Shown here: positions 1 to 64,000 of the stretch, one piece after another
Numbering within the stretch: position 1 is the first letter of the stretch
How the letters are laid out: every line of letters begins with the position of its first letter
Origin: Escherichia coli
Lineage (GTDB): Bacteria; Pseudomonadota; Gammaproteobacteria; Enterobacterales; Enterobacteriaceae
Assembly (NCBI RefSeq): GCF_022846255.1
Contig: NZ_AP025682.1
DNA length: 64,000 nt
Reading direction: 5' to 3' (one strand)
Program-made: the position numbers and the translations under genes
The notes under the pieces: model-generated
The model's input: the letters and a program-made list of their open reading frames with translations, nothing else
Databases searched by the model: none
Told to the model about the DNA's origin: nothing

Positions 1-340
1 AAGTGTACGGTGCGGAGTTATCCGGCAGACGTTTGATCCACTCTTTATCAATCCGCCCGCGTTCCGCAATCGCGTCCACGTCATAGGCCAGAGCCAGCGT
101 GACAACATCAGCTTCAATACCGTTGATTACCGACGTCGCTTGTTTGCCTGAACCACCGTGTGACTGACGAATCACCACGTTATCGCCAGTTTGCTGTTTC
201 CAGTGGGCGCTGAATGCCTTGTTGTACTGTTCGTACAATTCGCGCGTTGGATCATATGAAACGTTAAGAAGCTGAATATCCTTTGCCATAACGCTGGTTG
301 CCGCCAGCAAAAATGTTAACCCTACGCCCCACTTTTTCAT
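1..340 (-). CDS. sbp: Sulfate-binding periplasmic protein Sbp, N-terminal part only (gene continues past the window start)
   Basis: Minus-strand reading from ATG at 338-340 gives [43 protein letters not shown]..., recognised as the Sbp signal peptide and N-terminus; position next to pfkA matches K-12 synteny. Confidence 0.85.
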
Positions 341-499
341 CGCCCGACTCTCTTATGTTGTGTTGTGATGAGCAAAGCGTGCCAGAAGGTTGACCAAACA
401 TTAAAGAATAAAAAAAGATTGGCTATAACTTGCGAGTATATGTTGGGGGATTAAAAAGGCGGAAGAAATCCGCCTCATATTGCTGACAAAGTGCGCTTT

Positions 500-610
500 G
501 TCCATGCCGGATGCGGCACAAACGCCTTATCCGGCCTACAAAAGTTTGCAAATTCAATAGATTACAGAATTCATGTAGGCCTGATAAGCGAAGCGCATCA
601 GGCCTTTTTG
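500..610. repeat. REP/BIME palindromic units in the sbp–pfkA intergenic region
   Basis: gccggatgcggcacaaacgccttatccggcctac and gtaggcctgataagcgaagcgcatcaggcc, the canonical E. coli REP consensus. Confidence 0.6.
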
Positions 611-659
611 CTTCTGTCATCGGTTTCAGGCTAAAGGAATCTGCCTTTTTCCGAAATCA

Positions 660-1622
660 TTAATACAGTTTTTTCGCGCAGTCCAGCCAGTCGCCTTTGA
701 ACGGACGCTTCATGTTTTCGATAGCGTCGATGATGTCGTGGTGAACCAGCTGTTCGTTCTGGATACCTACGCAACGACCACCGTAACCTGCCAGCAGCAG
801 CTCGATAGCGTAAGCGCCCATACGGGAAGCCAGAATACGGTCGTAAGGCACCGGAGAACCACCGCGCTGGATGTGGCCCAGCACAGTTGCGCGGGTTTCA
901 CGGCCGGTTTCTTTCTCGATGAAATGCGCCAGTTCGTCAACATCACACATATGTTCGGTAATCGCCACGATCGCGTGTTTTTTACCTTTCGCGATACCCG
1001 CTTTGATTTCGTTTACCAGGTCTTCACGGCTGAATTCAACTTCCGGAACCACAACGAATTCACAGCCACCGGCAATGGCCGCAGCCAACGTCAGATCGCC
1101 ACAATAACGGCCCATCACTTCCACCACGGAAATACGCTGGTGAGAAGAAGAGGTGTCACGCAGACGGTCGATCGCTTCTACAACGGTGCTCAGCGCAGTG
1201 AAGAAACCGATCGTGTAGTCAGTGCCTTTGATGTCGTTGTCGATAGTGCCCGGCAGGCCGATGCACGGGAAGCCCATTTCGGTCAGACGCATTGCACCCA
1301 TGTAGGAACCGTCACCGCCGATAACCACCAGCGCGTCGATCCCACGTTTTTTCAGGTTTTCGATAGCCACGGCGCGGATGTTCTCGTCGCGGAATTCCGG
1401 GAAACGCGCAGAACCGAGGAACGTACCACCACGGTTGATCATGTCAGAAACGCTGTAACGGTCTAGCTGTACCATACGGTCTTCATACAGACCCAGATAG
1501 CCGTCATAAATGCCCATTACTTCCAGACCTTCTGTCAGCGCAGAACGAACAACCCCGCGAATTGCGGCGTTCATGCCTGGCGCATCACCGCCGCTTGTCA
1601 ACACACCGATTTTCTTAATCAT
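660..1622 (-). CDS. pfkA: 6-phosphofructokinase I
   Basis: ORF 660..1718 contains [25 protein letters not shown]...; true start is the internal Met at 1620-1622, giving 320 aa; upstream part of the listed ORF is a spurious N-terminal extension. Confidence 0.95.
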
Positions 1623-1802
1623 GACTACCTCTGAACTTTGGAATGCAAAATGAAATCTGTTGCCGGAAGTCTTCTTGCACATCGAAGTGATCCAACGAAT
1701 GTGCAAATAGTATAACAATCACTTCCTGCTGAATTGATTCAGGTCAGGCCAAATGGCGGTATTTTATACACAAAATGCGGGTCTGGCTCTCTTTTATACT
1801 GA

Positions 1803-2705
1803 TTATGAAAGCATAGACCGTTTACCCTCCCTGGGTACGACGGAACAGGGGTCCTGATGGATAATCACATCCGATCCCGGAAAACGCCGTAAAATAGCCT
1901 GCTCTACCTGATCCGCCACCATATGTGCCTGAACCAAAGGCAGAGAGTCTTCCATTTCCAAATGAATCTGAATAAAGCGGGTCGGCCCTGACTGCCGCGT
2001 GCGAAGATCGTGAGCGCCGCTAACACCCGGCCAGGAAGTCACGATATCAATAATTTCTTGCCGTTCCTCATCAGGCAATGCGCGATCCAGTAATGACTGT
2101 ACCGCCTCATATCCCATGCGTAACGCGCTATATAAAATATAGATGCCGATCCCCAATGCAAACAGAGCATCGGCGCGATGCCAGCCGTACCAGGACAACC
2201 CCAGCGCCAGCAGAATTGCGCCGTTCATCATAACATCAGACTGGTAATGTAGCATATCAGCCCGCACCGCCTGGCTTTGCGTCCGGCGCACCACCCAACG
2301 CTGAAACGAGACAAGGATAATCGTACAAATTAGCGCCACAATTGTCACGATAACCCCGACGCCTGGATCTGTCATCGGTGTTGGAGATACCAGATGTTGA
2401 ATACCCGTCAAAAACAGGAATAGTGCCGAACCGGAGATAAACATACTTTGCGCCAGCGCCGCGAGGGACTCAGCTTTACCGTGACCAAACGAGTGATTAT
2501 CGTCGGCAGGTTGCAGGGAATATCGCACCACCAGTAAATTCGTCAACGACGCGCCGATATCCACCAGCGAATCCACCAGCGCGGCGAGAATACTCACCGA
2601 CCCGGTATACCACCATGCAAAAATTTTAATCAGCAATAGCAGCGAAGCCATCGCCGTCGCAGCAATCGCCGCCCGACTGACCAGCCGTCCATAAGATTGA
2701 TTCAT
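1803..2705 (-). CDS. fieF: Cation-diffusion-facilitator Fe/Zn efflux transporter FieF (YiiP)
   Basis: ORF contains [40 protein letters not shown]...; start set at the internal Met (2703-2705), 300 aa; multi-TM CDF-family protein. Confidence 0.9.
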
Positions 2706-2792
2706 AAATACTCCCGCTATCAACTGACGGTAGTATAACGGAAGCAAATCATCTGCAATGCATTAAGCAGCAGGCAAATTGAGGATAAAAAA

Positions 2793-2815
2793 AACCCCCA
2801 CATCATGTGGGGGAA
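2793..2815 (-). terminator. Rho-independent terminator of cpxP
   Basis: Plus strand aaaaaaacccccacatcatgtggggg; on the minus strand a GC stem cccccacatgatgtggggg followed by a T-run. Confidence 0.6.
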
Positions 2816-2853
2816 GACAGGGATGGTGTCTATGGCAAGGAAAACAGGGTTTA
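2793..2853 (-). ncRNA. cpxQ: CpxQ, sRNA processed from the cpxP 3' UTR (positional inference)
   Basis: Segment between the cpxP stop (2854) and its intrinsic terminator; CpxQ is known to derive from this 3' UTR in enterobacteria; exact ends not verifiable here. Confidence 0.4.
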
Positions 2854-3354
2854 CTACTGGGAACGTGAGTTGCTACTACTCAATAGCTTCAACGATGAAC
2901 TTTTTTGCCATTGCGTCACGTCGCGCAACTGCTCCATTCGTTGTTGATGTTTCTCGTTTAAAACCGCTTGCTGCTCCGGCGTTAACAGGCGATACATTTG
3001 GTTGCGGACTTTTGCCATCTCAACCTGACGAGCAATTTGCTCATTCGCCATTTTTTCTGCCTGTGCGCGCACAGCGTTTTCATCAAAATTTTCTGCGGTG
3101 ACAAGGCGATGCATTGTCTCCAGTTCGCTAACATTAACAGGAGGCTGTTCGTGCCGGGCCTGTTGCATAAGATCTCGCATCTGCTGACGCTGATGTTCGG
3201 TTAAACTTATGCCGTCGAACATATGGCTCTGCGTACTGCGCTGCGTAAGTTCTTCACCCGGATGCCAGTTATCGCCTGAACCGACTTCAGCAGCGTGGCT
3301 TAATGAACTGACTGCCAGCGTTGAGGCCATGACGGCAGCGGTAACTATGCGCAT
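2854..3354 (-). CDS. cpxP: Periplasmic Cpx-pathway adaptor/inhibitor CpxP
   Basis: [24 protein letters not shown]... with two LTxxQ-like segments ([24 protein letters not shown]); divergent from cpxRA as in K-12; 166 aa from the second Met. Confidence 0.9.
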
Positions 3355-3433
3355 CATTTGCTCCCAAAATCTTTCTGTCGCGATTCAACGATAGAGAGTT
3401 TACGATTCAGGCTGCAAACATGCGTCAGGGGGT

Positions 3434-3448
3434 GTAAAACAACGTAAA
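3434..3448. promoter_or_regulatory. CpxR~P binding box in the cpxP/cpxRA divergent promoter region
   Basis: gtaaaacaacgtaaa matches the consensus GTAAA-N5-GTAAA. Confidence 0.6.
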
Positions 3449-3503
3449 GTCATGGATTAGCGACGTCTGATGACGTAATTTCTGCCTCGGAGGTATTTAA
3501 ACA

Positions 3504-4202
3504 ATGAATAAAATCCTGTTAGTTGATGATGACCGAGAGCTGACTTCCCTATTAAAGGAGCTGCTCGAGATGGAAGGCTTCAACGTGATTGTTGCCCACG
3601 ATGGGGAACAGGCGCTTGATCTTCTGGACGACAGCATTGATTTACTTTTGCTTGATGTAATGATGCCGAAGAAAAATGGTATCGACACATTAAAAGCACT
3701 TCGCCAGACACACCAGACGCCTGTCATTATGTTGACGGCGCGCGGCAGTGAACTTGATCGCGTTCTCGGGCTTGAGCTGGGCGCAGATGACTATCTCCCA
3801 AAACCGTTTAATGATCGTGAGCTGGTGGCACGTATTCGCGCGATCCTGCGCCGTTCGCACTGGAGCGAACAACAGCAAAACAACGACAACGGTTCACCGA
3901 CACTGGAAGTTGATGCCTTAAGTCTCAATCCTGGTCGCCAGGAAGCCAGCTTCGACGGGCAAACACTGGAGTTAACCGGTACTGAGTTTACCCTGCTCTA
4001 TTTGCTGGCACAGCATCTGGGTCAGGTGGTTTCCCGTGAGCATTTAAGCCAGGAAGTGCTGGGCAAGCGCCTGACGCCTTTCGACCGCGCTATCGATATG
4101 CACATTTCCAACCTGCGTCGTAAACTGCCGGATCGTAAAGATGGTCACCCGTGGTTTAAAACCCTGCGTGGTCGCGGCTATCTGATGGTTTCTGCTTCAT
4201 GA
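3504..4202 (+). CDS. cpxR: Envelope-stress response regulator CpxR (OmpR family)
   Basis: MNKILLVDDDRELTSLLKELLEMEGFNVIVAHDGEQALDLL...; receiver domain plus winged-helix; 232 aa. Confidence 0.95.
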   Translation: MNKILLVDDDRELTSLLKELLEMEGFNVIVAHDGEQALDLLDDSIDLLLLDVMMPKKNGIDTLKALRQTHQTPVIMLTARGSELDRVLGLELGADDYLPKPFNDRELVARIRAILRRSHWSEQQQNNDNGSPTLEVDALSLNPGRQEASFDGQTLELTGTEFTLLYLLAQHLGQVVSREHLSQEVLGKRLTPFDRAIDMHISNLRRKLPDRKDGHPWFKTLRGRGYLMVSAS

Positions 4203-5572
4203 TAGGCAGCTTAACCGCGCGCATCTTCGCCATCTTCTGGCTGACGCTGGCGCTGGTGTTGATGTTGGTTTTGATGTTACCCAAGCTCGATTCACGCCAG
4301 ATGACCGAGCTTCTGGATAGCGAACAGCGTCAGGGTCTGATGATTGAGCAGCATGTCGAAGCGGAGCTGGCGAACGATCCGCCCAACGATTTAATGTGGT
4401 GGCGGCGTCTGTTCCGGGCGATTGATAAGTGGGCACCGCCAGGACAACGTTTGTTATTGGTGACCACCGAAGGCCGCGTGATCGGCGCTGAACGCAGCGA
4501 AATGCAGATCATTCGTAACTTTATTGGTCAGGCCGATAACGCCGATCATCCGCAGAAGAAAAAGTATGGTCGCGTGGAACTGGTCGGTCCGTTCTCCGTG
4601 CGTGATGGCGAAGATAATTACCAACTTTATCTGATTCGTCCGGCCAGCAGTTCTCAATCCGATTTCATCAACTTACTGTTTGACCGCCCGCTATTACTGC
4701 TGATTGTCACCATGCTGGTCAGTACGCCGCTGCTGTTGTGGTTGGCCTGGAGTCTGGCAAAACCGGCGCGTAAGCTGAAAAACGCTGCCGATGAAGTTGC
4801 CCAGGGAAACTTACGCCAGCACCCGGAACTGGAAGCGGGGCCACAGGAATTCCTTGCCGCCGGTGCCAGTTTTAACCAGATGGTCACCGCGCTGGAGCGC
4901 ATGATGACCTCTCAGCAGCGTCTACTTTCTGATATCTCTCACGAACTGCGCACCCCGCTGACGCGTCTGCAACTGGGTACGGCGTTACTGCGCCGTCGTA
5001 GCGGTGAAAGCAAGGAACTGGAGCGTATTGAAACCGAAGCGCAACGTCTGGACAGCATGATCAACGATCTGTTGGTGATGTCACGTAATCAGCAGAAAAA
5101 TGCGCTGGTTAGCGAGACCATCAAAGCCAACCAGTTGTGGAGTGAAGTGCTGGATAACGCGGCGTTCGAAGCCGAGCAAATGGGCAAGTCGTTGACGGTT
5201 AACTTCCCACCTGGGCCGTGGCCGCTGTACGGCAACCCGAACGCCCTGGAAAGTGCGCTGGAAAACATTGTTCGTAATGCTCTGCGTTATTCCCATACGA
5301 AGATTGAAGTGGGCTTTGCGGTAGATAAAGACGGTATCACCATTACGGTGGACGACGATGGTCCTGGCGTTAGCCCGGAAGATCGCGAACAGATTTTCCG
5401 TCCATTCTATCGGACCGATGAAGCACGCGATCGTGAATCTGGCGGTACAGGTTTGGGGCTGGCGATTGTAGAAACCGCCATTCAGCAGCATCGTGGCTGG
5501 GTGAAGGCAGAAGACAGCCCGCTGGGCGGTTTACGGCTGGTGATTTGGTTGCCGCTGTATAAGCGGAGTTAA
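4199..5572 (+). CDS. cpxA: Envelope-stress sensor histidine kinase CpxA
   Basis: 457 aa; H-box SHELRTPLTRL, HATPase region DDDGPGV...GGTGLGLAIV; start overlaps the cpxR stop (atga). Confidence 0.95.
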   Translation: MIGSLTARIFAIFWLTLALVLMLVLMLPKLDSRQMTELLDSEQRQGLMIEQHVEAELANDPPNDLMWWRRLFRAIDKWAPPGQRLLLVTTEGRVIGAERSEMQIIRNFIGQADNADHPQKKKYGRVELVGPFSVRDGEDNYQLYLIRPASSSQSDFINLLFDRPLLLLIVTMLVSTPLLLWLAWSLAKPARKLKNAADEVAQGNLRQHPELEAGPQEFLAAGASFNQMVTALERMMTSQQRLLSDISHELRTPLTRLQLGTALLRRRSGESKELERIETEAQRLDSMINDLLVMSRNQQKNALVSETIKANQLWSEVLDNAAFEAEQMGKSLTVNFPPGPWPLYGNPNALESALENIVRNALRYSHTKIEVGFAVDKDGITITVDDDGPGVSPEDREQIFRPFYRTDEARDRESGGTGLGLAIVETAIQQHRGWVKAEDSPLGGLRLVIWLPLYKRS

Positions 5573-5595
5573 ACTCCGCATTTGTAGGCAGGATA

Positions 5596-5670
5596 AGGCG
5601 TTTACGCCGCATCCGGCATTTGAGCAGGATGCCTGATGCGACGCTGATAGCGTCTTATCAGGCCTACACT
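5596..5670. repeat. REP/BIME elements in the cpxA–yiiM intergenic region
   Basis: gccgcatccggcatttgagcaggatgcctgatgcgacgctgatagcgtcttatcaggcctac. Confidence 0.55.
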
Positions 5671-5677
5671 CCGGGGG

Positions 5678-6352
5678 TTATTTTCCCCACAAACGGCGGG
5701 AAAAATCTTCGATCTTGCCGCTAAGTCGGCGCTTTTGCATCGTTCGCGTCCAGCTTTTCGATAACCCTGCGGCGGAGAGTAAACGGTGATACTGATCGTC
5801 ATCAAACGGCATATGCCATGCGATGGCGGCAGCCTCCTGCACGGTCACATCGCTGACACGGGAAACCAACTCCAGCGGCGCATCAGCAGATACCAACCCT
5901 GGTGCAATTACGCTATACAACCACCCCACTTTACCCGTGTTTTGCATCAACTGCGCTATATCGCTGATATCAAAATGGTAATTGAGTTTATAGCAAGGTG
6001 AGCGTGGCTGGCTGACCTGAATTAATGCCTCTCCCCAGCGGAAAATATCACCAATATAAACATTACTTTCCGTCAGACCGTCGGTTGAGAGATTTTCGCC
6101 AAACGCAGGCGCAACAAACAGCTCCGCCTGTTCCGGAAATTCCCGCGCCCAGTAGAGATAATGCTCACGAGGATAATGACACAGCGCTCTGTCTGGCCCG
6201 CCGTGGATCTTTTTCTCCGCCTGTTCGTCACCTTCCAGCCCCAGGTCCGTCAGCATCAACTCACCATCAACCTGGATTTTGGCAATTGCGCTGGGTTTGC
6301 CTTCGGGATAAGCCTGAATCTTGCCTGTGTATACATCAACCGGATATCGCAT
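5678..6352 (-). CDS. yiiM: MOSC-domain protein YiiM
   Basis: ORF contains MRYPVDVYTGKIQAYPEGKPSAIAKIQVDGELMLTDLGLEGDEQAEKKIHGGPDRALCHYP...; start set at the internal Met to give 224 aa. Confidence 0.85.
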   Translation of the reverse strand: MRYPVDVYTGKIQAYPEGKPSAIAKIQVDGELMLTDLGLEGDEQAEKKIHGGPDRALCHYPREHYLYWAREFPEQAELFVAPAFGENLSTDGLTESNVYIGDIFRWGEALIQVSQPRSPCYKLNYHFDISDIAQLMQNTGKVGWLYSVIAPGLVSADAPLELVSRVSDVTVQEAAAIAWHMPFDDDQYHRLLSAAGLSKSWTRTMQKRRLSGKIEDFSRRLWGK

Positions 6353-6500
6353 CTGTTCCCTCTCCACGAGAAATTTCCCCATTAGACCATATTTATTTTA
6401 TGTCAGGCGTGCTGTTTTCGCGGTAAGTATCCAGGCAGAAACGCAATTGAAAACCGGACGAACGTTAGTTCATCCGGCTGTGGGGATTAAGGAAGTTGGT

Positions 6501-7202
6501 TTATTTCACCGTACCTAAAATTTCGATTTTCGCCGCTCTGGCTTTGACTTTACGTGACCAGATAGAGGTAAGAATTGGCACCAGAATCGAAGTCACAATG
6601 ACCGCCGTCGCTACCAGCGAAGTTGCTGCCGGAGCCATAGGTTTAAACGCAGGCACCATTTCTGCAATCAGCACAGGTGTCGCTACCGCGGCCCCTGCGG
6701 AACTGGAAGCGGCAATTCCGGCAGTGCCCAGAATAATCATCGTCATGAGCGGCCCGGACTCCAACGACATCAACACAAATGCCCCAGCTTCTTCTTTTGT
6801 GCCGTACTGCTGCATGATGGAAGCGTAAAGTCCGCCGTTGGTCATATCCATCGCCGCCACCAGCGCCAGCGTTGAAAGTCCGGCAAAGAATCCAACTTCA
6901 ACACCATGTTCCGGAATAATGCGCGAGGCAATTGCCGCAACCACCCACGCGACGGCAATTTTAGTTACCACCAGCGTACCGGATTTACGCAGTACCGTTC
7001 CCGTCGCGCTTAATTTTATTGACGCCCCCATGCAAAAAAACCACACCGCCAGAATGGGCACCGTACCGGTAATCATCCCGTTGGTGAATGATCCAAAATA
7101 TTTCCCCGCCCCCGGCGAGAAGGTGTGGCACAGTGCGCCAAGGAATAGCGGGACGAGCATCATCCCCCCCGGGATTTTCTCAATCGAGCGTTTTATCTGC
7201 AT
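6501..7202 (-). CDS. kdgT: 2-keto-3-deoxygluconate permease KdgT, shortened (~233 aa versus the 327 aa I recall for K-12), apparently by an in-frame internal deletion
   Basis: [39 protein letters not shown]... N-terminus and ...[30 protein letters not shown]-terminus are present; the middle is missing around ...[12 protein letters not shown]|[13 protein letters not shown] (about 6711-6728). Confidence 0.75.
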
Positions 7203-7321
7203 TTCCATCACCTGTCGGCATATTTTTAAGGGCTGATGCGTAATTCCTCAACGGAGCATCAATGTTGATGAAAACGAAGATAGACATTCATTTAATCAAT
7301 AAAAGTGATCAAAACCACATC

Positions 7322-7341
7322 AATTGAAACACTGTTTTATT
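7322..7341. promoter_or_regulatory. Candidate KdgR operator upstream of kdgT
   Basis: aattgaaacactgttttatt resembles the KdgR box (AATRAAAYnnnnRTTTYATT) about 120 bp upstream of the kdgT start. Confidence 0.4.
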
Positions 7342-7377
7342 TTTATCAGATTATTGTTTTTATTTTGAAATTAATCA

Positions 7378-7406
7378 CAAAAAAACCACCGCCGTTGGCG
7401 ATGGTT
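7378..7406 (-). terminator. Rho-independent terminator downstream of sodA
   Basis: Minus strand: stem accatcgcc/ggcggtggt followed by a 7-T run. Confidence 0.5.
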
Positions 7407-7461
7407 CATTCTTTAAGCTGATATGCGGCGTAAACGCCTCATTGCAGCAGGCGGCAAATGA

Positions 7462-8082
7462 TTATTTTTTCGCCGCGAAACGTGCCGCTGCTTCGTCCCA
7501 GTTCACCACGTTCCAGAACTCTTTGATGTAGTCCGGACGGCGGTTCTGGAATTTCAGGTAGTAAGCATGTTCCCACACATCCAGGCCCACAATCGGGAAG
7601 CCGGAAGCGCCAGAAATAGCTTCACCCATCAGCGGGGAGTCCTGGTTAGCAGTAGAAACCACCGCCAGTTTATCGCCTTTCAGCACCAGCCATGCCCAGC
7701 CGGAACCAAAGCGGGAAGCTGCCGCTTTCTCAAATTCTGCTTTGAAGTTATCAACGGAACCGAAGTCACGTTCGATAGCCGCTTTCAGGTCACCCTGCAG
7801 GGTGGTGCCTTTTTTCAGACCTTTCCAGAACAGACTGTGGTTAGCGTGACCACCAGCGTTATTGCGCAGTACGGTTTTCTTGTCTGCTGGCAGCTGGTCC
7901 AGTTTGGTGATCAGCTCTTCAACCGGCAGGTTAGCGAATTCTGGCAGGTTTTCCAGCGCCGCGTTGGCGTTGTTGACGTAAGTCTGATGGTGTTTGGTGT
8001 GGTGGATTTCCATGGTCTGCTTATCGAAGTGCGGTTCCAGGGCATCGTAAGCATACGGCAGGGATGGCAGGGTATAACTCAT
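7462..8082 (-). CDS. sodA: Manganese superoxide dismutase
   Basis: [44 protein letters not shown]...; 206 aa from the second Met. Confidence 0.95.
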
Positions 8083-8367
8083 ATTCATCTCCAGTGTTGT
8101 CGGGCGGCCGATTGTTAATGCCGCGTAAGCAGTTGGTTCATTATAGTTAATTAAATGATATTGAAAATGATTATCAATGCCGTACTTTTCATAAGGGTAT
8201 GGTTTTGCAGGAAAATGCCCAAGATGTGAAGCAAATCACCCACTTAATGCCGTGATTGCCAGTAAATCGGCAGCGGCGGCAACAGGCGAAAGGTTAATCG
8301 ACAGCTCAATTTTTACACTCATCTCGTCGGAGATGTGACGCGACGAAAAAATGATGAGGATAAGAAG

Positions 8368-9402
8368 ATGAGTAACGCGATTACGATGGGGATATTTTGG
8401 CATTTGATCGGCGCGGCCAGTGCAGCCTGTTTTTACGCTCCGTTCAAAAAAGTAAAAAAATGGTCATGGGAAACCATGTGGTCAGTCGGTGGGATTGTTT
8501 CGTGGATTATCCTGCCGTGGGCCATCAGCGCCCTGTTACTACCGAATTTCTGGGCGTATTACAGCTCGTTTAGTCTCTCTACGCTGCTGCCTGTTTTTCT
8601 GTTCGGCGCTATGTGGGGGATCGGTAATATCAACTACGGCCTGACCATGCGTTATCTCGGCATGTCGATGGGAATTGGCATCGCCATTGGCATTACGTTG
8701 ATTGTCGGTACGCTGATGACGCCAATTATCAACGGCAATTTCGATGTGCTGATTAATACCGAAGGCGGACGCATGACGTTGCTCGGTGTTCTGGTGGCGC
8801 TGATTGGCGTAGGGATTGTAACTCGCGCCGGGCAGTTGAAAGAGCGCAAGATGGGCATTAAAGCCGAAGAGTTCAATCTGAAAAAAGGGCTGGTGCTGGC
8901 GGTGATGTGCGGCATTTTCTCTGCCGGGATGTCCTTTGCGATGAACGCCGCAAAACCGATGCATGAAGCCGCTGCCGCGCTGGGCGTCGATCCCCTGTAT
9001 GTCGCTCTGCCAAGCTATGTTGTCATCATGGGCGGCGGCGCAATCATCAACCTCGGCTTCTGCTTCATTCGTCTGGCAAAAGTGAAAGATTTGTCGCTAA
9101 AAGCCGACTTCTCGCTGGCAAAACCGCTGATCATTCACAATGTGTTACTCTCAGCACTGGGCGGGTTGATGTGGTATCTGCAATTCTTTTTCTATGCCTG
9201 GGGCCACGCCCGCATTCCGGCGCAGTATGACTACATCAGCTGGATGCTGCATATGAGCTTCTATGTATTGTGCGGCGGTATCGTCGGGCTGGTGCTGAAA
9301 GAGTGGAACAATGCAGGACGCCGTCCGGTAACGGTGTTGAGCCTCGGTTGTGTGGTGATTATTGTCGCCGCTAACATCGTCGGCATCGGCATGGCGAATT
9401 AA
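8368..9402 (+). CDS. rhaT: L-rhamnose–proton symporter RhaT
   Basis: [42 protein letters not shown]...; 344 aa from the internal Met; polytopic membrane protein. Confidence 0.9.
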
Positions 9403-10247
9403 TCTTTCTGCGAATTGAGATGACGCCACTGGCTGGGCGTCATCCCGGTTTCCCGGGTAAACACCACCGAAAAATAGTTACTATCTTCAAAGCCACATTC
9501 GGTCGAAATATCACTGATTAACAGGCGGCTATGCTGGAGGAGATATTGCGCATGACACACTCTGACCTGTCGCAGATACTGATTGATGGTCATTCCAGTC
9601 TGCTGACGAAATTGCTGACGCAAAACGCGCTCACTGCACGATGCCTCATCACAAAATTTATCCAGCGCAAAGGGACTTTTCAGGCTAGCCGCCAGCCGGG
9701 TAATCAGCTTATCCAGCAACGTTTCGCTGGATGTTGGCGGCAACGAATCACTGGTGTAACGATGGCGATTCAGCAACATCACCAACTGCCCGAACAGCAA
9801 CTCAGCCATTTCGTTAGCAAACGACACATGCTGACTACTTTCATGCTCAAGCTGACCGATAACCTGCCGCGCCTGCGCCATCCCCACGCTACCTAAGCGC
9901 CAGTGTGGTTGCCCTGCGCTGGCGCTAAATCCCGGAATCGCTCCCTGCCAGTCAAGATTCAGCTTCAGCCGCTCCGGGCAATAAATAATATTCTGCAAAA
10001 CCAGATCGTTAACGGAAGCGTAGGAGTGTTTATCGTCAGCATGAATATAAAAGAGATCGCCACGGGTAATGCGATAAGGACGATCGTTGAGTACATGCAG
10101 ACCATTACCGCGCCAGACAATCACCAGCTCACAAAAATCATGTGTATGTTCGGCAAAGACATCTTGCGGATAACGGTCAGCCACAGCGACTGCCTGCTGG
10201 TCGCTGGCAAAAAAATCATCTTTGAGAAGTTTTAACTGATGCGCCAC
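9399..10247 (-). CDS. rhaR: AraC-family activator RhaR
   Basis: C-terminal AraC HTH (...[39 protein letters not shown]); start placed at GTG 10245-10247 (…[12 protein letters not shown]) for a 282-aa product; in-frame ATGs further upstream (to 10358) are alternatives. Confidence 0.85.
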
Positions 10248-10320
10248 CGTGGCTACCTCGGCCAGAGAACGAAGTTGATTATTCGCAATATGGCGTACAA
10301 ATACGTTGAGAAGATTCGCG

Positions 10321-11157
10321 TTATTGCAGAAAACCATCCCGTCCCTGACGAATATCACGCGGTGACCAGTTAAACTCTCGGCGAAAAAGCGTCGAAAAGT
10401 GGTTACTGTCGCTGAATCCGCAGCGATAGGCGATGTCAGTAACGCTGGCCTCGCTGTGGCGTAGCAGATGTCGAGCTTTCATCAGTCGCAGACGGTTCAG
10501 GTAACGCTGAGGCGTCAGCCCCGTTTGCTGCTTAAGCTGGCGATGCAGCGTACGCAATGAAAGAGAAAATTGATCCGCCACAGCGTCCCAATTCACCTCA
10601 TCGGCAAAATGGTCCTCCAGCCAGGCCAGAAGCAAGTTGAGACGTGATGCGCTGTTTTCCAGGTTCTCCTGCAAACTGCTTTTACGCAGCAAGAGCAATA
10701 ATTGCATAAATAAGATCTCGCGACTGGCGGTCGAGGGTAAATCATTTTCCCCTTCCTGCTGTTCCATCTGTGCAACCAGCTGTCGCACCTGCTGCAATAC
10801 GCTGTGGTTAACGCGCCAGTGAGACGGATACTGCCCATCCTGCTCTTGTGGCAGCAACTGATTCAGCCCGGCGAGAAACTGAAATCGATCCGGCGAGCGA
10901 TACAGCACATTGGTCAGACACAGATTATCGGTATGTTCATACAGATGCCGATCATGATCGCGTACGAAACAGACCGTCCCACCGGTGATGGTATAGGGCT
11001 GCCCATTAAATACATGAATACCCGTGCCATGTTCGACAATCACAATTTCATGAAAATCATGATGATGTTCAGGAAAATCCGCCTGCGGGAGCCGGGGTTC
11101 TATTGCCACGGACGCGTTACCAGACGGAAAAAAATCCACACTATGTAATACGGTCAT
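10321..11157 (-). CDS. rhaS: AraC-family activator RhaS
   Basis: [50 protein letters not shown]...; 278 aa; cupin plus AraC HTH. Confidence 0.9.
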
Positions 11158-14170
<3,013 letters not shown>

Positions 14171-14690
14171 ACACTGCCGGATGCGGCACAAGTGCCTTAT
14201 CCGGCCTACAGGTCAGCAACAGTTGTAGCCCTGATAAGACGCGACAGCGTCGCATCAGGCATTGATTGCCGGATGCGGCACGAGTGCCTTATCCGGCCTA
14301 CGGGTCGGCAATAGTTGTAGGCCTGATAAGACGCGACAGCGTCGCATCAGGCATTGATTGCCGGATGCGGCACGAGCGCCATATCCGGCCTACGGGTCGG
14401 CAATAGTTGTAGGCCTGATAAGACGCGACAGCGTCGCATCAGGCATTGATTGCCGGATGCGGCACGAGTGCCTTATCCGGCCTACGGGTCAGCAACAGTT
14501 GTAGGCCTGATAAGACGCGACAGCGTCGCATCAGGCATTGATTGCCGGATGCGGCACAAGTGCCTTATCCGGCCTACGGGTCGGCAATAGTTGTAGGCCT
14601 GATAAGACGCGACAGCGTCGCATCAGGCATTGATTGCCGGATGCGGCACGAGTGCCTTATCCGGCCTACGGGTCGTGCATCCGACAACAC
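14171..14690. repeat. BIME tandem array (REP pairs) filling the rhaA–rhaD intergenic region
   Basis: Unit gccggatgcggcac(a/g)agtgccttatccggcctacgggtc(a/g)gcaa(c/t)agttgtaggcctgataagacgcgacagcgtcgcatcaggcattgatt recurs with a ~93-bp period; starts at about 14177, 14270, 14363, 14450, 14543 and 14636. Confidence 0.8.
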
Positions 14691-14712
14691 CGAATTAACA
14701 GGAACACAGAAC

Positions 14713-15537
14713 ATGCAAAACATAACCCAGTCCTGGTTTGTCCAGGGAATGATCAAAGCCACCACCGATGCCTGGCTGAAAGGCTGGGACGAGCGCAACG
14801 GCGGCAACCTGACGCTGCGCCTGGATGACGCCGATATCGCACCATATCACGACATTTTTCACCAACAACCGCGCTATATCCCGCTCAGCCAGCCCATGCC
14901 TTTACTGGCAAATACACCGTTTATTGTCACCGGCTCGGGCAAATTCTTCCGTAACGTCCAGCTTGATCCTGCGGCTAACTTAGGCATCGTAAAAGTCGAC
15001 AGCGACGGCGCGGGCTACCACATTCTTTGGGGGTTAACCAACGAAGCCGTCCCCACTTCCGAACTTCCGGCTCACTTTCTCTCCCACTGCGAGCGCATTA
15101 AAGCCACCAACGGTAAAGATCGGGTGATCATGCACTGCCATGCCACCAACCTGATCGCCCTTACCTACGTACTGGAAAACGACACCGCGGTCTTCACTCG
15201 CCAGCTTTGGGAAGGCAGCACCGAGTGTCTGGTAGTGTTCCCGGATGGCGTTGGAATTCTGCCGTGGATGGTGCCCGGCACGGACGAAATCGGCCAGGCG
15301 ACCGCACAGGAAATGCAAAAACATTCGCTGGTGTTGTGGCCCTTCCACGGCGTCTTCGGCAGCGGTCCGACACTGGATGAAACATTCGGTTTAATCGACA
15401 CCGCAGAAAAATCAGCACAAATATTAGTGAAGGTTTATTCGATGGGCGGCATGAAACAGACCATCAGCCGTGAAGAGTTGATAGCACTCGGCCAGCGTTT
15501 CGGCGTTACACCACTCGCCAGTGCGCTGGCGCTGTAA
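14713..15537 (+). CDS. rhaD: Rhamnulose-1-phosphate aldolase
   Basis: [39 protein letters not shown]...; 274 aa from the internal Met; the listed ORF start lies inside the BIME array and is spurious. Confidence 0.9.
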
Positions 15538-15546
15538 GGAGCAAAC

Positions 15547-15861
15547 ATGATCCGCAAAGCCTTTGTCATGCAGGTAAACCCCGACGCCCACGAAGAGTAT
15601 CAGCGTCGGCATAATCCCATCTGGCCGGAACTGGAAGCCGTGCTGAAATCTCACGGTGCGCATAACTACGCCATCTATCTCGACAAAGCGCGTAATCTGC
15701 TATTTGCCACGATAGAGATTGAATCTGAAGAGCGGTGGAATGCGGTTGCCAGTACAGATGTTTGCCAACGTTGGTGGAAGTATATGACCGACGTTATGCC
15801 AGCTAACCCGGATAACAGCCCAGTCAGTAGCGAGCTGCAAGAAGTGTTTTACCTACCTTAA
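15547..15861 (+). CDS. rhaM: L-rhamnose mutarotase
   Basis: [46 protein letters not shown]...; 104 aa. Confidence 0.9.
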
Positions 15862-15901
15862 TGAGTTGCGGTGCCGGAAAATATCCAGCACCGCGCCTTC
15901 A

Positions 15902-17296
15902 TCAGAAGAAGTATTTAAAGCGAACGCGTGCGCCGTAACGGTCATCAGTATCATCACCGTGTTTTTTATCACCGTCGCTATCCAGAATGGAGTAATAAGT
16001 ACCAAGGTAAATATTAAAGTTCTCCATATCCATCACATTAGCGAACTGGTAAGACGCATGAATGGTGTGAATGGTGTACGTCCCTTCATCATCAATCCAG
16101 CAGTCGTTATCACAAACTACACCGCTGAATTCATCAATCTTATTGTGCGCGTAGATATAACCCAGCTCGAAACGTTTCCACAGCGCGTTAATCCCGGCAG
16201 TGAAATCTTTCTCATTATTAGCATCTAAATAGGCGGTATTAAGATTAACCACGACGCCATTTTCCGGATCCGTTTTCAGGCCATTCCAGGTCATGCTCAT
16301 ACCATAGCCGGTACGATCGGACTGATCGACAAAATTACCCTTGCTATCGGTATAACCATAAGCATTATTTACCATATTCGCTTCCATCGCTGCGGAAACG
16401 GTGAATTCTTCCGTCGGCGACCAGGCAATTACCGGACGCAGATAAGCAACATTTTTCTGCTGTTCCATATCGCGTCCATGATAATTACCGTCGTTATATA
16501 AAGATGTTCCATCTTCCAGTAACGTGTTTAATTCAAAATACCAGTTATCGAGTTGTTTGCTGACGAGGAAATTACCGCCAGCGTTAGAACGTCCGCGGCC
16601 CTCTTTCATCATATAGATATAACCGCTGCCATCGTCATAAAGATCGTTCGCAGTATTACCGGAATGTTCAACAAAGGTATCCTGACTCAGCGGGAACATA
16701 TCGTAGGCTTCAAAACGGCCTACTTTGACCTTCCAGTCGTTTTCTTTGCCAAAGAAGAAAACCGCATCATCGATATTTACTGAACCGTGCATATCCCCCA
16801 GCGGTTGTACGGAGAACCCAGCGAAATAGCCATTATCCAGTTTTCGCATACCATCAAAACCTAACAGAATACGACCATTGAGATTCCACTGTTCATTAGT
16901 GGGATCGCTATTCACATCAGCGTTGGTCATTGCCAGCAGGCCATGATTACTTTCCGCATCCATATTAAATTCTACGTCACCGTAGATTTTTAAATCGCCA
17001 TACCCTGAAAGCAGGAGATTAGGCGGGGTGGCGTTTTTCTTCTCTGACTCCGTCGTTGATTGACCGTTTACCGGCGTGTTGCCCTGTGCGATCTTAATTT
17101 CGCGGATCTCGGCGGCTTGTTGTGTCTGAAGCTGTTTAACCTGCCCCTCTGCTTTTGCTGCCCGCATTTCTGCCGCTTCCAGGCGTTCTTCCAGCAATGC
17201 CATGCGTTGTTCCAGCGTTAAATGCTGTGTTTTTGCCATACCGGTACTACATGCCAATAATAAACCGATGGCTAAAGATAATGTCGATTTTTTCAT
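15902..17296 (-). CDS. Outer-membrane carbohydrate porin with N-terminal coiled-coil (LamB/ScrY-like); not in K-12 at this locus
   Basis: Signal peptide MKKSTLSLAIGLLLACSTGMA, then a coiled-coil (LEQRMALLEERLEAAEMRAAKAEGQVKQLQTQQAAEIREIK), then a beta-rich body ending in aromatic ...RFKYFF typical of OM beta-barrels; lower-GC gene. Confidence 0.65.
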   Translation of the reverse strand: MKKSTLSLAIGLLLACSTGMAKTQHLTLEQRMALLEERLEAAEMRAAKAEGQVKQLQTQQAAEIREIKIAQGNTPVNGQSTTESEKKNATPPNLLLSGYGDLKIYGDVEFNMDAESNHGLLAMTNADVNSDPTNEQWNLNGRILLGFDGMRKLDNGYFAGFSVQPLGDMHGSVNIDDAVFFFGKENDWKVKVGRFEAYDMFPLSQDTFVEHSGNTANDLYDDGSGYIYMMKEGRGRSNAGGNFLVSKQLDNWYFELNTLLEDGTSLYNDGNYHGRDMEQQKNVAYLRPVIAWSPTEEFTVSAAMEANMVNNAYGYTDSKGNFVDQSDRTGYGMSMTWNGLKTDPENGVVVNLNTAYLDANNEKDFTAGINALWKRFELGYIYAHNKIDEFSGVVCDNDCWIDDEGTYTIHTIHASYQFANVMDMENFNIYLGTYYSILDSDGDKKHGDDTDDRYGARVRFKYFF

Positions 17297-17649
17297 TATT
17301 TACGTTCCCTGAAATAAAGGAGACCCTACGCTTTCCAAAAGGAATACGTATATAGAGAAATATAAGGTGTGCACTTTCGAATTTTTAATCCAACTTCAGC
17401 AGGCCGATGGATAGTATCCCGCTGCATAATATGAGTAAATCCGCTGATTTCCTGGAACGTGAGGAATATAACAATAGTGCCGTTTTTAACTAAATATCGT
17501 AAAAAATATTAGATATAATTCACGCTGACTCATAAGCCACAAATATAAATAACGCTTAAACAAATTATCTGAGACATTTTAACATTCACAAAATCATTAA
17601 ATAATGATACTTTATTCACAAAATTTATCCTTCACTCTGCTTTATATTG

Positions 17650-18204
17650 TTACGACTTCGTGACATATCCGTGCTCATCACAAACCCGCCCCGCGATTAC
17701 AATTAACTGAAATATTTCATCGACCATTTCGTTGTAATCGCATAACGCTCGTGGAAATGAGTCTTCGGCCATCCAGCTTGAGTTTGCGTCCTGAAGTTGC
17801 TCTTTATCCCAGTCAGAGTACGGGACTTTATCTCTGATGCGGCGAACGTATTTTTTAGCCTCGAGTTGATACTGGCCTGCCGAATTAATAAACGAGAAAC
17901 TCATGCCGCTTTTATCCGCTTCTTTGGCTTGCGCCACCAGCGTTTCCAGTTCAGACACTTTCTTCATTGCCGCTTCTGCATCTAACTTATCTTGCGATAT
18001 CAGGTTATTAATTTGTTTCGCTGAAATCATGACTGCCAGAGAGTAGTAGTGGAATGTTTTCCCTTTCGCAAACGCATCGTCTTTATAATTTTCCTGGGTG
18101 TAATATTTATCCATTTCGTTAATGGTATTACCCAACGCTACGGCAGCATCAATATAACTCACCGCCACGCCATCAATAGGTTGCAGCGCAGGCGTTAACG
18201 CCAC
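17650..18204 (-). CDS. Hypothetical protein (~184 aa, GTG start); sits where K-12 has yiiG but has no signal peptide
   Basis: ORF MALTPALQPIDGVAVSYIDAAVALGNTINEMDKYY...; in-frame stop 27 codons upstream leaves no room for a longer N-terminus; function unknown. Confidence 0.4.
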   Translation of the reverse strand: MALTPALQPIDGVAVSYIDAAVALGNTINEMDKYYTQENYKDDAFAKGKTFHYYSLAVMISAKQINNLISQDKLDAEAAMKKVSELETLVAQAKEADKSGMSFSFINSAGQYQLEAKKYVRRIRDKVPYSDWDKEQLQDANSSWMAEDSFPRALCDYNEMVDEIFQLIVIAGRVCDEHGYVTKS

Positions 18205-18291
18205 TACACGCGTTTTGTTTATGAGAAAATAACAAAATTCACGAAATGAATAAGTCCTGTAATTTAATATATATCGCAGGACTTATTTTAA

Positions 18292-19125
18292 TTAATTGCT
18301 CAAACGCTGCGGATGGGTATAAACCGTTGCCCGACCCGGTTTACAAAAGCCCACCAGCGTCAGATTACAGCGCTCAGCCACTTCTACAGCAAGTGTGGTC
18401 GCGGCAGACACCGCAAACAAAATCTCTACGCCGCACATCGCCGACTTTTGCACCATTTCATAACTGGCACGGCTGGAAACCAGCACCGCACCTTGCTGCC
18501 AGCTTTCCCCTTCTTGTGACCGGCGGCCTAACAGTTTGTCCAGCGCCACATGGCGACCCACGTCTTCATGCCCGCCGACCAGTTCGCCAGATGGCAACAT
18601 CCATGCAGCGGCGTGAGTACAACCAGTCAGTTGCCCCACTGGCTGGAAATCATTGAGATGACGTAATGCATCATCCAGTTTGTTGAGATCAAACATCTGG
18701 GTGAACGGCAGCGGCTGCACCGGTTTACCGATATCGTTAAGCTGTTCTACACCGCATACGCCACAGCCCGTACGTCCCGCCAGCGCCCGGCGGCGCTCCT
18801 TCAACCCCATAAAGCGGCGGCTGGAAAGCTCAATTTGTACTTCCAGGCCATTACAGGAAGGAACGACATCCATGCCGAAGATATCGCGCGGGCTTTCGAT
18901 AATTCCTTCGGAAAGCGAAAAACCGAGCGCAAAGTACTCAAGGTCTTTGGGCGACGCCATCATCACCACATGCGAAATACCGTTGTAGACCAGCGCAACG
19001 GGAACTTCTTCCGCCACCTCATCTAACCGTGGGTGTTGTAAATCATCACGCCGCCATAACTCAATTTGACGAACACCTGTGATATTTGTCACATTTTCGA
19101 TTTCTTTTTGCTGTGTTTTTTTCAC
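18292..19125 (-). CDS. fdhD: Formate dehydrogenase sulfurtransferase/accessory protein FdhD
   Basis: [59 protein letters not shown]...; 277 aa; divergent from fdoG. Confidence 0.9.
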
Positions 19126-19318
19126 TTTCTCTTAACCAGATAAGAACACACACACCAACATTATGGTATTCTGTTACAAACCCTTCCTGGATGGAGGGAA
19201 ATTGAGCCAATTCTGGACCTTTGCGGCCCCTTCCGCAAAGAAAAATAACTCCCACTCCCTGCACACTCAGCAAGCGAATGTAAATGGGACGTGACAATGT
19301 CGAAACAAGGAGCAATCC

Positions 19319-22300
19319 ATGCAGGTCAGCAGAAGGCAGTTCTTTAAGATCTGCGCTGGCGGTATGGCAGGCACCACGGCGGCGGCACTGGGTTTTGCAC
19401 CCAGCGTAGCACTCGCGGAAACCCGGCAGTATAAACTGCTGCGCACCCGCGAAACCCGTAATACCTGCACCTATTGTTCCGTAGGCTGTGGGCTGTTGAT
19501 GTACAGCCTCGGTGACGGAGCAAAAAACGCCAAAGCATCTATCTTCCATATCGAAGGTGACCCGGATCACCCGGTCAACCGCGGAGCACTTTGTCCGAAA
19601 GGCGCTGGCCTGGTGGATTTCATCCACTCCGAAAGCCGTCTGAAGTTTCCGGAATACCGTGCGCCAGGTTCTGATAAATGGCAGCAAATCAGTTGGGAAG
19701 AGGCGTTTGATCGCATCGCCAAACTGATGAAAGAAGACCGCGATGCAAACTACATTGCGCAAAACGCCGAAGGCGTGACTGTTAACCGCTGGCTCTCCAC
19801 CGGGATGCTGTGTGCTTCCGCGTCGAGTAACGAAACCGGCTATTTAACGCAAAAATTCTCCCGCGCGCTGGGTATGCTCGCGGTCGACAACCAGGCGCGT
19901 GTCTGACACGGACCAACGGTAGCAAGTCTTGCTCCAACATTTGGTCGCGGTGCGATGACCAACCACTGGGTCGACATCAAGAATGCCAACCTCGTCGTGG
20001 TGATGGGCGGTAACGCCGCTGAAGCTCACCCGGTCGGGTTCCGCTGGGCGATGGAAGCCAAAATTCACAACGGCGCGAAGCTGATTGTGATCGATCCTCG
20101 CTTTACGCGTACGGCGGCGGTGGCTGACTACTATGCCCCTATCCGTTCCGGTACTGACATTGCTTTCCTGTCAGGCGTATTGCTGTACCTGCTGAACAAT
20201 GAAAAATTCAACCGCGAATACACCGAAGCCTATACCAACGCCAGCCTGATCGTGCGTGAGGATTACGGCTTTGAAGATGGCCTGTTCACCGGCTACGACG
20301 CGGAAAAACGCAAGTACGATAAGTCCACCTGGACTTACGAACTGGACGAAAACGGCTTCGCCAAACGCGATACTACCCTGCAACATCCACGTTGCGTGTG
20401 GAACTTGCTGAAACAGCACGTTTCCCGCTACACGCCAGATGTGGTTGAAAACATCTGTGGTACGCCAAAAGACGCATTCCTGAAAGTCTGCGAATACATC
20501 GCCGAAACCAGTGCTCACGATAAAACAGCGTCGTTCCTCTACGCCCTCGGCTGGACGCAACACTCCATCGGTGCGCAGAACATCCGTACGATGGCGATGA
20601 TCCAGTTGCTGCTCGGCAATATGGGGATGGCTGGCGGCGGCGTTAACGCCCTGCGCGGTCACTCCAATATTCAGGGGCTGACCGACCTGGGGCTGCTGTC
20701 GCAGAGTCTGCCAGGTTACATGACGTTGCCAAGCGAGAAGCAGACCGATCTGCAAACTTACCTCGCTGCCAACACGCCAAAACCACTGCTGGAAGGCCAG
20801 GTCAACTACTGGGGCAACTACCCGAAATTCTTCGTCTCAATGATGAAGGCATTCTTTGGTGATAAAGCGACGGCGGAAAATAGCTGGGGCTTTGACTGGT
20901 TGCCGAAGTGGGATAAAGGCTACGACGTCCTGCAATACTTCGAGATGATGAAAGAGGGCAAGGTCAATGGCTATATCTGCCAGGGCTTTAACCCTGTTGC
21001 CTCATTCCCGAACAAAAACAAAGTGATCGGCTGTCTGTCGAAGCTGAAATTCCTCGTAACTATCGACCCGCTGAACACTGAAACCTCTAACTTCTGGCAG
21101 AACCACGGTGAGCTGAACGAAGTTGACTCGTCGAAGATCCAGACCGAAGTGTTCCGTCTGCCATCGACCTGCTTCGCGGAAGAGAACGGTTCAATCGTTA
21201 ACTCTGGTCGCTGGTTGCAATGGCACTGGAAAGGTGCGGACGCCCCGGGGATTGCGCTGACTGATGGCGAGATCCTCTCCGGTATCTTCCTGCGCTTGCG
21301 CAAGATGTATGCCGAACAGGGTGGTGCGAACCCGGACCAGGTGCTGAACATGACCTGGAACTACGCCATTCCGCATGAGCCATCTTCAGAAGAAGTGGCA
21401 ATGGAGAGCAACGGCAAAGCGCTGGCCGATATTACCGACCCGGCAACCGGTGCGGTTATCGTCAAGAAAGGCCAACAACTTAGCTCGTTCGCCCAACTGC
21501 GCGATGACGGTACAACCTCCTGTGGCTGCTGGATTTTCGCCGGTAGCTGGACGCCGGAAGGCAACCAGATGGCGCGTCGTGATAACGCCGATCCGTCTGG
21601 CCTCGGTAACACGCTGGGCTGGGCATGGGCATGGCCGCTTAACCGCCGCATTCTGTATAACCGCGCCTCCGCAGATCCGCAGGGTAACCCATGGGATCCG
21701 AAGCGTCAGTTGCTGAAATGGGACGGCACTAAGTGGACCGGCTGGGATATTCCGGATTACAGCGCAGCGCCTCCGGGCAGCGGCGTAGGGCCGTTTATCA
21801 TGCAGCAGGAAGGCATGGGACGTCTGTTTGCCCTCGATAAGATGGCGGAAGGTCCGTTCCCGGAACACTACGAGCCGTTTGAAACGCCGCTGGGAACTAA
21901 CCCGCTGCATCCAAACGTTATCTCGAACCCGGCGGCGCGTATCTTTAAAGACGACGCCGAAGCATTGGGTAAAGCCGATAAGTTCCCGTATGTCGGAACC
22001 ACCTATCGTCTGACCGAGCACTTCCACTACTGGACCAAACACGCGCTGTTGAATGCGATTTTGCAACCAGAGCAGTTTGTGGAAATCGGGGAGTCGCTGG
22101 CGAATAAACTTGGCATTGCCCAGGGCGATACTGTGAAAGTCTCCTCCAACCGTGGCTATATCAAAGCCAAAGCGGTAGTGACCAAACGTATTCGCACGCT
22201 GAAAGCAAACGGCAAAGATATCGATACCATCGGTATTCCGATTCACTGGGGCTATGAAGGTGTTGCGAAAAAAGGCTTTATTGCCAATACGTTGACGCCA

Positions 22301-22369
22301 TTCGTCGGTGATGCGAACACGCAGACGCCGGAGTTTAAGTCCTTCCTTGTGAATGTGGAAAAGGTGTAA
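19319..22369 (+). CDS. fdoG: Formate dehydrogenase-O catalytic subunit (selenoprotein; in-frame TGA at 19904-19906 read as selenocysteine)
   Basis: ORFs 19319..19906 and 19955..22369 are in the same frame, separated only by TGA; Tat signal MQVSRRQFFKICAGGMAGTTAAALG; Fe-S motif CTYCSVGC; total 1016 codons. Confidence 0.9.
19907..19955 (+). promoter_or_regulatory. Putative SECIS stem-loop directing Sec insertion at the fdoG UGA
   Basis: Immediately 3' of the in-frame TGA: cacggaccaacggtagcaagtcttgctccaacatttggtcgcg contains complementary segments (agcaagtcttgct); folding not computed. Confidence 0.5.
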
Positions 22370-22381
22370 CGGAGACGACAT

Positions 22382-23284
22382 ATGGCTTATCAATCGCAAG
22401 ATATCATTCGTCGTTCCGCGACTAACGGTCTGACCCCCGCGCCTCAGGCGCGGGACTTCCAGGAAGAAGTGGCGAAACTCATCGACGTTACCACCTGTAT
22501 CGGCTGTAAAGCCTGTCAGGTGGCGTGTTCAGAGTGGAACGACATTCGCGATACCGTCGGCAATAACATTGGGGTGTACGACAACCCCAATGATTTAAGT
22601 GCCAAATCGTGGACGGTGATGCGATTCTCGGAAGTGGAGCAGAACGACAAACTGGAATGGCTGATCCGCAAAGACGGCTGTATGCACTGTTCCGATCCAG
22701 GCTGCCTGAAAGCGTGCCCGGCGGAAGGGGCAATTATTCAGTATGCCAACGGTATCGTCGACTTCCAGTCCGAGCAGTGCATCGGCTGCGGTTATTGCAT
22801 TGCGGGCTGTCCGTTCGACATTCCGCGCCTCAACCCGGAAGACAACCGCGTCTACAAATGTACGTTGTGCGTTGACCGCGTGGTGGTTGGGCAAGAACCG
22901 GCCTGCGTGAAGACCTGCCCAACGGGCGCGATTCACTTCGGTACGAAAGAGTCGATGAAAACGCTGGCGAGCGAGCGCGTGGCGGAGCTGAAAACCCGTG
23001 GTTACGACAATGCGGGTTTGTACGACCCGGCAGGCGTCGGTGGTACACATGTTATGTACGTGCTGCACCATGCTGACAAGCCAAATCTGTATCATGGCTT
23101 GCCGGAGAACCCGGAAATCAGCGAAACCGTGAAATTCTGGAAAGGCATCTGGAAACCGCTCGCAGCTGTTGGCTTTGCGGCTACCTTCGCAGCCAGTATC
23201 TTCCACTACGTGGGTGTCGGTCCGAACCGTGCGGATGAGGAAGAGAATAATCTGCACGAAGAGAAAGACGAGGAGCGCAAATGA
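22382..23284 (+). CDS. fdoH: Formate dehydrogenase-O Fe-S subunit
   Basis: 300 aa; several CxxCxxCxxxCP ferredoxin motifs ([41 protein letters not shown]) and a C-terminal TM anchor. Confidence 0.95.
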
Positions 23285-23916
23285 AACGACGTGACACCAT
23301 CGTGCGCTACACCGCGCCGGAACGTATCAACCACTGGATCACCGCCTTCTGCTTCATCCTGGCGGCGGTGAGCGGGCTGGGCTTTTTGTTCCCGTCCTTC
23401 AACTGGTTGATGCAAATCATGGGCACACCGCAGCTGGCGCGCATTCTGCACCCGTTTGTCGGCGTGGTTATGTTTGCCTCGTTCATCATCATGTTTTTCC
23501 GTTACTGGCATCACAACCTAATCAATCGGGATGATATCTTTTGGGCGAAGAATATTCGTAAGATCGTCGTCAACGAGGAAGTAGGTGACACCGGGCGTTA
23601 TAACTTCGGTCAGAAATGCGTTTTCTGGGCGGCGATTATTTTCCTGGTTCTGCTGCTGGTGAGCGGCGTGATTATCTGGCGTCCTTATTTTGCGCCTGCT
23701 TTCTCAATCCCGGTGATCCGATTCGCGTTAATGCTGCATTCATTTGCCGCAGTGGCGTTAATTGTGGTTATCATGGTGCATATCTACGCCGCCCTTTGGG
23801 TGAAAGGCACGATTACCGCCATGGTGGAAGGATGGGTGACCAGCGCCTGGGCGAAGAAACATCACCCGCGCTGGTACCGTGAGGTCCGCAAGACAACGGA
23901 AAAGAAAGCTGAATGA
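23281..23916 (+). CDS. fdoI: Formate dehydrogenase-O cytochrome b556 subunit
   Basis: 211 aa; multi-TM; overlaps the fdoH stop (atga). Confidence 0.95.
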
Positions 23917-24842
23917 GTATTCGCATAATCCCGCAAGATGAGCTGGGTTCGAGCGAGAAACGTACGGCGGATATGATTCCGCCGTTATTGTTCCCTCGGC
24001 TCAAGAATTTATACAACCGCCGCGCCGAGCGTCTGCGCGAGCTGGCAGAAAATAATCCGCTGGGTGATTACCTGCGCTTTGCTGCGCTTATCGCCCACGC
24101 CCAGGAAGTGGTGCTGTACGACCATCCGCTGGAAATGGATTTGACCGCACGCATTAAAGAAGCCAGCGCACAAGGCAAGCCCCCGCTGGATATTCACGTT
24201 CTGCCGCGTGATAAGCACTGGCAAAAGCTGCTGATGGCGCTGATTGCTGAGCTGAAACCTGAAATGAGCGGCCCGGCGCTGGCAGTGATTGAGAATCTGG
24301 AGAAGGCATCGACTCAGGAGCTGGAAGATATGGCCAGCGCACTGTTTGCCTCTGATTTCTCGTCCGTCAGCAGCGATAAAGCGCCGTTTATCTGGGCTGC
24401 GCTGTCGCTCTATTGGGCGCAGATGGCTAATCTGATCCCCGGCAAAGCCCGCGCTGAATACGGCGAACAACGTCAATATTGCCCGGTATGTGGCTCTATG
24501 CCGGTGTCCAGCATGGTGCAAATTGGCACCACTCAGGGTCTGCGTTACCTGCACTGCAACCTGTGTGAAACTGAATGGCACGTAGTGCGCGTAAAATGCA
24601 GCAACTGTGAACAGAGCGGCAAACTGCATTACTGGTCGCTGGATGACGAACAGGCCGCGATTAAAGCCGAAAGCTGCGATGACTGCGGCACTTACCTGAA
24701 GATTCTTTATCAGGAAAAAGAACCGAAAGTTGAAGCCGTGGCAGATGACCTCGCCTCTCTGGTACTGGACGCGCGAATGGAGCAAGAAGGCTATGCCCGT
24801 AGTTCCATTAACCCGTTCCTGTTTCCGGGTGAAGGGGAGTAA
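23913..24842 (+). CDS. fdhE: Formate dehydrogenase formation protein FdhE
   Basis: 309 aa; paired CxxC motifs ([33 protein letters not shown]). Confidence 0.95.
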
Positions 24843-24930
24843 TCTCTGACGTTTTCCGGGTGGCGCTGGTCGCCCGGATTACAGCTCATAGGGTGTGACG
24901 ACACCTGCTATTCCCGCAAAATCTCTCGTA

Positions 24931-24975
24931 TTTCGCGAGGCGTTTTCCAGATATGATGTAACAGTTGCAGTTATT
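24931..24975. repeat. Copy A of a ~45-bp intergenic repeat
   Basis: tttcgcgaggcgttttccagatatgatgtaacagttgcagttatt; 36/45 identical to copy B; its 5' half matches copy C. Confidence 0.6.
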
Positions 24976-25057
24976 ATAAGTTCAAGTAAAACAGCCTTGT
25001 ATTAATACCAGAATAAGGGCATCTGGTTTTTTATATTCATGAATAAAAAAACTTTTG

Positions 25058-25276
25058 TCATTCCTTATGCTGCTTACATAGTTCTTCAACACCAACTGCC
25101 TCGTCCCTTTGCCTGCCGCCTTTTGCCTTACGCACCGGAAATTGCTGCCGCTCCAGATATTGCTCTACCGCTTCGCGTAAAATTGCAGAGCGCGAAACCT
25201 TACGCCATCCCCGAAGCTTGTTCAGCCGTTTAATTGCCTCTTCTGATAAATGAAGAAAAACCGTATTCATCGCCAT
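25058..25276 (-). CDS. yiiE: Ribbon-helix-helix (CopG-family) small regulator; I take it to be YiiE, but YiiE versus YiiF cannot be settled from memory
   Basis: MAMNTVFLHLSEEAIKRLNKLRGWRKVSRSAILREAVEQYLERQQ...; RHH beta-strand/helix pattern; 72 aa from the internal Met. Confidence 0.65.
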   Translation of the reverse strand: MAMNTVFLHLSEEAIKRLNKLRGWRKVSRSAILREAVEQYLERQQFPVRKAKGGRQRDEAVGVEELCKQHKE

Positions 25277-25370
25277 TACCACCACCTTACATATATTACT
25301 CATTAATGTATGTGCGAAAATTACGCCGGAAAGTTAATTAACGAAAGCGGATTTTTTCATATTGTTTTGT

Positions 25371-25415
25371 TTTTGCGAGACGGCATCCAAAGATAATGTA
25401 ACAGTTTCAGTTATT
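25371..25415. repeat. Copy B of the ~45-bp intergenic repeat
   Basis: ttttgcgagacggcatccaaagataatgtaacagtttcagttatt. Confidence 0.6.
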
Positions 25416-25671
25416 TCAATTGTTACTCAAAAATGGTTTATTACTTTTAATTAAGCGGGGGCACATCTACAGGAAAGAAACAACAAATAATAAGGATGAA
25501 TTATGGATGCTATAAATATTTTATATTCAAGAATATTTTTTGATTGGGTCTTCATTTGCTTCATCAGGATGGTGTACCCGAAAAAGTCAGCAGCTTTACC
25601 GCACCAGGGTTTAAGGTGAAATCTACCATTCATAACGACCGGTCAGTGCCGCACCAACCGGTCTTTAATTG

Positions 25672-25950
25672 TTAGTAGTAGTAAATTTGTGGATAACAGT
25701 CCGGGAACCAGACGATTCCTTCCGGATCATCCCCCTGCATTACCCGATGACATTGGCGTCGATCATCTGCGCGACGGCGAAGCGTAGTATAGAGCCGCTT
25801 CCATTCATGATCGCCCGGTGTACTGTAGTTTACCCAACAATCCATTGAAGGGTGACGCCATTTACCTGTAAGTGTTGGGATCCCTGAATGCTTATGCGGC
25901 TTCGCTTTACCATTACGATCCCTATCTTTACGCGTATTAAACGTGGACAT
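25672..25950 (-). CDS. Hypothetical small protein (92 aa), His/Cys/Trp-rich; possibly the 3' part of a frameshifted gene
   Basis: ORF MSTFNTRKDRDRNGKAKPHKHSGIPTLTGKWRHPSMDCWVNYSTPGDHEWKRLY...; AT-rich context; no recognisable family. Confidence 0.3.
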   Translation of the reverse strand: MSTFNTRKDRDRNGKAKPHKHSGIPTLTGKWRHPSMDCWVNYSTPGDHEWKRLYTTLRRRADDRRQCHRVMQGDDPEGIVWFPDCYPQIYYY

Positions 25951-26011
25951 TTTTAGTCTCCTGTTAAGAGTTCTAAAAATGTGCTTCCTTAAAATAGTTC
26001 ATCATTTTCCC

Positions 26012-26224
26012 TTAATTCGCATAGCGTGCTTTTGCACGAATTTCCGATACGCGGGGACCATTATGATAGCGTCGATGCCCACACATCCAACAAGAACAAA
26101 TACAGGGAGTACGAAAGCAAATACCTGATGCTTTTTTGCTTCCATCGCCTGCAGTGCGATAACGACAGCGGATTTTTTTTAATCGCACCATATGATGGCG
26201 ACGTTCAGCACGATTACGGGTCAT
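26012..26224 (-). CDS. Hypothetical Cys-rich small protein (70 aa), possible zinc-ribbon
   Basis: ORF MTRNRAERRHHMVRLKKIRCRYRTAGDGSKKASGICFRTPCICSCWMCGHRRYH...; same strand as, and 60 bp upstream of, the 92-aa ORF in a different frame. Confidence 0.3.
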   Translation of the reverse strand: MTRNRAERRHHMVRLKKIRCRYRTAGDGSKKASGICFRTPCICSCWMCGHRRYHNGPRVSEIRAKARYAN

Positions 26225-26308
26225 AGCAAAACTCCTGAGCAGGCGGCACTATGCCGCTTTCATAGGAGTTCTGAATGCTGGTGCTTTCTGTATGGCATAA
26301 CCATGCCT

Positions 26309-26599
26309 CTAACGGTTAAGTGCTTGCAGCACATGTTGCGGATCATTGGCAATCGCTCGCAGCAAAGCCTTTGCAGGCCCGGTCGGTGAACGTCGCCCCT
26401 GCTCCCAGTTACGCAACGTGTCTACGCTTACGGAAATAAGATCGGCAAATTTAGATTGTGACAACCCTGAAGCGCGGCGTATTTCTTTGATTTTCATAGC
26501 ATCAACTTCAAAAGTCCGTGAAGGCTGTCGCGTTCCTTCAATAATTTCATTCATCTGGGCCATGCTGTGAGTCAACCGCTCAAAAAGTGCCTTATCCAT
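26309..26599 (-). CDS. HTH (XRE-type) antitoxin, HigA-2-like
   Basis: HTH segment IKEIRRASGLSQSKFADLISVSVDTLRNWEQGRRSPTGPAKALL; start codon abuts the stop of the upstream toxin ORF. Confidence 0.7.
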   Translation of the reverse strand: MDKALFERLTHSMAQMNEIIEGTRQPSRTFEVDAMKIKEIRRASGLSQSKFADLISVSVDTLRNWEQGRRSPTGPAKALLRAIANDPQHVLQALNR

Positions 26600-26911
26600 T
26601 TACCACCTCGTATTTAACAACCGGAGCATTGCTTTTTCCTGGGGAGACAGATCATCTTTAATACCCTTACGATAAATAAGCAGTAATCTGATCTCATAAT
26701 GTTTAACCTGATGAAAGTAAATAACCCTGACACCAGCACGTTTCCCCTTTCCTCCTGAGACCCATCGAACCTTTCTTAACCCACCAGTTTCAGGTATTAC
26801 CTCACCATAGTCAGGATTCAAGGCCAGGAAAAACTGAAAACGACTGAATTCATCGTCGTTCAGCAGTTTTTGAACATCTTCAGTAAAAATTTCCGTTTCG
26901 ATGAAGAGCAT
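26600..26911 (-). CDS. Type II toxin, RelE/ParE superfamily, HigB-2-like
   Basis: 103 aa; ...ETGGLRKVRWVSGGKGKRAGVRVIYFHQVKHYEIRLLLIYRKGIKDDLSPQEKAMLRLL... matches the conserved core of the Vibrio HigB-2 family; toxin-first gene order. Confidence 0.7.
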   Translation of the reverse strand: MLFIETEIFTEDVQKLLNDDEFSRFQFFLALNPDYGEVIPETGGLRKVRWVSGGKGKRAGVRVIYFHQVKHYEIRLLLIYRKGIKDDLSPQEKAMLRLLNTRW

Positions 26912-27030
26912 AATTATACGCCATTGGCTTAGAGTAACAATCCTTTTTGTACGTCATTGACGTACCATTGAAACCACTAGCTTACTGATAGTGCTCCAGC
27001 AAAACCACGTCTCTGCCGGGTTTGTCTTTA

Positions 27031-27053
27031 CATTTGCGAGGCGCTTTCCAGAT
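27031..27053. repeat. Copy C (5' half only) of the ~45-bp intergenic repeat
   Basis: catttgcgaggcgctttccagat, 21/23 match to the 5' half of copy A. Confidence 0.5.
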
Positions 27054-27127
27054 TTTTCACGCCCGTGAATTTCCCTGTATCCATCCAGCAAAAACGGGTG
27101 TATAAAACTGTACATTCATACAGCAAA

Positions 27128-28048
27128 ATGAGTTCTACTATGGCACTGGAAAAAGGAATTGCAGAGTTAGTCGAAGAGTTTATCGCTGCGGGTCGCCCCT
27201 CATCGCGCCAACAAAGTATTACGCAGCGCAGAGAGGGCTATATCGCCAGCGCTGTCCTTGCGGGTGAGACAGAAACGCGGGTAGATATTCAGACTATCGA
27301 ACTTGAAGGGATGACCTTACGAATAGTGTCACCGCTGAATGCCCCGACATTACTCCCGACGATAATTTATTACTACGGTGGCTGTTTTGTTAGCGGCGGG
27401 TTCGCAACTCACGACAACCAGCTGCGCCAGTTAGCCTATTACGGGCAATGTCGGATTATTGCCGTCCAGTATCGGCTGGCACCGGAACATACTTTCCCCG
27501 CCGCCCATGATGATGCACAACGAGGTGCAGAATTAGTCCGGCAACACGCCGAACGACTCGGCGTTGATAAACAACGAATAACTCTTGCCGGTGACAGTGC
27601 GGGAGGGCATCTGGCGCTGGTAACTGCTTTGCGATTGAAGCGTGCTGGCGAGTGGCAACCAGCACAACTCATCTTAATTTATCCTATGCTTGATGCGACT
27701 GCGCATTTCGAAAGCTACATACGCAATGGTCACGATTACATCATCACACGCGACACTTTACTGAGCGGCTTTGAGATGTACCTGCCAGGCATTGAACGCA
27801 GGCATCCTGAAGCCAGCCCTATTTGGCGCAATGATTTCAATGGCTTGCCACCTGTACATATCATTACCGCTGAATACGACCCACTTTGCGATGAAGGTGA
27901 AGCGTTGTATCACCGCATGACAGGGCAAGGAGTGCAATGCACCTGCCAACGCTACCTTGGCGTTATCCACGGATTTTTTCAGTTAGGTGGTATCAGTGAG
28001 GCTGCGCGATCGGCGCTACGGGATGTTGCCTGGAGAGCGGGAAGGTAA
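27128..28048 (+). CDS. Alpha/beta-hydrolase, hormone-sensitive-lipase-type esterase (Aes-like)
   Basis: Oxyanion-hole motif YYYGGCFVSGG (HGG-type) and nucleophile elbow GDSAGG; C-terminal HGF; start placed at ATG 27128 (MSSTMALEKG), alternatives at 27065 (GTG) and 27140. Confidence 0.7.
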   Translation: MSSTMALEKGIAELVEEFIAAGRPSSRQQSITQRREGYIASAVLAGETETRVDIQTIELEGMTLRIVSPLNAPTLLPTIIYYYGGCFVSGGFATHDNQLRQLAYYGQCRIIAVQYRLAPEHTFPAAHDDAQRGAELVRQHAERLGVDKQRITLAGDSAGGHLALVTALRLKRAGEWQPAQLILIYPMLDATAHFESYIRNGHDYIITRDTLLSGFEMYLPGIERRHPEASPIWRNDFNGLPPVHIITAEYDPLCDEGEALYHRMTGQGVQCTCQRYLGVIHGFFQLGGISEAARSALRDVAWRAGR

Positions 28049-28111
28049 CTCCGGACCAGGGCCCAGAAAAGGTTTTCAGATTGAAAACCTTTTCAGTCAA
28101 GTAAAACGCCC

Positions 28112-29101
28112 CTACTCTTCTTCGTTTCCGCCCTCTTCATACGGACCAAATGGCTTCGCGGGCAGAACGATATACGTGCCTTCAAACACTGCACCCGGCG
28201 TCTCGTCGCCAAAGATTTCGACCTGCATTTGTACCCGCGCTTTTCGTCCGCGCGCCAGACGGTCGAGATCGCCACTTAAGGCACCAAGGTCGGCTACCGC
28301 ATGGGGTTTACCACTAATCGGTTTGCTATAGCGGATATGCGCATCCGCCAGAATAATCGTTCCGCCGAGGTGGCGTTCGCGCAGCATCAGCCAGATAAGC
28401 CCCCAACCGGTGAGCGTAGCCAGCGAGAATAAACTCCCGGCAAACAGCGTGTGATGCGGATTCTGATTGCCGGTTTCCGGCATGGTGGTGATAAATTTTT
28501 GCCCGGTATATTGCTGAATGCGCACACCCATTTTTTCGCTTAACGGGATATGTTCATACCACGCTTGCTGGAGCTGGGCGCACCAGTCGCCGCGATGAAG
28601 AATATCATCCAGAGTGGCAACAGGTTTTATCATCAAAAAATGGCGAATCGGCGTGGTGGTTGGCGTGGTGATTTCACCCTGATTAACAAACCCCAGCTTG
28701 GCGAAAAACTCCACCGCGTCTTCACGGGCGCTACAGGTCACGCGCTTAACGCCTTCCTGACGTGCCACCGACTCCAGGGTCATCGCCATCAGCGTGCCTA
28801 ACCCTTTGTCCTGCACGTCGGGATGAACGGCCATAAAGCGAATGGACGCTTCATTGTCGGCATTAATATACAGTCGGCCTACCGCTACCAGATTACCCTG
28901 CTCGTCGACGACCATCTGGTGATGCGCCATCGCATCCCACGCGTCGCGTTCCGAACCTTTTGGTTGATGCAGGGGCTTACGCAACATTTCCCAGCGAAAC
29001 TGATAGTAACGCTCTAATTCTTCTTCTGTTTGTGGAACCCGAAGGTGATACATAGCGATACTCTCTCTTGTTTCCCGTGACAACCCTGGAAGCTGGCTCA
29101 T
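28112..29101 (-). CDS. yiiD: GNAT acetyltransferase / hotdog thioesterase fusion protein YiiD (FabY)
   Basis: 329 aa; [56 protein letters not shown]... Confidence 0.9.
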
Positions 29102-29535
29102 ACCTGCAACCAGAATGTCACGGGGCCATCATTGACCAGCGATACCTGCATATCCGCAGCGAAGCGTCCTGTTTGCGTGTTCATCTCTTGCTGACGGCAG
29201 CGTTCGACGAAATAGTCATATAACGCCTCTGCGCGATCCGGTGATGCGCCTTTGGAGAAACTTGGGCGCATCCCCCGTTCGGTATCTGCGGCAAGGGTAA
29301 ACTGGGAAACCACCAGTACACTGCCGCCCGCCTGTTGCACGTTGAGATTCATCTTGCCTTCGGCATCGCTAAAGATGCGGTAGCCGAGCACACGCTCGCA
29401 CAGACGGTTTGCTTTCTGTTCGTCGTCATCCTTTTCGACACCCAATAACACCAAAAGTCCCGCGCCAATTTCACCCGTCACTTCTCCCTCCACGGTGACG
29501 CTGGCACGGGTTACGCGTTGAATTAATGCAATCAT
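29098..29535 (-). CDS. dtd: D-aminoacyl-tRNA deacylase
   Basis: 145 aa; [55 protein letters not shown]... Confidence 0.95.
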
Positions 29536-30404
29536 GGTTCGTCGTCTTCTTCTTGTTCAGCAGCTTGTTTTAATTTGCGGTATTCCCCGAGAGTGACAGT
29601 AATTTCCGCGCCAAGCAAGACGATACACCATGTCCAGTAGACCCAAACAAAGAGAATGGGGATCACCGCCAGCACACCGTAAATGAGCTGATATGATGGG
29701 AACATGGTGATATAAAGCGCGAAACCTTTCTTTCCTGCTTCGAACAGGAGCGCGGCGACAAACGCGCCGACAATCGCGTCGCGGTTAGGTACACGGATGG
29801 TAGGAACGATGCTGTACAGCAGCCAGAAAGAGATCCACGACAACAGCAGCGGAAAAATACGCAACACATTATCGATGACAGTATTGAGATCGCTCGCCCA
29901 GCGCAGAGAGAGCAGATAGGAGCTGATCGCCAGACTGGCCCCTGCCAACAGCGGCCCCAGCGTTAAAATCATCCAGTACACGGCAAACGAGTAAATTTTG
30001 GGTCGCGCTCGTTTACTGCGCCAGATGGTATTCAACGCGCTATCGATGGAGTACATCAACAATAACGCCGTGACGATCAGCCCGCACGCCCCGACGGCGG
30101 TCATTTTGTTGGAATTGGCGACAAACTGTTCGATATATCGCTGGATAACATCGCCAGTAGCAGGCAGAAAGTTGGCAAAAATAAAGTGACGCAACTGAAT
30201 GCTGACGTCGGAAAACATGGGAAAAGCGGCGAAAAGCGCAAAAACAACGGCAACCAGCGGCACTAATGAGAGCAACGACACATAGGCAAGGTTACCTGCC
30301 AAGGTTGTCATGTTGTCCTCATCAATGCGTTGCCAGAGTAGTTTTAGCCAGGCCCATAGTGGACGGGTACGATGCCTGGCTTTGTCCTGAATGGTTTTTA
30401 GCAT
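29532..30404 (-). CDS. yihY: Inner-membrane protein YihY (BrkB/YihY family)
   Basis: 290 aa; multi-TM; synteny dtd–yihY–yihX. Confidence 0.9.
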
Positions 30405-30997
30405 AACACCTTCGCGAAATAGTCCGGGATGGTGGTTTTATCTTTCACCAGAATACTAGTAATGCCTAGCCGATTAGCTCCTTCTATATTATCGGCGTTA
30501 TCGTCGAAAAAGACCGTATCGTCTGGTGAAAAACCTTCTGCCTGCAAAACATGCTGATAAATTCGTGCTTCAGGTTTGCGCATACCCAAGTCTTGCGACA
30601 GATAGATATGGTCAGCAGCATCACGGATTTCCGGGTATTCCTCCGGCCAGAAGGTAGTATGCAGGCGGTTAGTATTGGAAAGCACCACCACGCGATGCCC
30701 CTGCTCACGCAGTTTATGCATGATGGCGATCACTTCCGGTCGTAGCGCAACAAATACCGCCTGCCAACCGTGGGAGAACTGCTCATAGCTTAGCGGCAGG
30801 GCCATCTCATGACACAGTGCCTCTGCGAACGCTTCGTCGCTAATTTCCCCACGCTCATGCTGATGAAACGCCTCGCCCATGTGGAAACTCTTCTTAAGCG
30901 TAGCCAGTGGAACACGCGTTAAATCGCTCCAGGCCCCCAGCACACGGTTAAAGTCGATATCGACAATCACATTACCTAAATCAAAGATATAGAGCAT
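30398..30997 (-). CDS. yihX: HAD-family alpha-D-glucose-1-phosphate phosphatase YihX
   Basis: [25 protein letters not shown]... (HAD motif I DxGxV); 199 aa from the internal Met. Confidence 0.9.
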
Positions 30998-31095
30998 TTT
31001 TGCCTCCTTTCGCGCCACAAGAAATTAACTGTAGCGGGAAAGGATGGGTTTGGCTATGTGGCCAAGTGTGAAGCCAGGTCAACGGTCACAAAATT

Positions 31096-31881
31096 CTACG
31101 CGTCTTCCTGGGGAAGGATGATTTCAATTTGGCTGTCTTGTAAGCGTGATTTTAGCGCAGCGGGCGGCAGCTCGTCGGTAAAGAGCGCAGTGACCTGTGC
31201 CACGTTACCAATTTCAACCGCCGCCGAAGCATGATACTTAGTGTGATCGGCGACCAGCAGGATATTTCTCGCGTGCGCCATCATCGTTTTCACCACGTTA
31301 GCTTCGTTAACATCAAACTCCATCAACGCGCCATCGCTCTCGATTGCGCCTACGCTTGTTACCAGATAATCTGCGCGAAAATCGGCCACAAAGGACGCCG
31401 CTGAAGGGCCAATGATCCCACTGTTATGGGAACGCAGCGTTCCGCCAGGCACCATCACTTCAAAGCGCGGGTTGTGGTAAAGAATATGCGCCACACGCAG
31501 GCTGTTGGTGATTATCCGCAAATGGTTATGGTTAAGTAACGCCCGGGCAACATGCTCAACGGTCGTACCAATGGTGATAAATATTGTTGAACCATCAGGA
31601 ATATAATCTGCCACCGCTTCGGCAATCGCTTTTTTTTCTTCGGTTTGCGAAACCTCACGCTGCTCGAACGCCGTATTAACGACGCTGGAAGCCCGACCCG
31701 CGCCACCGTGATGGCGCGTAATCAGTCCTTGCTCGCTTAATTTACGAATATCCCGGCGCACCGTCTGCGTGGAGACATCCAGCAGATTTGCCAGCTCATC
31801 AATATTCATATACCCACGCTCGGCGATCAGCATGAGGAGTTGGTCGTGCCGCGGGTTACCGGTTAGTTCGGTAAGGCTCAT
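31096..31881 (-). CDS. yihW: DeoR-family repressor of sulfoquinovose catabolism (CsqR/YihW)
   Basis: MSLTELTGNPRHDQLLMLIAERGYMNIDELANLLDVSTQTVRRDIRKL...; HTH plus sugar-binding domain; 261 aa from the internal Met. Confidence 0.9.
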   Translation of the reverse strand: MSLTELTGNPRHDQLLMLIAERGYMNIDELANLLDVSTQTVRRDIRKLSEQGLITRHHGGAGRASSVVNTAFEQREVSQTEEKKAIAEAVADYIPDGSTIFITIGTTVEHVARALLNHNHLRIITNSLRVAHILYHNPRFEVMVPGGTLRSHNSGIIGPSAASFVADFRADYLVTSVGAIESDGALMEFDVNEANVVKTMMAHARNILLVADHTKYHASAAVEIGNVAQVTALFTDELPPAALKSRLQDSQIEIILPQEDA

Positions 31882-31914
31882 GAAAATTCCTCGAAAAACC
31901 ATCACCCTGGCATT

Positions 31915-32811
31915 TTATACAAAAAGTGACAAAAAAGATCGGGTTTGATCACAGTCAGGGATCCCAGCTCGTCCACCGGGACGTGTGCATTTTAACGCCG
32001 CTACACCGCTGGCGAAGCGGACTGACTCCGCTAAATCCCCACCTGTGGCCAGCGCCACCGCCAAAGCGCCGTGAAAAACATCACCCGCTCCTGTGGTATC
32101 TACCACATCAACTTTGAAGGCCGGTTGATGTTGACGCCCGCCATTTTCCAGCCAGTCGCAGCCTGCGCTGCCCTGGGTCACATAGACATGACCATTTGTG
32201 AGCGTTTGTGCCTGTTTTAGGGCACTCGCCATCTCTTTCACGCCCGTTAAGCGCGCCAGACCCGGTTCTGAAAAAGCTGCATGATCGCTTAACGCCACCA
32301 GTTCGCTGATATCCTGCGGCGTAATATCACCGTCCAGCACGGTCATTACGCCCGCCTGCCGCGCCAGAGTGAAGGCTTTTTTCGCGCCGTCGTGCCAGCG
32401 TACATCTGCCAGCACCACGTCCCACTGAGAGAAATCAATTTCCTCCAACCACTCTGCATCAGGCAGTAGGTCTGGGCTGGGATAGTTAATGATGATGCGC
32501 TCACCTTTGGCATCCACCATGATGGCGGATTGCGAAGATTTCGCCTGGTTATACCGTTTGGTGTAACGGGTGTTAACACCCCAGGATTCCAGCTCTGCCA
32601 GCAGGCTGTTGCCCGTGTCGTCGTCACCGACGCGACCAATAAAATCGACCTGCGCACCTAGTCTGGCCGCCGCAACTGCTGCTGTAGCCGCTGGCCCGCC
32701 GCCAACTTCCGTATAATTTTTCGCCACGTATTTACCGCTCTCCGTCGGCAATCCTTCCACGTAATAGATGCGATCCATCACGGTAATTCCTACACAAGCA
32801 ACACGAATCAT
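31915..32811 (-). CDS. yihV: 6-deoxy-6-sulfofructose kinase (PfkB family)
   Basis: MIRVACVGITVMDRIYYVEGLPTESGKYVAKNYTEVGGGPAATAAVAAARLGA...; C-terminal DTTGAGD motif; 298 aa. Confidence 0.9.
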   Translation of the reverse strand: MIRVACVGITVMDRIYYVEGLPTESGKYVAKNYTEVGGGPAATAAVAAARLGAQVDFIGRVGDDDTGNSLLAELESWGVNTRYTKRYNQAKSSQSAIMVDAKGERIIINYPSPDLLPDAEWLEEIDFSQWDVVLADVRWHDGAKKAFTLARQAGVMTVLDGDITPQDISELVALSDHAAFSEPGLARLTGVKEMASALKQAQTLTNGHVYVTQGSAGCDWLENGGRQHQPAFKVDVVDTTGAGDVFHGALAVALATGGDLAESVRFASGVAALKCTRPGGRAGIPDCDQTRSFLSLFV

Positions 32812-32817
32812 GGTCAT

Positions 32818-32978
32818 TCCTTAAGCATTTTGGGATGCGTTCATTTTAATTTCATCAATTGTTTAAAAAGTGACGGCTGTCAATTTTTTGACGATAAATT
32901 ACAAATACGATCAAAAACAGACAAGCAAGGCATGTCATAAATGACAAAAAGTGACATCACTGTATTCAGGAGAGAGTT
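32818..32978. promoter_or_regulatory. Divergent yihV / yihUTS… control region with repeated AAAAAGTGAC motifs (candidate CsqR operators)
   Basis: aaaaagtgac at 32864-32873 and 32945-32954, plus a third copy at 31921-31930 upstream of yihW; also near-palindrome tgtcataaatgaca. Confidence 0.4.
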
Positions 32979-33875
32979 ATGGCAGCAATCGCGTTTATCG
33001 GTTTAGGGCAAATGGGTTCGCCAATGGCGAGCAATTTATTGCAGCAAGGGCATCAACTTTGCGTCTTCGATGTGAATACCGAAGCCGTACAGCATCTGGT
33101 CGACAAAGGGGCGACTCCCGCTGCTAACCCAGCGCAGGCCGCTAAAGGTGCCGAATTTATCATTACCATGTTGCCGAATGGCGATCTGGTGCGTCACGTG
33201 TTGTTCGGTGAAAACGGTGTCTGTGAGAGCTTATCTTCCGATGCGCTGGTCATTGATATGTCGACCATCCACCCGCTGCAAACCGATAAATTGATTGCTG
33301 ATATGCAGGCCAGAGGCTTCAGCATGATGGATGTTCCGGTAGGCCGTACTTCCGCAAATGCCATTACCGGTACTCTGCTACTGCTGGCTGGCGGCACTGC
33401 TGAACAAGTTGAACGCGCCACGCCGATCCTGATGGCGATGGGCAGCGAGTTGATCAACGCGGGCGGTCCGGGCATGGGGATCCGCGTTAAGCTTATCAAC
33501 AACTACATGAGCATCGCGCTCAATGCGTTGTCGGCAGAAGCCGCCGTTTTGTGCGAAGCCCTCAATCTTCCCTTCGATGTTGCCGTCAAGGTAATGAGCG
33601 GTACTGCCGCCGGTAAAGGCCACTTCACCACTTCCTGGCCGAACAAAGTCCTCAGCGGAGATCTTTCTCCCGCCTTCATGATCGATCTTGCCCATAAGGA
33701 TCTTGGCATCGCCCTTGATGTCGCCAACCAGTTGCATGTGCCGATGCCACTGGGGGCCGCCTCACGGGAGGTTTATAGCCAGGCGCGCGCAGCGGGTCGC
33801 GGTCGCCAGGACTGGTCCGCCATTCTGGAGCAGGTCCGTGTCAGTGCCGGGATGACTGCCAAAGTAAAAATGTAA
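32979..33875 (+). CDS. yihU: 3-sulfolactaldehyde reductase (beta-hydroxyacid dehydrogenase family)
   Basis: [33 protein letters not shown]... (Rossmann GxGxxG); 298 aa. Confidence 0.9.
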
Positions 33876-33898
33876 CGACTGGATAAAGGAATAAATGA

Positions 33899-34777
33899 AT
33901 GAATAAGTACACCATCAACGACATTACGCGTGCATCGGGCGGTTTTGCCATGCTGGCGGTCGATCAGCGCGAAGCCATGCGCATGATGTTTGCCGCGGCT
34001 GGCGCACCCGCTCCAGTAGCCGATAGCGTTTTAACTGATTTCAAAGTTAACGCCGCGAAGACTCTTTCACCTTATGCATCGGCGATTCTGGTAGATCAAC
34101 AATTCTGCTACCGCCAGGTGGTTGAGCAAAACGCGATTGCCAAAAGTTGCGCCATGATTGTCGCCGCCGATGAGTTCATTCCTGGCAACGGTATTCCGGT
34201 AGATAGCGTGGTCATTGACCGCAAAATCAATCCGCTACAAATCAAACAAGACGGTGGCAAAGCCTTAAAACTGCTGGTGCTGTGGCGTAGTGATGAAGAT
34301 GCGCAGCAACGCCTGGATATGGTGAAAGAGTTTAACGAAATGTGCCACTCACACGGTCTGGTAAGCATCATTGAGCCAGTCGTCCGCCCACCGCGTCGTG
34401 GCGATAAATTCGATCGCGAACAAGCAATCATCGATGCAGCCAAAGAGCTGGGCGACAGTGGCGCTGATCTCTACAAAGTTGAAATGCCGCTTTACGGTAA
34501 AGGTCCGCAACAAGAGCTTCTCAGTGCTTCACAACGTCTGAATGACCATATCAATATGCCGTGGGTGATCCTCTCTTCCGGTGTCGACGAAAAACTGTTC
34601 CCGCGTGCCGTACGCGTGGCAATGACAGCGGGTGCATCGGGCTTCCTGGCTGGTCGTGCCGTCTGGGCATCGGTCGTCGGTTTACCAGACAACGAGCTGA
34701 TGCTGCGTGACGTTTGCGCACCGAAATTACAACAACTTGGCGATATCGTCGACGAAATGATGGCTAAACGCCGTTAA
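33899..34777 (+). CDS. yihT: 6-deoxy-6-sulfofructose-1-phosphate aldolase
   Basis: 292 aa; [37 protein letters not shown]... Confidence 0.9.
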
Positions 34778-34792
34778 GATGGGGATACAAAA

Positions 34793-36034
34793 ATGAAATG
34801 GTTTAACACTTTAAGTCACAACCGTTGGCTGGAACAGGAAACCGATCGCATCTTTGATTTTGGTAAAAAATCCGTAGTACCGACCGGATTTGGCTGGTTA
34901 GGCAATAAAGGGCAAATCAAAGAAGAGATGGGCACCCATCTGTGGATCACAGCTCGTATGTTGCACGTTTATTCCGTTGCTGCGGCGATGGGCCGACCTG
35001 GCGCTTACTCGTTGGTTGATCACGGTATCAAAGCCATGAATGGCGCACTGCGCGATAAAAAATATGGCGGTTGGTATGCCTGCGTGAATGACGAGGGCGT
35101 GGTGGATGCCTCCAAACAGGGCTATCAACATTTCTTTGCTCTGCTGGGTGCTGCCAGCGCCGTCACTACCGGTCATCCGGAAGCGCGCAAGCTGCTCGAT
35201 TACACCATTGAAATTATCGAGAAATACTTCTGGAGCGAAGAAGAGCAGATGTGCCTGGAGTCCTGGGATGAAGCCTTCAGCAAAACCGAAGAGTATCGCG
35301 GCGGCAATGCCAATATGCACGCGGTGGAAGCCTTCCTGATTGTCTATGACGTCACCCATGACAAAAAATGGCTGGATCGCGCGATTCGCGTGGCTTCCGT
35401 GATTATCCACGACGTCGCCAGAAATAATCATTATCGCGTTAACGAACACTTCGATACCCAGTGGAATCCGCTGCCAGATTACAACAAAGATAACCCGGCG
35501 CACCGCTTCCGCGCGTTCGGAGGTACTCCGGGCCACTGGATCGAATGGGGCCGTTTAATGCTGCACATTCACGCGGCCCTGGAAGCCCGTTGCGAACAAC
35601 CGCCAGCATGGCTGCTAGAAGATGCCAAAGGTCTGTTTAACGCCACCGTGCGCGATGCCTGGGCACCCGATGGCGCGGACGGGATTGTTTATACCGTTGA
35701 CTGGGAAGGAAAACCGGTGGTCCGCGAACGTGTGCGTTGGCCTATCGTCGAAGCGATGGGTACGGCCTACGCGCTCTACACCGTCACTGGCGATCGCCAG
35801 TACGAAACTTGGTATCAGACATGGTGGGACTACTGCATCAAATACCTGATGGACTACGAAAATGGTTCATGGTGGCAGGAGCTGGATGCGGACAATAAGG
35901 TCACCACCAAAGTCTGGGACGGCAAACAGGATATTTATCATCTGCTGCATTGTCTGGTGATCCCACGTATCCCGTTAGCGCCAGGCCTGGCTCCGGCGGT
36001 TGCGGCGGGTCTGCTGGATATTAACGCGAAATAA
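34793..36034 (+). CDS. yihS: Sulfoquinovose isomerase
   Basis: 413 aa; [47 protein letters not shown]... Confidence 0.9.
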
Positions 36035-36100
36035 CTGACTAAAAAAACGACATATCAGGCTGCACGCCGGGTATGTCGTTATTCAATAAAGGTACCTCGT

Positions 36101-37003
36101 ATGCAAATCACCAACATGCATTGCAGTGGACAGACCGTTTCACTTGCCGCGGGGGATTATCACGCGACCATTGTGACCGTCGGTGCAGGTCTGGCTGAAT
36201 TAACCTTTCAGGGCTGTCATTTAGTTATTCCGCATAAACCCGAAGAGATGCCGCTGGCACATCTGGGCAAAGTCCTTATTCCGTGGCCAAACCGGATCGC
36301 CAACGGCTGTTATCGCTATCAGGGGCAGGAATATCAGTTACCCATTAATGAACATGGTTCAAAAGCCGCTATTCATGGGCTGCTCGCCTGGCGTGACTGG
36401 CAAATCAGCGAATTAAGCGCCACCAGCGTCACATTAACCGCCTTTCTGCCACCCAGTTACGGCTACCCGTTTATGCTGGCTTCGCAGGTGGTTTATTCGC
36501 TCAACGCCCGCACGGGTCTTTCCGTTGAGATCGCAAGCCAGAATATCGGCACTGTCGCAGCGCCTTACGGTGTGGGTATTCACCCTTATTTAACCTGCAA
36601 CTTAACATCTGTTGATGAATATCTGTTCCAGCTTCCGGCAAACCAAGTTTATGCCATCGATGAGCACGCTAATCCGACAACGCTTCACCACGTTGATGAG
36701 CTGGATTTAAATTTCACGCAGGCGAAAAAAATAGCCGCGACAAAAATCGACCACACCTTTAAAACCGCTAATGATTTGTGGGAAATGACTATTACCCATC
36801 CACAGCAGGCGCTTTCGGTGAGCCTCTGTTCCGATCAACCCTGGGTGCAGGTTTATAGCGGTGAAAAATTACAACGTCAGGGACTGGCAGTTGAACCAAT
36901 GAGTTGCCCGCCTAACGCCTTTAATTCAGGTATCGACTTATTATTACTGGAACCAGGGAAAACGCACCGCCTGTTTTTTAATATTCACGGGCAGCACAAT
37001 TAA
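36101..37003 (+). CDS. yihR: Aldose-1-epimerase-like (sulfoquinovose mutarotase) YihR
   Basis: 300 aa; MQITNMHCSGQTVSLAAGDYHATIVTVGAGLAELTFQGCHLVIPHKPEEMPLAH... Confidence 0.85.
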   Translation: MQITNMHCSGQTVSLAAGDYHATIVTVGAGLAELTFQGCHLVIPHKPEEMPLAHLGKVLIPWPNRIANGCYRYQGQEYQLPINEHGSKAAIHGLLAWRDWQISELSATSVTLTAFLPPSYGYPFMLASQVVYSLNARTGLSVEIASQNIGTVAAPYGVGIHPYLTCNLTSVDEYLFQLPANQVYAIDEHANPTTLHHVDELDLNFTQAKKIAATKIDHTFKTANDLWEMTITHPQQALSVSLCSDQPWVQVYSGEKLQRQGLAVEPMSCPPNAFNSGIDLLLLEPGKTHRLFFNIHGQHN

Positions 37004-37063
37004 TTTTATTAAGAAAAGAACGAGATCATTGTTTAGAGTTGTATTTACACAACAGGAAATATT

Positions 37064-37939
37064 ATGGACTTTTTTACGTTATTTTCACCGGATGGGGTCA
37101 TGCTGGAAACAAACGTGGTATGTATCGTTATCGCGTTAATGTTTCTTTATACCTTTGTGGGGATATGCGCGGGATTTGGCGGTGGTTTAACCACCATGCC
37201 GCTCGTCACGTTAATGCTCCCCGTAAAAATGGCAACTCCGCTCTCGGTGATTGTCGGCACCGCGACCGCCTTGTACGCCACCTGGCTGTCACGTAAAGAA
37301 ACGGATTGGCGATCGGCAATGGTACTGATTATTTTCTCGTTTCTGGGAATACCCGTCGGTTTATATGCGCTGTCGTATTTACCCGACCATTTTATGAAAG
37401 TGGGCTTAGGCGGATTCCTTATCCTGTACTCCTTTTACAGTATGTTTATTCCACGCCTGCCGATTTATGACCGTAGCTGGATCGCCGCACCTATCGGCGC
37501 CGTGGCAGGAGCGTTAGGGGCAGCATTTTCAACCAACGGACCGCCGATGGTTATCTACGGTATGCTGCGTAACTTAGGCCCGGCGGCATTTCGCGGCACT
37601 CTGAACGCTTTCTTCACCGCAAACAACATCGCGGTGATCGGCGGGCTGGCGACCAGCGGAATTTTGACTGTCTCTATCTTTAAACTGGTGCTGTTTTGTA
37701 TTCCCACCATGATCCTCGGTTCACTGGTTGGACAATATGTGCATAAACGCATTTCGGTCAAAGTGTTCCGTGTGATGGTCTTTTTATTGCTGATTGCCTC
37801 CGGTTCTATGTTGATAAAAGGCGCGCTGGGAATTCCCGCCGCTGCCGCACTTCTTCCTCCGTTTACCTTGTTAGTTATACTGCAACTGGCATTTGGTAAA
37901 AAAGTGGCGGCAATCCGTCGGGCGGAAGAAAGTAAATAA
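37064..37939 (+). CDS. TauE/SafE-family (DUF81) membrane permease; not a K-12 yih gene as far as I recall
   Basis: 291 aa; polytopic hydrophobic protein with Gly-rich TM segments (GFGGGLTTMPLVTLML, GAVAGALGAAFSTNGPPMVIYG) typical of TauE/SafE anion exporters; RBS aggaaatatt before ATG. Confidence 0.7.
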   Translation: MDFFTLFSPDGVMLETNVVCIVIALMFLYTFVGICAGFGGGLTTMPLVTLMLPVKMATPLSVIVGTATALYATWLSRKETDWRSAMVLIIFSFLGIPVGLYALSYLPDHFMKVGLGGFLILYSFYSMFIPRLPIYDRSWIAAPIGAVAGALGAAFSTNGPPMVIYGMLRNLGPAAFRGTLNAFFTANNIAVIGGLATSGILTVSIFKLVLFCIPTMILGSLVGQYVHKRISVKVFRVMVFLLLIASGSMLIKGALGIPAAAALLPPFTLLVILQLAFGKKVAAIRRAEESK

Positions 37940-38044
37940 TCATTATGCGGGTTTTAATTTATACCCGCACACATTCTTTAATTAATGAAACCTGTAATAA
38001 CAGGATGGCATGAAATATTAGTTTTATATCTATGGAGATTATTT

Positions 38045-40081
38045 ATGGATACGCCACGCCCACAGCTATTAGATTTTCAATTTCATCAGAATAACGACAG
38101 TTTTACTCTACGTTTTCAAGACCGCCTTATTTTAATCCATAGCAAAGATAATCCTTGTTTATGGATTGGTTCAGGTATAGCGGATATCGATATGTTCCGC
38201 GGTAATTTCAGCATTAAAGATAAATTGCAGGAGAAAATTGCGCTTACCGACGCCATCGTCAGCCAGTCACCGGATGGCTGGTTAATCCATTTCAGCCGTG
38301 GTTCTGACATTAGCGCCACGCTGAATATCTCTGCCGACGATCATGGCCGTTTATTGCTGGAACTACAAAACGACAACCTTAACCACAACCGCATCTGGCT
38401 GCGCCTTGCCGCACAGCCGGAAGATCATATCTACGGCTGCGGCGAACAATTCTCCTACTTTGATCTGCGCAGCAAACCGTTCCCGCTGTGGACCAGTGAA
38501 CAAGGCGTTGGTCGCAACAAACAAACCTATGTCACCTGGCAGGCCGACTGCAAAGAGAATGCGGGAGGGGATTACTACTGGACCTTCTTTCCACAACCCA
38601 CGTTTGTTAGCACGCAGAAGTATTACTGCCATGTTGATAACAGTTGCTATATGAACTTCGACTTTAGCGCGCCGGAATACCATGAACTGGCGCTGTGGGA
38701 AGACAAAGCAACACTGCGTTTTGAATGTGCTGATACATACATCTCCCTGCTGGAAAAATTAACCGCGCTGCTGGGACGCCAGCCAGAACTGCCCGACTGG
38801 ATTTATGACGGAGTAACGCTCGGCATTCAGGGCGGCACTGAGGTGTGCCAGAAGAAACTGGACACCATGCGTAACGCGGGCGTGAAGGTCAACGGCATCT
38901 GGGCGCAGGATTGGTCCGGTATTCGTATGACCTCTTTTGGCAAACGCGTAATGTGGAACTGGAAGTGGAACAGCGAAAACTACCCGCAACTGGATTCACG
39001 TATCAAGCAGTGGAACAAAGAGGGCGTACAGTTCCTTGCCTATATCAACCCGTATGTTGCCAGCGATAAAGACCTCTGCGAAGAAGCGGCAAAGCGCGGC
39101 TATCTGGCAAAAGATGCCGCCGGCGGCGATTATCTGGTGGAGTTTGGCGAGTTCTACGGCGGCGTTGTCGATCTCACTAATCCGGAAGCCTACGCCTGGT
39201 TCAAGGAAGTGATCAAAAAGAACATGATTGAACTCGGCTGCGGCGGCTGGATGGCTGACTTCGGCGAGTATCTGCCCACCGACACTTACCTGCATAACGG
39301 CGTCAGCGCCGAAATTATGCATAACGCCTGGCCTGCGCTGTGGGCGAAATGTAACTACGAAGCCCTTGAAGAAACGGGCAAGCTCGGCGAGATCCTCTTC
39401 TTTATGCGCGCCGGTTCCACCGGTAGCCAAAAATATTCCACCATGATGTGGGCGGGCGACCAGAACGTTGACTGGAGTCTGGACGATGGACTGGCGTCTG
39501 TCGTCCCGGCGGCGCTGTCGCTGGCAATGACCGGACATGGCCTGCATCACAGTGATATTGGCGGTTACACCACCCTGTTTGAGATGAAGCGCAGCAAAGA
39601 GCTGCTGCTGCGCTGGTGCGATTTCAGCGCCTTCACGCCGATGATGCGCACCCATGAAGGTAACCGTCCAGGCGACAACTGGCAGTTTGATAGCGACGCG
39701 GAAACTATCGCCCATTTTGCCCGTATGACCACCGTCTTCACTACCCTGAAACCTTACCTGAAAGAGGCCGTCGCGCTGAATGCGAAGTCCGGCCTGCCGG
39801 TTATGCGCCCGCTGTTCCTGCATTACGAAGACGATGCACAGACCTACACCCTGAAATATCAGTACCTGTTAGGCCGCGACATTCTGGTCGCTCCGGTGCA
39901 TGAAGAAGGCCGTAGCGACTGGACGCTCTATCTGCCGGAGGATAACTGGGTCCACGCCTGGACGGGTGAAGCGTTCCGGGGCGGGGAAGTGACCGTTAAT
40001 GCGCCCATCGGTAAACCGCCGGTCTTTTATCGCGCCGATAGCGAATGGGCGGCACTGTTCGCGTCGTTAAAAAGCATCTAA
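38045..40081 (+). CDS. yihQ: Sulfoquinovosidase (GH31)
   Basis: MDTPRPQLLDFQFHQNNDSFTLRFQDRLILIHSKDNPCLWIGSG...; GH31 catalytic region (…WAQDWSGIRM…, …WMADFGEYLP…); 678 aa from the internal Met. Confidence 0.9.
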   Translation: MDTPRPQLLDFQFHQNNDSFTLRFQDRLILIHSKDNPCLWIGSGIADIDMFRGNFSIKDKLQEKIALTDAIVSQSPDGWLIHFSRGSDISATLNISADDHGRLLLELQNDNLNHNRIWLRLAAQPEDHIYGCGEQFSYFDLRSKPFPLWTSEQGVGRNKQTYVTWQADCKENAGGDYYWTFFPQPTFVSTQKYYCHVDNSCYMNFDFSAPEYHELALWEDKATLRFECADTYISLLEKLTALLGRQPELPDWIYDGVTLGIQGGTEVCQKKLDTMRNAGVKVNGIWAQDWSGIRMTSFGKRVMWNWKWNSENYPQLDSRIKQWNKEGVQFLAYINPYVASDKDLCEEAAKRGYLAKDAAGGDYLVEFGEFYGGVVDLTNPEAYAWFKEVIKKNMIELGCGGWMADFGEYLPTDTYLHNGVSAEIMHNAWPALWAKCNYEALEETGKLGEILFFMRAGSTGSQKYSTMMWAGDQNVDWSLDDGLASVVPAALSLAMTGHGLHHSDIGGYTTLFEMKRSKELLLRWCDFSAFTPMMRTHEGNRPGDNWQFDSDAETIAHFARMTTVFTTLKPYLKEAVALNAKSGLPVMRPLFLHYEDDAQTYTLKYQYLLGRDILVAPVHEEGRSDWTLYLPEDNWVHAWTGEAFRGGEVTVNAPIGKPPVFYRADSEWAALFASLKSI

Positions 40082-40126
40082 TCACATCCGCCCGTGGGGA
40101 AACTCACGGGCAAAGGGAGAACAACG

Positions 40127-41512
40127 ATGAGTCACATCACAACGGAAGATCCAGCAACTCTACGCCTGCCCTTTAAAGAGAAACTCTCTTACGGTATCGG
40201 CGATCTGGCCTCTAACATCCTACTGGATATCGGCACGCTTTATCTTTTGAAGTTTTATACCGATGTTCTGGGGCTGCCTGGCACCTATGGCGGCATTATC
40301 TTTTTGATTTCAAAATTCTTTACCGCCTTTACCGATATGGGTACCGGCATTATGTTGGATTCCCGACGCAAGATCGGTCCAAAAGGTAAGTTCCGTCCTT
40401 TTATTCTGTATGCGTCATTTCCGGTCACCCTGCTGGCGATCGCCAACTTTGTCGGCACACCGTTTGATGTCACCGGTAAAACGGTGATGGCCACCATCCT
40501 GTTTATGCTTTACGGACTGTTTTTCAGCATGATGAACTGCTCGTATGGCGCGATGGTCCCCGCTATTACTAAAAACCCCAACGAACGCGCCTCACTGGCG
40601 GCATGGCGTCAGGGTGGCGCTACATTGGGCCTGCTGCTTTGTACGGTGGGATTCGTGCCGGTTATGAATCTTATCGAGGGTAATCAGCAACTTGGCTATA
40701 TCTTCGCCGCCACGCTGTTTTCACTGTTCGGCCTGCTGTTTATGTGGATCTGCTATTCGGGCGTGAAAGAGCGTTATGTCGAAACCCAACCTACCAATCC
40801 GGCGCAAAAGCCTGGCTTGTTGCAATCTTTCCGCGCAATTGCGGGGAACCGCCCACTGTTCATTTTGTGCATTGCCAACCTCTGTACCTTAGGGGCGTTT
40901 AACGTCAAGCTCGCCATTCAGGTCTATTACACCCAGTACGTGCTTAACGATCCCATCCTGTTGTCATATATGGGATTTTTCAGCATGGGCTGTATTTTCA
41001 TCGGCGTGTTCCTGATGCCTGGTGCAGTCAGACGTTTTGGTAAGAAGAAGGTCTATATCGGCGGTCTGCTGATCTGGGTGCTGGGCGATCTGCTCAACTA
41101 TTTCTTCGGCGGCGGCTCGGTCAGCTTTGTGGCTTTCTCCTGCCTGGCGTTCTTTGGTTCGGCGTTTGTTAACAGCCTGAACTGGGCGCTGGTTTCTGAC
41201 ACCGTCGAGTACGGCGAGTGGCGCACCGGTGTGCGTTCAGAAGGTACGGTCTACACCGGTTTCACCTTCTTTCGCAAAGTATCTCAGGCGCTGGCAGGTT
41301 TCTTCCCAGGCTGGATGCTGACGCAAATTGGCTATGTGCCAAACGTCGCCCAGGCTGACCACACTATCGAAGGGTTGCGCCAACTGATCTTCATCTACCC
41401 AAGCGCACTGGCAGTAGTCACCATTGTGGCAATGGGTTGCTTCTACAGTCTGAACGAGAAGATGTACGTCCGCATTGTTGAAGAGATAGAAGCCCGTAAA
41501 CGCACGGCGTAA
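40127..41512 (+). CDS. yihP: GPH-family sugar:cation symporter YihP
   Basis: MSHITTEDPATLRLPFKEKLSYGIGDLASNILLDIGTLYLLKFYTDVLGLP...; 12-TM. Confidence 0.85.
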   Translation: MSHITTEDPATLRLPFKEKLSYGIGDLASNILLDIGTLYLLKFYTDVLGLPGTYGGIIFLISKFFTAFTDMGTGIMLDSRRKIGPKGKFRPFILYASFPVTLLAIANFVGTPFDVTGKTVMATILFMLYGLFFSMMNCSYGAMVPAITKNPNERASLAAWRQGGATLGLLLCTVGFVPVMNLIEGNQQLGYIFAATLFSLFGLLFMWICYSGVKERYVETQPTNPAQKPGLLQSFRAIAGNRPLFILCIANLCTLGAFNVKLAIQVYYTQYVLNDPILLSYMGFFSMGCIFIGVFLMPGAVRRFGKKKVYIGGLLIWVLGDLLNYFFGGGSVSFVAFSCLAFFGSAFVNSLNWALVSDTVEYGEWRTGVRSEGTVYTGFTFFRKVSQALAGFFPGWMLTQIGYVPNVAQADHTIEGLRQLIFIYPSALAVVTIVAMGCFYSLNEKMYVRIVEEIEARKRTA

Positions 41513-41554
41513 TTATAATAAACAACGCCCTGCGGGGCGTTATAAGGAGTGATT

Positions 41555-42958
41555 ATGTCTGACCATAATCCACTGACATTAAAACTGAATCTGCGGGAAA
41601 AAATCGCCTATGGTATGGGCGACGTCGGTTCGAATTTAATGCTTAGCATCGGCACTCTGTATCTCCTCAAATTTTATACCGATGAATTAGGGATGCCTGC
41701 TTACTATGGCGGGATTATCTTTCTGGTGGCGAAATTCTTTACCGCATTTACCGATATGCTCACCGGATTTTTACTCGACTCGCGGAAAAATATTGGACCT
41801 AAAGGAAAATTCAGGCCGTTTATTTTATACGCAGCGATTCCGGCGGCGTTAATTGCAACGCTCCAGTTTATCGCCACCACCTTTAGTTTGCCGGTTAAAA
41901 CGACGATTGCCACCGCACTGTTTATGATGTTTGGACTTTCATACAGTCTGATGAACTGCTCGTATGGCGCGATGATCCCGGCCATTACCAAAAACCCGAA
42001 TGAGCGCGCGCAACTCGCTGCTTACCGCCAGGGTGGTGCAACCATAGGGCTATTGATCTGTACCGTGGCGTTTATTCCTTTGCAGTCACTATTTTCTGAC
42101 TCCACCGTCGGCTACGCCTGCGCGGCACTGATGTTCTCCATTGGCGGCTTTATTTTTATGATGCTGTGCTACAGAGGTGTCAAAGAGCATTATGTGGACG
42201 CGACGCCAACCGGACATAAGGCCAGTATTCTCAAATCATTTTGCGCGATATTTCGTAATCCACCTTTGCTGGTATTGTGCATTGCTAACCTGTGTACCCT
42301 GGCGGCATTTAATATCAAACTGGCGATTCAGGTCTATTACACCCAGTATGTGCTGAATGATATTAACTTATTGTCGTGGATGGGATTCTTTAGTATGGGA
42401 TGCATTCTCATCGGCGTATTACTGGTGCCACTAACTGTAAAATGTTTTGGTAAAAAACAGGTTTATCTGGCTGGCATGGTGCTGTGGGCGGTGGGGGATA
42501 TCCTGAATTATTGCTGGGGCAGTAACTCATTCACTTTCGTCATGTTCTCTTGTGTCGCCTTTTTTGGCACGGCCTTTGTAAACAGCCTGAACTGGGCACT
42601 GGTACCAGATACCGTAGATTATGGTGAATGGAAAACAGGTATACGTGCCGAAGGTTCTGTTTATACCGGTTATACCTTCTTTCGTAAAATTTCAGCCGCA
42701 CTTGCTGGCTTCTTGCCCGGCATTATGCTGACGCAAATCGGTTATATTCCCAACATCGCGCAAAGCGATGCAACATTACAGGGTTTGCGTCAGCTCATTT
42801 TTATCTGGCCTTGTGCGCTGGCAATTATTGCTGCATTGACGATGGGGTTCTTTTACACGCTCAATGAGAAACGGTTTGCACTGATTATTGAGGAAATTAA
42901 CCAACGCAAAAATAAAGAAATCGAGACAGAAGAAAAAACGGCTTCCGTAACGTTATAA
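41555..42958 (+). CDS. yihO: GPH-family sulfoquinovose transporter YihO
   Basis: MSDHNPLTLKLNLREKIAYGMGDVGSNLMLSIGTLYLLKFYTDELGMP...; paralogous to the preceding yihP. Confidence 0.85.
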   Translation: MSDHNPLTLKLNLREKIAYGMGDVGSNLMLSIGTLYLLKFYTDELGMPAYYGGIIFLVAKFFTAFTDMLTGFLLDSRKNIGPKGKFRPFILYAAIPAALIATLQFIATTFSLPVKTTIATALFMMFGLSYSLMNCSYGAMIPAITKNPNERAQLAAYRQGGATIGLLICTVAFIPLQSLFSDSTVGYACAALMFSIGGFIFMMLCYRGVKEHYVDATPTGHKASILKSFCAIFRNPPLLVLCIANLCTLAAFNIKLAIQVYYTQYVLNDINLLSWMGFFSMGCILIGVLLVPLTVKCFGKKQVYLAGMVLWAVGDILNYCWGSNSFTFVMFSCVAFFGTAFVNSLNWALVPDTVDYGEWKTGIRAEGSVYTGYTFFRKISAALAGFLPGIMLTQIGYIPNIAQSDATLQGLRQLIFIWPCALAIIAALTMGFFYTLNEKRFALIIEEINQRKNKEIETEEKTASVTL

Positions 42959-43025
42959 ATGTCAATAGCCGCTATTTCCATCCTGATGGGTGGCGGCCTC
43001 CCTACGTTTAAAAAATGGACTTATT

Positions 43026-43718
43026 ATGAAAAATATTAATGCAATAATTTTATTATCTTCTCTGACCTCTGCCTCGGTATTCGCTGGCGCATACGTCGAA
43101 AACAGGGAAGCATATAATCTCGCCTCCGATCAGGGCGAGGTTATGCTACGTGTGGGTTATAACTTCGATATGGGCGCGGGTATTATGCTAACCAATACCT
43201 ACACCTTTCAGCGAGAAGATTAACTCAAACATGGCTATAATGAAATTGAAGGTTGGTATCCTTTATTTAAACCTACCGATAAATTAACCATCCAGCCCGG
43301 TGGCTTAATTAATGACAAGAGTATCGGTTCGGGTGGTGCTGTTTATCTGGATGTTAACTACAAATTTACTCCGTGGTTTAACCTGACGGTGCGTAATCGC
43401 TATAACCATAATAATTACAGCTCTACAGATTTGAACGGCGAATTGGATAATAACGACACCTATGAAGTTGGCACCTACTGGAACTTTAAAATAACAGAAA
43501 AATTTTCCTATACATTTGAACCACATTACTTCATGCGAGTGAATGACTTTAATAGTAGCAACGGGAAAGATCATCATTGGGAAATCACTAACACCTTCCG
43601 TTACCGTATTAATGAACACTGGCTTCCTTATTTCGAATTGCGCTGGTTAGACCGCAACGTCGAGCCGTACCACCGCGAGCAAAACCAGATTCGTATCGGA
43701 ACGAAGTATTTCTTCTGA
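43026..43718 (+). pseudogene. ompL: ompL outer-membrane porin, disrupted by a premature TAA at 43221-43223 (codon 66)
   Basis: ORF 42990..43223 (signal peptide MKNINAIILLSSLTSASVFA...TFQRED*) and ORF 43389..43718 (...IRIGTKYFF) are in the same frame; translation after the stop continues LKHGYNEIEGWYPLFKPTDKLT... without further stops. Confidence 0.8.
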
Positions 43719-43770
43719 TGTAAAAATTCCTGATGCGATGCTGGCGCATCTTATCAGGTCTACAAAAGCC

Positions 43771-43803
43771 AAAAAAAACCTGCCATCGCTGGCAGGTTTT
43801 TTA
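43771..43803. terminator. Bidirectional intrinsic terminator between ompL and typA
   Basis: aaaaaaaacctgccatcgctggcaggtttttta: GC stem flanked by an A-run and a T-run. Confidence 0.6.
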
Positions 43804-43819
43804 TGACTAAAAAACGAAA

Positions 43820-45643
43820 TTAATCGTCTTTCGGTGCGCGGTTGGCGCGACGACGATCGTTTTCCGTCAGGTGACGTTTACGAATACGGATAGAGGTCGG
43901 AGTCACTTCTACCAGTTCGTCATCATCGATGAACTCCAGAGCTTGTTCCAGAGTCATGCGGATAGGCGGAACCAGAACAACGGCTTCGTCAGTACCGGAA
44001 GCACGCATGTTGGTCAGTTTCTTACCGGTCAGGCAGTTTACAGTCAGGTCGTTAGAGCGGCTGTGAATACCGATAATCTGACCTTCGTAAACTTCAGCAC
44101 CGTGACCGAGGAACAGCTTACCGCGATCCTGCAGACCGAACAGCGCGAACGCTACCGCTTTACCCTGACCGTTAGAGATCAGTACGCCGTTCTGACGCTG
44201 GCCCACTTCACCCGGACGTACGTCGTCGTAGTGGCTGAAGGTGGAGTACAGCAGACCAGTACCGGAAGTCATGGTCATGAACTCAGAACGGAAGCCAATC
44301 AGACCACGGCTTGGGATCACGTAGTCGAGACGTACGCGGCCTTTACCGTCTGGATTCATGTTTTTCAGGTCGCCTTTACGTTCGCCCAGCGCCTGCATTA
44401 CAGAACCCTGATGCTGTTCTTCAACGTCCAGAGTCACGTTTTCATACGGCTCTTGTTTACGACCGTCGATTTCACGGAAGATAACTTTCGGACGGGATAC
44501 CGCCAGTTCGAAACCTTCACGACGCATGTTTTCGATAAGAACAGACAGGTGCAGTTCGCCACGACCAGAAACGCGGAACGCATCGGCGTCTTCGGTTTCT
44601 TCTACGCGCAGCGCAACGTTGTGTACCAGTTCTTTGTTCAGACGATCCAGGATCTGACGAGACGTTACGAACTTACCTTCTTTACCGCAGAACGGCGAGG
44701 TGTTAACGCAGAAGAACATAGAAACGGTCGGCTCATCAACGGAGAGTGCCGGCAGCGCTTCAACGTTTTGCGTGTCGCAAACGGTGTCAGAAATGTTCAG
44801 TTCGCCAAGACCCGTGATCGCCACGATATCGCCAGCTTCCGCCAGATCGGTTTCGATACGTTCCAGACCGAGGTGGCCCAGCACTTTACCGACTTTCGCG
44901 TTGCGGGTTTTGCCTTCGCTATCGATGATAGTAACCTGCTGGTTCGGCTTCACTTTACCGCGCTTGATGCGGCCAATGCCGATAACGCCAACATAGCTGT
45001 TGTAATCGAGCTGAGAAATCTGCATCTGGAACGGACCGTCAAGGTCAACGTCCGGCGCAGGAACGTGGTCAACAATCGCCTGGTACAGCGGGGTCATGTC
45101 TTCCGCCATATCTTCGTGGTCCAGACCCGCGATACCGTTCAGCGCAGAAGCGTAAACGATCGGGAAGTCCAGCTGCTCGTCGGTCGCGTCGAGGTTAACG
45201 AACAGATCGAATACCTGATCCACAACCCAATCAGGACGCGCGCCAGGGCGGTCAACTTTGTTGATAACAACAATCGGCTTCAGGCCGTAAGCAAACGCTT
45301 TTTTGGTTACGAAGCGCGTTTGCGGCATCGGGCCGTCAAATGCGTCAACCACCAGCAGCACTGAGTCTACCATGGACATTACACGTTCAACTTCACCACC
45401 GAAGTCGGCGTGCCCCGGGGTATCAACGATGTTGATACGGTAATCATTCCATTTGATAGCGGTGTTTTTCGCGAGGATGGTAATCCCACGCTCTTTCTCC
45501 AAATCGTTGGAGTCCATCACGCGCTCTTGGGTTTCGGCACGAGAGTCGAACGTACCGGATTGTTGGAGCAGCTTGTCTACCAGGGTGGTTTTACCATGGT
45601 CTACGTGCGCGATGATGGCGATATTACGCAATTTTTCGATCAC
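43820..45643 (-). CDS. typA: Ribosome-associated translational GTPase BipA/TypA
   Basis: 607 aa; [32 protein letters not shown]... (G1 [10 protein letters not shown]3 DTPGH, NKVD). Confidence 0.95.
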
Positions 45644-45795
45644 AACTTTGCCTCAGGCATTAGAAATAGCGCGTTATTGTACACGGATTAATCGCACTAC
45701 AAAACAGGATCACAAACATCCTCCGCAAACAAGTATTGCAGAGTCCCTTTGTGATCGCTTTCACGGAGCATAAAAAGGGTTATCCAAAGGTCATT

Positions 45796-45932
45796 GCACC
45801 AATATGGTGCTTAATGTTCCCATTGAAGCACTATATTGGTGCAACATTCACATCATGGTGCAGCCCTTTTGCACGATGTTAAGCATGATAACGCCTTTTA
45901 GGGGCAATTTAAAAGTTGGCACAGATTTCGCT
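45796..45932 (+). promoter_or_regulatory. glnA control region: NtrC enhancer sites and sigma-54 promoter glnAp2
   Basis: NtrC-type palindromes gcaccaatatggtgc (45796-45812) and gcactatattggtgca (45828-45843); sigma-54 -24/-12 element ttGGCACagatttCGCTt at 45916-45932. Confidence 0.7.
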
Positions 45933-46015
45933 TTATCTTTTTTACGGCGACACGGCCCATTTAATTGCAGATTTCGTTACCACGACGACAATGACCAATC
46001 CAGGAGAGTTAAAGT

Positions 46016-47425
46016 ATGTCCGCTGAACACGTACTGACGATGCTGAACGAGCACGAAGTGAAGTTTGTTGATTTGCGCTTCACCGATACCAAAGGTAAAG
46101 AACAGCACGTCACTATCCCTGCTCATCAGGTGAATGCCGAATTCTTCGAAGAAGGCAAAATGTTTGACGGCTCCTCGATTGGCGGCTGGAAAGGCATTAA
46201 CGAATCCGATATGGTGCTGATGCCAGACGCATCCACCGCAGTGATTGACCCGTTCTTCGCCGATTCTACCCTGATTATCCGTTGCGACATCCTTGAACCT
46301 GGCACCCTGCAAGGCTATGACCGTGACCCGCGCTCTATTGCGAAGCGCGCTGAAGATTACCTGCGTTCTACTGGCATTGCCGACACCGTACTGTTCGGGC
46401 CAGAACCTGAATTCTTCCTGTTCGATGACATCCGTTTCGGATCGTCTATCTCCGGTTCCCACGTTGCTATCGACGATATCGAAGGTGCATGGAACTCCTC
46501 CACCCAATATGAAGGTGGTAACAAAGGTCACCGTCCGGCAGTGAAAGGCGGTTACTTCCCGGTTCCGCCGGTAGACTCAGCTCAGGATATCCGTTCTGAA
46601 ATGTGCCTGGTGATGGAACAGATGGGTCTGGTGGTTGAAGCTCATCACCACGAAGTCGCTACCGCAGGTCAGAACGAAGTGGCTACCCGCTTCAATACCA
46701 TGACCAAAAAAGCTGACGAAATTCAGATCTACAAATATGTCGTGCACAACGTGGCGCACCGTTTCGGTAAGACCGCGACCTTTATGCCAAAACCGATGTT
46801 CGGTGATAACGGTTCCGGTATGCACTGCCACATGTCGCTGTCTAAAAACGGCGTCAACCTGTTTGCTGGCGACAAATACGCAGGTCTGTCTGAGCAGGCA
46901 CTGTACTACATTGGCGGCGTAATCAAACACGCTAAAGCGATTAACGCCCTGGCAAACCCGACCACCAACTCTTACAAGCGTCTGGTCCCGGGCTACGAAG
47001 CACCGGTAATGCTGGCTTACTCTGCGCGTAACCGTTCTGCGTCTATCCGTATTCCGGTGGTTTCTTCTCCGAAAGCACGTCGTATCGAAGTACGTTTCCC
47101 GGACCCGGCGGCTAACCCGTACCTGTGCTTTGCTGCCCTGCTGATGGCCGGTCTTGATGGCATCAAGAACAAGATCCATCCGGGCGAAGCCATGGACAAA
47201 AACCTGTATGACCTGCCGCCAGAAGAAGCGAAAGAGATCCCACAGGTTGCAGGCTCTCTGGAAGAAGCACTGAACGAACTGGATCTGGACCGCGAGTTCC
47301 TGAAAGCTGGTGGCGTGTTCACGGATGAAGCGATCGATGCGTACATCGCTCTGCGTCGCGAAGAAGATGACCGCGTGCGTATGACTCCGCATCCGGTAGA
47401 GTTTGAGCTGTACTACAGCGTCTAA
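46016..47425 (+). CDS. glnA: Glutamine synthetase
   Basis: 469 aa; [60 protein letters not shown]... Confidence 0.95.
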
Positions 47426-47485
47426 TAGTTGAAGTTGTACTACCCGGCGCAACAACGCCGGGATTTAGTTGCCGTGGAAACTTTC

Positions 47486-47510
47486 AGCCCATCTCTGCAT
47501 GGGCTTTTTT
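47486..47510 (+). terminator. Intrinsic terminator after glnA
   Basis: cagcccatctctgcatgggctttttt; the region between the glnA stop and this hairpin is also where the 3'-UTR sRNA GlnZ would lie. Confidence 0.5.
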
Positions 47511-47560
47511 CTCCGTCAATTCTCTGATGCTTCGCGCTTTTTATCCGTAAAAAGCTATAA

Positions 47561-47577
47561 TGCACTAAAATGGTGCA
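47561..47577 (+). promoter_or_regulatory. NtrC site at the glnL promoter
   Basis: tgcactaaaatggtgca (TGCACnnnnnTGGTGCA-like palindrome) about 25 bp upstream of the glnL start. Confidence 0.5.
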
Positions 47578-47598
47578 ACCTGTTCAGGAGACTGCTTT

Positions 47599-48648
47599 AT
47601 GGCAACAGGCACGCAGCCCGATGCTGGGCAGATCCTCAACTCGCTGATTAACAGTATTTTGTTAATTGATGACAATCTGGCGATCCATTACGCCAACCCC
47701 GCCGCGCAACAACTGCTCGCCCAAAGCTCCCGCAAATTGTTTGGTACACCGTTACCGGAACTGTTGAGCTACTTCTCATTAAATATCGAGCTGATGCAAG
47801 AAAGTCTGGAGGCGGGGCAAGGTTTTACCGATAACGAAGTGACGCTGGTCATCGACGGGCGCTCGCATATCCTTTCTGTGACGGCTCAGCGTATGCCGGA
47901 CGGCATGATCCTGCTGGAGATGGCACCGATGGATAACCAGCGCCGCTTAAGTCAGGAACAGCTACAGCACGCCCAGCAGGTTGCTGCCCGTGATTTAGTG
48001 CGCGGCCTGGCACATGAGATTAAAAATCCGCTTGGCGGTTTACGTGGCGCGGCGCAGCTACTCAGCAAAGCATTACCTGACCCGTCACTACTCGAATATA
48101 CCAAAGTGATTATCGAACAGGCGGACCGGCTGCGAAATCTGGTCGACCGTCTGTTGGGGCCGCAGCTGCCCGGTACGCGCATTACCGAAAGTATTCACAA
48201 AGTGGCTGAACGCGTGGTGACGCTGGTGTCGATGGAACTGCCGAACAACGTGCGGTTGATTCGGGATTACGACCCCAGCCTGCCGGAACTGGCGCACGAC
48301 CCGGATCAAATTGAACAGGTCTTGCTGAATATTGTGCGCAATGCGCTACAGGCGCTGGGGCCGGAGGGTGGTGAAATCATTCTGCGTACCCGCACAGCGT
48401 TTCAACTGACCTTACACGGCGAGCGCTATCGGCTGGCGGCGCGGATTGATGTGGAAGATAACGGGCCGGGCATTCCGCCTCATTTGCAGGATACGCTGTT
48501 TTACCCGATGGTCAGCGGCCGCGAAGGTGGCACCGGGCTTGGCTTATCCATCGCCCGTAATTTGATTGATCAGCATTCAGGCAAAATTGAATTTACCAGT
48601 TGGCCAGGTCATACCGAGTTCTCGGTTTACCTGCCTATCAGGAAATAA
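47599..48648 (+). CDS. glnL: Nitrogen-regulation sensor kinase NtrB
   Basis: 349 aa; PAS region, H-box [14 protein letters not shown], HATPase (DNGPGIP...GTGLGL). Confidence 0.95.
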
Positions 48649-48659
48649 AGGTGACGTTT

Positions 48660-50069
48660 ATGCAACGAGGGATAGTCTGGGTAGTCGATGACGATAGTTC
48701 CATCCGTTGGGTGCTTGAACGTGCGCTCGCTGGAGCGGGTTTAACCTGTACGACATTTGAGAACGGCGCGGAAGTACTGGAGGCGCTGGCGAGCAAAACG
48801 CCGGATGTGCTGCTTTCAGATATCCGTATGCCGGGAATGGACGGGCTGGCGCTGCTCAAGCAGATTAAACAGCGCCATCCGATGCTTCCGGTCATCATTA
48901 TGACCGCACATTCCGATCTGGATGCTGCCGTCAGCGCCTATCAACAAGGGGCATTTGATTATCTGCCCAAACCGTTTGATATCGACGAAGCCGTGGCGCT
49001 GGTTGAGCGCGCCATCAGTCATTACCAGGAACAGCAGCAGCCGCGTAATGTTCAGCTTAACGGCCCAACGACCGATATCATCGGTGAAGCGCCAGCCATG
49101 CAGGACGTGTTCCGGATTATCGGTCGGCTTTCGCGTTCTTCTATTAGCGTGCTGATTAACGGCGAATCCGGCACCGGTAAAGAACTGGTCGCTCATGCCC
49201 TGCATCGCCACAGTCCGCGAGCCAAAGCGCCGTTTATCGCGCTCAATATGGCGGCTATCCCGAAGGATTTGATCGAATCCGAACTGTTTGGTCACGAGAA
49301 AGGCGCATTTACCGGCGCGAATACCATTCGTCAGGGGCGTTTTGAACAGGCTGATGGCGGTACATTATTTCTTGATGAAATTGGCGATATGCCGCTGGAT
49401 GTGCAGACGCGTTTGCTGCGCGTGCTGGCAGACGGTCAGTTTTATCGCGTTGGCGGCTATGCGCCGGTGAAAGTAGATGTGCGGATTATCGCTGCCACTC
49501 ACCAGAATCTTGAACAGCGGGTGCAGGAAGGCAAGTTCCGTGAGGATCTGTTCCACCGCCTGAACGTCATCCGCGTTCATCTGCCGCCACTGCGCGAACG
49601 TCGGGAAGATATTCCCCGTCTGGCACGCCATTTTTTACAGGTTGCCGCGCGAGAGCTGGGCGTAGAAGCGAAGTTGCTGCATCCGGAAACCGAAGCCGCG
49701 CTGACGCGTCTGGCGTGGCCAGGCAACGTGCGCCAGCTGGAAAACACCTGTCGCTGGCTAACGGTGATGGCTGCCGGACAGGAAGTGTTGATTCAGGATT
49801 TGCCTGGCGAACTGTTTGAATCAAACGTACCGGAAAGCACTTCACACATGCAGCCGGACAGTTGGGCAACGCTGTTAGCACAGTGGGCAGACAGAGCGCT
49901 GCGTTCCGGTCATCAAAACCTGCTTTCCGAAGCACAGCCAGAGCTGGAAAGGACGTTACTGACCACCGCGCTGCGACATACGCAGGGGCATAAACAGGAA
50001 GCGGCGCGGCTACTTGGCTGGGGTCGCAACACCCTGACGCGTAAGTTAAAAGAGCTGGGGATGGAGTGA
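48660..50069 (+). CDS. glnG: Sigma-54-dependent response regulator NtrC
   Basis: [25 protein letters not shown]...; AAA+ region with GESGTGKE and GAFTGA, C-terminal HTH; 469 aa from the internal Met. Confidence 0.95.
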
Positions 50070-50180
50070 TTCACGGCTTGTGTGTAAAGATTGATTATTG
50101 AGCGCAAATTGCTGGTATTTTGCGCTTTACTGTTCCGATAAGTTCAGTATGATCTTGCCCGGAAAACGGGGAGAGTCATT

Positions 50181-50291
50181 ATGCTGGAATCAATAATTAA
50201 TCTGGTATCGAGTGGCGCAGTTGACAGCCACACACCGCAAACTGCTGTTGCTGCCGTGCTGTGTGCCGCGATGATAGGGCTGTTTAGCTGA
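50181..50291 (+). CDS. yshB: Small membrane protein (36 aa), YshB-like
   Basis: ATG preceded by ggggagagtcatt; MLESIINLVSSGAVDSHTPQTAVAAVLCAAMIGLFS; below the 60-aa cutoff of the supplied ORF track; recalled as the K-12 small protein YshB. Confidence 0.5.
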   Translation: MLESIINLVSSGAVDSHTPQTAVAAVLCAAMIGLFS

Positions 50292-50306
50292 AGCTCGTTG
50301 TTTACG

Positions 50307-50458
<152 letters not shown>

Positions 50459-50523
50459 TCTTGTTCTCAGCACATTGATGGCGCTTTCGTTTTCTACTTT
50501 GTAAACGAAGCGCCATTCACAAT

Positions 50524-51897
50524 TTAAATCACCCGAGAGAACTGCTGCATCCGCGCTTTCTGGCGCAGATAGGTATCAAAGCACATGCAAATGTTGCGGA
50601 TAAGCAGGCGACCTTTCGCCGTCACCTGAATCCCCTTCTCATCCACATCCACCAGCCCATCTTTTGCTAACGGGGCGAGCAGCTTGAGATCTTCCGCAAA
50701 GTAATCAGCGAAGTACAAATCCCACTGTTGCTCAATCGGAGCGTAATCCAGACGGAAGTTGCAGATGAGCGACTTAATCACATCGCGGCGAATACAGTCA
50801 TCACGCGTTAGCGCAATACCACGCCACAGCGCATTGCCTTGTTCATCCACTTGCTGATAGTACTGCTTCAACTCTTTCTGGTTCTGCGCGTAGCAGTCGC
50901 CAATCATGCTGATGGCGGAAACGCCCATCCCCAGCAAATCGGTATCGCCCTGAGTGGTATAGCCCTGGAAGTTACGATGCAACACGCCTTCGCGCTGGGC
51001 CACTGCCAGCTCGTCATCAGGGCGAGCAAAGTGATCCATACCGATAAACTGATAGCCCGATTGTGTCAGGAAGGCGATGGTTTCCTGCAAGATATCGAGT
51101 TTTTGTTGCGGACTCGGCAAGTCAGCATCTTTGATTTTGCGTTGGGCGGCAAAAATAGTTGGCAGATGCGCGTAGTTAAAGACGCTCAGACGGTCAGGGT
51201 TCAGTTCCGCCACGCGTTTCAGGGTAAAGGCGAAACTCTCCGGCGTCTGTTTCGGCAGGCCGTAAATCAGGTCGATGTTGGTGGAGGTAAAACCAATCTC
51301 ACGCGCATGGTTAAGCAGTGCAAAGATGAACTCTTCATCCTGCTCGCGGTTAACCAGACGTTGCACTTCTTTGTTGAAGTCCTGCACGCCCATGCTCAGG
51401 CGATTAAAGCCTTCGGCGCGTAAATGATCGAGTACATCCAGTTCGATTTCCCGCGGATCGACTTCGATCGAAATCTCCGCATCGGCATTGAACTGGAAGT
51501 TTTCGCGCAGCAGCTTCATCAGGCGGCTGATTTGCGCTTTATTCAGATACGTCGGCGTTCCGCCGCCCCAGTGCAATTGGCTGACGTGACGCCCGGCGAA
51601 CAGCGGTGCACGATGGACGATTTCTTGCTCCAGCGCGTCCAGATACTGATCGGCCTTGTGCTGCTGGCGAGTAACAATCTTATTGCAACCGCAGAAGTAA
51701 CAAAGCTTATGGCAGAACGGAATATGTACGTAGAGAGATAATGGACGCTCAGGATAGCGCGCCACGGCTTGTAAAAACGCCTGTTCGCCGAAGTCTTCTG
51801 AAAACTCCAGCGCGGTCGGGTACGAGGTGTATCGTGGCCCGGAATAGTTATATTTCTGGATCAGGGCCAGATCCCAGTCGATTTGCTGTACAGACAT
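50524..51897 (-). CDS. hemN: Oxygen-independent coproporphyrinogen III oxidase (radical SAM)
   Basis: MSVQQIDWDLALIQKYNYSGPRYTSYPTALEF...; radical-SAM motif CHKLCYFCGC; 457 aa. Confidence 0.9.
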   Translation of the reverse strand: MSVQQIDWDLALIQKYNYSGPRYTSYPTALEFSEDFGEQAFLQAVARYPERPLSLYVHIPFCHKLCYFCGCNKIVTRQQHKADQYLDALEQEIVHRAPLFAGRHVSQLHWGGGTPTYLNKAQISRLMKLLRENFQFNADAEISIEVDPREIELDVLDHLRAEGFNRLSMGVQDFNKEVQRLVNREQDEEFIFALLNHAREIGFTSTNIDLIYGLPKQTPESFAFTLKRVAELNPDRLSVFNYAHLPTIFAAQRKIKDADLPSPQQKLDILQETIAFLTQSGYQFIGMDHFARPDDELAVAQREGVLHRNFQGYTTQGDTDLLGMGVSAISMIGDCYAQNQKELKQYYQQVDEQGNALWRGIALTRDDCIRRDVIKSLICNFRLDYAPIEQQWDLYFADYFAEDLKLLAPLAKDGLVDVDEKGIQVTAKGRLLIRNICMCFDTYLRQKARMQQFSRVI

Positions 51898-52085
51898 GCT
51901 CACTCCTTCCGATGGCGTCTCTGGCGGCTACGGCGTACCGGCGGATGCCCGTTTCGGGTCATCAGCCGGTTGCGCAGCCACTTTTGTCGCCGCGACAACC
52001 GCTGTAGTTTAACGAATAACCACACCAGATAACATATAACCGGAAGGGTTATCAGCAGAACGGGAAGGCCCACGGCGGCAATCCG

Positions 52086-52595
52086 TTAGTTGCCCCGCAG
52101 CAGACGCATCATGTCTTCTTGCTTCTCGTCTTCTTCCTCTTCTTCGTCATCGTCATAAGAGAGGCCGAGTTTCTGCATCAACTCATCAATACGATCCAGT
52201 TTGGCATCCACCCAGGATTGCTCTTCGGCGCTCAGGGTTTTGCCTGCTTCCAGACGTTCCAGCAGCGCATCCAGACGCTCATCCGTTTCCAGTAACTCCA
52301 ACTCCGCCTTCGGTGAAAGCATAGGTTTCTCACTCTTCGGTTTGTGCTGTTTGGTGACTTTTTCAGTCACGCCCAATGGAATAGGGGTTTTACTGCCAAT
52401 ACGTGGATCTTTTGGTGCGTTCTGACCTTTGCTGCCTGACGTGGTGTTACCGCCCGCTGCGCGGCTGCCCGGCGCATGACCACGACGTTTTTTCTGACGC
52501 TTACGGTCACGAGCTTCCTGATCCAGCTCCTCGCGTGTTTTTCGACGCGCTTTTGCATGACCTTTGCTGCGTGAGTTTGAAGATGATGGTTTCAT
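52086..52595 (-). CDS. yihI: Der GTPase-activating protein YihI
   Basis: [39 protein letters not shown]...; acidic C-terminus [16 protein letters not shown]; 169 aa from the internal Met. Confidence 0.9.
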
Positions 52596-52666
52596 AATGG
52601 TTCGTCTTTTAGCCGTTTTATTCAGTATAGATTTGCGGCGGAATCTAACAGAAAGCAAGCAAAGAA

Positions 52667-52906
52667 AAAAGGCGACAGATTACTCTGTCGCCTTTTTTCC
52701 TGACTCATAACCCTTAACGGGTCTTACAATCCTTGCAGGCCGCCAACACACCCTGTTTTTCCATTAGCCGGAACAATCCGTGTTGATTCCATTTCCATTT
52801 AATTACGTCTCCGGACGTTTATCTTCCTGACAATCCTCTGTCTTCGCCTCCTGGCGCTCCTGACCCTCATCCTGAGTCATTGTTCCTGTTAGCGTCCTCG
52901 CTCTAT
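52667..52906 (-). ncRNA. csrC: CsrC, CsrA-sequestering sRNA
   Basis: Intergenic yihI–engB, the known csrC locus; minus strand carries many GGA motifs (plus-strand TCC: atccttgc, tctccgga, cttcctga, atcctctg, ctcctggc, ctcctgac, atcctgag, gttcctgt); ends at terminator ggcgacagagtaatctgtcgcc + T-run; 5' end approximate. Confidence 0.6.
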
Positions 52907-53161
52907 GGGTGCTACTTTACGCCTTTGCTTTAAATAAACAATCAACCGCCATCAGTATTTGCACATTTTCAGAGTTTTATATAAAAGCAATTCACTGATT
53001 TATATAGCTTATTTGACATGCGTCGCAGAATTTTCTCTGCTATTTCGCATAAAGACTATCGGCAATGTCTCACAAAGCATATGGCTTTTACTTACAACGC
53101 TCACGCCGAAAAATCCGCCTTTTATTATGGTTCAGGTATAATCGCCGCAAAGCTTTGACTG

Positions 53162-53809
53162 ATGGAGACGACCGCTTTGACTAATTTGAATTATCAACAG
53201 ACGCATTTTGTGATGAGTGCGCCTGATATTCGCCACCTACCTTCCGATACCGGAATTGAAGTGGCTTTTGCAGGCCGTTCCAACGCAGGTAAATCCAGCG
53301 CGCTGAACACGCTGACTAACCAGAAAAGCCTGGCTCGTACCTCAAAAACCCCAGGGCGCACCCAGCTTATCAACCTGTTTGAAGTGGCTGACGGCAAGCG
53401 TCTGGTTGACTTGCCTGGATACGGTTATGCGGAAGTCCCGGAAGAGATGAAGCGCAAATGGCAGCGCGCGCTCGGCGAGTACCTCGAAAAACGTCAGAGC
53501 CTGCAAGGTCTGGTGGTGCTAATGGATATTCGCCATCCGCTGAAAGATTTGGATCAGCAGATGATTGAGTGGGCGGTAGACAGCAATATCGCCGTGCTGG
53601 TACTGCTGACCAAAGCGGACAAACTGGCAAGCGGCGCACGTAAAGCGCAATTGAATATGGTGCGTGAAGCGGTGCTGGCGTTTAACGGTGATGTGCAGGT
53701 TGAAACGTTTTCTTCGCTGAAGAAACAAGGCGTGGACAAGCTGCGGCAGAAACTGGATACCTGGTTTAGCGAGATGCAGCCTGTAGAAGAAACGCAGGAC
53801 GGCGAATAA
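53162..53809 (+). CDS. engB: Ribosome-biogenesis GTPase EngB (YihA)
   Basis: ...[45 protein letters not shown]... (G1 GRSNAGKSS); the annotated start may be an internal TTG. Confidence 0.9.
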
Positions 53810-53831
53810 TTTTCTTGCCTTAATGCTTGTG

Positions 53832-53910
53832 CCGGATGTGGCGTATCCGGCCCGTAAATTCAATAGATTACAATTCTACCGTTGGCCTGATAAACATGGC
53901 GTATCAGGCA
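53832..53910. repeat. REP elements between engB and spf
   Basis: gccggatgtggcgtatccggcc ... ggcctgataaacatggcgtatcaggc. Confidence 0.55.
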
Positions 53911-53934
53911 TTACGGATCTTTTCTTTCGCCCAA

Positions 53935-54043
53935 TAAAAAACGCCCCAGTCATTACTGACTGGGGCGGCTAAAATATTCAGCCAAATCCGATTACGTGAA
54001 GTAAAAGGTCTGAAAGATAGAACATCTTACCTCTGTACCCTAC
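53935..54043 (-). ncRNA. spf: Spot 42 sRNA
   Basis: Minus-strand sequence GTAGGGTACAGAGGTAAGATGTTCTATCTTTCAGACCTTTTACTTCACGTAATCGGATTTGGCTGAATATTTTAGCCGCCCCAGTCAGTAATGACTGGGGCGTTTTTTA matches Spot 42 as recalled, including its terminator; location between polA and engB. Confidence 0.85.
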
Positions 54044-54190
54044 GCGACTAACTTTACTCTTTTTTGTTCAGTTCAGAAAGCATTTTTTGTAATTTTTTTT
54101 CAGTTGTTGCATAGGAATTTCTAATAGCCATCACAAAACGTGACAGCTTATGTTGCTTACTTACGAAAAAAGGGCATGTTCAGGCGAATC

Positions 54191-56977
54191 TTAGTGCGCC
54201 TGATCCCAGTTTTCGCCACTCCCCACTTCCACCAGTAACGGCACATCCAGACGGGTACAGTTTTCCATCAGTTGATGAATCTGCTTCGCGACGGCATCGA
54301 CATCATCTTTATGGACTTCAAATACCAGTTCATCGTGTACCTGCATGATCATACGCACACGCGGTTGCTCAGCCTGTAGCCACGCATCAACGGCAATCAT
54401 CGCCCGTTTGATAATGTCGGCGGCGGTTCCCTGCATTGGCGCGTTAATGGCTGCACGTTCAGCCGCTGCACGACGAGCACCATTGCTGGATTTGATATCC
54501 GGCAGATACAGACGGCGTCCGTCCAGCGTTTCAACGTAGCCCTGCTCTTTCGCCTGAGCACGGGTGCGTTCCATATACTCCAGCACGCCAGGGTAGCGTT
54601 CGAAGTAAAGGTCCATGTACTTCTGCGCTTCTTTACGTGGAATGTTCAATTGCCGCGCCAGACCGAAAGCACTCATGCCATAAATCAGACCAAAGTTGAT
54701 CGCTTTTGCACTACGACGTTGCTCGCTGGTGACGGTTTCCAGTGGCAAACCAAACACTTCTGCCGCCGTTGCACGGTGGATATCTTTTCCTTCCGCGAAT
54801 GCGGTCAGCAAGCCTTTGTCACGCGAGAGATGCGCCATAATGCGCAGTTCAATCTGCGAGTAGTCCGCTGAGACAATCACATAATCCTCTGGCGCAATAA
54901 ACGCCTGGCGGATACGGCGACCTTCTTCGTTACGCACCGGAATGTTTTGCAGGTTAGGATCGGTTGACGATAAACGTCCCGTTGCGGTTACTGCCTGGTG
55001 ATAAGAGGTATGTACACGCCCGGTTTTCGGGTTGATCATCAACGGCAGCTTGTCGGTGTAGGTCGATTTCAGCTTCGCCAGACCACGATACTCCAGAATC
55101 ACTTTTGGCAACGGATAGTCCAGCGCCAGTTCTTCCAGTACCTCTTCCGACGTTGACGGCGCGCCACCCGGAGTTTTCTTCAGCGGTTTAATGCCCTGTT
55201 TTTCAAACAGAATGGTTTGTAACTGCTTGGTGGAAGAAAGGTTAAATTCTTCACCTGCAATTTCATGCGCTTTCTTTTCCAGCTCAGCCAGACGCAAGGT
55301 GAGCTCTTCAGAGTGATTGTGCAGCACTTTCGGATCGATCTTCACACCGTTACGTTCAATGCGTGAAAGCACCGGCACCAGCGGCATTTCGATATTCTCG
55401 AAGACGTTCAACGGCCCTTTGTGTTTTTGCAGATCCGGCCACATTTTCAGATGCAACTGCAAGGTGACATCTGCATCTTCGGCGGCGTAACGCCCGGCTT
55501 CTTCGAGGGCAATCTGGTTAAAGGTCAGTTGATTTTTGCCTTTACCCGCAATCTCTTCAAAAGTGATGGTTTTGTGCTTCAACCAACGTTCCGCGAGGCT
55601 GTCCATATCGTGACGCCCGGCAACGCTATTGAGAATGTAGGACTCCAGCATGGTATCAAACGCAATCCCACGTAGTTCAATGCCGTAGTTCGCCAGAATA
55701 CCGCGATCGTATTTCAGGTTTTGCCCGACCTTCAGCGCCTTTTCATCTTCCAGCAGCGGTTTTAGCAACTCGAGTGCACGCTCGCGAGAGATTTGATCGG
55801 GCGCATCAAGATAATCATGAGCAACCGGAATATATGCCGCTACGCCTGGCTCGATAGCAAAAGAAAGCCCGACCAGGTTAGCAGAGATGTTATCAAGGCT
55901 GTCAGTTTCGGTATCAAATGCAAATACCGGCGCTTTTTCCAGCTTCGCAATCCACTCTTTCAGTGTTTCTTCATCAAGGATGGTGACGTAGTTGTCATAA
56001 GAAATCACCGTTGCCGTCACTTCTGGCGCTTCGTCTGCAACACTGGTTTCCTGCGGCCTGGCTGCGGGTTTCGCCCCTTTAGCCTGTAGCCATTTTCCCG
56101 CTTCGACATCAGCAGTCCAGCGTTTGAACTCATACTTTTTGAACAGCCCTAACAACTCTTCCGCCGCCGGTGGCTGCACTTCCAGTTGTTCACAGGTCAG
56201 CTCCAGTTCAACGTCGGTTTTAATCGTCGCCAGCTGGTATGAGAGATAAGCAACTTCTTTGTTTTGCTCGAGCTTCGCTGCCATTGTTTTCGCGCCACGG
56301 AAGCTCAACCCAGCAATTTTTTCTGGCTCGGCATACAGCGTATCCAGCCCGCCAAGACCTTGCAGCAATGCCTGCGCGGTTTTTTCACCGACGCCCGGTA
56401 CGCCAGGAATGTTATCAGAGGAGTCACCCATCAGCGCCAGGAAATCGATGATCAGTTCTGGCGGCACGCCGTACTTATTCACCACCTCTTCCGGTCCGAG
56501 GATGGTATTCGTCATGGTGTTGATAAGCGTGATATTTGGTGTCACCAGCTGCGCCATATCTTTATCGCCAGTGCTGATCAGCACCGGACGCCCGGCTTTT
56601 TCGGCTTCGCGCGCCAGAGTACCAATAACGTCGTCCGCTTCTACGCCAGAAACCGCCAGCAGCGGCAGTCCCATCGCTTTAACCATCGCGTGCAGAGGTT
56701 CGATTTGTGCTCGCAGATCGTCCGGCATTGGCGGGCGATGTGATTTGTAATGTTCAAACAGTTCATCACGAAAGGTTTTTCCCTTGGCGTCAAAGACCAC
56801 CGCTGCATGCGTCGGTTTATATTGCATGATCAGACTGCGCAGCATGTTGAGGACACCATACATCGCACCGGTCGGCTCGCCTGCGCTGTTAGTCAGCGGG
56901 GGAAACGCGTGATATGCGCGATAAAGGTAAGATGAACCATCTACAAGGATAAGTGGATTTTGGGGGATCTGAACCAT
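54191..56977 (-). CDS. polA: DNA polymerase I
   Basis: 928 aa; [47 protein letters not shown]...; 5'-nuclease, 3'-5' exonuclease and polymerase domains. Confidence 0.95.
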
Positions 56978-57340
56978 AATGTCCGTGCCTGTTTATCAGA
57001 TTATGGGTAAAGGATGCCACAGACAGGATGAAAACATGAGTTTTTCACCGCTTTTCGTGAAAATCTTTTGTAGATCTTCTGGATCGCTCGCAAATCGTCA
57101 TGTGGATAACTTTGTGCATAAATTATTTACATCGCTTTTAATTTATTATCATGCTTTTTACAGCATGGTGTTTGTCTTTGTTTTTCATGCAGTTAAAAAT
57201 AAAGCCATCCCTAATAATTGAGATAATGGGATTTTTTCTAATGTGGATAGATATGAATTATTTTTCTCCTTAAGGATCATCCGTTATTTGGGTCGTTTTC
57301 TGCTAAAATCTGCGCCTTGCGCTTCTTTAGCGCACTGTCT

Positions 57341-58273
57341 ATGGCTAACCTTTTGAATAAATTCATTATGACGAGAATACTCGCTGCGATAACCCTTTTG
57401 CTGAGTATCGTATTGACCATTTTGGTCACTATTTTTTGTTCCGTCCCGATCATCATTGCCGGGATTGTAAAACTATTGCTACCTGTGCCAGTCATTTGGC
57501 GAAAGGTTTCGCGTTTTTGTGATTTTATGATGTATTGCTGGTGTGAAGGTCTGGCGGTATTACTGCATCTGAACCCATACCTGCAATGGGAAGTTCACGG
57601 GCTGGAAGGGTTAAGTAAGAAGAACTGGTATCTGCTTATTTGTAACCACCGTAGTTGGGCAGATATTGTCGTACTGTGCGTGCTGTTTCGTAAGCACATT
57701 CCGATGAATAAATATTTCCTCAAGCAGCAGCTGGCCTGGGTGCCTTTTCTTGGCCTGGCGTGCTGGGCGCTGGATATGCCGTTTATGAAGCGTTATTCCC
57801 GCGCTTATTTATTACGTCATCCGGAGCGACGTGGTAAAGATGTCGAAACCACTCGGCGTTCTTGTGAAAAGTTTCGCCTGCATCCCACCACCATTGTCAA
57901 TTTCGTTGAAGGCTCCCGTTTCACGCAAGAAAAACATCAGCAAACCCACTCCACTTTTCAAAACTTGTTGCCACCAAAGGCGGCAGGCATTGCGATGGCG
58001 CTAAATGTACTGGGTAAACAATTCGATAAACTGCTTAATGTTACGCTGTGTTATCCGGACAATAACCGTCAGCCGTTCTTCGATATGTTAAGCGGTAAAC
58101 TGACGCGGATTGTCGTACATGTGGATTTACAGCCTATTGCCGATGAGTTACATGGCGACTACATCAATGACAAAAGCTTTAAGCGCCATTTTCAGCAATG
58201 GCTGAACTCACTGTGGCAGGAAAAAGACCGGCTTCTGACGTCGTTGATGTCATCACAGCGGCAGGACAAGTAA
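57341..58273 (+). CDS. yihG: Putative acyltransferase YihG (PlsC family)
   Basis: [28 protein letters not shown]...; acyltransferase motif NHRSWADI; 310 aa from the internal Met. Confidence 0.85.
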
Positions 58274-58313
58274 ATTTTGCTCGCCTCTGAATGAGCAGAG
58301 GCGAGTGAGTATT

Positions 58314-59744
58314 TTAATGAACAAAACGTCCGGCACGAGACATAAATTCTTCTTCGCTCATCTCCTGTCCGTTAAAAGCAACTTTACCCGGTGTATAACG
58401 CAGTTGCAGCGAGGCGGTATTGTTGTCAATCGTGATTAACTGAAACATCTGACCTAAGGTCATCATCCCGCTGATTTGTTTATCAGCCTGCTTTTGCGCT
58501 TTTTCCGCATCCATTCCTTCAGATAAATTAAGCTGTTTTGCGATTTCTGTGGCGACATTAAGCGGTAATTTCACATCAAAATTGAGCGATTTAATATCTT
58601 TGTTTGTGGATGATGAAGATTTGGCTGGGTCGGCAATACTGATATCCAGATTGGCATTTAGTTCGCCGAGTGCATTCTTCCATCTTACCGGTTGTTTAAT
58701 GGTCGGCTCACTTTTTTTTAATAACGGTAAATACTCTTTGAACAATGCAGTATTCACTTCTTGCAGAGCAACTTCATCGTTTGCTAACTCAGGGTGTGCA
58801 GCAAGCTGCTTCTGCATCGCAATGTTATACTGGATGATAAATTGGCGCACCGCTGAGGGATCAATAGATTCAGCAATCAATGACCACTCACCACTACCGA
58901 GTTGCTGATTCCCTTTTGTTAACTTATCAAGTTCGTAGGTCAGATTGACATTGATATAATCTTTGTCTTTAACGCGATCCAGCCTGGTTTTTGCAACGAA
59001 AGCATCGATTTGGGCAACGTCTTCCCCGTGATTGATAATGTTAATCTGATTAAATTTCGACTCGCTTTCACCAACCGGAAATTTCTTTTCTTCTAATCGC
59101 GCCAGAGAATCAATGGTAAAACTTTTCGCCGTTACTTTGTTCATTGGTGATAATTGCAGAACAATATCTTCGACTTTGCCTTCAATATCCAGGTTAGACA
59201 ATGAACTACCATCACCATTAAAAGTAAACTGGCCCTCACCAAAAGAAAACTTTCCATATTTTGCAGGGGCAACATCTAATGTCGTGGAGAATGAGCCACC
59301 AAACGCGAATCGCAATGTCGCTTCCACGGGCGATTTATTTTTCGCGGCGATAAATAGCGGTTGTGTCAGTTCATTATTCACTAATTTCACTTTTGCCGCT
59401 GCCAGTGCGGGGATGACATTACCACGCATTAACATTGTGATGGGCAACGGACCGTGCTCAACATCCACATCAAATACAATTTTCTGGCCTGGCTTGATAT
59501 CGAGATCGGGTGCACCGTTATCAAATGTCATTTGCATTTGAAAACGGGAATTAAAAAAGCCTTTGTCAAAATTTTTATAACTTAACGTCATATCGTAGGC
59601 ATGTTCACCTTTCTTTTTAGCATCGTTAAAACCTTTAATAAACTTTTCGACACCAGGTTGAATTTGCGTACCTGTGTACCATGTGCCACCACCCCAGATT
59701 ACGGCTAACGCAACAATAGCACCTGTAGCTGACTTACGTATCAT
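58314..59744 (-). CDS. yihF: DUF945-family exported protein YihF
   Basis: MIRKSATGAIVALAVIWGGGTWYTGTQIQPGVEKFIKGF...; start set at the internal Met (476 aa); listed ORF extends to 59786. Confidence 0.8.
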   Translation of the reverse strand: MIRKSATGAIVALAVIWGGGTWYTGTQIQPGVEKFIKGFNDAKKKGEHAYDMTLSYKNFDKGFFNSRFQMQMTFDNGAPDLDIKPGQKIVFDVDVEHGPLPITMLMRGNVIPALAAAKVKLVNNELTQPLFIAAKNKSPVEATLRFAFGGSFSTTLDVAPAKYGKFSFGEGQFTFNGDGSSLSNLDIEGKVEDIVLQLSPMNKVTAKSFTIDSLARLEEKKFPVGESESKFNQINIINHGEDVAQIDAFVAKTRLDRVKDKDYINVNLTYELDKLTKGNQQLGSGEWSLIAESIDPSAVRQFIIQYNIAMQKQLAAHPELANDEVALQEVNTALFKEYLPLLKKSEPTIKQPVRWKNALGELNANLDISIADPAKSSSSTNKDIKSLNFDVKLPLNVATEIAKQLNLSEGMDAEKAQKQADKQISGMMTLGQMFQLITIDNNTASLQLRYTPGKVAFNGQEMSEEEFMSRAGRFVH

Positions 59745-59898
59745 ATAAATATTCCCTGATAAAACAGCAAAACTTTGAATATCCACTTATGCTGAAATAA
59801 TGTCCAGCAGCAGGACGCATTATCAGAATGTATTTATATTTATTAAATAATAAAAAAAGCCCGTGAATATTCACGGGCTTTATGTAATTTACATTGAA

Positions 59899-60525
59899 TT
59901 ATTTTTTCTCGGACAGATATTTCACAGTATCAGCATACTGCTGAACAAAAACATCCATATTGCTGGTATCCATACCCTGCGGATTCAGCTGATATTTACC
60001 GTTAACAAACATCGCCGGAACACCACGCAATTGCACGTCAGCTGCAGCTTTTTCCTGCTGAGCGACCAGAGATTTCACCACGAAGCTGTTCCACGCCGCG
60101 TCGTACTCTTCACCTTTAATACCTGCGTTGATAAATACATCGCGGATATCAGATGCTGAACGAATGGTCTGGGTTTTTTGTACGCCTTCAAACAGCGGAA
60201 CTGTGACTTTGTCTTCCACGCCCAGCGCCATCGCCACAGCCCATGCCTGAGTCAGCTCTTTGCCCAGGTCACCCCCCATGAAGTTGACGTGGTATTTAGT
60301 CATCTTCACGCCTTCCGGCAGTTTTTTCTTCACGTTATCAGAAATATGCAGAACTTCTTCAAACTGATAGCAGTGCGGGCAGAAGAAAGAGAAAAACTCC
60401 AGCACTTGCGGCGCGCCAGCAACTGGTTTTTCCAGGGTAGTGTACTGTTTACCATCTTCATACTGCGCCGCCGATGCGCTAAACGCTAAAACTAAACCAG
60501 CCAGCGCCAGCCAAATCTTTTTCAT
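59899..60525 (-). CDS. dsbA: Periplasmic thiol:disulfide oxidoreductase DsbA
   Basis: 208 aa; [58 protein letters not shown]... (active site CPHC). Confidence 0.95.
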
Positions 60526-60541
60526 GATCTACTCTCTCCGA

Positions 60542-61528
60542 TTAATACATAGGTGTTAATTGCAAAGGGGGTTCTTGTAGAACTTTTGCCTGTTCTATAA
60601 AAGTCACCGTCTGTCGTAGCCAGTAATCTTCCCCGGTTAACCACGGGAAATTTTTCGGGAACGCGGGATCAGCCCAACGCCGCATTAGCCAGGCAAGATA
60701 ATAAACCAAACGCATGGCGCGTAAAGGTTCAATCAGTCCGATTTCAGCGGTGTCGAACTCGCTAAATTCTTCATAAGCCTCAATAATAGTTTCCAGTTGC
60801 ATCCGCTGCTCGGCTTTATCACCATTGAGCAACATCCACAAATCCTGAACGGCTGGACCATTACGTGCATCATCCAGATCAACAAACATTGGACCATCGC
60901 GCCAGAGAATATTCCCGGCGTGGCAGTCTCCATGTAGCCGCAGAACGGTGAAATCTTCCCGCCAGTGTGCTGTAACGGCGGCAATCAGCTCATCTGTCGC
61001 TTTCAGGAATGCCGCTTTCAACCCGGAAGGTATCAGTGTAGCGTCCTCAAACAGCTTGCGTGGCTCAATGAGATATTCATTCAAACCGATGGTCGGGCGA
61101 TGGATAAAAAGCTGTTTGCGCCCCGTCTGGTGCATACGCCCTAAATAACGCCCAACCGCTTCCATCTGATCGATATTATCAGCTTCGAACTGGCGACCAC
61201 CGACGCTTGGAAAAACAGCGAAATAAAATCCCTGATGGTTCAATAAAGTCTGACCATTAAAGGCCACAGGTGCTGCGACCGGAACTTCATCGTTAACCAG
61301 CTGCAACGCAAATTGATGTTCTTCGAGGATTTGATCGGCTGTCCAACGTTCAGGGCGATAAAATTTGACGACAAAACGTCGACGATCTTCGTCCTGAAAT
61401 TGATAGACACGGTTTTCATAGCTGTTAAGCGGGGTAAGACCGGAATCCACCCGAATCCCATGCTCAAACAGAGCGTCCATGATGGTATCCGGGTGTAGTG
61501 TCTGGAAAGTAAAAGCGCTGTTGTTCAT
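60542..61528 (-). CDS. srkA: Stress-response Ser/Thr kinase SrkA (RdoA/YihE)
   Basis: 328 aa; MNNSAFTFQTLHPDTIMDALFEHGIRVDSGLTPLNSYENRVYQFQDEDRRRFVVKFYRPERW... Confidence 0.9.
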   Translation of the reverse strand: MNNSAFTFQTLHPDTIMDALFEHGIRVDSGLTPLNSYENRVYQFQDEDRRRFVVKFYRPERWTADQILEEHQFALQLVNDEVPVAAPVAFNGQTLLNHQGFYFAVFPSVGGRQFEADNIDQMEAVGRYLGRMHQTGRKQLFIHRPTIGLNEYLIEPRKLFEDATLIPSGLKAAFLKATDELIAAVTAHWREDFTVLRLHGDCHAGNILWRDGPMFVDLDDARNGPAVQDLWMLLNGDKAEQRMQLETIIEAYEEFSEFDTAEIGLIEPLRAMRLVYYLAWLMRRWADPAFPKNFPWLTGEDYWLRQTVTFIEQAKVLQEPPLQLTPMY

Positions 61529-61604
61529 CCCATCATCCGGAAAACATTACGAATGATGAAGGATATCATTTCACGATGATTTTGGTTGCGCCGCTTACAA
61601 GCTT

Positions 61605-61874
61605 TTACTCTTTAATTACACCACGTGCGCGTAATAGCGCCGTTTTGAAATCTTCTTCATAATCTTTCTGCAAACCCGGGATCACCGCATCTTTCGCGGA
61701 ATCACGCATTTTCAGGTGATAGATCAGAATGTCATCCGTCAAATCCGCCAGTTCGCCGTCAAAACCTGACTCTTTCGCCAGTTTCTGCAAGAATTGCAGC
61801 AGGTTAAGGTCTGGCTCTTTTTGCCAGGCTGGCTGGAGGAGTTCAATAACTTCATTCAGACGTTTACATTTCAT
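61605..61874 (-). CDS. yihD: DUF1040 protein YihD
   Basis: [58 protein letters not shown]...; 89 aa from the internal Met. Confidence 0.85.
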
Positions 61875-61943
61875 AGTAATGCTCCTTACTCTTGAGACAG
61901 ACACGTTAGCAGGGTCAATCCCACAATAAAAGAGGCGATATCG

Positions 61944-62528
61944 GTGAATCTGATGACGACGATAACAGGCGTTGTGCTGGCGGGCGGTAAAGCCAGACGA
62001 ATGGGCGGCGTAGATAAAGGATTGCTTGAATTAAACGGCAAACCATTATGGCAGCATGTCGCTGACGCGCTTATGACGCAGCTTTCTCACGTCGTGGTTA
62101 ATGCTAATCGTCATCAGGAAATCTATCAGGTAAGCGGTCTGAAAGTGATTGAAGATTCACTGGCGGATTACCCTGGTCCTCTGGCAGGAATGCTTTCAGT
62201 AATGCAGCAGGAAGCGGGTGAGTGGTTTTTGTTTTGCCCGTGCGATACGCCTTACATTCCCCATGATTTAGCCGCCCGGCTTACTCATCAGCGCAAAGAT
62301 GCGCCTGTCGTGTGGGTCCACGACGGTGAACGCGATCACCCGACTATTGCTCTGGTAAACCGCGCAATTGAGCCTTTATTACTGGAATATCTGCAAGCAG
62401 GAGAACGCCGGGTTATGGCATTTATGCGTCTGGCTGGCGGTCATGCGGTTGATTTCAGCGATCGTAAAGAGGCATTTATAAACGTGAATACGCCAGAGGA
62501 GCTTGCCCGATGGCAGGAAAAACGATGA
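61944..62528 (+). CDS. mobA: Molybdenum cofactor guanylyltransferase
   Basis: 194 aa; [43 protein letters not shown]... Confidence 0.9.
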
Positions 62529-63037
62529 TACCGTTACTCGCCTTTGCTGCATGGAGTGGCACCGGAAAAACAACGCTGCTGAAAAAATTGATCCCGGCAT
62601 TATGCGCCAGAGGGATCCGTCCGGGGCTGATTAAGCATACGCACCATGATATGGATGTTGATAAACCGGGCAAAGATAGCTATGAGTTGCGCAAGGCTGG
62701 CGCGGCGCAAACCATCGTTGCCAGCCAGCAGCGATGGGCCTTGATGACGGAAACACCAGACGAAGAAGAGCTGGATCTACATTTTCTCGCAAGTCGAATG
62801 GATACCTCAAAGCTGGATTTGATTCTGGTCGAAGGGTTTAAGCATGAAGAGATCGCAAAGATTGTGCTGTTTCGCGATGGAGCCGGACATCGACCGGAAG
62901 AATTAGTGATAGACAGGCATGTTATTGCTGTAGCCAGTGATGTGCCGCTTAATCTTGATGTCGCGTTACTGGATATTAATGATGTTGAGGGGCTGGCTGA
63001 TTTTGTGGTGGAGTGGATGCAAAAGCAGGACGGATAA
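62510..63037 (+). CDS. mobB: Molybdopterin-guanine dinucleotide biosynthesis adapter MobB
   Basis: P-loop [17 protein letters not shown]; overlaps the mobA 3' end; an internal Met at 62525 is an alternative start. Confidence 0.9.
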
Positions 63038-63094
63038 GCAAGAGTAGGCTGGAGCAAACGCGCCAGCGTCGCATCCGGCATTTATTCCGCACCA

Positions 63095-63125
63095 ACGCAA
63101 AAAAGCCCAGTCTTCCGACTGGGCT
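63095..63125 (-). terminator. Terminator of the rRNA operon (downstream of 5S on the minus strand)
   Basis: Plus strand aaaaaagcccagtcttccgactgggctctt; on the minus strand a stem agcccagtcggaagactgggct followed by a T-run. Confidence 0.5.
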
Positions 63126-63139
63126 CTTCGCTTAATTTG

Positions 63140-63259
63140 ATGCCTGGCAGTTCCCTACTCTCGCATGGGGAGGCCCCACACTACCATCGGCGCTACGGCG
63201 TTTCACTTCTGAGTTCGGCATGGGGTCAGGTGGGACCACCGCGCTACGGCCGCCAGGCA
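63140..63259 (-). rRNA. rrfA: 5S ribosomal RNA (probably rrfA given the adjacent mobB)
   Basis: Reverse complement reads TGCCTGGCGGCCGTAGCGCGGTGGTCCCACCTGACCCCATGCCGAACTCAGAAGTGAAACGCCGTAGCGCCGATGGTAGTGTGGGGCCTCCCCATGCGAGAGTAGGGAACTGCCAGGCAT; 120 nt. Confidence 0.9.
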
Positions 63260-63357
63260 AATTCTGTTTTATCAACACGTCTCGTTATGACCTGTCGATT
63301 TAATCTGTATCAGGCTGAAAATCTTCTCTCTATCCGCCAAAACATCTTCGGCGTTGT

Positions 63358-64000
<643 letters not shown>

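Follow-up and report, generated by a model that had tools for sequence, protein, structure and literature searches.

A 282-bp in-frame deletion between short direct repeats in kdgT of Escherichia coli, a probable natural loss-of-function allele

In E. coli, kdgT encodes a 2-keto-3-deoxygluconate (KDG)/H+ symporter. In the stretch of DNA analysed here (64,000 nucleotides of contig NZ_AP025682.1, hereafter the window), the kdgT reading frame is open but encodes 233 amino acids, while the K-12 gene has 984 bp and encodes 327 amino acids. The locus therefore raises the questions of how kdgT was shortened and whether the short product can still be a transporter. As set out below, we consider it highly probable that the kdgT of the window is a natural loss-of-function allele, and that the allele arose by a short-homology deletion at a recurrent repeat hot spot.

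The kdgT locus and the repeats that bound the missing segment

The kdgT reading frame of the window lies between yiiM and sodA on the minus strand, with its ATG at 7200-7202 and its TAA at 6501-6503 (Table 1). The gene order cpxA, yiiM, kdgT, sodA, rhaT is that of K-12, and K-12 KdgT (b3909, WP_001166063.1; TC 2.A.10, PF03812, TIGR00793) has the same locus and synteny. The orthologous position is accompanied by near-identity of the DNA, which aligns to E. coli kdgT in two pieces with up to 99.7% identity. By the Pfam gathering score the 233-residue product belongs to the KdgT family: it matches PF03812 with 235.8 bits (cutoff 25), and the match is split in two stretches, the first of which pairs residues 3-164 with profile positions 1-157 of 305. 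Otherwise kdgT shows strong conservation, as at least 80% of the kdgT query is covered with 95-99% identity at the same locus in 5,421 of 5,426 complete E. coli genomes.

Global alignment of the window kdgT with K-12 kdgT opened a single gap of exactly 282 nt (94 codons), in frame, with five substitutions elsewhere. All 233 retained residues are 100% identical to those of K-12 KdgT. The gap has 12 equivalent placements, with the 11-nt block GGCACTGCCGG identical at both ends, and the missing residues are 159-252 or, equivalently, 165-258 of KdgT. In every full-length allele examined, GGCACTGCCGGGATTGCC occupies gene nt 475-492 and GGCACTGCCGGAATTGCC occupies nt 757-774. The two sequences form an 18-nt direct repeat, identical at 17 of 18 positions and with starts 282 nt apart, and both copies encode GTAGIA (residues 159-164 and 253-258). 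In the intact allele, the segment that was lost is thus framed by direct repeats, of which the junction preserves exactly one copy. A first-pass annotation, which took K-12 KdgT to be 327 amino acids long, had described the gene as about 94 codons short in frame, had located the discontinuity at about 6711-6728 and had suggested GTAGIA-encoding direct repeats on both sides of the lost segment. That length was correct, pairwise alignment with K-12 kdgT revealed both the gap and the flanking repeat, and the kept repeat copy sits exactly at the proposed position.

Table 1. Positions of the kdgT allele, its parts and other features in the window
Feature	Position	Strand	Basis or remark
kdgT delta-282 allele, 702-nt ORF, 233 aa + TAA stop	6501..7202	-	ORF list, translation
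Kept 3' part of kdgT, aa 259-327 + stop: rest of broken TM9, TM10, K/R-rich C-tail	6501..6710	-	K-12 alignment, helix map, charge count
Deletion junction, single kept repeat copy GGCACTGCCGGAATTGCC (A variant), encodes GTAGIA	6711..6728	-	alignment
Kept 5' part of kdgT, gene nt 1-474, aa 1-158, TM1-TM5 incl. broken helix TM4	6729..7202	-	K-12 alignment, AF2 helix map
sodA-kdgT intergenic region incl. kdgT promoter	7203..7461	-	gene layout
REP/naRNA4-type element, ~71 nt, five tandem copies spaced 92 nt	14228-14666	-	downstream of rha genes
SECIS element of formate dehydrogenase gene	19901-19959	+	
sRNA ES222	45725-45832	-	
CsrC	52653-52906	-	
Spot 42	53935-54053	-	
5S rRNA + 3' end of 23S rRNA	63142-64000	-	

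No other such pair exists in K-12 kdgT, where the 17/18 pair is also the top direct-repeat family, at a spacing of 282. Because a pair of at least 17/18 was reproduced in none of 2000 mononucleotide shuffles and in only one of 2000 codon shuffles of the gene, the repeat pair is not a chance feature. The shortened gene has no frameshift, premature stop or lost start, and its frame is open from ATG to TAA, so that it does not qualify as a classical pseudogene. Since 282 is a multiple of three, the deletion left the reading frame uninterrupted, and annotation treats it as an ordinary CDS.

We propose that the ancestral kdgT held the two 18-nt copies, and that short-homology recombination between them would have removed one copy together with the 264 nt in between. 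At 18 nt, with a longest perfect block of 11 nt, the repeat is below the ~25-30 bp of homology needed for efficient RecA recombination. Comparisons of E. coli genomes have ascribed deletions flanked by repeats of less than 30 bp, which fall under the RecA threshold, to replication slippage or short-homology illegitimate recombination (PMC2884548), and in K-12, deletions between short direct repeats have been shown to form without RecA (PMC5426353). The likeliest route would therefore be RecA-independent slipped-strand mispairing or template switching at replication, although slippage is indistinguishable, from the sequence, from other short-homology routes such as single-strand annealing. The exchange would have been resolved within the 11-nt perfect block and not in the 6-nt block past the mismatch, which would explain why the downstream (A) variant is the one at the junction. 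An assignment of the event to the leading or lagging strand from the junction variant was dropped, since both models give the A variant via the 11-nt perfect block.

Like other E. coli deletions between short direct repeats, the kdgT deletion has flanking repeats in the ancestor, one kept copy and a spacing of a few hundred bp, and its mechanism appears to be the same. It differs from them in that the repeat stems from a peptide motif that is present twice and encoded by nearly the same codons, and in that the event recurs in natural isolates.

As to the orientation of the locus, the rrn operon of the window is on the same strand as kdgT. Because rrn operons run with the replication fork, kdgT should be co-directional with replication.

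Carriers of the deletion and their haplotypes

For complete genomes we used a 43-nt junction probe, built so that undeleted genomes have no exact 28-mer seed. The probe matched 8 of the 5,426 complete RefSeq E. coli genomes (EC28, ECO20, ECO21, MS1657, PM06121, VTB96929v, S87 and GmM077), which rules out that the deletion is absent from complete genomes. Within an earlier query the carriers are one SNP off the window, and for that reason they had been ranked under the two-piece matches there. An analogous probe for the G-variant junction, which also served as a negative control for the probe design, had no match in the 5,426 genomes, and the A-variant junction was found in all nine carriers examined. 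One of the carriers, MS1657, is an avian-pathogenic (APEC) strain of O2:H1 ST429 (PMC11237594).

Among public contigs, the exact 233-aa protein was present on at least 1000, always in the context rhaT-sodA-kdgT-yiiM-cpxA. It occurred in 1,692 index blocks, 33 of which hold contigs longer than 1 Mb. These contig carriers were collected by an exact-protein look-up, which forces protein identity. In the PGAP annotation of carriers, the gene is a CDS named '2-keto-3-deoxygluconate permease', with no kdgT gene symbol and no pseudogene label.

Two short KdgT proteins in RefSeq, WP_001528065.1 and WP_042091946.1, represent the same deletion allele as the window. The first, in PM06121, should be identical to the window product, as judged from the contig carrier L008, which has the exact 233-aa match and shows 0 differences from PM06121. 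The second, in GmM077, is set apart from the window product by two changes, at nt 92 and nt 224. The flanking haplotypes of the complete-genome carriers differ from that of the window. The delta-282 kdgT is not peculiar to the source strain but is a rare recurrent E. coli allele. No relevant description of a kdgT deletion or pseudogene, in either E. coli or Shigella, came up in a literature search. The deletion protein is already in the RefSeq catalogue, and the allele adds a new, recurrent case to a well-known class of mutation.

Repeats can mislead assemblers as a general matter, and the gap could in principle be a sequencing or assembly artefact of the source genome, although nothing specific points to one. 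Reads and assembler k-mers are longer than the 18-nt repeat, and the same junction stands on at least 1000 contigs and in eight complete genomes (hybrid or long-read) that come from unrelated laboratories. The same gap is also present in the draft genome GCA_976941965.1 (L007), two SNPs from the window in 6.7 kb. We therefore give an artefact practically no probability, and take the deletion to be real.

To place the deletion on haplotypes, 6.7 kb around kdgT was aligned for nine carriers (the window and eight others) together with five full-length genomes. The carrier L003 had 0 differences from full-length GPEC1031 over the 6.7 kb besides the 282-nt gap, and it was also a 100.0% match to several other full-length genomes. 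A second type comprises L004-L006, L008, PM06121 and, with two extra changes, GmM077; in these L004-type carriers, the kept part of kdgT has the same sequence as in full-length SK1144. The window and L007 represent a third kdgT haplotype, which is one SNP from full-length GF4-3 and has no identical full-length counterpart among complete genomes. The nearest SNPs that split the haplotypes are at nt 334, which is 140 nt upstream of the junction, and at nt 789, which is 15 nt downstream of the repeat.

The simpler reading of these alignments is that delta-282 arose independently on at least three kdgT haplotypes, as a hot-spot event and not in one clone. The alternative is that the deletion arose once and was spread across kdgT haplotypes by homologous recombination (gene conversion). 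From ~100 nt downstream of the junction through yiiM, one haplotype is indeed common to all carriers and differs from K-12 and GF131, but the same haplotype is found in full-length GPEC1031 and SK1144 and is thus simply common. Recombination does appear to be active here, as the L004-type carriers have an identical gene within diverse flanks (23-32 SNPs per 6.7 kb). However, L003 equals GPEC1031 at all ~6,700 positions and yet is set apart from other carriers by nt 240 and nt 873, so that a tract imported into the L003 type must be no longer than ~350 bp. Between the window and the L004 type, the imported tract would have to fit into at most ~173 bp, between nt 334 and nt 789. Spread from a single origin is therefore rather unlikely in our judgement. 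With independent origins as the preferred reading, the alignments indicate a secure independent deletion for L003 and a probable one for each of the L004-type and window/L007 haplotypes; the origin in the window is less secure than that in L003 because an identical full-length counterpart is lacking. The repeat pair would then act as a mutational hot spot, with the same deletion produced independently on several kdgT haplotypes.

The lineage of the window appears poorly represented among complete genomes, and the draft L007 was the only close relative found. For window positions 8000-32000 (24 kb), the best match among the 5,426 genomes was 99.2% (strain 95-3322), and most others were at or below 98.9%. 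Over these 24 kb the window runs collinear with E. coli genomes, with no insertion relative to them; for this reason, and because the carriers are E. coli, a Shigella origin of the window was considered and rejected.

The sodA-kdgT intergenic region contains a KdgR-operator-like sequence at 7322-7343, which by its resemblance to the KdgR consensus is a candidate KdgR site. Among the 14 aligned sequences, six SNPs in this region (7262, 7271, 7348, 7352, 7373 and 7411) are private to the window/L007 lineage, and two of the six lie 5-9 nt from the operator-like sequence. The private SNPs could mean that the lineage is divergent, or else that the promoter, as that of a dead gene, is under relaxed constraint.

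Predicted fold of KdgT and the fate of the short product

KdgT is an H+-coupled sugar-acid carrier. A PDB sequence search with KdgT found no relative. The AF2 model of full-length KdgT, for which K-12 KdgT was aligned with 45 diverse full-length homologues (28-68% identity), has a pLDDT of 92.5 and a pTM of 0.88. It contains ten TM helices arranged as two inverted five-TM repeats, with TM4 and TM9 interrupted and crossing each other. The top Foldseek matches of the model were ASBT_NM structures (8OYG, 3ZUY and 3ZUX; TM-score 0.61-0.67), and NapA, NhaA, SbtA and PIN were more distant matches. The ASBT/BASS fold of the BART superfamily, as seen in ASBT_NM (3ZUY/8OYG), likewise has ten TMs with discontinuous TM4 and TM9, whereas the sequence identity between KdgT and ASBT_NM is just 14-18%. 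The Pfam family PF03812 has been classed as a BART fold with '8 helices + 2 broken helices, N-in' (PMC8396727). The Lys+Arg count fits an N-in/C-in topology, as the N-terminus of KdgT has three such residues and its C-terminal tail has six.

On this helix map, the deletion spans the end of TM5 to the start of TM9a and takes away TM6 (168-187), TM7 (189-211) and TM8 (216-247), that is, two scaffold helices and one core helix of the ten. The first-pass annotation had expected several transmembrane segments to be lost, and the model of the ASBT-like fold bears this out. Unlike ASBT_NM, the window allele keeps only seven of ten helices, and the arrangement of two inverted five-TM repeats is gone from its product.

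Since an odd number of helices (three) is removed and TM5 is joined to TM9, the native topology could not form. TM5, which runs from in to out, would be fused straight to the broken helix TM9, which natively also runs from in to out. Either TM9-TM10 would insert upside down, so that the +6 tail would be periplasmic, or TM9, which is weakly hydrophobic, would stay outside the membrane. In both cases the TM4/TM9 crossover that forms the substrate site of the fold would be lost. The TIGR00793 profile, a measure of full-length equivalence, scores the short product at 407.8 bits, under the equivalog cutoff of 453.8, compared with 617.8 for full-length K-12 KdgT. Because the modelled topology is broken and the score is under this cutoff, the 233-aa product is very probably inactive, in line with the first-pass annotation, and the strain would be without import of exogenous KDG via KdgT.

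It could be argued instead that the 233-aa protein still transports or has another role, and that selection has kept its frame open. The frame, the start codon and the promoter region are intact, PGAP calls a CDS, and the allele persists in a clade that includes the APEC ST429 strain MS1657; an in-frame outcome, however, follows automatically from the 282-nt spacing of the repeats and needs no selection. Likewise, an open ORF with an identical protein across diverged carriers could be read as retention, but that identity was forced by the exact-protein look-up. The AF2 model of the short form has a pLDDT of 86.9 and a pTM of 0.78, with confidence of 55-80 over TM1-TM2, whose partners are lost. 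AF2 ignores membrane topology, and the 233-aa model inherits co-variation from full-length homologues; it was dropped as a guide to function on account of the former. Three of the ten helices are gone in any case, the odd number inverts TM9-TM10 relative to TM1-TM5, and the product falls short of the equivalog cutoff. The short allele of GmM077 has two changes relative to its group, both at second codon positions (non-synonymous) and none synonymous, while full-length alleles that differ at 7-15 synonymous sites all encode WP_001166063.1. The GmM077 changes may be taken as a weak hint of relaxed constraint, and one of the two is also present in full-length GF131. Altogether we regard a working 233-aa protein as highly improbable, and loss of function as the reading to be followed.

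KDG made internally from hexuronates does not need KdgT. Uptake of exogenous KDG is repressed by KdgR and is cryptic in wild-type K-12 unless kdgR is inactivated, and because of this the phenotypic cost of lost KDG import is probably little under laboratory conditions. The gene is a member of the KdgR regulon, and mutation of kdgR derepresses it (PMC6958661). The recurrent and persistent loss of KdgT, as in the clade with APEC ST429, could itself be positively selected, or the seven-helix remnant could have a new or dominant-negative role, but we hold this to be improbable. If selected, the loss would perhaps avoid import of a toxic KDG analogue or remove a surface-exposed target; were either selection or a new role true, the deletion would be an easily reached natural 'off' state of a strongly conserved transporter.

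The delta-282 alleles escape pseudogene callers and are annotated by PGAP as intact CDS. Because the CDS looks intact, metabolic reconstructions and pangenome presence/absence tables would wrongly score KDG uptake as present. The locus also offers a clean natural hot spot within a coding sequence, in which a duplicated peptide motif with the same codons leads to one precise and repeatable in-frame deletion. The allele could be used as a lineage marker and as an in vivo substrate for rates of short-homology deletion. Its practical importance is modest, and both mechanism and consequence are textbook.

Other kdgT rearrangements and features of the window

Other changes of length in kdgT were seen in public sequences. 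An ENA metagenome contig of 32 kb (P0002) encodes a KdgT of 409 aa in which 82 aa are duplicated in tandem and in frame. The idea that it is the reciprocal duplication of the 282-bp deletion was rejected, as the junction differs; judged from its sequence, it is a different short-homology rearrangement of the same kdgT region. A Shigella flexneri protein (P0097, 311 aa) is KdgT minus 16 aa (GFFAGL/YASIMQQ), and K-12 has the short repeat CGGACTTT there. In Escherichia sp. MOD1-EC6163 (P0045, 323 aa), KdgT lacks 4 aa (GLLG/ILLG). From these sequences, kdgT seems to accumulate in-frame changes of the slip type.

Matches to kdgT on plasmids numbered three in all. One of them, on plasmid NZ_CP172870.1 of a bovine E. 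coli (85711-86186), is a kdgT homologue with 89% identity over 473 nt. Plasmid copies of kdgT could mask the loss of chromosomal kdgT in some strains.

Elsewhere in the window, the five-copy REP/naRNA4-type array listed in Table 1 looks like an ordinary BIME/REP array, and single REP/naRNA4-type copies occur at 5587-5664 and 50328-50399. The SECIS element, ES222, CsrC, Spot 42 and the rRNA are the expected RNA features of this chromosomal region.

Follow-up and report, generated by a model that had tools for sequence, protein, structure and literature searches.

In the 64,000-nucleotide stretch of Escherichia coli DNA analysed here, to which we refer as the window, the rhaA and rhaD genes of the rhaBAD operon flank an intercistronic spacer of 542 bp. 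The upstream gene, rhaA (12911..14170, + strand), encodes the 419-aa L-rhamnose isomerase and is identified both by an exact protein match with the Pfam RhaA domain and by the RefSeq rhaA annotation in all E. coli matches. On reading the sequence, its TAA stop codon at 14168-14170 is followed by ACAC and then directly by a repeat. The spacer (14171..14712, + strand) can be written as ACAC + 5 x 92 bp + 78 bp, and it closes with a unique part of 37 bases (14676..14712, + strand) that carries the rhaD Shine-Dalgarno sequence AGGA at 14700-14703, is kept in all E. coli alleles and can be aligned to other genera. The downstream gene, rhaD (14713..15537, + strand), encodes the 274-aa rhamnulose-1-phosphate aldolase and starts with the ATG at 14713, in agreement with its length of 825 bp in every E. 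coli RefSeq record examined. A mechanically called open reading frame (14542-15537, 331 aa, TTG start) crosses the last 1.4 repeat units into rhaD, and its 57-codon 5' extension (14542..14712, + strand) is spurious, as the original prediction had it. The remaining junctions of the operon are compact, with rhaB and rhaA overlapping and a gap of 9 nt between rhaD and rhaM, and the rhaA-rhaD junction is the sole non-compact one. The rhaA and rhaD flanks show a best identity of 99.6% to complete E. coli genomes, and the 4-kb segment downstream shows 98.6%.

According to Tandem Repeats Finder, 14175-14675 is occupied by one tandem array, which has 5.4 copies at a period of 92, with 96% matches, no indels and a score of 932. 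No other tandem repeat in the window reaches a score of 80, and a repeat search finds the 92-bp spacing to be register-perfect across it. The expectation of a tandem BIME array of REP pairs inside rhaBAD is thus borne out, including the presence of the REP sequences quoted in its support. The periodicity also stands, but the period is 92 rather than about 93 bp, and the array accounts for 501 of the 542 bp and not for an entire spacer of 540 bp. Each unit opens with a 35-nt Y REP (TGCCGGATGCGGCACGAGTGCCTTATCCGGCCTAC), which a 16-nt tail-to-tail linker connects to an inverted Z2 REP with a length of about 37 nt (GTAGGCCTGATAAGACGCGACAGCGTCGCATCAGGCA); a 5-nt head-to-head linker, TTGAT, completes the unit. 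The REP tails (TTATCMGGCCTAC) switch between the + and - strands 11 times within the array, which yields six Y and five Z2 copies, 11 REPs in all; in the whole window there are 20 such tails, 11 of them in the array (chance expectation 0.09). It is on Tandem Repeats Finder, the repeat search and these alternating tails that we delimit the feature, to which no strand is assigned, as a tandem BIME-2 array of 5.4 units of 92 bp (14175..14675).

The Y REPs are all on the + strand. The first (14175..14209) has a stem that starts at 14176, that is, 5 nt past the rhaA stop, which ends at 14170; the second (14267..14301) forms an RNA hairpin of -20 kcal/mol; the third (14359..14393) has degenerated (GAGCGCCATATCC), its upper stem containing an A.C mismatch; the fourth and fifth lie at 14451..14485 and 14543..14577; and the sixth, terminal copy (14635..14669) corresponds to the single Y REP that is kept in every E. 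coli allele. The Z2 REPs, on the - strand, occupy 14225..14261 (with a GTAGCCC variant in the tail), 14317..14353 (RNA hairpin of -21.9 kcal/mol), 14409..14445, 14501..14537 and 14593..14629. Two REPs are therefore slightly degenerate, namely the third Y and, in its tail, the first Z2. The five full units differ from one another by 1-7 substitutions in pairwise comparison, in line with the few differences initially noted, and no two of them are identical. The RNA of the whole spacer folds with -289 kcal/mol (z = -10.8 compared with dinucleotide shuffles). Strong hairpins are predicted for the DNA as well as for the RNA.

So to which class of BIMEs does this array belong? By definition, BIME-2 elements combine Y and Z2 REPs through a short S linker, are flanked by s, l or r sequences and occur in multiple tandem copies the number of which varies between strains, whereas BIME-1 is a single Y+Z1 pair with a long L linker that often contains an IHF site (Ton-Hoang et al., 2012). 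The doublets of the rha array align to both hairpins of the Rfam model RF02564 with no indels in the stems, and because this model was built from the Y-l-Z2 cluster REP325, the two palindromes are identified independently as Y and Z2. The REPs alternate in orientation, head-to-head and then tail-to-tail; the linkers are short, 16 and 5 nt, and can be called S and s on their length only; the 5.4 tandem copies of the window belong to a series of 0-6 units in E. coli; and the array is wholly extragenic, lying between the rhaA stop at 14170 and the rhaD ATG at 14713. Judged by its sequence, then, the rha array is a BIME-2, with all the sequence features of this class and no feature that distinguishes BIME-1. 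The BIME-1 (or RIB/RIP) elements are likewise built of a Y REP and a second, inverted REP, but they are single-copy Y+Z1 elements with a long, IHF-carrying L linker, and the rha array has none of these attributes.

This assignment bears on the suggestion that the array binds IHF, which in its strongest form would make it a BIME of the BIME-1 or RIB/RIP type that bends DNA where a transcription unit ends. All that speaks for such a role is that BIMEs in general are said to be capable of binding IHF. The IHF sites, though, belong to the L linker of single-copy Y+Z1 elements, whereas here the REPs are Y+Z2 and the linkers measure 16 and 5 nt; furthermore, a pattern search for the IHF core WATCAANNNNTTR gave no match anywhere in the window, and the nearest IHF-like site on direct reading, AATCAATGCCTGA on the - strand, has one mismatch in the TTR part. 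The claim of IHF binding is accordingly not supported and does not suit this class of BIME, and an IHF-dependent architecture of this kind is hardly credible for the array.

The element as such is already known: the rha array is the ortholog of the cluster annotated as REP299a-i in E. coli K-12. In K-12 MG1655, the rhaA-rhaD spacer is 450 bp long and holds four full units and a terminal Y, i.e. nine REPs. The two clusters have in common the locus, the flanks, the 92-bp Y-S-Z2-s unit and identical end junctions, with ACAC following the stop and GGGTCGTGCATCCGACAACACCGAATT.ACAGGAACACAGAAC preceding rhaD. They differ in size, given that the window has five units plus one terminal Y (11 REPs, 542 bp), and in the order of unit variants, and the window has the two degenerate REPs, Y3 and the first Z2. 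A 2024 preprint that cites REP299a-i from EcoCyc treats it as the sole within-operon (rhaBAD) cluster among the eight large REP clusters studied and places it among those that gain exonuclease protection under SDS or copper stress.

A link to gyrase, which was also part of the original prediction, is backed by data on the K-12 ortholog. In a Topo-Seq study of strain W3110, "rhaA>-rhaD>" is listed as a 401-bp BIME-2 with four gyrase cleavage sites under ciprofloxacin (Cfx), two under rifampicin and Cfx, one under microcin B17 and none under oxolinic acid (Sutormin et al., 2019). Among the BIME-2 elements in the part of that table from 2.89 Mb onwards, only one is longer (Sutormin et al., 2019). 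The same study reports that gyrase cleaves Y REPs more often than Z2 REPs and describes BIME-2 elements as transcription-independent gyrase sites (Sutormin et al., 2019). Gyrase-cleaved BIME-2 clusters such as sucB-sucC and tldD-yhdP are Y/Z2 arrays that are cut in vivo (Espeli and Boccard, 1997; Sutormin et al., 2019), and the K-12 rhaA-rhaD array, with its four Cfx sites, stands in one table with them. In that table, tldD-yhdP has 35 mapped sites within 307 bp, whereas the K-12 rha array has far fewer within 401 bp. By analogy with these published data, binding and cleavage of the window array by gyrase is probable.

A different function is suggested by matches to RF02564, the naRNA4 model, which was defined as the Y-l-Z2 unit of the BIME-2 cluster REP325, repeated six-fold between yjdM and yjdN. 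Five head-to-head Y-s-Z2 doublets (14228-14298, 14320-14390, 14412-14482, 14504-14574 and 14596-14666), all on the - strand and hence antisense to rhaBAD, match this model with 67-76.6 bits, above the gathering score of 59.5, whereas the + strand matches, at 46-54 bits, stay below it. The array could then be a source of naRNA4-like RNAs of about 71 nt that bind HU and help to condense the nucleoid, as has been described for REP325; naRNA4 itself is an HU-binding RNA of about 77 nt. Indeed, REP325 of K-12 is the same kind of array, a tandem BIME-2 with about six Y-linker-Z2 repeats; its antisense RNA also worked with HU in vitro; and REP299 and REP325 are both among the eight REP clusters for which the 2024 preprint describes stress-dependent exonuclease protection. 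Nevertheless, REP325 has a longer head-to-head linker, 'l', and a 'U' spacer, lies between genes and has documented RNAs, in contrast to the rha array, which is located inside a catabolic operon with its matching strand antisense. The alignment has a 6-nt deletion in the linker, so that the rha array lacks the 'l' linker of naRNA4, there is no promoter-like site on either strand, the strand that is transcribed scores below the threshold, and rhaBAD is transcribed only with rhamnose. Moreover, RF02564 also matches two unrelated, single BIME-2 doublets in the window, at 5587-5664 and 50328-50399, and given these it is in effect a detector of BIME-2 doublets. A naRNA4-like role is, in our estimate, very improbable. 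For annotators, the naRNA4 calls and the 331-aa rhaD reading frame should both be taken as products of the repeat.

How variable is the array within the species? With a query composed of 400 bp of rhaA and 400 bp of rhaD, the repeat being left out, the locus was found in 5,402 of 5,426 complete E. coli genomes, and spacer lengths were taken from a sample, as opposed to a full census, of 59 records drawn at even steps down the ranking of the 5,402 matching genomes. The lengths make up a ladder with steps of 92 bp that extends from 82 to 634 bp: 82 bp in 14 records, 92 bp in two, 174 or 176 bp in eight, 184 bp in two, 241 bp in nine, 262 or 266 bp in eight, 276 bp in three, 358 bp in two, 368 bp in two, 450 bp in eight and 634 bp in one. 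In the example read from each length class, ACAC is followed by exactly n units of 92 bp (n = 0-6) and then by the terminal Y REP together with the unique tail (78 or 88 bp). The commonest class is that with zero extra units (25 of the 59 sampled genomes, approximately 42%), and every E. coli allele examined retains at least one Y REP 4 nt past the rhaA stop. The window length of 542 bp (n = 5) is absent from the 59 sampled genomes and shared by at least seven complete genomes; the five-unit allele is rare. K-12 derivatives have 450 bp, O157:H7 and BL21 174 bp each, and ST131 266 bp; length is steady within clonal groups, so this is a lineage-level polymorphism and not rapid phase variation. 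The anticipated difference in copy number among E. coli genomes is therefore real but ordinary, because copy-number variation has already been described for the BIME-2 class: the relevant passage of Chiapello et al. (2005) credits Bachellier et al. (1997) with BIME-2 loci of "two to twelve" units and with PCR length polymorphism in 51 isolates.

Given a repeat of this kind, the copy number of the window might in principle be wrong through collapse or expansion of repeats during assembly. The concern has some basis in the draft assembly GCA_005387665.1, the flanks of which are identical to those of the window (0 mismatches in 2,760 + 1,157 nt) and the array of which is interrupted by 34 N, as can be expected if short reads cannot span it; short-read assemblies do break or gap at this array. 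Yet the sequenced array ends of the same draft agree with the window, the five units of the window are all distinct, and the ladder in complete genomes is clean, with at least seven of them at 542 bp, all of which makes such an artefact exceedingly unlikely.

The high similarity of the units had been taken as a sign of recent expansion, and this now appears doubtful. A contig scan with one genome per species returned, among its best 80 loci, no representative of E. coli, E. fergusonii or E. albertii, and the history within the genus rests on one additional species. In this species, Escherichia sp. MOD1-EC7003, the same junction holds at least ten full units and a terminal Y, with the identical unique tail before rhaD, and the units all share the Z2 loop GGCT and the linker GGTCACCAAC, unlike the E. 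coli versions. The strains of E. coli, for their part, are mosaics with differing orders of a few shared unit variants, and the window lacks identical units. Because the MOD1-EC7003 array has its own homogenised unit variants at the same junction, concerted evolution suggests itself, and the similarity of the units is better read as the outcome of an old array evolving in concert than as that of a single recent expansion. At the very start of the MOD1-EC7003 contig, 62 nt before what is left of the array, lies the end of a multicopy IS3-family element, which abuts the loop of a Z2 REP. IS1397, a member of the IS3 family, targets REP loops. Unequal recombination between the 92-bp repeats, or slippage, could account for the gain and loss of units and would also homogenise the array, and the REP-associated transposase TnpA-REP (RAYT) may assist in this process. 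TnpA-REP cleaves and recombines BIMEs in vitro, and BIME copy number is strain-variable (Ton-Hoang et al., 2012). Across 27 distinct units, a change of both partners is limited to one stem pair, from A-U to G-C in the upper part of the Y stem. This does not exceed shuffles, the units being highly similar, and covariation is too weak to demonstrate that the hairpins are selected; variable columns make up 9 of the 48 stem positions and 16 of the 44 non-stem positions (Fisher p = 0.065), a mild depletion in stems that is suggestive only.

The reading that in our view best explains the locus, with a probability of about 0.88, is that of a BIME-2 cluster of six Y and five Z2 REPs, orthologous to REP299a-i, that occupies the only non-compact junction of rhaBAD and would act through the following mechanism. 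Within 13800-15000, no promoter-like site was found on either strand and no terminator-like site (a GC-rich hairpin followed by a U run) on either strand, that is, nothing that would qualify as an intrinsic terminator, and because the spacer has neither, we infer co-transcription of the array with rhaBAD. The transcript would then contain 11 stable hairpins, each with about -20 kcal/mol, which, by analogy with other REPs, would be expected to block 3'-to-5' exonucleases and so protect the rhaBA segment, could lower the efficiency of termination of RhaA and could lower read-through into rhaD, while the array DNA would act as a transcription-independent cluster of gyrase sites. A C-rich, G-poor Rho-loading stretch is absent from the sense RNA (the maximal excess of C over G in any 78-nt window is 3.8%), and the composition thus gives no hint of Rho loading in the array.

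Among known systems, the intercistronic REPs of malE-malF and hisJ-hisQ and the nrdAB REP (Liang et al., 2015), which stabilise mRNA or modulate translation, resemble the rha array in that the hairpins directly follow the stop of the upstream cistron in a polycistronic mRNA; they differ from it in having one to three REPs and experimental support, as against 11 REPs and evidence from sequence only. According to a paper that cites the nrdAB work, REPs no more than 15 nt away from a stop codon are reported to stall ribosomes (Liang et al., 2015), and with its first stem 5 nt past the stop, rhaA conforms to the rule as that citing paper gives it; a REP down-regulator of this type would lower the upstream protein in a tmRNA-dependent way. 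Of the whole array, the first REP appears the likeliest to be of consequence for the operon. In contrast, the number of extra units can be held close to neutral because 25 of the 59 sampled genomes have no extra unit, and for the same reason, that is, the absence of extra units from about 42% of the sample, the array itself seems dispensable.

Could the number of units nevertheless set the RhaD:RhaA ratio, through attenuation into rhaD or 3' protection of rhaBA, such that lineages differ in the stoichiometry of the rhamnose pathway? Since rhaD lacks a promoter-like site of its own in the spacer, whatever reaches rhaD has to traverse the array; secondary structure in the RNA is very strong; the literature credits REPs and BIMEs with mRNA stabilisation, attenuation and translational effects; and copy number is steady within clonal lineages and different between them, as in K-12, O157:H7 and ST131 (450, 174 and 266 bp). 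Espeli and co-workers are said to have described BIME-associated attenuation in 2001. Against this possibility, 0 to 6 or more units coexist in E. coli with the zero-unit class the commonest, the roughly 42% of sampled genomes with no extra unit argue against a strong requirement for the array, and there is neither a Rho-loading stretch nor an intrinsic terminator. We found no literature that links the expression of rhaA or rhaD to REPs. All this makes tuning by unit number, which draws on analogy with other elements, a possible but rather unlikely scenario. Previous work has already described the element, its class and its cleavage by gyrase, as well as the fact that such loci are polymorphic in length. 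The natural allele series, with 0, 1, 2, 3, 4, 5, 6 and at least ten units in an otherwise identical context, would be a convenient test bed for an old question, namely the effect of BIME copy number on polycistronic mRNA and local supercoiling.

What, then, occupies this junction outside Escherichia? In 75 further species of Enterobacteriaceae with a rhaA-rhaD spacer of at least 30 nt, the spacer measures 35-466 bp, and in 58 of the 75 it folds far more stably than dinucleotide shuffles (z < -2), a count in which species are not independent, as related genera share occupants. These occupants belong to several unrelated palindromic families. REP pairs of various types are found in Citrobacter, Salmonella, Kluyvera and Leclercia, GC-rich CCCTCTCCC...GGGAGAGGGTTAGGGTGAGGG composites in Enterobacter, Lelliottia and Pseudocitrobacter, while Superficieibacter electus has an independent tandem REP array, 466 bp in length. 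The near-universal occupation of the junction by differing palindromic repeats across the family is the only mildly new point of this analysis, and it is compatible with two interpretations: insertions may simply be tolerated at this junction, or a structured element may be of use there.

On the former interpretation, the array would be a purely selfish or neutral repeat with no operon-specific role, in a junction that tolerates insertions, and its size would change by drift. The wide range of copy numbers with no obvious constraint fits this notion, as does the fact that, in another Escherichia species, an IS3-family element has inserted into an array REP, and REPs and BIMEs are in general regarded as RAYT-dependent intragenomic populations. 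On the other hand, a Y REP 4 nt past the rhaA stop is kept in every E. coli allele examined, strongly folding repeats of several unrelated families occupy the junction in 58 of 75 species, and the K-12 copy is a real cluster of gyrase cleavage. We regard neutrality as a serious contender that nonetheless falls short of even odds. The latter interpretation can be extended to a scenario in which the junction would be selected across Enterobacteriaceae for a strongly folding palindrome, serving as an RNA barrier directly past the rhaA stop, as a gyrase site within an operon that is strongly inducible or as both, with different families (Y/Z2 BIME-2, other REP pairs, GC-rich CCCTCTCCC/GGGAGAGGG composites, tandem REPs) being recruited or swapped and with the number of units in Escherichia tuning rhaD by lineage; in this full form, the scenario is speculative and we consider it unlikely. 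A glimpse of the different occupants side by side is afforded by the 241-bp allele of E. coli, which consists of the first Y REP and one GC-rich composite and aligns collinearly with the spacers of Enterobacter and Lelliottia.

Across the Enterobacteriaceae, the rhaA-rhaD spacer (the sequence upstream of position 2501 in the fetched loci L015-L093) folds with z < -2 in 58 of 75 species, and these strongly folding spacers carry REP-like or GC-rich palindromic repeats that belong to several unrelated families; short, unstructured spacers of 15-47 nt are found in only a few species. Superficieibacter electus BP-1 possesses an independent array at this junction, namely a 466-bp tandem array (L044 2035-2500) that consists of approximately nine direct REP units of ~48 nt (GCAGGCCCGGTAAGCGCAGCGCCACCGGGCAGG...) and folds at -237 kcal/mol (z = -8.2).

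In 9 of the 59 sampled E. coli genomes, for example, in strain SL112 (L006 401-641), the spacer is a 241-bp allele in which the first Y REP precedes a GC-rich composite palindrome (CCCTCACCCCGGCCCTCTCCC...GGGAGAGGGTTAGGGTGAGGGG). In the alignment, this allele is collinear with the element that Enterobacter, Lelliottia and Pseudocitrobacter carry between rhaA and rhaD. It may represent the ancestral occupant of the rhaA-rhaD junction.

Escherichia sp. MOD1-EC7003 (NZ_PTRE01000091.1; L014 1-1078) carries at least 10 full units and the terminal Y REP, that is, at least 21 REPs, which exceeds the range quoted for BIME-2 of K-12, 'two to twelve'. The first 62 nt of this contig match one terminus of a multicopy IS3-family element that adjoins the loop of a Z2 REP, as if an IS had inserted into the array. 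Copy number at the rhaA-rhaD locus is not obtainable from short-read assemblies: in the draft GCA_005387665.1 (BFRP01000062.1; L094 2761-3103), the flanks of which are identical to those in the window, a run of 34 N interrupts the array, and the Logan contig L095 terminates 34 nt into it. In E. coli BW25113 (NZ_CP193896.1; match H120), the flank query matched only over the last 118 nt of its rhaD part, as expected from the rhaBAD deletion engineered into that strain; some of the 'missing' loci in the copy-number census are laboratory deletions.

Outside the array, two single Y-linker-Z2 doublets, at window 5587-5664 (plus strand) and 50328-50399 (minus strand), score above the Rfam gathering threshold for naRNA4. 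This model behaves as a general detector of BIME-2 doublets, and therefore such matches are not to be taken as naRNA genes.

The K-12 frvABXR operon is absent 3' of rhaM (window 15540-19540); this segment contains a carbohydrate porin gene (464-aa ORF; 15902-17296, minus strand) and a DUF3829 gene, both before fdhD/fdoG. Complete E. coli genomes match it at no more than 98.6% identity, and therefore the lineage of the window has no close representative among them. Gathering-level Rfam matches further include the formate dehydrogenase SECIS element (19901-19959, plus strand) and, on the minus strand, the ES222 sRNA (45725-45832), CsrC (52653-52906), Spot 42 (53935-54053), and part of an rrn operon, namely the 5S rRNA and the 23S rRNA 3' end (63142-64000).

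Follow-up and report, generated by a model that had tools for sequence, protein, structure and literature searches.

Results

The window, a 64-kb stretch of Escherichia coli DNA, holds at positions 15862-18291 the exact gap between rhaM (L-rhamnose mutarotase; 15547..15861, plus strand) and fdhD (18292..19125, minus strand), two open reading frames annotated under these names in matching genomes; rhaM ends at 15861 and fdhD at 18292. The gap contains a minus-strand porin gene (15902..17296) convergent with rhaM, a spacer (17297-17649) and a mechanically called 184-aa ORF with a GTG start (17650-18204, minus strand). A sequence-only reading had described the spacer as AT-rich and about 350 bp long, and it measures 353 bp with 68% A+T; no Rfam family matched within it. 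The same reading had seen no transporter or catabolic genes beside the porin in this strain, in agreement with the ORFs of the interval and with tblastn, neither of which yielded a raf gene. Compared across genomes, the interval is an ordinary variable region of the E. coli chromosome, prone to deletion.

The porin gene is an intact ATG ORF encoding 464 residues, with the RefSeq product name 'carbohydrate porin'. Pfam PF16966 (Porin_8, "glycoporin RafY") matched residues 104-464 over model positions 1-372 of 372 (E 2.7e-154), as it matched all 43 of 43 aligned homologues. Classed by its sequence, the protein is a member of the RafY family of outer-membrane porins, which is already described and routinely annotated, and is of the type named rafY2 for the O157:H7 homologue (PMC4809568). 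Two outer-membrane hallmarks, a signal-like N-terminus and a terminal ...KYFF, can be read from the sequence. The predicted signal peptide (residues 1-21, MKKSTLSLAIGLLLACSTGMA; 17234..17296, minus strand) was read from the translation with cleavage between GMA and K, and the ...A/KT site is kept in the homologue consensus. It would be followed by a periplasmic N-terminal coiled coil at residues ~25-70 (17087..17224, minus strand), where a continuous heptad pattern has hydrophobic residues at 11 of 14 a/d positions and the AlphaFold2 model has a helix (residues 28-70). Sugarporin_N (PF11471) matched the window porin weakly (E 0.08) and reached E <=1e-3 in 16 of the 43 homologues and <=0.1 in 40, and a profile search of the PDB returned generic coiled coils only. 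Next comes a variable linker (residues ~71-97; 17006..17086, minus strand), where model confidence is low (pLDDT <50 over residues 53-98) and mismatches to O157 peak at 19 per 100 nt (17000-17099), the remaining 100-nt blocks of the gene having 1-8. Residues ~98-464 (15905..17005, minus strand) are modelled as a beta-barrel of 16 strands with a long loop at 195-240 and the C-terminus ...RFKYFF. The minus-strand 464-aa porin proposed from the sequence, with signal peptide (here MKK...GMA/K), coiled coil and a barrel ending in ...RFKYFF, is thus borne out by the ORF, the heptads and PF16966, and structure prediction, which had been suggested as a check on the coiled coil, agreed with it.

The number of strands came out differently. 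An 18-strand barrel had been expected, and AlphaFold2 returned 16 long strands at a mean pLDDT of 64, which is of moderate quality. The low-confidence loop at residues 195-240 of the model could hide extra strands. The best structural matches in fold searches were 16-strand porins, with ScrY at rank 12 below eleven of them, and TCDB family 1.B.15 is given as 16-strand (PMC4827864). The LamB family (PF02264) gave no match at E<=10, PDB sequence searches by single sequence and by profile found no barrel homologue and no ScrY or LamB chain, and a search of NCBIfam gave no family for the porin or for the 184-aa ORF. Model and fold searches therefore favour a 16-stranded barrel; the barrel belongs to PF16966, and the ScrY/LamB likeness proposed earlier would be confined to the N-terminal extension.

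Upstream of the porin we found a footprint conserved between genera. We compared 9 sequences, from E. coli, Citrobacter, Kluyvera, Pseudocitrobacter, Enterobacter, Superficieibacter and two unclassified Enterobacteriaceae. The half-sites of a TGTTA-N6-TCACG element (17458..17473, minus strand) are identical in 9 of 9 with a variable N6, the mean top-base frequency of the other block columns being 0.57. The order across genera is TGTTA-N6-TCACG, 18 nt, TTTAC, 16-17 nt and a -10-like hexamer (TAnTAT-like), at fixed spacing. From these position-conserved hexamers we predict a promoter (17411..17439, minus strand) with -35 TTTACT at 17439-17434, a 17-nt spacer and -10 TACTAT at 17416-17411, starting near 17404; the element would then be a CRP site centred near -61.5. 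The 200 nt around the predicted promoter (17300-17499) have one mismatch to O157. The element agrees with the CRP consensus TGTGA-N6-TCACA at 8 of 10 core positions, but matches to this pattern with 2 mismatches number 25 in the window against 25.9 expected. Since the pattern is no rarer than chance there, it is cross-genus conservation and spacing, and these alone, that carry the CRP assignment. The conserved footprint thus predicts a CRP class I promoter for the porin. A generic promoter and terminator scan did no better than on shuffled sequences and was uninformative. Two other identities were considered for the element: a RafR operator, which was rejected as the rafA operators differ in sequence, and a lacO1-like site with one extra central base, judged a poorer candidate than a CRP site, since conservation is limited to the outer pentamers.

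Of 5426 complete E. coli genomes, 2556 cover the porin at 80% or more and ~53% lack it; as about half do without the gene, it is dispensable. Against other E. coli alleles dN/dS is 0.07-0.10 at dS up to 0.18, and the intact gene is under purifying selection. Strains HS30-1 and EM18-18-42 have an IS1-truncated copy. Positional orthologues adjoining rhaM occur, among the matches listed, in Citrobacter, Kluyvera, Pseudocitrobacter, Klebsiella spallanzanii and Superficieibacter, and among the same matches rafR-rafA-rafB lie beside the positional orthologue in K. spallanzanii, Enterobacter sp. ENT03 and Superficieibacter. More generally, relatives of the porin sit with raffinose- or GH32 sucrose-type genes and not with rha genes. 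In other genera a gene for an XRE-type regulator precedes the porin; it is missing in E. coli, and a tblastn search upstream of the porin turned up no trace of raf, XRE or azlC genes. Since other genera have the same porin adjoining rhaM, sometimes with rafR-rafA-rafB, the E. coli gene is an orphan, with neither a dedicated inner-membrane transporter nor a hydrolase. The position of last gene in a raffinose operon, which it lacks in the window, is a feature of the founding member and not of the protein family.

The rest of the interval was shaped by deletions. As the sequence-only reading had stated, the locus differs from K-12: in MG1655 it holds frvABXR and yiiG but not the porin. There 111 bp of unrelated sequence take the place of 1,723 bp, and this filler had no match among the compared loci. 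The porin had accordingly been placed as a substitute for frvABXR-yiiG, a view that fails in O157:H7, where the order is rhaM-porin-frvABXR-yiiG-fdhD. Porin and frvABXR-yiiG occur together in roughly 1,390 complete genomes, about a quarter of those of E. coli, a figure obtained by subtraction of search counts and not by direct cross-tabulation. A single match covers at least 80% of the window rhaM-fdhD segment in 1166 genomes, which fits the arrangement of the window; strain 3-72 has the same arrangement and strain 06-00048 a partial frv deletion. Porin presence and frv absence are independent events. The history of the porin in K-12, whether loss or original absence, was judged from genera outside Escherichia.

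BLAST against O157 and the junction sequences located three deletion junctions in the interval, with microhomologies of 4-10 bp. A 4,791-bp deletion with TCAT microhomology (junction 17717..17720) removed frvA-frvB-frvX-frvR and the last yiiG codons, leaving this strain without frv. An in-frame 135-bp internal deletion of yiiG lies between GTTTTCCCTT direct repeats (junction 18056..18065), and a 478-bp deletion between AACGCCAC repeats (junction 18197..18204) took the yiiG 5' end, with start codon and lipoprotein signal, and the upstream region. Microhomology-mediated deletions thus removed frvABXR and cut yiiG to a non-functional fragment.

Part of the spacer lies in a relic of the frvA promoter and leader (17586..17720, plus strand) common to O157 and K-12, by an alignment in which K-12/O157 homology starts at O157 11187 (window ~17586). 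Aligned with O157, this relic shows a lineage-specific 38-bp deletion after 17619. The two repeat copies reported earlier are where they had been placed: the window contains ATTCACAAAAT at 17584-17594 and 17614-17624 and nowhere else. Composition-matched 353-bp simulations gave an exact 11-mer direct repeat in ~5% of cases, and the second copy runs up to the edge of the 38-bp deletion, where O157:H7 has ATTCACAAGAT (10 of 11 matching); the repeat therefore exceeds chance expectation only marginally. With p ~0.05, the deletion edge and both copies in the relic frvA upstream region, we rejected it as a regulatory pair, and a CRP-like match at 17605-17620 was set aside as chance level.

The 184-aa ORF exists as called, 17650-18204, and what had been taken for a hypothetical gene is a decayed remnant of yiiG, which encodes a DUF3829 lipoprotein (remnant 17717..18204, minus strand). 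BLASTP aligned it to residues 139-346 of O157 YiiG (E 3e-102) with a 45-residue gap, and DUF3829 is present not as a complete domain with lipoprotein signal but in two pieces, model positions 67-117 and 158-282 of 285. Compared with YiiG of K-12 and O157 it lacks residues 1-138, 189-233 and the last five, along with start codon, lipoprotein signal and upstream region. The frame runs past yiiG into former intergenic DNA, and its GTG, read from the sequence, has no Shine-Dalgarno. RefSeq labels it a pseudogene, 'missing N-terminus', in strain 3-72, and strain N41 keeps the 135-bp segment but has a 1-nt frameshift. It was the three microhomology deletions that turned yiiG into the pseudogene remnant called as this ORF.

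Discussion

Taken together our results are best explained jointly by a variable interval that carries an intact orphan RafY-family porin, with frv deleted and yiiG a dead fragment, the porin being a probable RafY-like channel with a predicted CRP promoter; we put the probability of this reading at about 0.8. The porin would be exported via its Sec signal peptide and fold as a barrel of 16 strands carrying a periplasmic coiled coil of the ScrY type, probably as a trimer. Expression and pore properties are extrapolated from plasmid RafY; members of the RafY family are described as wide general-diffusion channels that help raffinose, sucrose and maltose to enter. The window porin may likewise be a wide general-diffusion channel and let di- and trisaccharides (such as raffinose, sucrose or melibiose) through the outer membrane, to be taken up by any inner-membrane permease present. 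It would be transcribed from its own promoter with cAMP-CRP bound at about -61.5, and such activation would lead to expression in the absence of preferred sugars. The data show the family, the integrity of the gene and its purifying selection, the deletions, the distribution in the population, the synteny in other genera and the conserved promoter footprint, whereas the trimer, the pore properties, the substrates and a dependence on CRP are inferred.

Other explanations are less convincing. The porin could be a substrate-specific channel of the LamB/ScrY type, an 18-strand barrel with an internal sugar-binding greasy slide, as the name 'carbohydrate porin' and the ScrY-type Sugarporin_N match to the N-terminal extension in many homologues would suggest. 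We consider this unlikely, given that PF02264 stays unmatched at E<=10, that ScrY and LamB chains escape even a profile search, and that the model has 16 strands and resembles eleven 16-strand porins more closely than ScrY; moreover the title of Andersen et al., as cited in PMC4827864, reports RafY as a general diffusion pore. Also improbable is that the orphan is a silent relic being lost, with no present function in E. coli. The lack of partner genes, the ~53% of complete genomes that do without it, the IS1 truncations and the absence of the XRE-type regulator gene found in other genera all fit such decay, but a dN/dS of 0.07-0.10 between alleles with dS up to 0.18 does not, nor do the 2556 genomes covering the gene at 80% or more, the single O157 mismatch across 17300-17499 with the predicted promoter, and a promoter footprint kept across genera.

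The idea of a cassette, made up of the porin and a novel small ORF, that replaced frvABXR-yiiG, with the porin serving the rhamnose locus or the yih sulfoquinovose cluster, starts from K-12, which has frvABXR-yiiG and no porin here, and from the fact that the porin abuts rhaM in E. coli and several other genera. It is very hard to reconcile with the coexistence of porin and frvABXR-yiiG in O157:H7 and roughly 1,390 genomes (by subtraction), and the small ORF turns out to be yiiG. Porin and rhaM converge, so that they are not co-transcribed; the porin has its own conserved promoter footprint, and its relatives are linked to raf or GH32 sucrose-type genes rather than rha; rhamnose, as a monosaccharide, passes general porins. 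The suggested role in rhamnose or sulfoquinovose uptake thus found no support. Equally far-fetched would be a functional, shortened cytoplasmic DUF3829 protein: no stop interrupts the 184 codons and the internal 135-bp deletion preserves the frame, but the native start went with the 478-bp deletion, as did the lipoprotein signal and the region upstream. No Shine-Dalgarno stands before the GTG, the C-terminus comes from reading on into DNA that used to be intergenic, the remnant is frameshifted in N41 and RefSeq calls it a pseudogene.

The main value of the orphan-porin reading lies in correcting the annotation, the hypothetical ORF being a yiiG pseudogene and the apparent replacement the outcome of independent deletions in a variable interval. 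The porin family, its routine annotation and its occurrence in O157:H7 were already known. Of modest value is the combination of a strain-variable porin, purifying selection and a conserved CRP-type promoter; our literature search found no experiment on, or published characterisation of, the chromosomal E. coli porin. One speculative possibility, to which we give limited credence, is that the orphan, which about half of E. coli have retained, frv-less lineages such as this strain among them, is a catabolite-controlled wide-channel alternative porin. When expressed, it would change outer-membrane permeability to oligosaccharides and bulky antibiotics, and it could then compensate for OmpF/OmpC loss, like GlyP in carbapenem-resistant K. 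pneumoniae. Work on a Klebsiella relative shows that porins of this kind can influence competition for nutrients and how much fitness is lost when antibiotic resistance arises through porin loss.

Among known porins, DcaP of Acinetobacter baumannii is reported to take up dicarboxylates and not sugars. At 12% identity to the window porin, DcaP (PDB 6eus) belongs to a different family. ScrY and LamB (PF02264, TCDB 1.B.3) have no detectable barrel sequence homology to it, and they have 18 strands against its predicted 16. GlyP of Klebsiella pneumoniae is likewise a RafY-family glycoporin and shows that such a porin can serve as an alternative nutrient channel once major porins are lost (bioRxiv 10.64898/2026.03.29.715108); it lies in an operon of LacI-type regulator, permease, hydrolase and porin repressed by GlyR, whereas the E. 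coli porin stands alone with no evident local regulator. Plasmid RafY (pRSD2-type rafRABD-rafY, PF16966, TCDB 1.B.15), in the compared plasmid the last gene of the rafR-rafA-rafB-rafD-rafY operon, has a different signal peptide. The window porin, unlike RafY, is chromosomal, between rhaM and fdhD, without rafR, rafA, rafB and rafD, and its upstream region has a different conserved element instead of RafR operators (CCGAAACGTTTYGG pairs, seen upstream of rafA). Both proteins are nonetheless 464 aa long with 76.5% amino-acid and 86% nucleotide identity, and share full-length PF16966, an N-terminal helical extension and the C-terminal ...RFKYFF.

Results

The interval between the stop codons of rhaM (15547-15861, plus strand) and fdhD (18292-19125, minus strand) comprises positions 15862-18291 of the window and contains two minus-strand ORFs, a porin gene with an ATG start (15902-17296; 464 aa) and a short ORF with a GTG start (17650-18204; 184 aa), separated by a spacer of 353 bp (17297-17649) with a computed A+T content of 68%. 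K-12 MG1655 here has the gene order rhaM, frvA, frvB, frvX, frvR, yiiG, fdhD and lacks the porin. The ORFs, the spacer, its 11-mer repeat and the K-12 contents were all verified, confirming what the sequence-only reading had observed; its interpretation was partly supported. The stop codons of the converging rhaM and porin genes flank a 7-bp inverted repeat, GCGGTGC ... GCACCGC, with a 13-nt loop (15868-15894), which has no T-run 3' on either strand and was not reported by a terminator scan. Beyond fdhD, Rfam matched the FdoG-1 5' UTR thermometer RF02778 in the divergent fdhD-fdoG region (19150-19348) at 31.9 bits, below the gathering score of 50 (E 3.6e-5).

The encoded protein had been read as a porin bearing a signal peptide and a coiled coil, and this proved right. 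Residues 104-464 match PF16966, "Porin-like glycoporin RafY", over the entire model (Pfam, E 2.7e-154), the N-terminus MKKSTLSLAIGLLLACSTGMA, followed by KT, resembles a Sec signal peptide, a heptad pattern with hydrophobic residues at 11 of 14 a/d positions runs through residues 25-70, and residues 28-70 form one helix in the AlphaFold2 model. The proposed ScrY/LamB-like 18-strand architecture was unsupported except in the N-terminal extension; the barrel belongs to PF16966 and has no LamB-family match in Pfam even at E<=10. The ScrY-type Sugarporin_N domain matched the window porin weakly (E 0.08) and reached E <=1e-3 in 16 of 43 homologues. Codon 16 (17249-17251) places a Cys in the E. coli signal peptide, in the context LLLAC, a loose fit to a lipoprotein lipobox; orthologues from other genera carry LLLVAN there and no Cys, and lipidation seems less likely than the predicted signal peptidase I cleavage after GMA. 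The gene is most variable in the linker between coiled coil and barrel (17000-17099, residues about 66-99), where comparison with O157:H7 shows 19 mismatches per 100 nt, the remaining 100-nt blocks having 1-8. Within E. coli the porin has a dN/dS of 0.07-0.10 (dS up to 0.18), a sign of purifying selection.

A phylogenetic footprint of nine upstream sequences from several genera revealed the element TGTTA-N6-TCACG (17473-17458), with invariant half-sites and variable N6, and exactly 18 nt downstream of it a TTTAC(T) hexamer (17439-17434) that is followed after 16-17 nt by a TAnTAT-like hexamer (17416-17411), all conserved across genera and on the minus strand; the mean top-base frequency in the remaining columns of the block was 0.57. 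If the TAnTAT-like hexamer were the -10, the element would be centred at -61.5, the classic class I CRP position. Of the 10 CRP core positions it matches 8, a CRP-type pattern by itself being no rarer than chance in the window. The element is distinct from a RafR operator, those upstream of rafA consisting of CCGAAACGTTTYGG pairs.

The porin side of the spacer (17297 to about 17585) is missing from K-12, and the stretch that follows (about 17586-17717) was once the upstream region of frvA and is common to O157:H7 and K-12. Both copies of ATTCACAAAAT (17584-17594 and 17614-17624), the only two in the 64-kb window, fall inside this relic. The O157:H7 counterpart of the second copy is ATTCACAAGAT, and in the window this copy stops at the border of a 38-bp deletion; an exact 11-mer repeat turned up in about 5% of composition-matched simulations, and we assign it no role in this strain.

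The short ORF aligns with residues 139-346 of O157:H7 YiiG, a DUF3829 lipoprotein, with a 45-residue gap (E 3e-102), and retains two DUF3829 fragments (model positions 67-117 and 158-282 of 285). In strain 3-72, which has the same arrangement, RefSeq lists it as a pseudogene that lacks the N-terminus. Comparison with O157:H7 delimited three deletions: one of 4,791 bp with TCAT microhomology at the junction (17717-17720), with one end 18 nt before the frvA start codon and the other just within the yiiG 3' end; one of 135 bp, in frame, with GTTTTCCCTT repeats on both sides (junction 18056-18065); and one of 478 bp with AACGCCAC repeats on both sides (junction 18197-18204), which took the region upstream of yiiG together with its start codon and lipoprotein signal. 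No Shine-Dalgarno sequence was seen ahead of the GTG in the window, and the final 21 codons read through into formerly intergenic DNA. Strain N41 retains the 135-bp segment but has a 1-nt frameshift, showing that decay of yiiG is ongoing.

Among 5,426 complete E. coli genomes (presence taken as >=80% coverage), the porin gene was covered in 2,556 and the fructose-like PTS operon frvABXR in 4,185; a single match spanned >=80% of the window rhaM-fdhD segment in 1,166, fitting the porin-plus, frv-minus arrangement. By subtraction of these counts, with no direct cross-tabulation, roughly 1,390 genomes would carry both, as O157:H7 does, and roughly 2,800 would be K-12-like. Strain 06-00048 has a partly deleted frv and an intact yiiG. 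In HS30-1 (3001-3790 of its locus L059) and EM18-18-42 (2501-4351 of L060), IS1 abuts a truncated porin and directly adjoins fdhD, and frvABXR and yiiG are wholly gone; these are independent IS-associated deletions within this interval. K-12 has 111 bp, matching none of the other loci compared, in place of 1,723 bp of O157:H7 sequence (porin and flanks). Over window positions 1-25000 the nearest of the 5,426 genomes is only 98.9% identical across the 25 kb; the window therefore stems from a lineage that complete genomes sample poorly. Mouse isolates (3-72, 8178, DEF10) make up most of the best matches, with human, bat and horse isolates besides.

On the far side of rhaM, the rhaA-rhaD gap (14157-14767) is made up of five 92-bp units in tandem. 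All five match RF02564 (naRNA4), a REP-derived nucleoid-associated RNA (Rfam), on the minus strand above the gathering score, and they give rise to spurious ORFs. By annotated gene coordinates the gap is 542 bp in the window and shorter in the strains compared, at 174 bp in O157:H7 and 450 bp in K-12 and 3-72.

A scan of species-representative genomes found the porin at >=52 loci, and among the matches listed it is convergent with rhaM in five. Upstream of it lie azlC/azlD-like genes and an XRE-type regulator in Citrobacter sp. R56, Pseudocitrobacter faecalis and Kluyvera genomosp. 1 (the last with frvRXBA beyond), rafR-rafA-rafB and a galactoside acetyltransferase-like gene in Klebsiella spallanzanii, and rafA-rafB, two cellobiose-type PTS IIC genes and a family-4 glycosidase gene in Superficieibacter electus. 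Enterobacter sp. ENT03 has the order fdhD, frvRXBA, porin, rafR-rafA-rafB, and remoter relatives adjoin a permease and a GH32 hydrolase. No remnants of raf or regulator genes were found upstream of the window porin.

Discussion

Prior knowledge already covers the family of the porin gene, its annotation ("carbohydrate porin" is the RefSeq product name in all matching genomes) and its occurrence in E. coli. The sequence-only reading put the porin and the short ORF in the position of frvABXR-yiiG. The porin and frvABXR-yiiG coexist in O157:H7, and the both, either and partial states found across genomes make porin presence independent of frv absence; the porin is no replacement for frvABXR-yiiG. 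Gene order is explained most economically if the porin is a long-standing resident of this position whose E. coli copy is now an orphan; the rest is ordinary pseudogene decay within a variable interval. Uptake of rhamnose or sulfoquinovose, the role suggested earlier, is not indicated by the porin neighbours. The protein probably functions as a RafY-type channel under catabolite control and carries a periplasmic coiled coil; it would broaden the passage of di- and trisaccharides across the outer membrane and would need no dedicated inner-membrane system. Only two points merit experiment: the orphan porin, as yet uncharacterised, and the CRP promoter predicted for it.

The porin of the plasmid rafR-rafA-rafB-rafD-porin operon is likewise 464 aa long and shares 76.5% protein and about 86% DNA identity with that of the window, and O157:H7 lacks rafRABD yet has a rafY homologue annotated rafY2 (PMC4809568). 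In K. pneumoniae the RafY-family porin GlyP can serve as an alternative porin and raises fitness upon OmpK35/36 loss (bioRxiv 10.64898/2026.03.29.715108), an example that might point to a possible role of the E. coli porin.

Follow-up and report, generated by a model that had tools for sequence, protein, structure and literature searches.

An intact Escherichia coli fdoG gene with an in-frame UGA selenocysteine codon and a bacterial SECIS element

Results

Organization of the fdo locus

The stretch of Escherichia coli DNA analyzed here, referred to as the window, is 64 kb long, and all positions are counted from its first letter. The genes and features relevant to formate dehydrogenase were the following.

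18292 to 19125, minus strand: fdhD, divergent, the sulfurtransferase needed for formate dehydrogenase activity (TIGR00129, 338.8 bits; 96.9% nucleotide identity to K-12 fdhD).
19319 to 22369, plus strand: fdoG, catalytic (alpha) subunit of formate dehydrogenase-O, 1016 codons plus TAA with selenocysteine (Sec) at codon 196 (from the translation, the K-12 identity, TIGR01553 and Pfam).
19319 to 19417, plus strand: twin-arginine (Tat) signal region, MQVSRRQFFKICAGG...ALA, of presumed extent (S-R-R-x-F-F-K motif recognized by eye in the translation).
19901 to 19959, plus strand: bacterial SECIS, in the extent of Rfam SECIS_3 (from cmscan, the pair list, a position check and the minimum free energy (MFE) hairpin).
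19904 to 19906, plus strand: UGA selenocysteine codon (codon 196), in frame, with the same codon number as in K-12 fdoG and fdnG and aligned with X196 (Sec) of 1KQF chain A.
19907 to 19949 (Rfam structure) or 19911 to 19946 (MFE fold), plus strand: the SECIS hairpin proper.
About 19918 to 19935, plus strand: predicted apical SelB-binding part of the SECIS, with bulged U 19920 and loop G and U 19926-19927.
22382 to 23284, plus strand: fdoH, iron-sulfur (beta) subunit (TIGR01582, 478.7 bits; 100% amino acid identity to K-12 FdoH).
23281 to 23916, plus strand: fdoI, cytochrome b556 (gamma) subunit (NF007924, 453.3 bits; 100% amino acid identity to K-12 FdoI).
23913 to 24842, plus strand: fdhE, formate dehydrogenase accessory protein (NF002925, 604.1 bits; 99.0% amino acid identity to K-12 FdhE).

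The gene order, with fdhD divergent from fdoG-fdoH-fdoI-fdhE, is that of the K-12 fdo locus and is also found in strain RM14723, while the K-12 fdn locus differs in having fdnGHI between yddG and yddM. By its neighbours fdhD, fdoH, fdoI and fdhE, the locus is that of FDH-O and not of FDH-N.

At its N-terminus, the translated FdoG carries the twin-arginine motif SRRQFFK, and the region aligned with residues 1-33 of FdnG in 1KQF. The Pfam TAT_signal model gave no score on the FdoG N-terminus, and the extent of the signal is presumed from what is generally known of FdnG and FdoG.

A single in-frame TGA interrupts the fdoG reading frame

Translation of 19319-22369 gave 1017 codons ending in TAA, with one internal stop only, the TGA at codon 196, whose frame is that of the start codon ATG 19319 ((19904-19319)%3 = 0). 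In the list of open reading frames (ORFs) this single frame appears as two plus-strand entries, 19319..19906 (195 aa) and 19955..22369 (804 aa), the second of which is listed from its first ATG (19955) by convention only. No stop occurs in the intervening 48 bases (19907-19954), which code for HGPTVASLAPTFGRGA, so that the fdoG frame is broken by the TGA alone. An earlier note on this DNA had described two ORFs in one frame separated only by TGA. The common frame was borne out, and the TGA is indeed the sole interruption of the biological frame; the ORFs as listed, however, are separated by the TGA together with the 48 open bases.

The TGA occupies codon 196 in the fdoG of the window as well as in K-12 fdoG and K-12 fdnG, and codon 140 in fdhF, each of these K-12 genes having one internal TGA. 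The best match of the protein in the PDB (phmmer) was FdnG of 1KQF (E = 1.9e-271), and codon 196 fell opposite X196, a non-standard residue in that structure, inside the identical sequence VDNQARV-X-HGPTVASLAPTFGRGAMTNHW; X196 is the selenocysteine of formate dehydrogenase-N. The alignment proposed by the earlier note as a check on its call thus puts the TGA at the Sec position of FdoG (codon 196), opposite Sec196 of FdnG in 1KQF. Furthermore, the family model TIGR01553 aligned the two halves of fdoG to its profile positions 1-194 and 196-1009, so that a single profile position remains, that of the TGA. The Pfam domains found above their cut-offs were Molybdop_Fe4S4 (PF04879), Molybdopterin (PF00384) and Molydop_binding (PF01568), the set expected of a molybdopterin oxidoreductase.

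The TGA is followed by a SECIS_3 element

A cmscan search of 18000-26000 with all Rfam families identified SECIS_3 (RF01989) at 19901-19959, with 84.3 bits against a gathering threshold of 63 (E = 1.8e-19) and covering the model from 1 to 59 of its 59 positions. The match begins 3 bases upstream of the TGA, so that UGA 19904-19906 falls on model positions 4-6, and no other SECIS reached gathering threshold anywhere in the 64 kb of the window. Membership in SECIS_2, the fdhF-type family, was considered and rejected, the score being 28.1 bits against a gathering threshold of 70.

In the MFE fold, an apical helix AGCAA/UUGCU closes a GUC loop, and U19920 lies unpaired between this helix and the GG/CC helix below it. 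Counted from the U of the UGA, positions 17, 23 and 24 are U, G and U, in the window and in K-12 fdhF alike; the bulged U and the loop G-U of the fdhF SECIS are contacts of SelB. Two lower-stem pairs of the Rfam structure are non-canonical, A-C 19908/19948 and A-G 19912/19944, and both are also present in K-12 fdoG and fdnG. Over the 66 bases compared (from 6 before the TGA to 57 after it), the window was identical to K-12 fdoG and differed from K-12 fdnG by 1 base, upstream of the TGA; likewise, codons 190-220 showed zero differences from K-12 fdoG.

The folding energy was less telling. The 42 bases 3' of the TGA reached -11.9 kcal/mol (z = -1.8 against shuffled sequences, with 4.2% of the shuffles equally stable), and a 71-nt stretch at the SECIS was indistinguishable from shuffles (z = 0.26). 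Thermodynamic stability by itself is weak evidence for a SECIS and separates the element poorly from shuffles, which is why we place the case on the covariance model, the spacing of the determinants and the identity to K-12. On these grounds the hairpin is a true SECIS_3 member and not a look-alike, all of its testable defining features being present. The stem-loop-capable segment that the earlier note had seen after the TGA and called a putative SECIS is accordingly a full-length SECIS_3 match above gathering threshold, with U17, G23 and U24 spaced as in fdhF. Together with the alignment to Sec196 of FdnG and the same codon in K-12 fdoG, this agrees with its statement that TGA 19904-19906 is the known Sec codon of FdoG.

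Predicted decoding of UGA196

The 100% identity to K-12 fdoG over the 66 bases, along with the literature, suggests that the element binds SelB and directs Sec insertion. From general knowledge of the E. coli sel system, the hairpin 19907-19949 would bind SelB carrying Sec-tRNA(Sec) and GTP, to which it would offer the bulged U at +17 and the loop G and U at +23/+24. The ternary complex, tethered in this way to the ribosome with UGA in the A site, would outcompete release factor 2 (RF2), and the inserted Sec196 would become a ligand of the molybdenum in the bis-MGD cofactor at the active site. By way of the twin-arginine motif, FdoGH would be exported through Tat in folded form to the periplasmic side of the membrane.

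No tRNA genes, including that of tRNA-Sec (selC), were found in the 64-kb window, nor does the window hold selA, selB or selD. In K-12 the sel genes are located elsewhere on the chromosome, and we assume that the Sec decoding machinery is present in this strain.

It could be argued that in this strain ribosomes mostly stop at UGA196, or decode it with a near-cognate tRNA for Trp or Cys, and insert Sec only in a minority of cases. In favor of this explanation, the decoding of UGA through SelB has a low efficiency in E. coli, at a few percent read-through in reporter studies, and the 195-aa truncated product is a real by-product; the window, moreover, shows none of the sel genes. However, such a reading bears on how efficiently the UGA is recoded and does not offer a different mechanism. 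The SECIS is intact, without any difference from its K-12 counterpart, and the activity of Fdh-N/O in E. coli needs selC, being lost in a selC mutant (PMC3160892). We therefore consider it very improbable. Selenocysteine is present in all three E. coli Fdh enzymes (PMC3160892), and when an E. coli genome was freed of all its other TGAs, those inside fdhF, fdoG and fdnG were spared on purpose as codons for Sec (PMC11903333).

Both sides of the TGA are under purifying selection

The fdoG of the window and K-12 fdoG (b3894, NP_418330.1) are of equal length (3051 nt) and share 99.7% amino acid and 97.5% nucleotide identity. Synonymous changes numbered 72 nucleotides, against 3 codons with a non-synonymous change; before the TGA the counts were 5/0, and after it 67/3. 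Such counts mark strong purifying selection on the sequence beyond the TGA, which a true stop would silence.

At the level of the species, a megablast search with 19100-22500 found the region in 5,425 of the 5,426 complete E. coli genomes, the best identities being 99.4%. The 80 bases around the TGA were likewise present in 5425/5426 of these genomes. The median genome had them at two places, corresponding to the paralogues fdoG and fdnG, and for 5321 of the 5433 records the identity at the best place was 99% or higher.

These data bear on the possibility that fdoG is a pseudogene generated by a nonsense mutation, the two ORFs being its decaying remnants. A plain ORF list does give two separate ORFs, and split products of 195 aa and 804 aa have been deposited in public databases. 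Against it, K-12 fdoG and fdnG also have TGA as their codon 196, fdhF has its TGA (codon 140) at the equivalent place in the active site, a curated SECIS model matches right after the TGA, and the TGA stretch is conserved in all but one of the 5426 complete E. coli genomes. Since the 72 synonymous and 3 non-synonymous changes are spread on both sides of the TGA, with the 820 downstream codons clearly under purifying selection, a pseudogene is ruled out; we assign it a probability below even that of predominant termination or near-cognate reading. The earlier assertion that the gene is not a pseudogene is in line with the excess of synonymous changes downstream of the TGA (67 against 3) and with the retention of the TGA in both K-12 paralogues.

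The gene is fdoG and not its paralogue fdnG

RefSeq/PGAP labels the fdoG orthologue 'fdnG, formate dehydrogenase-N subunit alpha', and read literally this would make the gene the nitrate-inducible formate dehydrogenase-N. The label is given to the orthologous CDS in every E. coli genome listed, the best NCBIfam model, TIGR01553, bears the same name, and fdoG and fdnG hardly differ in their SECIS regions. The rest of the gene and its surroundings nevertheless point to fdoG. The protein is 99.7% identical to K-12 FdoG and only 76.8% to K-12 FdnG (b1474), the downstream genes encode products 100% identical to K-12 FdoH and FdoI, and the gamma subunit scored 453.3 bits with the FdoI-type model NF007924 against 243.6 bits with the FdnI-type model NF007558. 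In addition, fdhD and fdhE flank the operon as in K-12 fdo, yddG and yddM are not among the neighbours, and the median of two query-matching places per E. coli genome corresponds to two paralogues. PGAP takes its label from the name of TIGR01553, a model spanning both paralogues. An identity as fdnG is thus no more credible than a pseudogene, and the designation fdoG given by the earlier note was upheld by the protein identities and by the neighbours fdhD, fdoH, fdoI and fdhE. The gene is a genuine member of the FdoG orthologue group, all of the testable defining features of FdoG being present.

Annotation of the gene in public records

The earlier note had also warned that automated callers would truncate or split the gene. 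This proved correct for naive ORF calling and for many deposited assemblies, but not for RefSeq/PGAP and the curated K-12 record, which give one CDS (3051 bases in PGAP). An exact-sequence look-up in the public protein collection found both the 195-aa and the 804-aa fragment, with 1000 contigs or more for each. The 804-aa fragment has GenBank accessions, and some of the deposited N-terminal fragments are wrongly named.

Other stop-codon junctions and the fdoG leader

The window was swept for further recoding candidates, defined as a single stop with at least 150 open codons on each side. Seven junctions were found, five of them with TAA, one of these being the terminal TAA of fdoG itself (fdoG/fdoH). 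Besides that of fdoG, only one junction had a TGA, on the minus strand at about 46579. No SECIS matched at this junction, which lies antisense to a 469-aa ORF on the plus strand (46016-47425), probably glnA by its size and map position. Being antisense to this ORF and without a SECIS, the junction was rejected as a recoding site and attributed to shadow ORFs.

In the 5' leader of fdoG (19150-19348), the Rfam model of the FdoG-1 5' UTR thermometer (FdoG1_thermometer) scored 31.9 bits against a gathering threshold of 50 (E = 5e-5), a good alignment being confined to the region of the Shine-Dalgarno sequence and the start of the coding sequence. The MFE fold of the leader pairs the Shine-Dalgarno sequence AAGGAGC with codons 9-11, with a stability no better than that of shuffles (z = 0.11). 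Because the match is below gathering threshold and the fold does no better than shuffles, we do not claim an RNA thermometer in the fdoG leader; that translation initiation of E. coli fdoG might be temperature-gated, besides the Sec recoding, appears unlikely. The TGA and its SECIS leave no room for a novel reading, and the leader is the only loose end nearby.

Discussion

We conclude, with a probability of about 0.98, that 19319-22369 is an intact E. coli fdoG, encoding a periplasmic, Tat-exported molybdo-selenoprotein, in which UGA 19904-19906 is read as Sec by means of a SECIS. Direct support comes from the in-frame UGA, the SECIS match, the homology to FdnG with positional equivalence to its Sec196, the operon context and the purifying selection on both halves of the gene. 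Nothing substantive counts against the Sec reading of the TGA.

The closest known system is fdoG of K-12, which resembles the gene of the window in its length, its TGA codon, the 66-base stretch around the TGA and the flanking fdhD, fdoH, fdoI and fdhE. The 77 nucleotide and 3 amino acid differences between them (S337T, V417I, T483A) are ordinary at the strain level, and the fdoG of RM14723 and similar strains is closer still (99.4% nucleotide identity). FdnG, the protein of 1KQF, is a paralogue with the same Tat-type N-terminus and the same domain order. Its gene, however, lies in a yddG-fdnGHI-yddM arrangement without fdhD and fdhE as neighbours. Expression of fdn is induced by nitrate and anaerobiosis, while that of fdo is low and constitutive.

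The SECIS of fdhF, encoding formate dehydrogenase-H, is the prototype of these elements (Rfam SECIS_2-like). As in the window, its hairpin lies directly 3' of the UGA and presents U+17 and G23/U24, and the two genes also have in common the Sec-His (U-H) dipeptide and the following GP. In contrast, the stem sequences of the fdhF element are unlike those of the window, and its loop is a GGUC tetraloop, whereas that of the window can be drawn as an A-U pair with a GUC triloop or as an AGUCU pentaloop. Moreover, the TGA of fdhF is at codon 140, and its product is cytoplasmic and has no Tat signal, unlike FdoG.

The Sec codon and SECIS of fdoG are already known and belong to textbook biology, selenocysteine in E. 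coli FDH-O having been established since the early 1990s. The TGA of fdoG thus opens no biological question. The value of the finding lies in annotation: the locus should be represented as one CDS of 1016 codons with a Sec translation exception at codon 196, rather than as two ORFs or a pseudogene.

Distribution of the fdoG Stretch and Fold of Its 5′ Leader

The stretch spanning positions 19100-22500, used as query against complete E. coli genomes (n = 5,426), lacked any match in only one of them; in nine records the best place was just 60-80% identical to the query, and plasmid records hold seven matching places.

In the leader of fdoG, the Rfam scan returned a match to the FdoG-1 5′ UTR thermometer (RF02778) at 19150-19348 (+), with 31.9 bits (E = 5e-5), which is below the family's gathering score of 50, and the good alignment was limited to the area around the start of translation, from the Shine-Dalgarno sequence through the start codon into the opening codons. 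In the minimum free energy fold of 19270-19350, GUUCUUU in codons 9-11 is paired with the Shine-Dalgarno AAGGAGC; compared with shuffled sequences, this fold showed no gain in stability (z = 0.11).

A Minus-Strand TGA Junction Near 46579

Two long open frames on the minus strand, 46577-47455 and 45977-46531, are joined by one in-frame TGA near 46579. Both run antisense to a 469-aa plus-strand ORF (46016-47425), which by size and map position is probably glnA. As no match to a SECIS, the hairpin directing selenocysteine recoding, was found at this junction and the frames are antisense to 46016-47425, a second recoding site was rejected and the frames were taken as shadow ORFs.

Neighboring Genes, Repeats and Structured RNAs

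Two ORFs lie between rhaM and fdhD:

15902-17296 (-), ORF of 464 aa
17650-18204 (-), ORF of 184 aa

Their sizes are those of a "carbohydrate porin" and an N-terminally truncated DUF3829 (yiiG) pseudogene in strain RM14723, a match made on size and order alone. In K-12 a full yiiG adjoins fdhD. Five evenly spaced matches to the REP-type naRNA4/CssrE family, with a 92-base period, occupy 14228-14666 (-), between a rhaA-sized ORF ending at 14170 and a rhaD-sized ORF ending at 15537. In RM14723, the closest strain among the matches listed, the rhaA-rhaD spacing is only 92 bases, and the length of the REP-type array therefore differs among strains. Further REP-type matches and the structured RNAs scoring at or above the Rfam gathering score are as follows:

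5587-5664 (+), naRNA4/CssrE
50328-50399 (-), naRNA4/CssrE
45725-45832 (-), ES222 sRNA
52653-52906 (-), CsrC sRNA
53935-54053 (-), Spot 42 sRNA
63142-64000 (-), 3′ end of an rRNA operon, with 5S and the last ~640 bases of 23S

The 23S portion is incomplete since the end of the window cuts the operon. CsrC, Spot 42, ES222 and the rRNA operon are consistent with the E. coli chromosome region carrying the fdo locus.

Naming of fdoG Orthologues and of Their Fragments

In every E. coli RefSeq genome listed, the label that PGAP gives to the fdoG orthologue is "fdnG: formate dehydrogenase-N subunit alpha" (for example at 3220-6270 of RefSeq locus L001), while the genes adjoining this "fdnG" are named fdoH and fdoI. 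The label is a paralogue mislabel, whose source is the name of the family model TIGR01553. The 195-aa fragment ahead of the selenocysteine TGA (19319-19903) belongs to a cluster (P0003, P0004) whose Cronobacter malonaticus and Hafnia alvei members have "sulfate ABC transporter substrate-binding protein" as their NCBI/UniRef name, evidently a misannotation of a split selenocysteine-gene fragment that has been propagated.

Follow-up and report, generated by a model that had tools for sequence, protein, structure and literature searches.

A probably old, modular chromosomal locus carrying a HigBA-2-type toxin-antitoxin pair between fdhE and fabY of Escherichia coli

The 3.2-kb chromosomal segment between fdhE and fabY (yiiD) in E. 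coli is best read as an old accessory locus whose four modules vary independently, have been eroded or replaced, and include a toxin-antitoxin (TA) pair of the HigBA-2 type; we give this reading a probability of about 0.8. The observations behind it concern homology, residue conservation, gene order, distribution, synteny, and deletion scars. The first module would be higB-2/higA-2, a type II TA operon with the toxin gene first, and the second a divergently transcribed family IV carboxylesterase. The third would comprise two genes for uncharacterised small basic proteins that travel as a pair, here called famA and famB. The fourth would be yiiE, encoding a VapB-like ribbon-helix-helix (RHH) protein that has lost its PIN toxin partner.

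Layout of the Locus

The window analysed is a stretch of 64,000 nucleotides from E. coli contig NZ_AP025682.1. Every open reading frame (ORF) named in the preliminary description of the segment was present where it had been placed (Table 1). The AT-rich stretch remarked on there was also found, with a GC fraction of 0.31-0.38 over 25300-25700; the spacer upstream of yiiE that lies within it is common to K-12 at ~81% identity. The esterase and fabY genes converge, and an inverted repeat between them is possibly a two-way terminator, a role that is uncertain because the repeat is not G+C-rich. It belongs to the variable segment, since homology with K-12 resumes only at 28112.

Table 1. Features of the fdhE-fabY locus (window coordinates)
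Feature	Position	Strand	Basis or remark
fdhE	23913-24842	+	ORF list of window
fdhE-yiiE spacer	24843-25057		yiiF (~600 bp in K-12) missing from window
18-nt element, orphan copy TGGAAAACGCCTCGCGAA	24932-24949	-	in fdhE-yiiE spacer, yiiF missing
yiiE, RHH (CopG), 72 aa in RefSeq	25058-25276	-	RefSeq annotation
yiiE upstream region, AT-rich spacer	25304-25671		35.6% GC
18-nt element copy	25372-25389	-	yiiE upstream region
famB, 92 aa, basic, family without name	25672-25950	-	dN/dS, homologues
famA, 70 aa, very basic	26012-26224	-	phrog_4499, dN/dS
Hairpin between higA-2 and famA	26227-26273	-	inverted repeat; sequence conserved
higA-2-like antitoxin (annotated nadS), 96 aa	26309-26599	-	HTH_3, NadS, HigA-2 matches
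higB-2-like toxin, 103 aa, RelE/ParE superfamily	26600-26911	-	PDB HigB-2 chains, phrog_5869
17-bp palindrome, arms GTACGTCA and TGACGTAC	26949-26965		two perfect 8-bp arms, one central base
18-nt element TGGAAAGCGCCTCGCAAA	27033-27050	-	122 nt upstream of higB-2
Carboxylesterase, hormone-sensitive-lipase family (family IV), 302 aa	27140-28048	+	PDB, NCBIfam
Inverted repeat, perfect 13-bp arms, 3-nt loop	28066-28094		between convergent esterase and fabY
fabY/yiiD	28112-29101	-	ORF list of window

An 18-nt element recurs at the locus, where 0.06 copies would be expected by chance in the window. Other copies lie upstream of K-12 yiiF, K-12 yiiE, Klebsiella higB-2, and Klebsiella vapB. Seven copies share the core T.TGGA...CG.CTCGC.AA without variation, whereas their flanks have diverged.

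The HigBA-2-Type Pair

The 103-aa protein and its neighbour had been assigned to the HigB-2/HigA-2 type, and both halves of this assignment hold. Residues 2-99 of the toxin match the HigB-2 chains in the PDB without gaps (E 1.6e-19 to 1.6e-18), and the protein is 43% identical to Vibrio cholerae HigB-2 (VcHigB2) over its full length. Its R49, R62, Y80, and K82 align with the catalytic R51, R64, Y82, and K84 of VcHigB2, where alanine substitution at these four residues lowered activity 170- to 3000-fold (Hadzi et al., 2017; PMC5416850). The Gly/Lys-rich β2-β3 loop is conserved as well, and the hydrophobic β3 stretch IIYY reads VIYF in the window toxin. A match to phrog_5869 was also found (E 4e-27). 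As a single sequence the toxin scores only E 0.006 against Pfam PF06296, the RelE family holding HigB-2, and none of the NCBIfam toxin models matches it. By analogy, the 103-aa protein is predicted to be a ribosome-dependent mRNA endonuclease.

The directly abutting 96-aa ORF encodes an N-terminal segment of ~30 aa and, after it, an HTH_3 domain (E 3e-9), in keeping with the XRE-type HTH antitoxin described before. It scores 60.7 bits with the NCBIfam NadS model (cut-off 60), and residues 1-93 match phrog_2104 (E 8e-26). Residues 31-89 match V. cholerae HigA-2 (E 1.8e-8), although the best solved match is Atu1735. The N-terminal 30-40 residues have no detectable similarity to any solved chain, that of HigA-2 included, and the neutralisation mechanism is therefore transferred by analogy.

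The solved V. cholerae system (VCA0468/0469; PDB 5JA8, 5JA9, 5JAA, 5J9I) shares the toxin-first order and the C-terminal HTH of the antitoxin, but it lies in superintegron cassettes, whereas the window pair lies between chromosomal core genes. HigBA2 of Acinetobacter baumannii is of the same toxin family (~44% identity by tblastn against Acinetobacter plasmids) and is likewise a reverse TA system; its toxin is an RNase, and the antitoxin and the complex repress the promoter (Armalyte et al., 2018; PMC5906591). That system is plasmid-borne and plasmid-stabilising (PMC5906591), in contrast to the window pair, a single chromosomal copy without plasmid context. No experimental work on the E. coli pair was found in the literature.

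The 17-bp palindrome lies 38 nt ahead of the higB-2 start codon and, judged by its sequence, is a candidate HigA-2 operator overlapping a possible -35 element. Klebsiella retains the core ACGYCA-N-TGACGT, which there forms TTGACG-16-TACTAT.

The TA pair is apparently intact. It might instead be a decayed remnant, the toxin inactive or unexpressed and the antitoxin surviving only as a transcription factor, which we consider unlikely. Such decay would fit the lack of a clear Shine-Dalgarno sequence or usable promoter directly before higB-2: none of the former is evident before the ATG, and the best sigma70-like match nearby (26940-26913) cannot serve this ATG because it ends 1 nt before it. It would also fit the nonsense codon in the toxin gene of one strain, which implies that toxin activity is dispensable in places, and the name "hypothetical" that RefSeq gives the 103-aa protein in most records examined. 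However, the toxin has kept its full length and all four catalytic residues and is under purifying selection, with dN/dS 0.14 within E. coli and 73% protein identity to its Klebsiella homologue at saturated dS (for the antitoxin the selection is strong, with dN/dS of 0.05-0.06 against Klebsiella). Moreover, 2579 of the 2636 pair-bearing genomes match the window at 99% identity or more.

Distribution and Origin of the Locus

Those 2636 genomes, out of 5426 complete E. coli genomes, carry the TA pair as a single copy at the fdhE-fabY site, chromosomally in 2634 cases; only 1269 genomes have a complete famA-famB pair. The locus occurs in at least six structural variants. In K-12-like genomes the site contains nothing beyond yiiF, yiiE, and a 39-codon pseudogene fragment, in agreement with the preliminary description, and the content of the segment is absent from K-12. 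Homology with one such locus (L002) breaks at window 24905/24931, skipping L002 1907-2507, in which yiiF lies. Beside yiiF and yiiE, K-12 has 475 bp of unrelated filler, and the 3′ end of famB survives there as a degenerate remnant; another E. coli type carries a scar in which the 3′ end of famB meets the 5′ end of famA. In Klebsiella spallanzanii and a Klebsiella sp. the order is fabY-esterase-higB2-higA2-famA-famB-RHH-PIN-fdhE, with the PIN gene intact in the Klebsiella sp. only. Identities to Klebsiella are 61-85% for the accessory genes versus 92% for the flanking core genes.

The segment had earlier been taken for an accessory island of unclear acquisition route. If it were a recent island, gained by an ancestor of this strain and with K-12 as the empty site, its GC content of 45.9% (50.7% in the whole window, ~54% in the flanking genes), its occurrence in only about half of E. 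coli genomes, and the frequency of its TA family on plasmids (881 plasmid records with a match) would be readily understood. The island picture did not hold up, and recent acquisition is very unlikely. As first described, nothing resembling an integrase or IS product was found among the ORFs of the segment; likewise, no tRNA was found within 18-34 kb of the locus and no direct repeats flank the segment. The Klebsiella genes stand in the same order between the same core genes at deep divergence and saturated dS, the K-12 site is filled rather than empty, and the structural variants are many. The deletion scars largely refute a recent gain. Loss and replacement at an old locus better explain the variation, because of both these scars and the Klebsiella synteny, though the latter could alternatively come from homologous-recombination transfer through the conserved flanks.

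The Accompanying Modules

The esterase ORF, divergent from higBA-2, is longest as 27065-28048 (+), and the RefSeq start is equivalent to 27140. Its description as a hormone-sensitive-lipase-type alpha/beta-hydrolase is supported by PDB esterases (E 4.5e-51) and by NCBIfam LipP1 at E 1.6e-70, yet with 237 bits against a cut-off of 350; the protein scores under the cut-off of every named NCBIfam esterase model. Its likeness to family IV esterases (PestE, PDB 2YH2/3ZWQ; E. coli Aes) is fold-level homology (Abhydrolase_3). It has the GDSAG serine motif (GDS153AG) and the triad Asp and His (D247, H277) of that family, but YGGC in place of the HGGG oxyanion motif.

Read from its first ATG, the RHH ORF spans 25058-25303 (-) and encodes 81 aa. 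Its identification as a CopG/RHH gene agrees with the RefSeq name yiiE, with weak RelB/CopG profile matches, and with 46% identity to the Klebsiella RHH antitoxin that precedes the PIN toxin at the same site, from which the C-terminus differs. Window YiiE is 90% identical to K-12 YiiE and 41% to YiiF. K-12 yiiE/yiiF and the Klebsiella RHH-PIN (VapBC-type) genes share the fdhE-adjacent position and the upstream 18-nt element, but in the window no PIN toxin follows yiiE and yiiF is absent. By its sequence, YiiE looks like an orphan VapB-like antitoxin or a regulator without a toxin partner. A sigma70-like site lies upstream at 25419-25390. In a table of SlyA-responsive genes, K-12 yiiE stands among those raised by SlyA overexpression, and a passage of the same source describes SlyA as countering H-NS repression at two other operons (PMC5797941).

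famA and famB are real genes which, by their sequences, represent two separate, widespread families without a name. The Cys/His/Trp richness noted for their products is confirmed (6 Cys and 4 His in the 70-aa protein; 3 Cys, 5 His, and 4 Trp in the 92-aa protein), with pI values of 11.1 and 9.5. FamA, with the motif RAERRHH...CxCSCWMCGH and dN/dS ~0.12, is annotated in only part of the RefSeq records examined; its residues 3-67 match phrog_4499 (E 1.4e-13), and relatives reach E 1.5e-20. FamB starts with MSTFNTRKDR and ends in YYY/YYW, and its dN/dS is 0.10-0.24 against alleles of 61-67% identity. No Pfam, NCBIfam, PHROG, or PADLOC entry matches it, and its homologues, which occur among other genera in Klebsiella, Salmonella, Yersinia, and Pantoea, all bear the name "hypothetical." Every long-form famB examined has famA immediately upstream. 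An AGGAG stands 8 nt before the famA ATG, and this Shine-Dalgarno sequence is contained in the 3′ arm of the hairpin (predicted RNA fold -38.7 kcal/mol, z = -3.2). The hairpin sequence is kept in Klebsiella and also at an E. coli locus without an upstream TA pair, and therefore belongs to famA.

The toxin, the two Cys/His-rich proteins, and the RHH protein might form one integrated system, such as a defence system in which the effector is TA-like, in line with the earlier suggestion of more than a plain addiction module. All these genes are co-directional on the minus strand, Klebsiella has them in the same order, higB-2 and the RHH genes share the upstream 18-nt element, and famA-famB elsewhere adjoins dnd and other defence-like genes. 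We regard such a system as highly improbable, and the suggestion is not supported, as the TA, small-gene, and RHH modules occur independently. famA-famB stands without the TA pair at three loci (L011, L013, L019) and in unrelated contexts, and conversely some loci have the TA pair but have lost famA-famB, consistent with the unequal genome counts of the two pairs (2636 versus 1269). The hairpin with the Shine-Dalgarno sequence goes with famA rather than higA-2, and no protein of the locus matched a PADLOC defence model, apart from weak matches of the antitoxin HTH domain (such as HTH_VI, RmrA, and capH). The shared 18-nt element keeps alive only a weak version of the suggestion.

The 70- and 92-aa ORFs are neighbours on one strand with 61 nt between them, lie in different frames, and resemble each other in composition. 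That they are halves of one frameshifted gene, as also proposed earlier, is scarcely tenable: both starts and stops are kept, giving separate ORFs of 70 and 92-95 aa, in alleles of 59-74% identity and at distant or unrelated loci; each ORF is under purifying selection in its own frame; and among the best 150 of 872 representative matches to a concatenated FamA-FamB profile none spans both families, nearly all covering one half only as proteins of 60-100 aa (mostly the FamA half, as separate proteins of ~70-100 aa), and the few longer ones, which have unrelated C-terminal tails, covering the FamA half alone and extending no more than ~37 positions beyond the junction.

Proposed Function and History

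Based on analogy with the solved system, HigB-2 would enter the ribosomal A site and cut mRNA under translation via R49, R62, Y80, and K82. The N-terminal segment of HigA-2 would bind HigB-2 and block this cutting, and its HTH dimer would repress the operon, probably at the palindrome. If HigA-2 were degraded, or its synthesis ceased, HigB-2 would stop translation; toxicity, neutralisation, the operator, and any physiological role are what we infer for the E. coli pair. The locus as a whole would predate the split between Escherichia and Klebsiella and would have undergone slow erosion or replacement across E. coli lineages.

Organization of the fdhE-fabY segment

All of the open reading frames (ORFs) that a preliminary description named between the core genes fdhE and fabY (yiiD), a segment of about 3.2 kb (24843-28111), were found in the window sequence at the positions assigned to them, and they are listed in the table together with the other features of the locus. 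The AT-rich stretch reported for the segment is real, as GC content is 0.31-0.38 over 25300-25700; the fdhE-fabY segment as a whole has 45.9% GC compared with 50.7% in the whole window. The ORFs of the locus include neither an integrase nor an IS, as had been stated. Further signs of a mobile island at the locus (transposase, tRNA/att-type target, flanking direct repeats) were also not found, nor was a tRNA found near it, and the sole notable direct repeats there are internal copies, 18-45 nt in length, in promoter regions. Screening with the defence-system models of PADLOC gave no match for the toxin, famA (70-aa ORF), famB (92-aa ORF), yiiE or the esterase, and generic helix-turn-helix (HTH) matches only for the antitoxin. 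Between the convergent esterase and fabY genes lies an inverted repeat whose 13-bp arms match perfectly around a 3-nt loop; it falls within the variable segment and is not present in K-12.

Features of the fdhE-fabY locus (window coordinates unless a comparison locus is named)
Feature	Coordinates	Strand	Remark
fdhE	23913-24842	+	
18-nt element, other window copies	24932-24949, 25372-25389	-	
RHH ORF (yiiE)	25058-25303	-	ribbon-helix-helix (RHH)
famB (92-aa ORF)	25672-25950	-	
famA (70-aa ORF)	26012-26224	-	
famA hairpin	26227-26273		one arm holds the famA Shine-Dalgarno sequence
higA-2 (96-aa ORF)	26309-26599	-	abuts 103-aa ORF
higB-2 (103-aa ORF)	26600-26911	-	
sigma70-like site	26940-26913	-	TTGTTA-16-TATAAT
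Palindrome	26949-26965		perfect 8-bp arms
18-nt element upstream of higB-2	27033-27050	-	
Alpha/beta-hydrolase ORF (esterase)	27065-28048	+	RefSeq-equivalent start 27140
Esterase oxyanion motif	27374-27385		YGGC, residues 79-82
Inverted repeat	28066-28094		
fabY/yiiD	28112-29101	-	
18-nt element, L002 (K-12-like locus)	2509-2526, 2947-2964		
18-nt element, L006 (comparison locus)	1319-1336, 2797-2814		

A predicted HigB-2-type toxin and its antitoxin

The 103-aa and 96-aa ORFs had been assigned to a HigB-2/HigA-2 toxin-antitoxin (TA) pair, and this assignment is correct, as the first has full-domain homology to HigB-2 and the second matches HTH_3 and HigA-2. Using phmmer, the 103-aa protein was matched to five HigB-2 PDB chains (E 1.6e-19 to 1.6e-18), with its residues 2-99 aligned gap-free to HigB-2 residues 4-101; identity in BLASTP is 43%. 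In Vibrio cholerae HigB-2 (VcHigB2), alanine substitution of Arg51, Arg64, Tyr82 and Lys84 lowers activity 170- to 3000-fold (Hadzi et al., PMC5416850). In the gap-free alignment these residues correspond to R49, R62, Y80 and K82 of the 103-aa protein, all of which are conserved. Moreover, the protein is matched by phrog_5869 (E 4e-27), the toxin gene stands directly upstream of the antitoxin gene on the same strand in a reverse operon, and both genes are under purifying selection. Judged from its sequence, the 103-aa protein is predicted to be a HigB-2-type translation-cleaving toxin of the RelE/ParE superfamily, apparently intact, which K-12 does not have.

In most RefSeq records seen, the 103-aa protein is named "hypothetical". 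This label probably results from a weak match to Pfam PF06296, the family which includes HigB-2 (PMC11980606), and from the lack of a match to the toxin models of NCBIfam; single-sequence hmmscan gave an i-E of 0.0062 and 17.2 bits over residues 43-101, and the precomputed Pfam mark of the Klebsiella orthologue is also "weak". In strain ERP001 (locus L001, 3640-3912) the toxin gene has a stop codon at Q91 in addition to R81H, and the truncated 90-aa product is named "RelE/ParE family toxin" in RefSeq. Toxin relatives of at most 48% identity are common on plasmids, especially those of Acinetobacter; there, the toxin of the higBA family was shown to be an RNase and the antitoxin to be autorepressing (PMC5906591). 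A literature search found no experimental work on the present E. coli pair; the only trace was a structural mention of E. coli APEC179 "HigB2", which may or may not be the 103-aa protein.

The 96-aa protein contains HTH_3 (E 3.1e-9), HigA-2 chains match its residues 31-89 (E 1.8e-8 to 1.8e-7), and its score of 60.7 bits for NCBIfam NadS is just over the cut-off of 60. In VcHigA2, the V. cholerae antitoxin, the N-terminal neutralising helix and strand comprise residues 3-33. Because residues 1-40 of the 96-aa protein have no PDB match at E up to 10, N-terminal neutralisation by this protein is suggested by analogy only; the family profiles phrog_2104 and NadS do extend over the antitoxin N-terminus.

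With regard to control of the operon, a palindrome was found 38 nt upstream of the higB-2 ATG. Klebsiella retains the core of this palindrome, which there overlaps a good promoter (TTGACG-16-TACTAT), and we infer that the palindrome is likely the HigA-2 operator. The strongest sigma70-like site in the region upstream of E. coli higB-2 is near-consensus, and it was rejected as the higB-2 promoter. It ends 1 nt short of the ATG, so that transcripts starting from it would lack part of the toxin reading frame, and its -10 element is unconserved in Klebsiella; it is probably not the promoter for the annotated higB-2 start codon. No known RNA families were found in 24700-28300 at E up to 1.

Age and variation of the locus

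The segment had been described as an accessory island, a reading that the comparisons do not support; the locus is best read as old rather than newly acquired. Klebsiella spallanzanii and another Klebsiella have the order fabY-esterase-higB2-higA2-famA-famB-RHH-PIN-fdhE, with a PIN gene that is truncated in K. spallanzanii and intact in the second Klebsiella. Relative to the window, the flanking proteins of Klebsiella are 92% identical and the esterase 77%; the two TA proteins share 72% and 85% identity, and the products of the small genes 67% and 61%. In K-12 a degenerate remnant of the famB 3' end, of about 36 nt, is kept beside a 475-bp filler (L002 ~3190-3228). Furthermore, in genomes without the small genes, a common E. 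coli type (L028 ~2040-2250), the 3' end of famB is fused by a scar to the 5' end of famA. Given this remnant and this deletion scar, loss and replacement account for the variation at the site better than insertion does.

Only one of 5426 complete E. coli genomes has no match to the flanks of the locus, and at least 80% of 24500-28500 is present in 2572 of the 5426. The TA pair was found as a single copy in 2636 genomes, nearly always at least 99% identical, as opposed to 1269 genomes with a complete famA-famB; some loci have the small genes and no TA pair. The modules of the locus vary independently. Compared with K-12, the window is missing about 600 bp with yiiF (the break lies at 24905/24931), 24931-25707 is common to both at an identity of just 81%, and 475 bp of unrelated AT-rich DNA takes the place of window 25708-28111 in K-12. 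K-12-like genomes have yiiF, yiiE and a short pseudogene fragment at the site instead. The fragment annotated as a pseudogene within the K-12 filler has 39 codons.

At least six arrangements exist at the fdhE-fabY site. Besides the window type and the K-12 type, there is one that has yiiF, yiiE, the esterase and the TA pair and in which the small genes are deleted; an ST131 type, to which a DUF6708 gene pair is added; one whose small genes are divergent and accompanied by three further ORFs, the TA pair being present in some cases and absent in others; and one that carries two different hypothetical genes. In one E. coli locus type (L011 and L013, 3009-4274) a "421-aa" ORF adjoins fabY and consists of tandem units of about 60 aa each. 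Its translation (…LPCRPDKRSASG…) presumably resembles that of REP/BIME-type repeat DNA, in which case the ORF is probably a repeat array and not a gene. The TA pair can be regarded as a new and so far uncharacterised representative of a known TA family, situated in an accessory region that is old and decaying.

The small genes famA and famB

famA and famB are in different frames, as had been noted, and lie 61 nt apart. The accompanying suggestion that they might be one frameshifted gene was ruled out. In alleles of E. coli and Klebsiella which are only 59-74% identical, both ORFs are separate and have their own start and stop. When a concatenated famA+famB profile was used, 872 representative proteins were obtained; among the best 150, almost every one aligns to a single half and is 60-100 aa long; the few longer proteins among them match the famA half only and have unrelated tails. 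These one-half matches, together with the separate ORFs in divergent alleles, exclude a single broken gene. The two genes also stand side by side in a distant contig (L009), and dN/dS of the 70-aa gene is 0.12-0.13 and that of the 92-aa gene 0.10-0.24, with dS saturated.

The near-invariant residues of famA are RRHH...CSC..C..R. Its sole PHROG match is phrog_4499, a family of unknown function, and there was no match in Pfam with a 40-sequence alignment, in NCBIfam or in PADLOC. No match was found for famB in Pfam, NCBIfam, PHROGs or PADLOC. AlphaFold2 models of famA (pLDDT 73, pTM 0.37) and famB (pLDDT 59.5) are both too weak to use, and a Foldseek search of the PDB with the weak famA model gave no match. 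All relatives of the two proteins are named "hypothetical protein" in their sources.

Every long-form famB examined (92-98 aa) has famA directly upstream, and a short form of 76-83 aa occurs by itself, on integrative elements and small plasmids. A constant third partner of famA-famB was not found in nine other genomes and several metagenome contigs; a narrower famB pattern in genome contigs returned just nine loci. The contexts of famA-famB include dnd clusters in Salmonella-like contigs and other variable regions. In three contigs (L015-L017, ~3620-4294), whose famB cluster is named from Salmonella enterica, famA-famB directly adjoins a dndB-dndC-dndD (DNA phosphorothioation) cluster, and two of these contigs also have a ScoMcrA-like HNH gene close by.

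A stable hairpin (z = -3.2) precedes famA. It travels with famA even where the TA pair is not upstream. Klebsiella has kept its sequence, and so have E. coli loci that lack the pair. In a Citrobacter locus a hairpin of different sequence occupies the same place. No compensatory pairs (covariation) were counted in the famA hairpin, which may control famA translation. In the RefSeq records inspected the 92-aa gene is annotated, and the 70-aa gene is annotated in only some of them, which show two "hypothetical protein" features at this place. famA has a strong Shine-Dalgarno sequence and is under purifying selection; a real gene is missing from the annotation of several RefSeq records seen. Together, famA and famB make up a widespread and so far undescribed cassette of two genes for small basic proteins, with a CxCxCxxC-type motif in famA. 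The cassette may have a function of its own, be it selfish, regulatory or anti-defence.

The esterase and YiiE

The best PDB matches of the esterase reach E 4.5e-51. It has the Abhydrolase_3 fold, a GDS153AG motif and the triad residues D247 and H277. The usual oxyanion-hole motif of family-IV esterases is HGGG, which PestE has in the alignment; the window protein has YGGC instead. By its sequence features, the product of 27140-28048 is a predicted family-IV (HSL-like) carboxylesterase; it scores under every named NCBIfam cut-off.

Window YiiE is 90% identical to K-12 YiiE and 41% identical to K-12 YiiF. It also has 46% identity (E 3e-15) to a Klebsiella RHH protein, whose gene at the same site overlaps and precedes a PIN toxin gene. 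Since no toxin-family ORF was found between yiiE and fdhE in the window, YiiE is best called an orphan VapB-like RHH protein. One table of SlyA-responsive genes lists K-12 yiiE among those raised by SlyA overexpression (PMC5797941).

A shared 18-nt element

At a distance of 122 nt, higB-2 is preceded by an 18-nt element (TGGAAAGCGCCTCGCAAA). Close copies precede yiiE, K-12 yiiF, K-12 yiiE and, in Klebsiella, higB-2 and vapB; they lie 93-125 nt upstream and in every case share the orientation of the downstream gene. An orphan copy in the window marks the former position of yiiF. The core T.TGGA...CG.CTCGC.AA is invariant in seven copies from E. coli and Klebsiella, and the flanks are unconserved. 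The element might be an operator at which the homologous RHH proteins, or some other factor, act. A second reading comes from its TGG-N9-(T)CGC spacing, which fits a sigma54 -24/-12 promoter. This reading was downgraded to a minor possibility because no site at yiiE or yiiF appears in the published genomic SELEX list for K-12 RpoN (PMC8743547). Under either the operator or the sigma54 reading, the TA operon and the RHH genes would be linked in regulation, so that the HigBA-2 operon and the RHH/VapB genes next to it would form a single co-regulated set.

It had been proposed that the locus could be more than a plain addiction module. The sole support left for this is the presence of the 18-nt element before both higB-2 and the RHH genes. 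A plain TA pair with passenger genes does not account for two things, the 18-nt element and the famA-famB cassette. That the TA and RHH genes are a set co-regulated through this element, and that the cassette has a function of its own, is considered unlikely, at roughly one chance in four.

About half of sequenced E. coli carry the predicted, apparently intact HigB-2-type toxin, with ST131 and other extraintestinal lineages among the matches, and TA surveys based on K-12 lists would therefore overlook it. The locus is also a clear case of a chromosomal accessory region which is island-like in its looks, yet ancestral and decaying. Within it, the 18-nt element provides a testable handle on cross-regulation of neighbouring TA-type modules.
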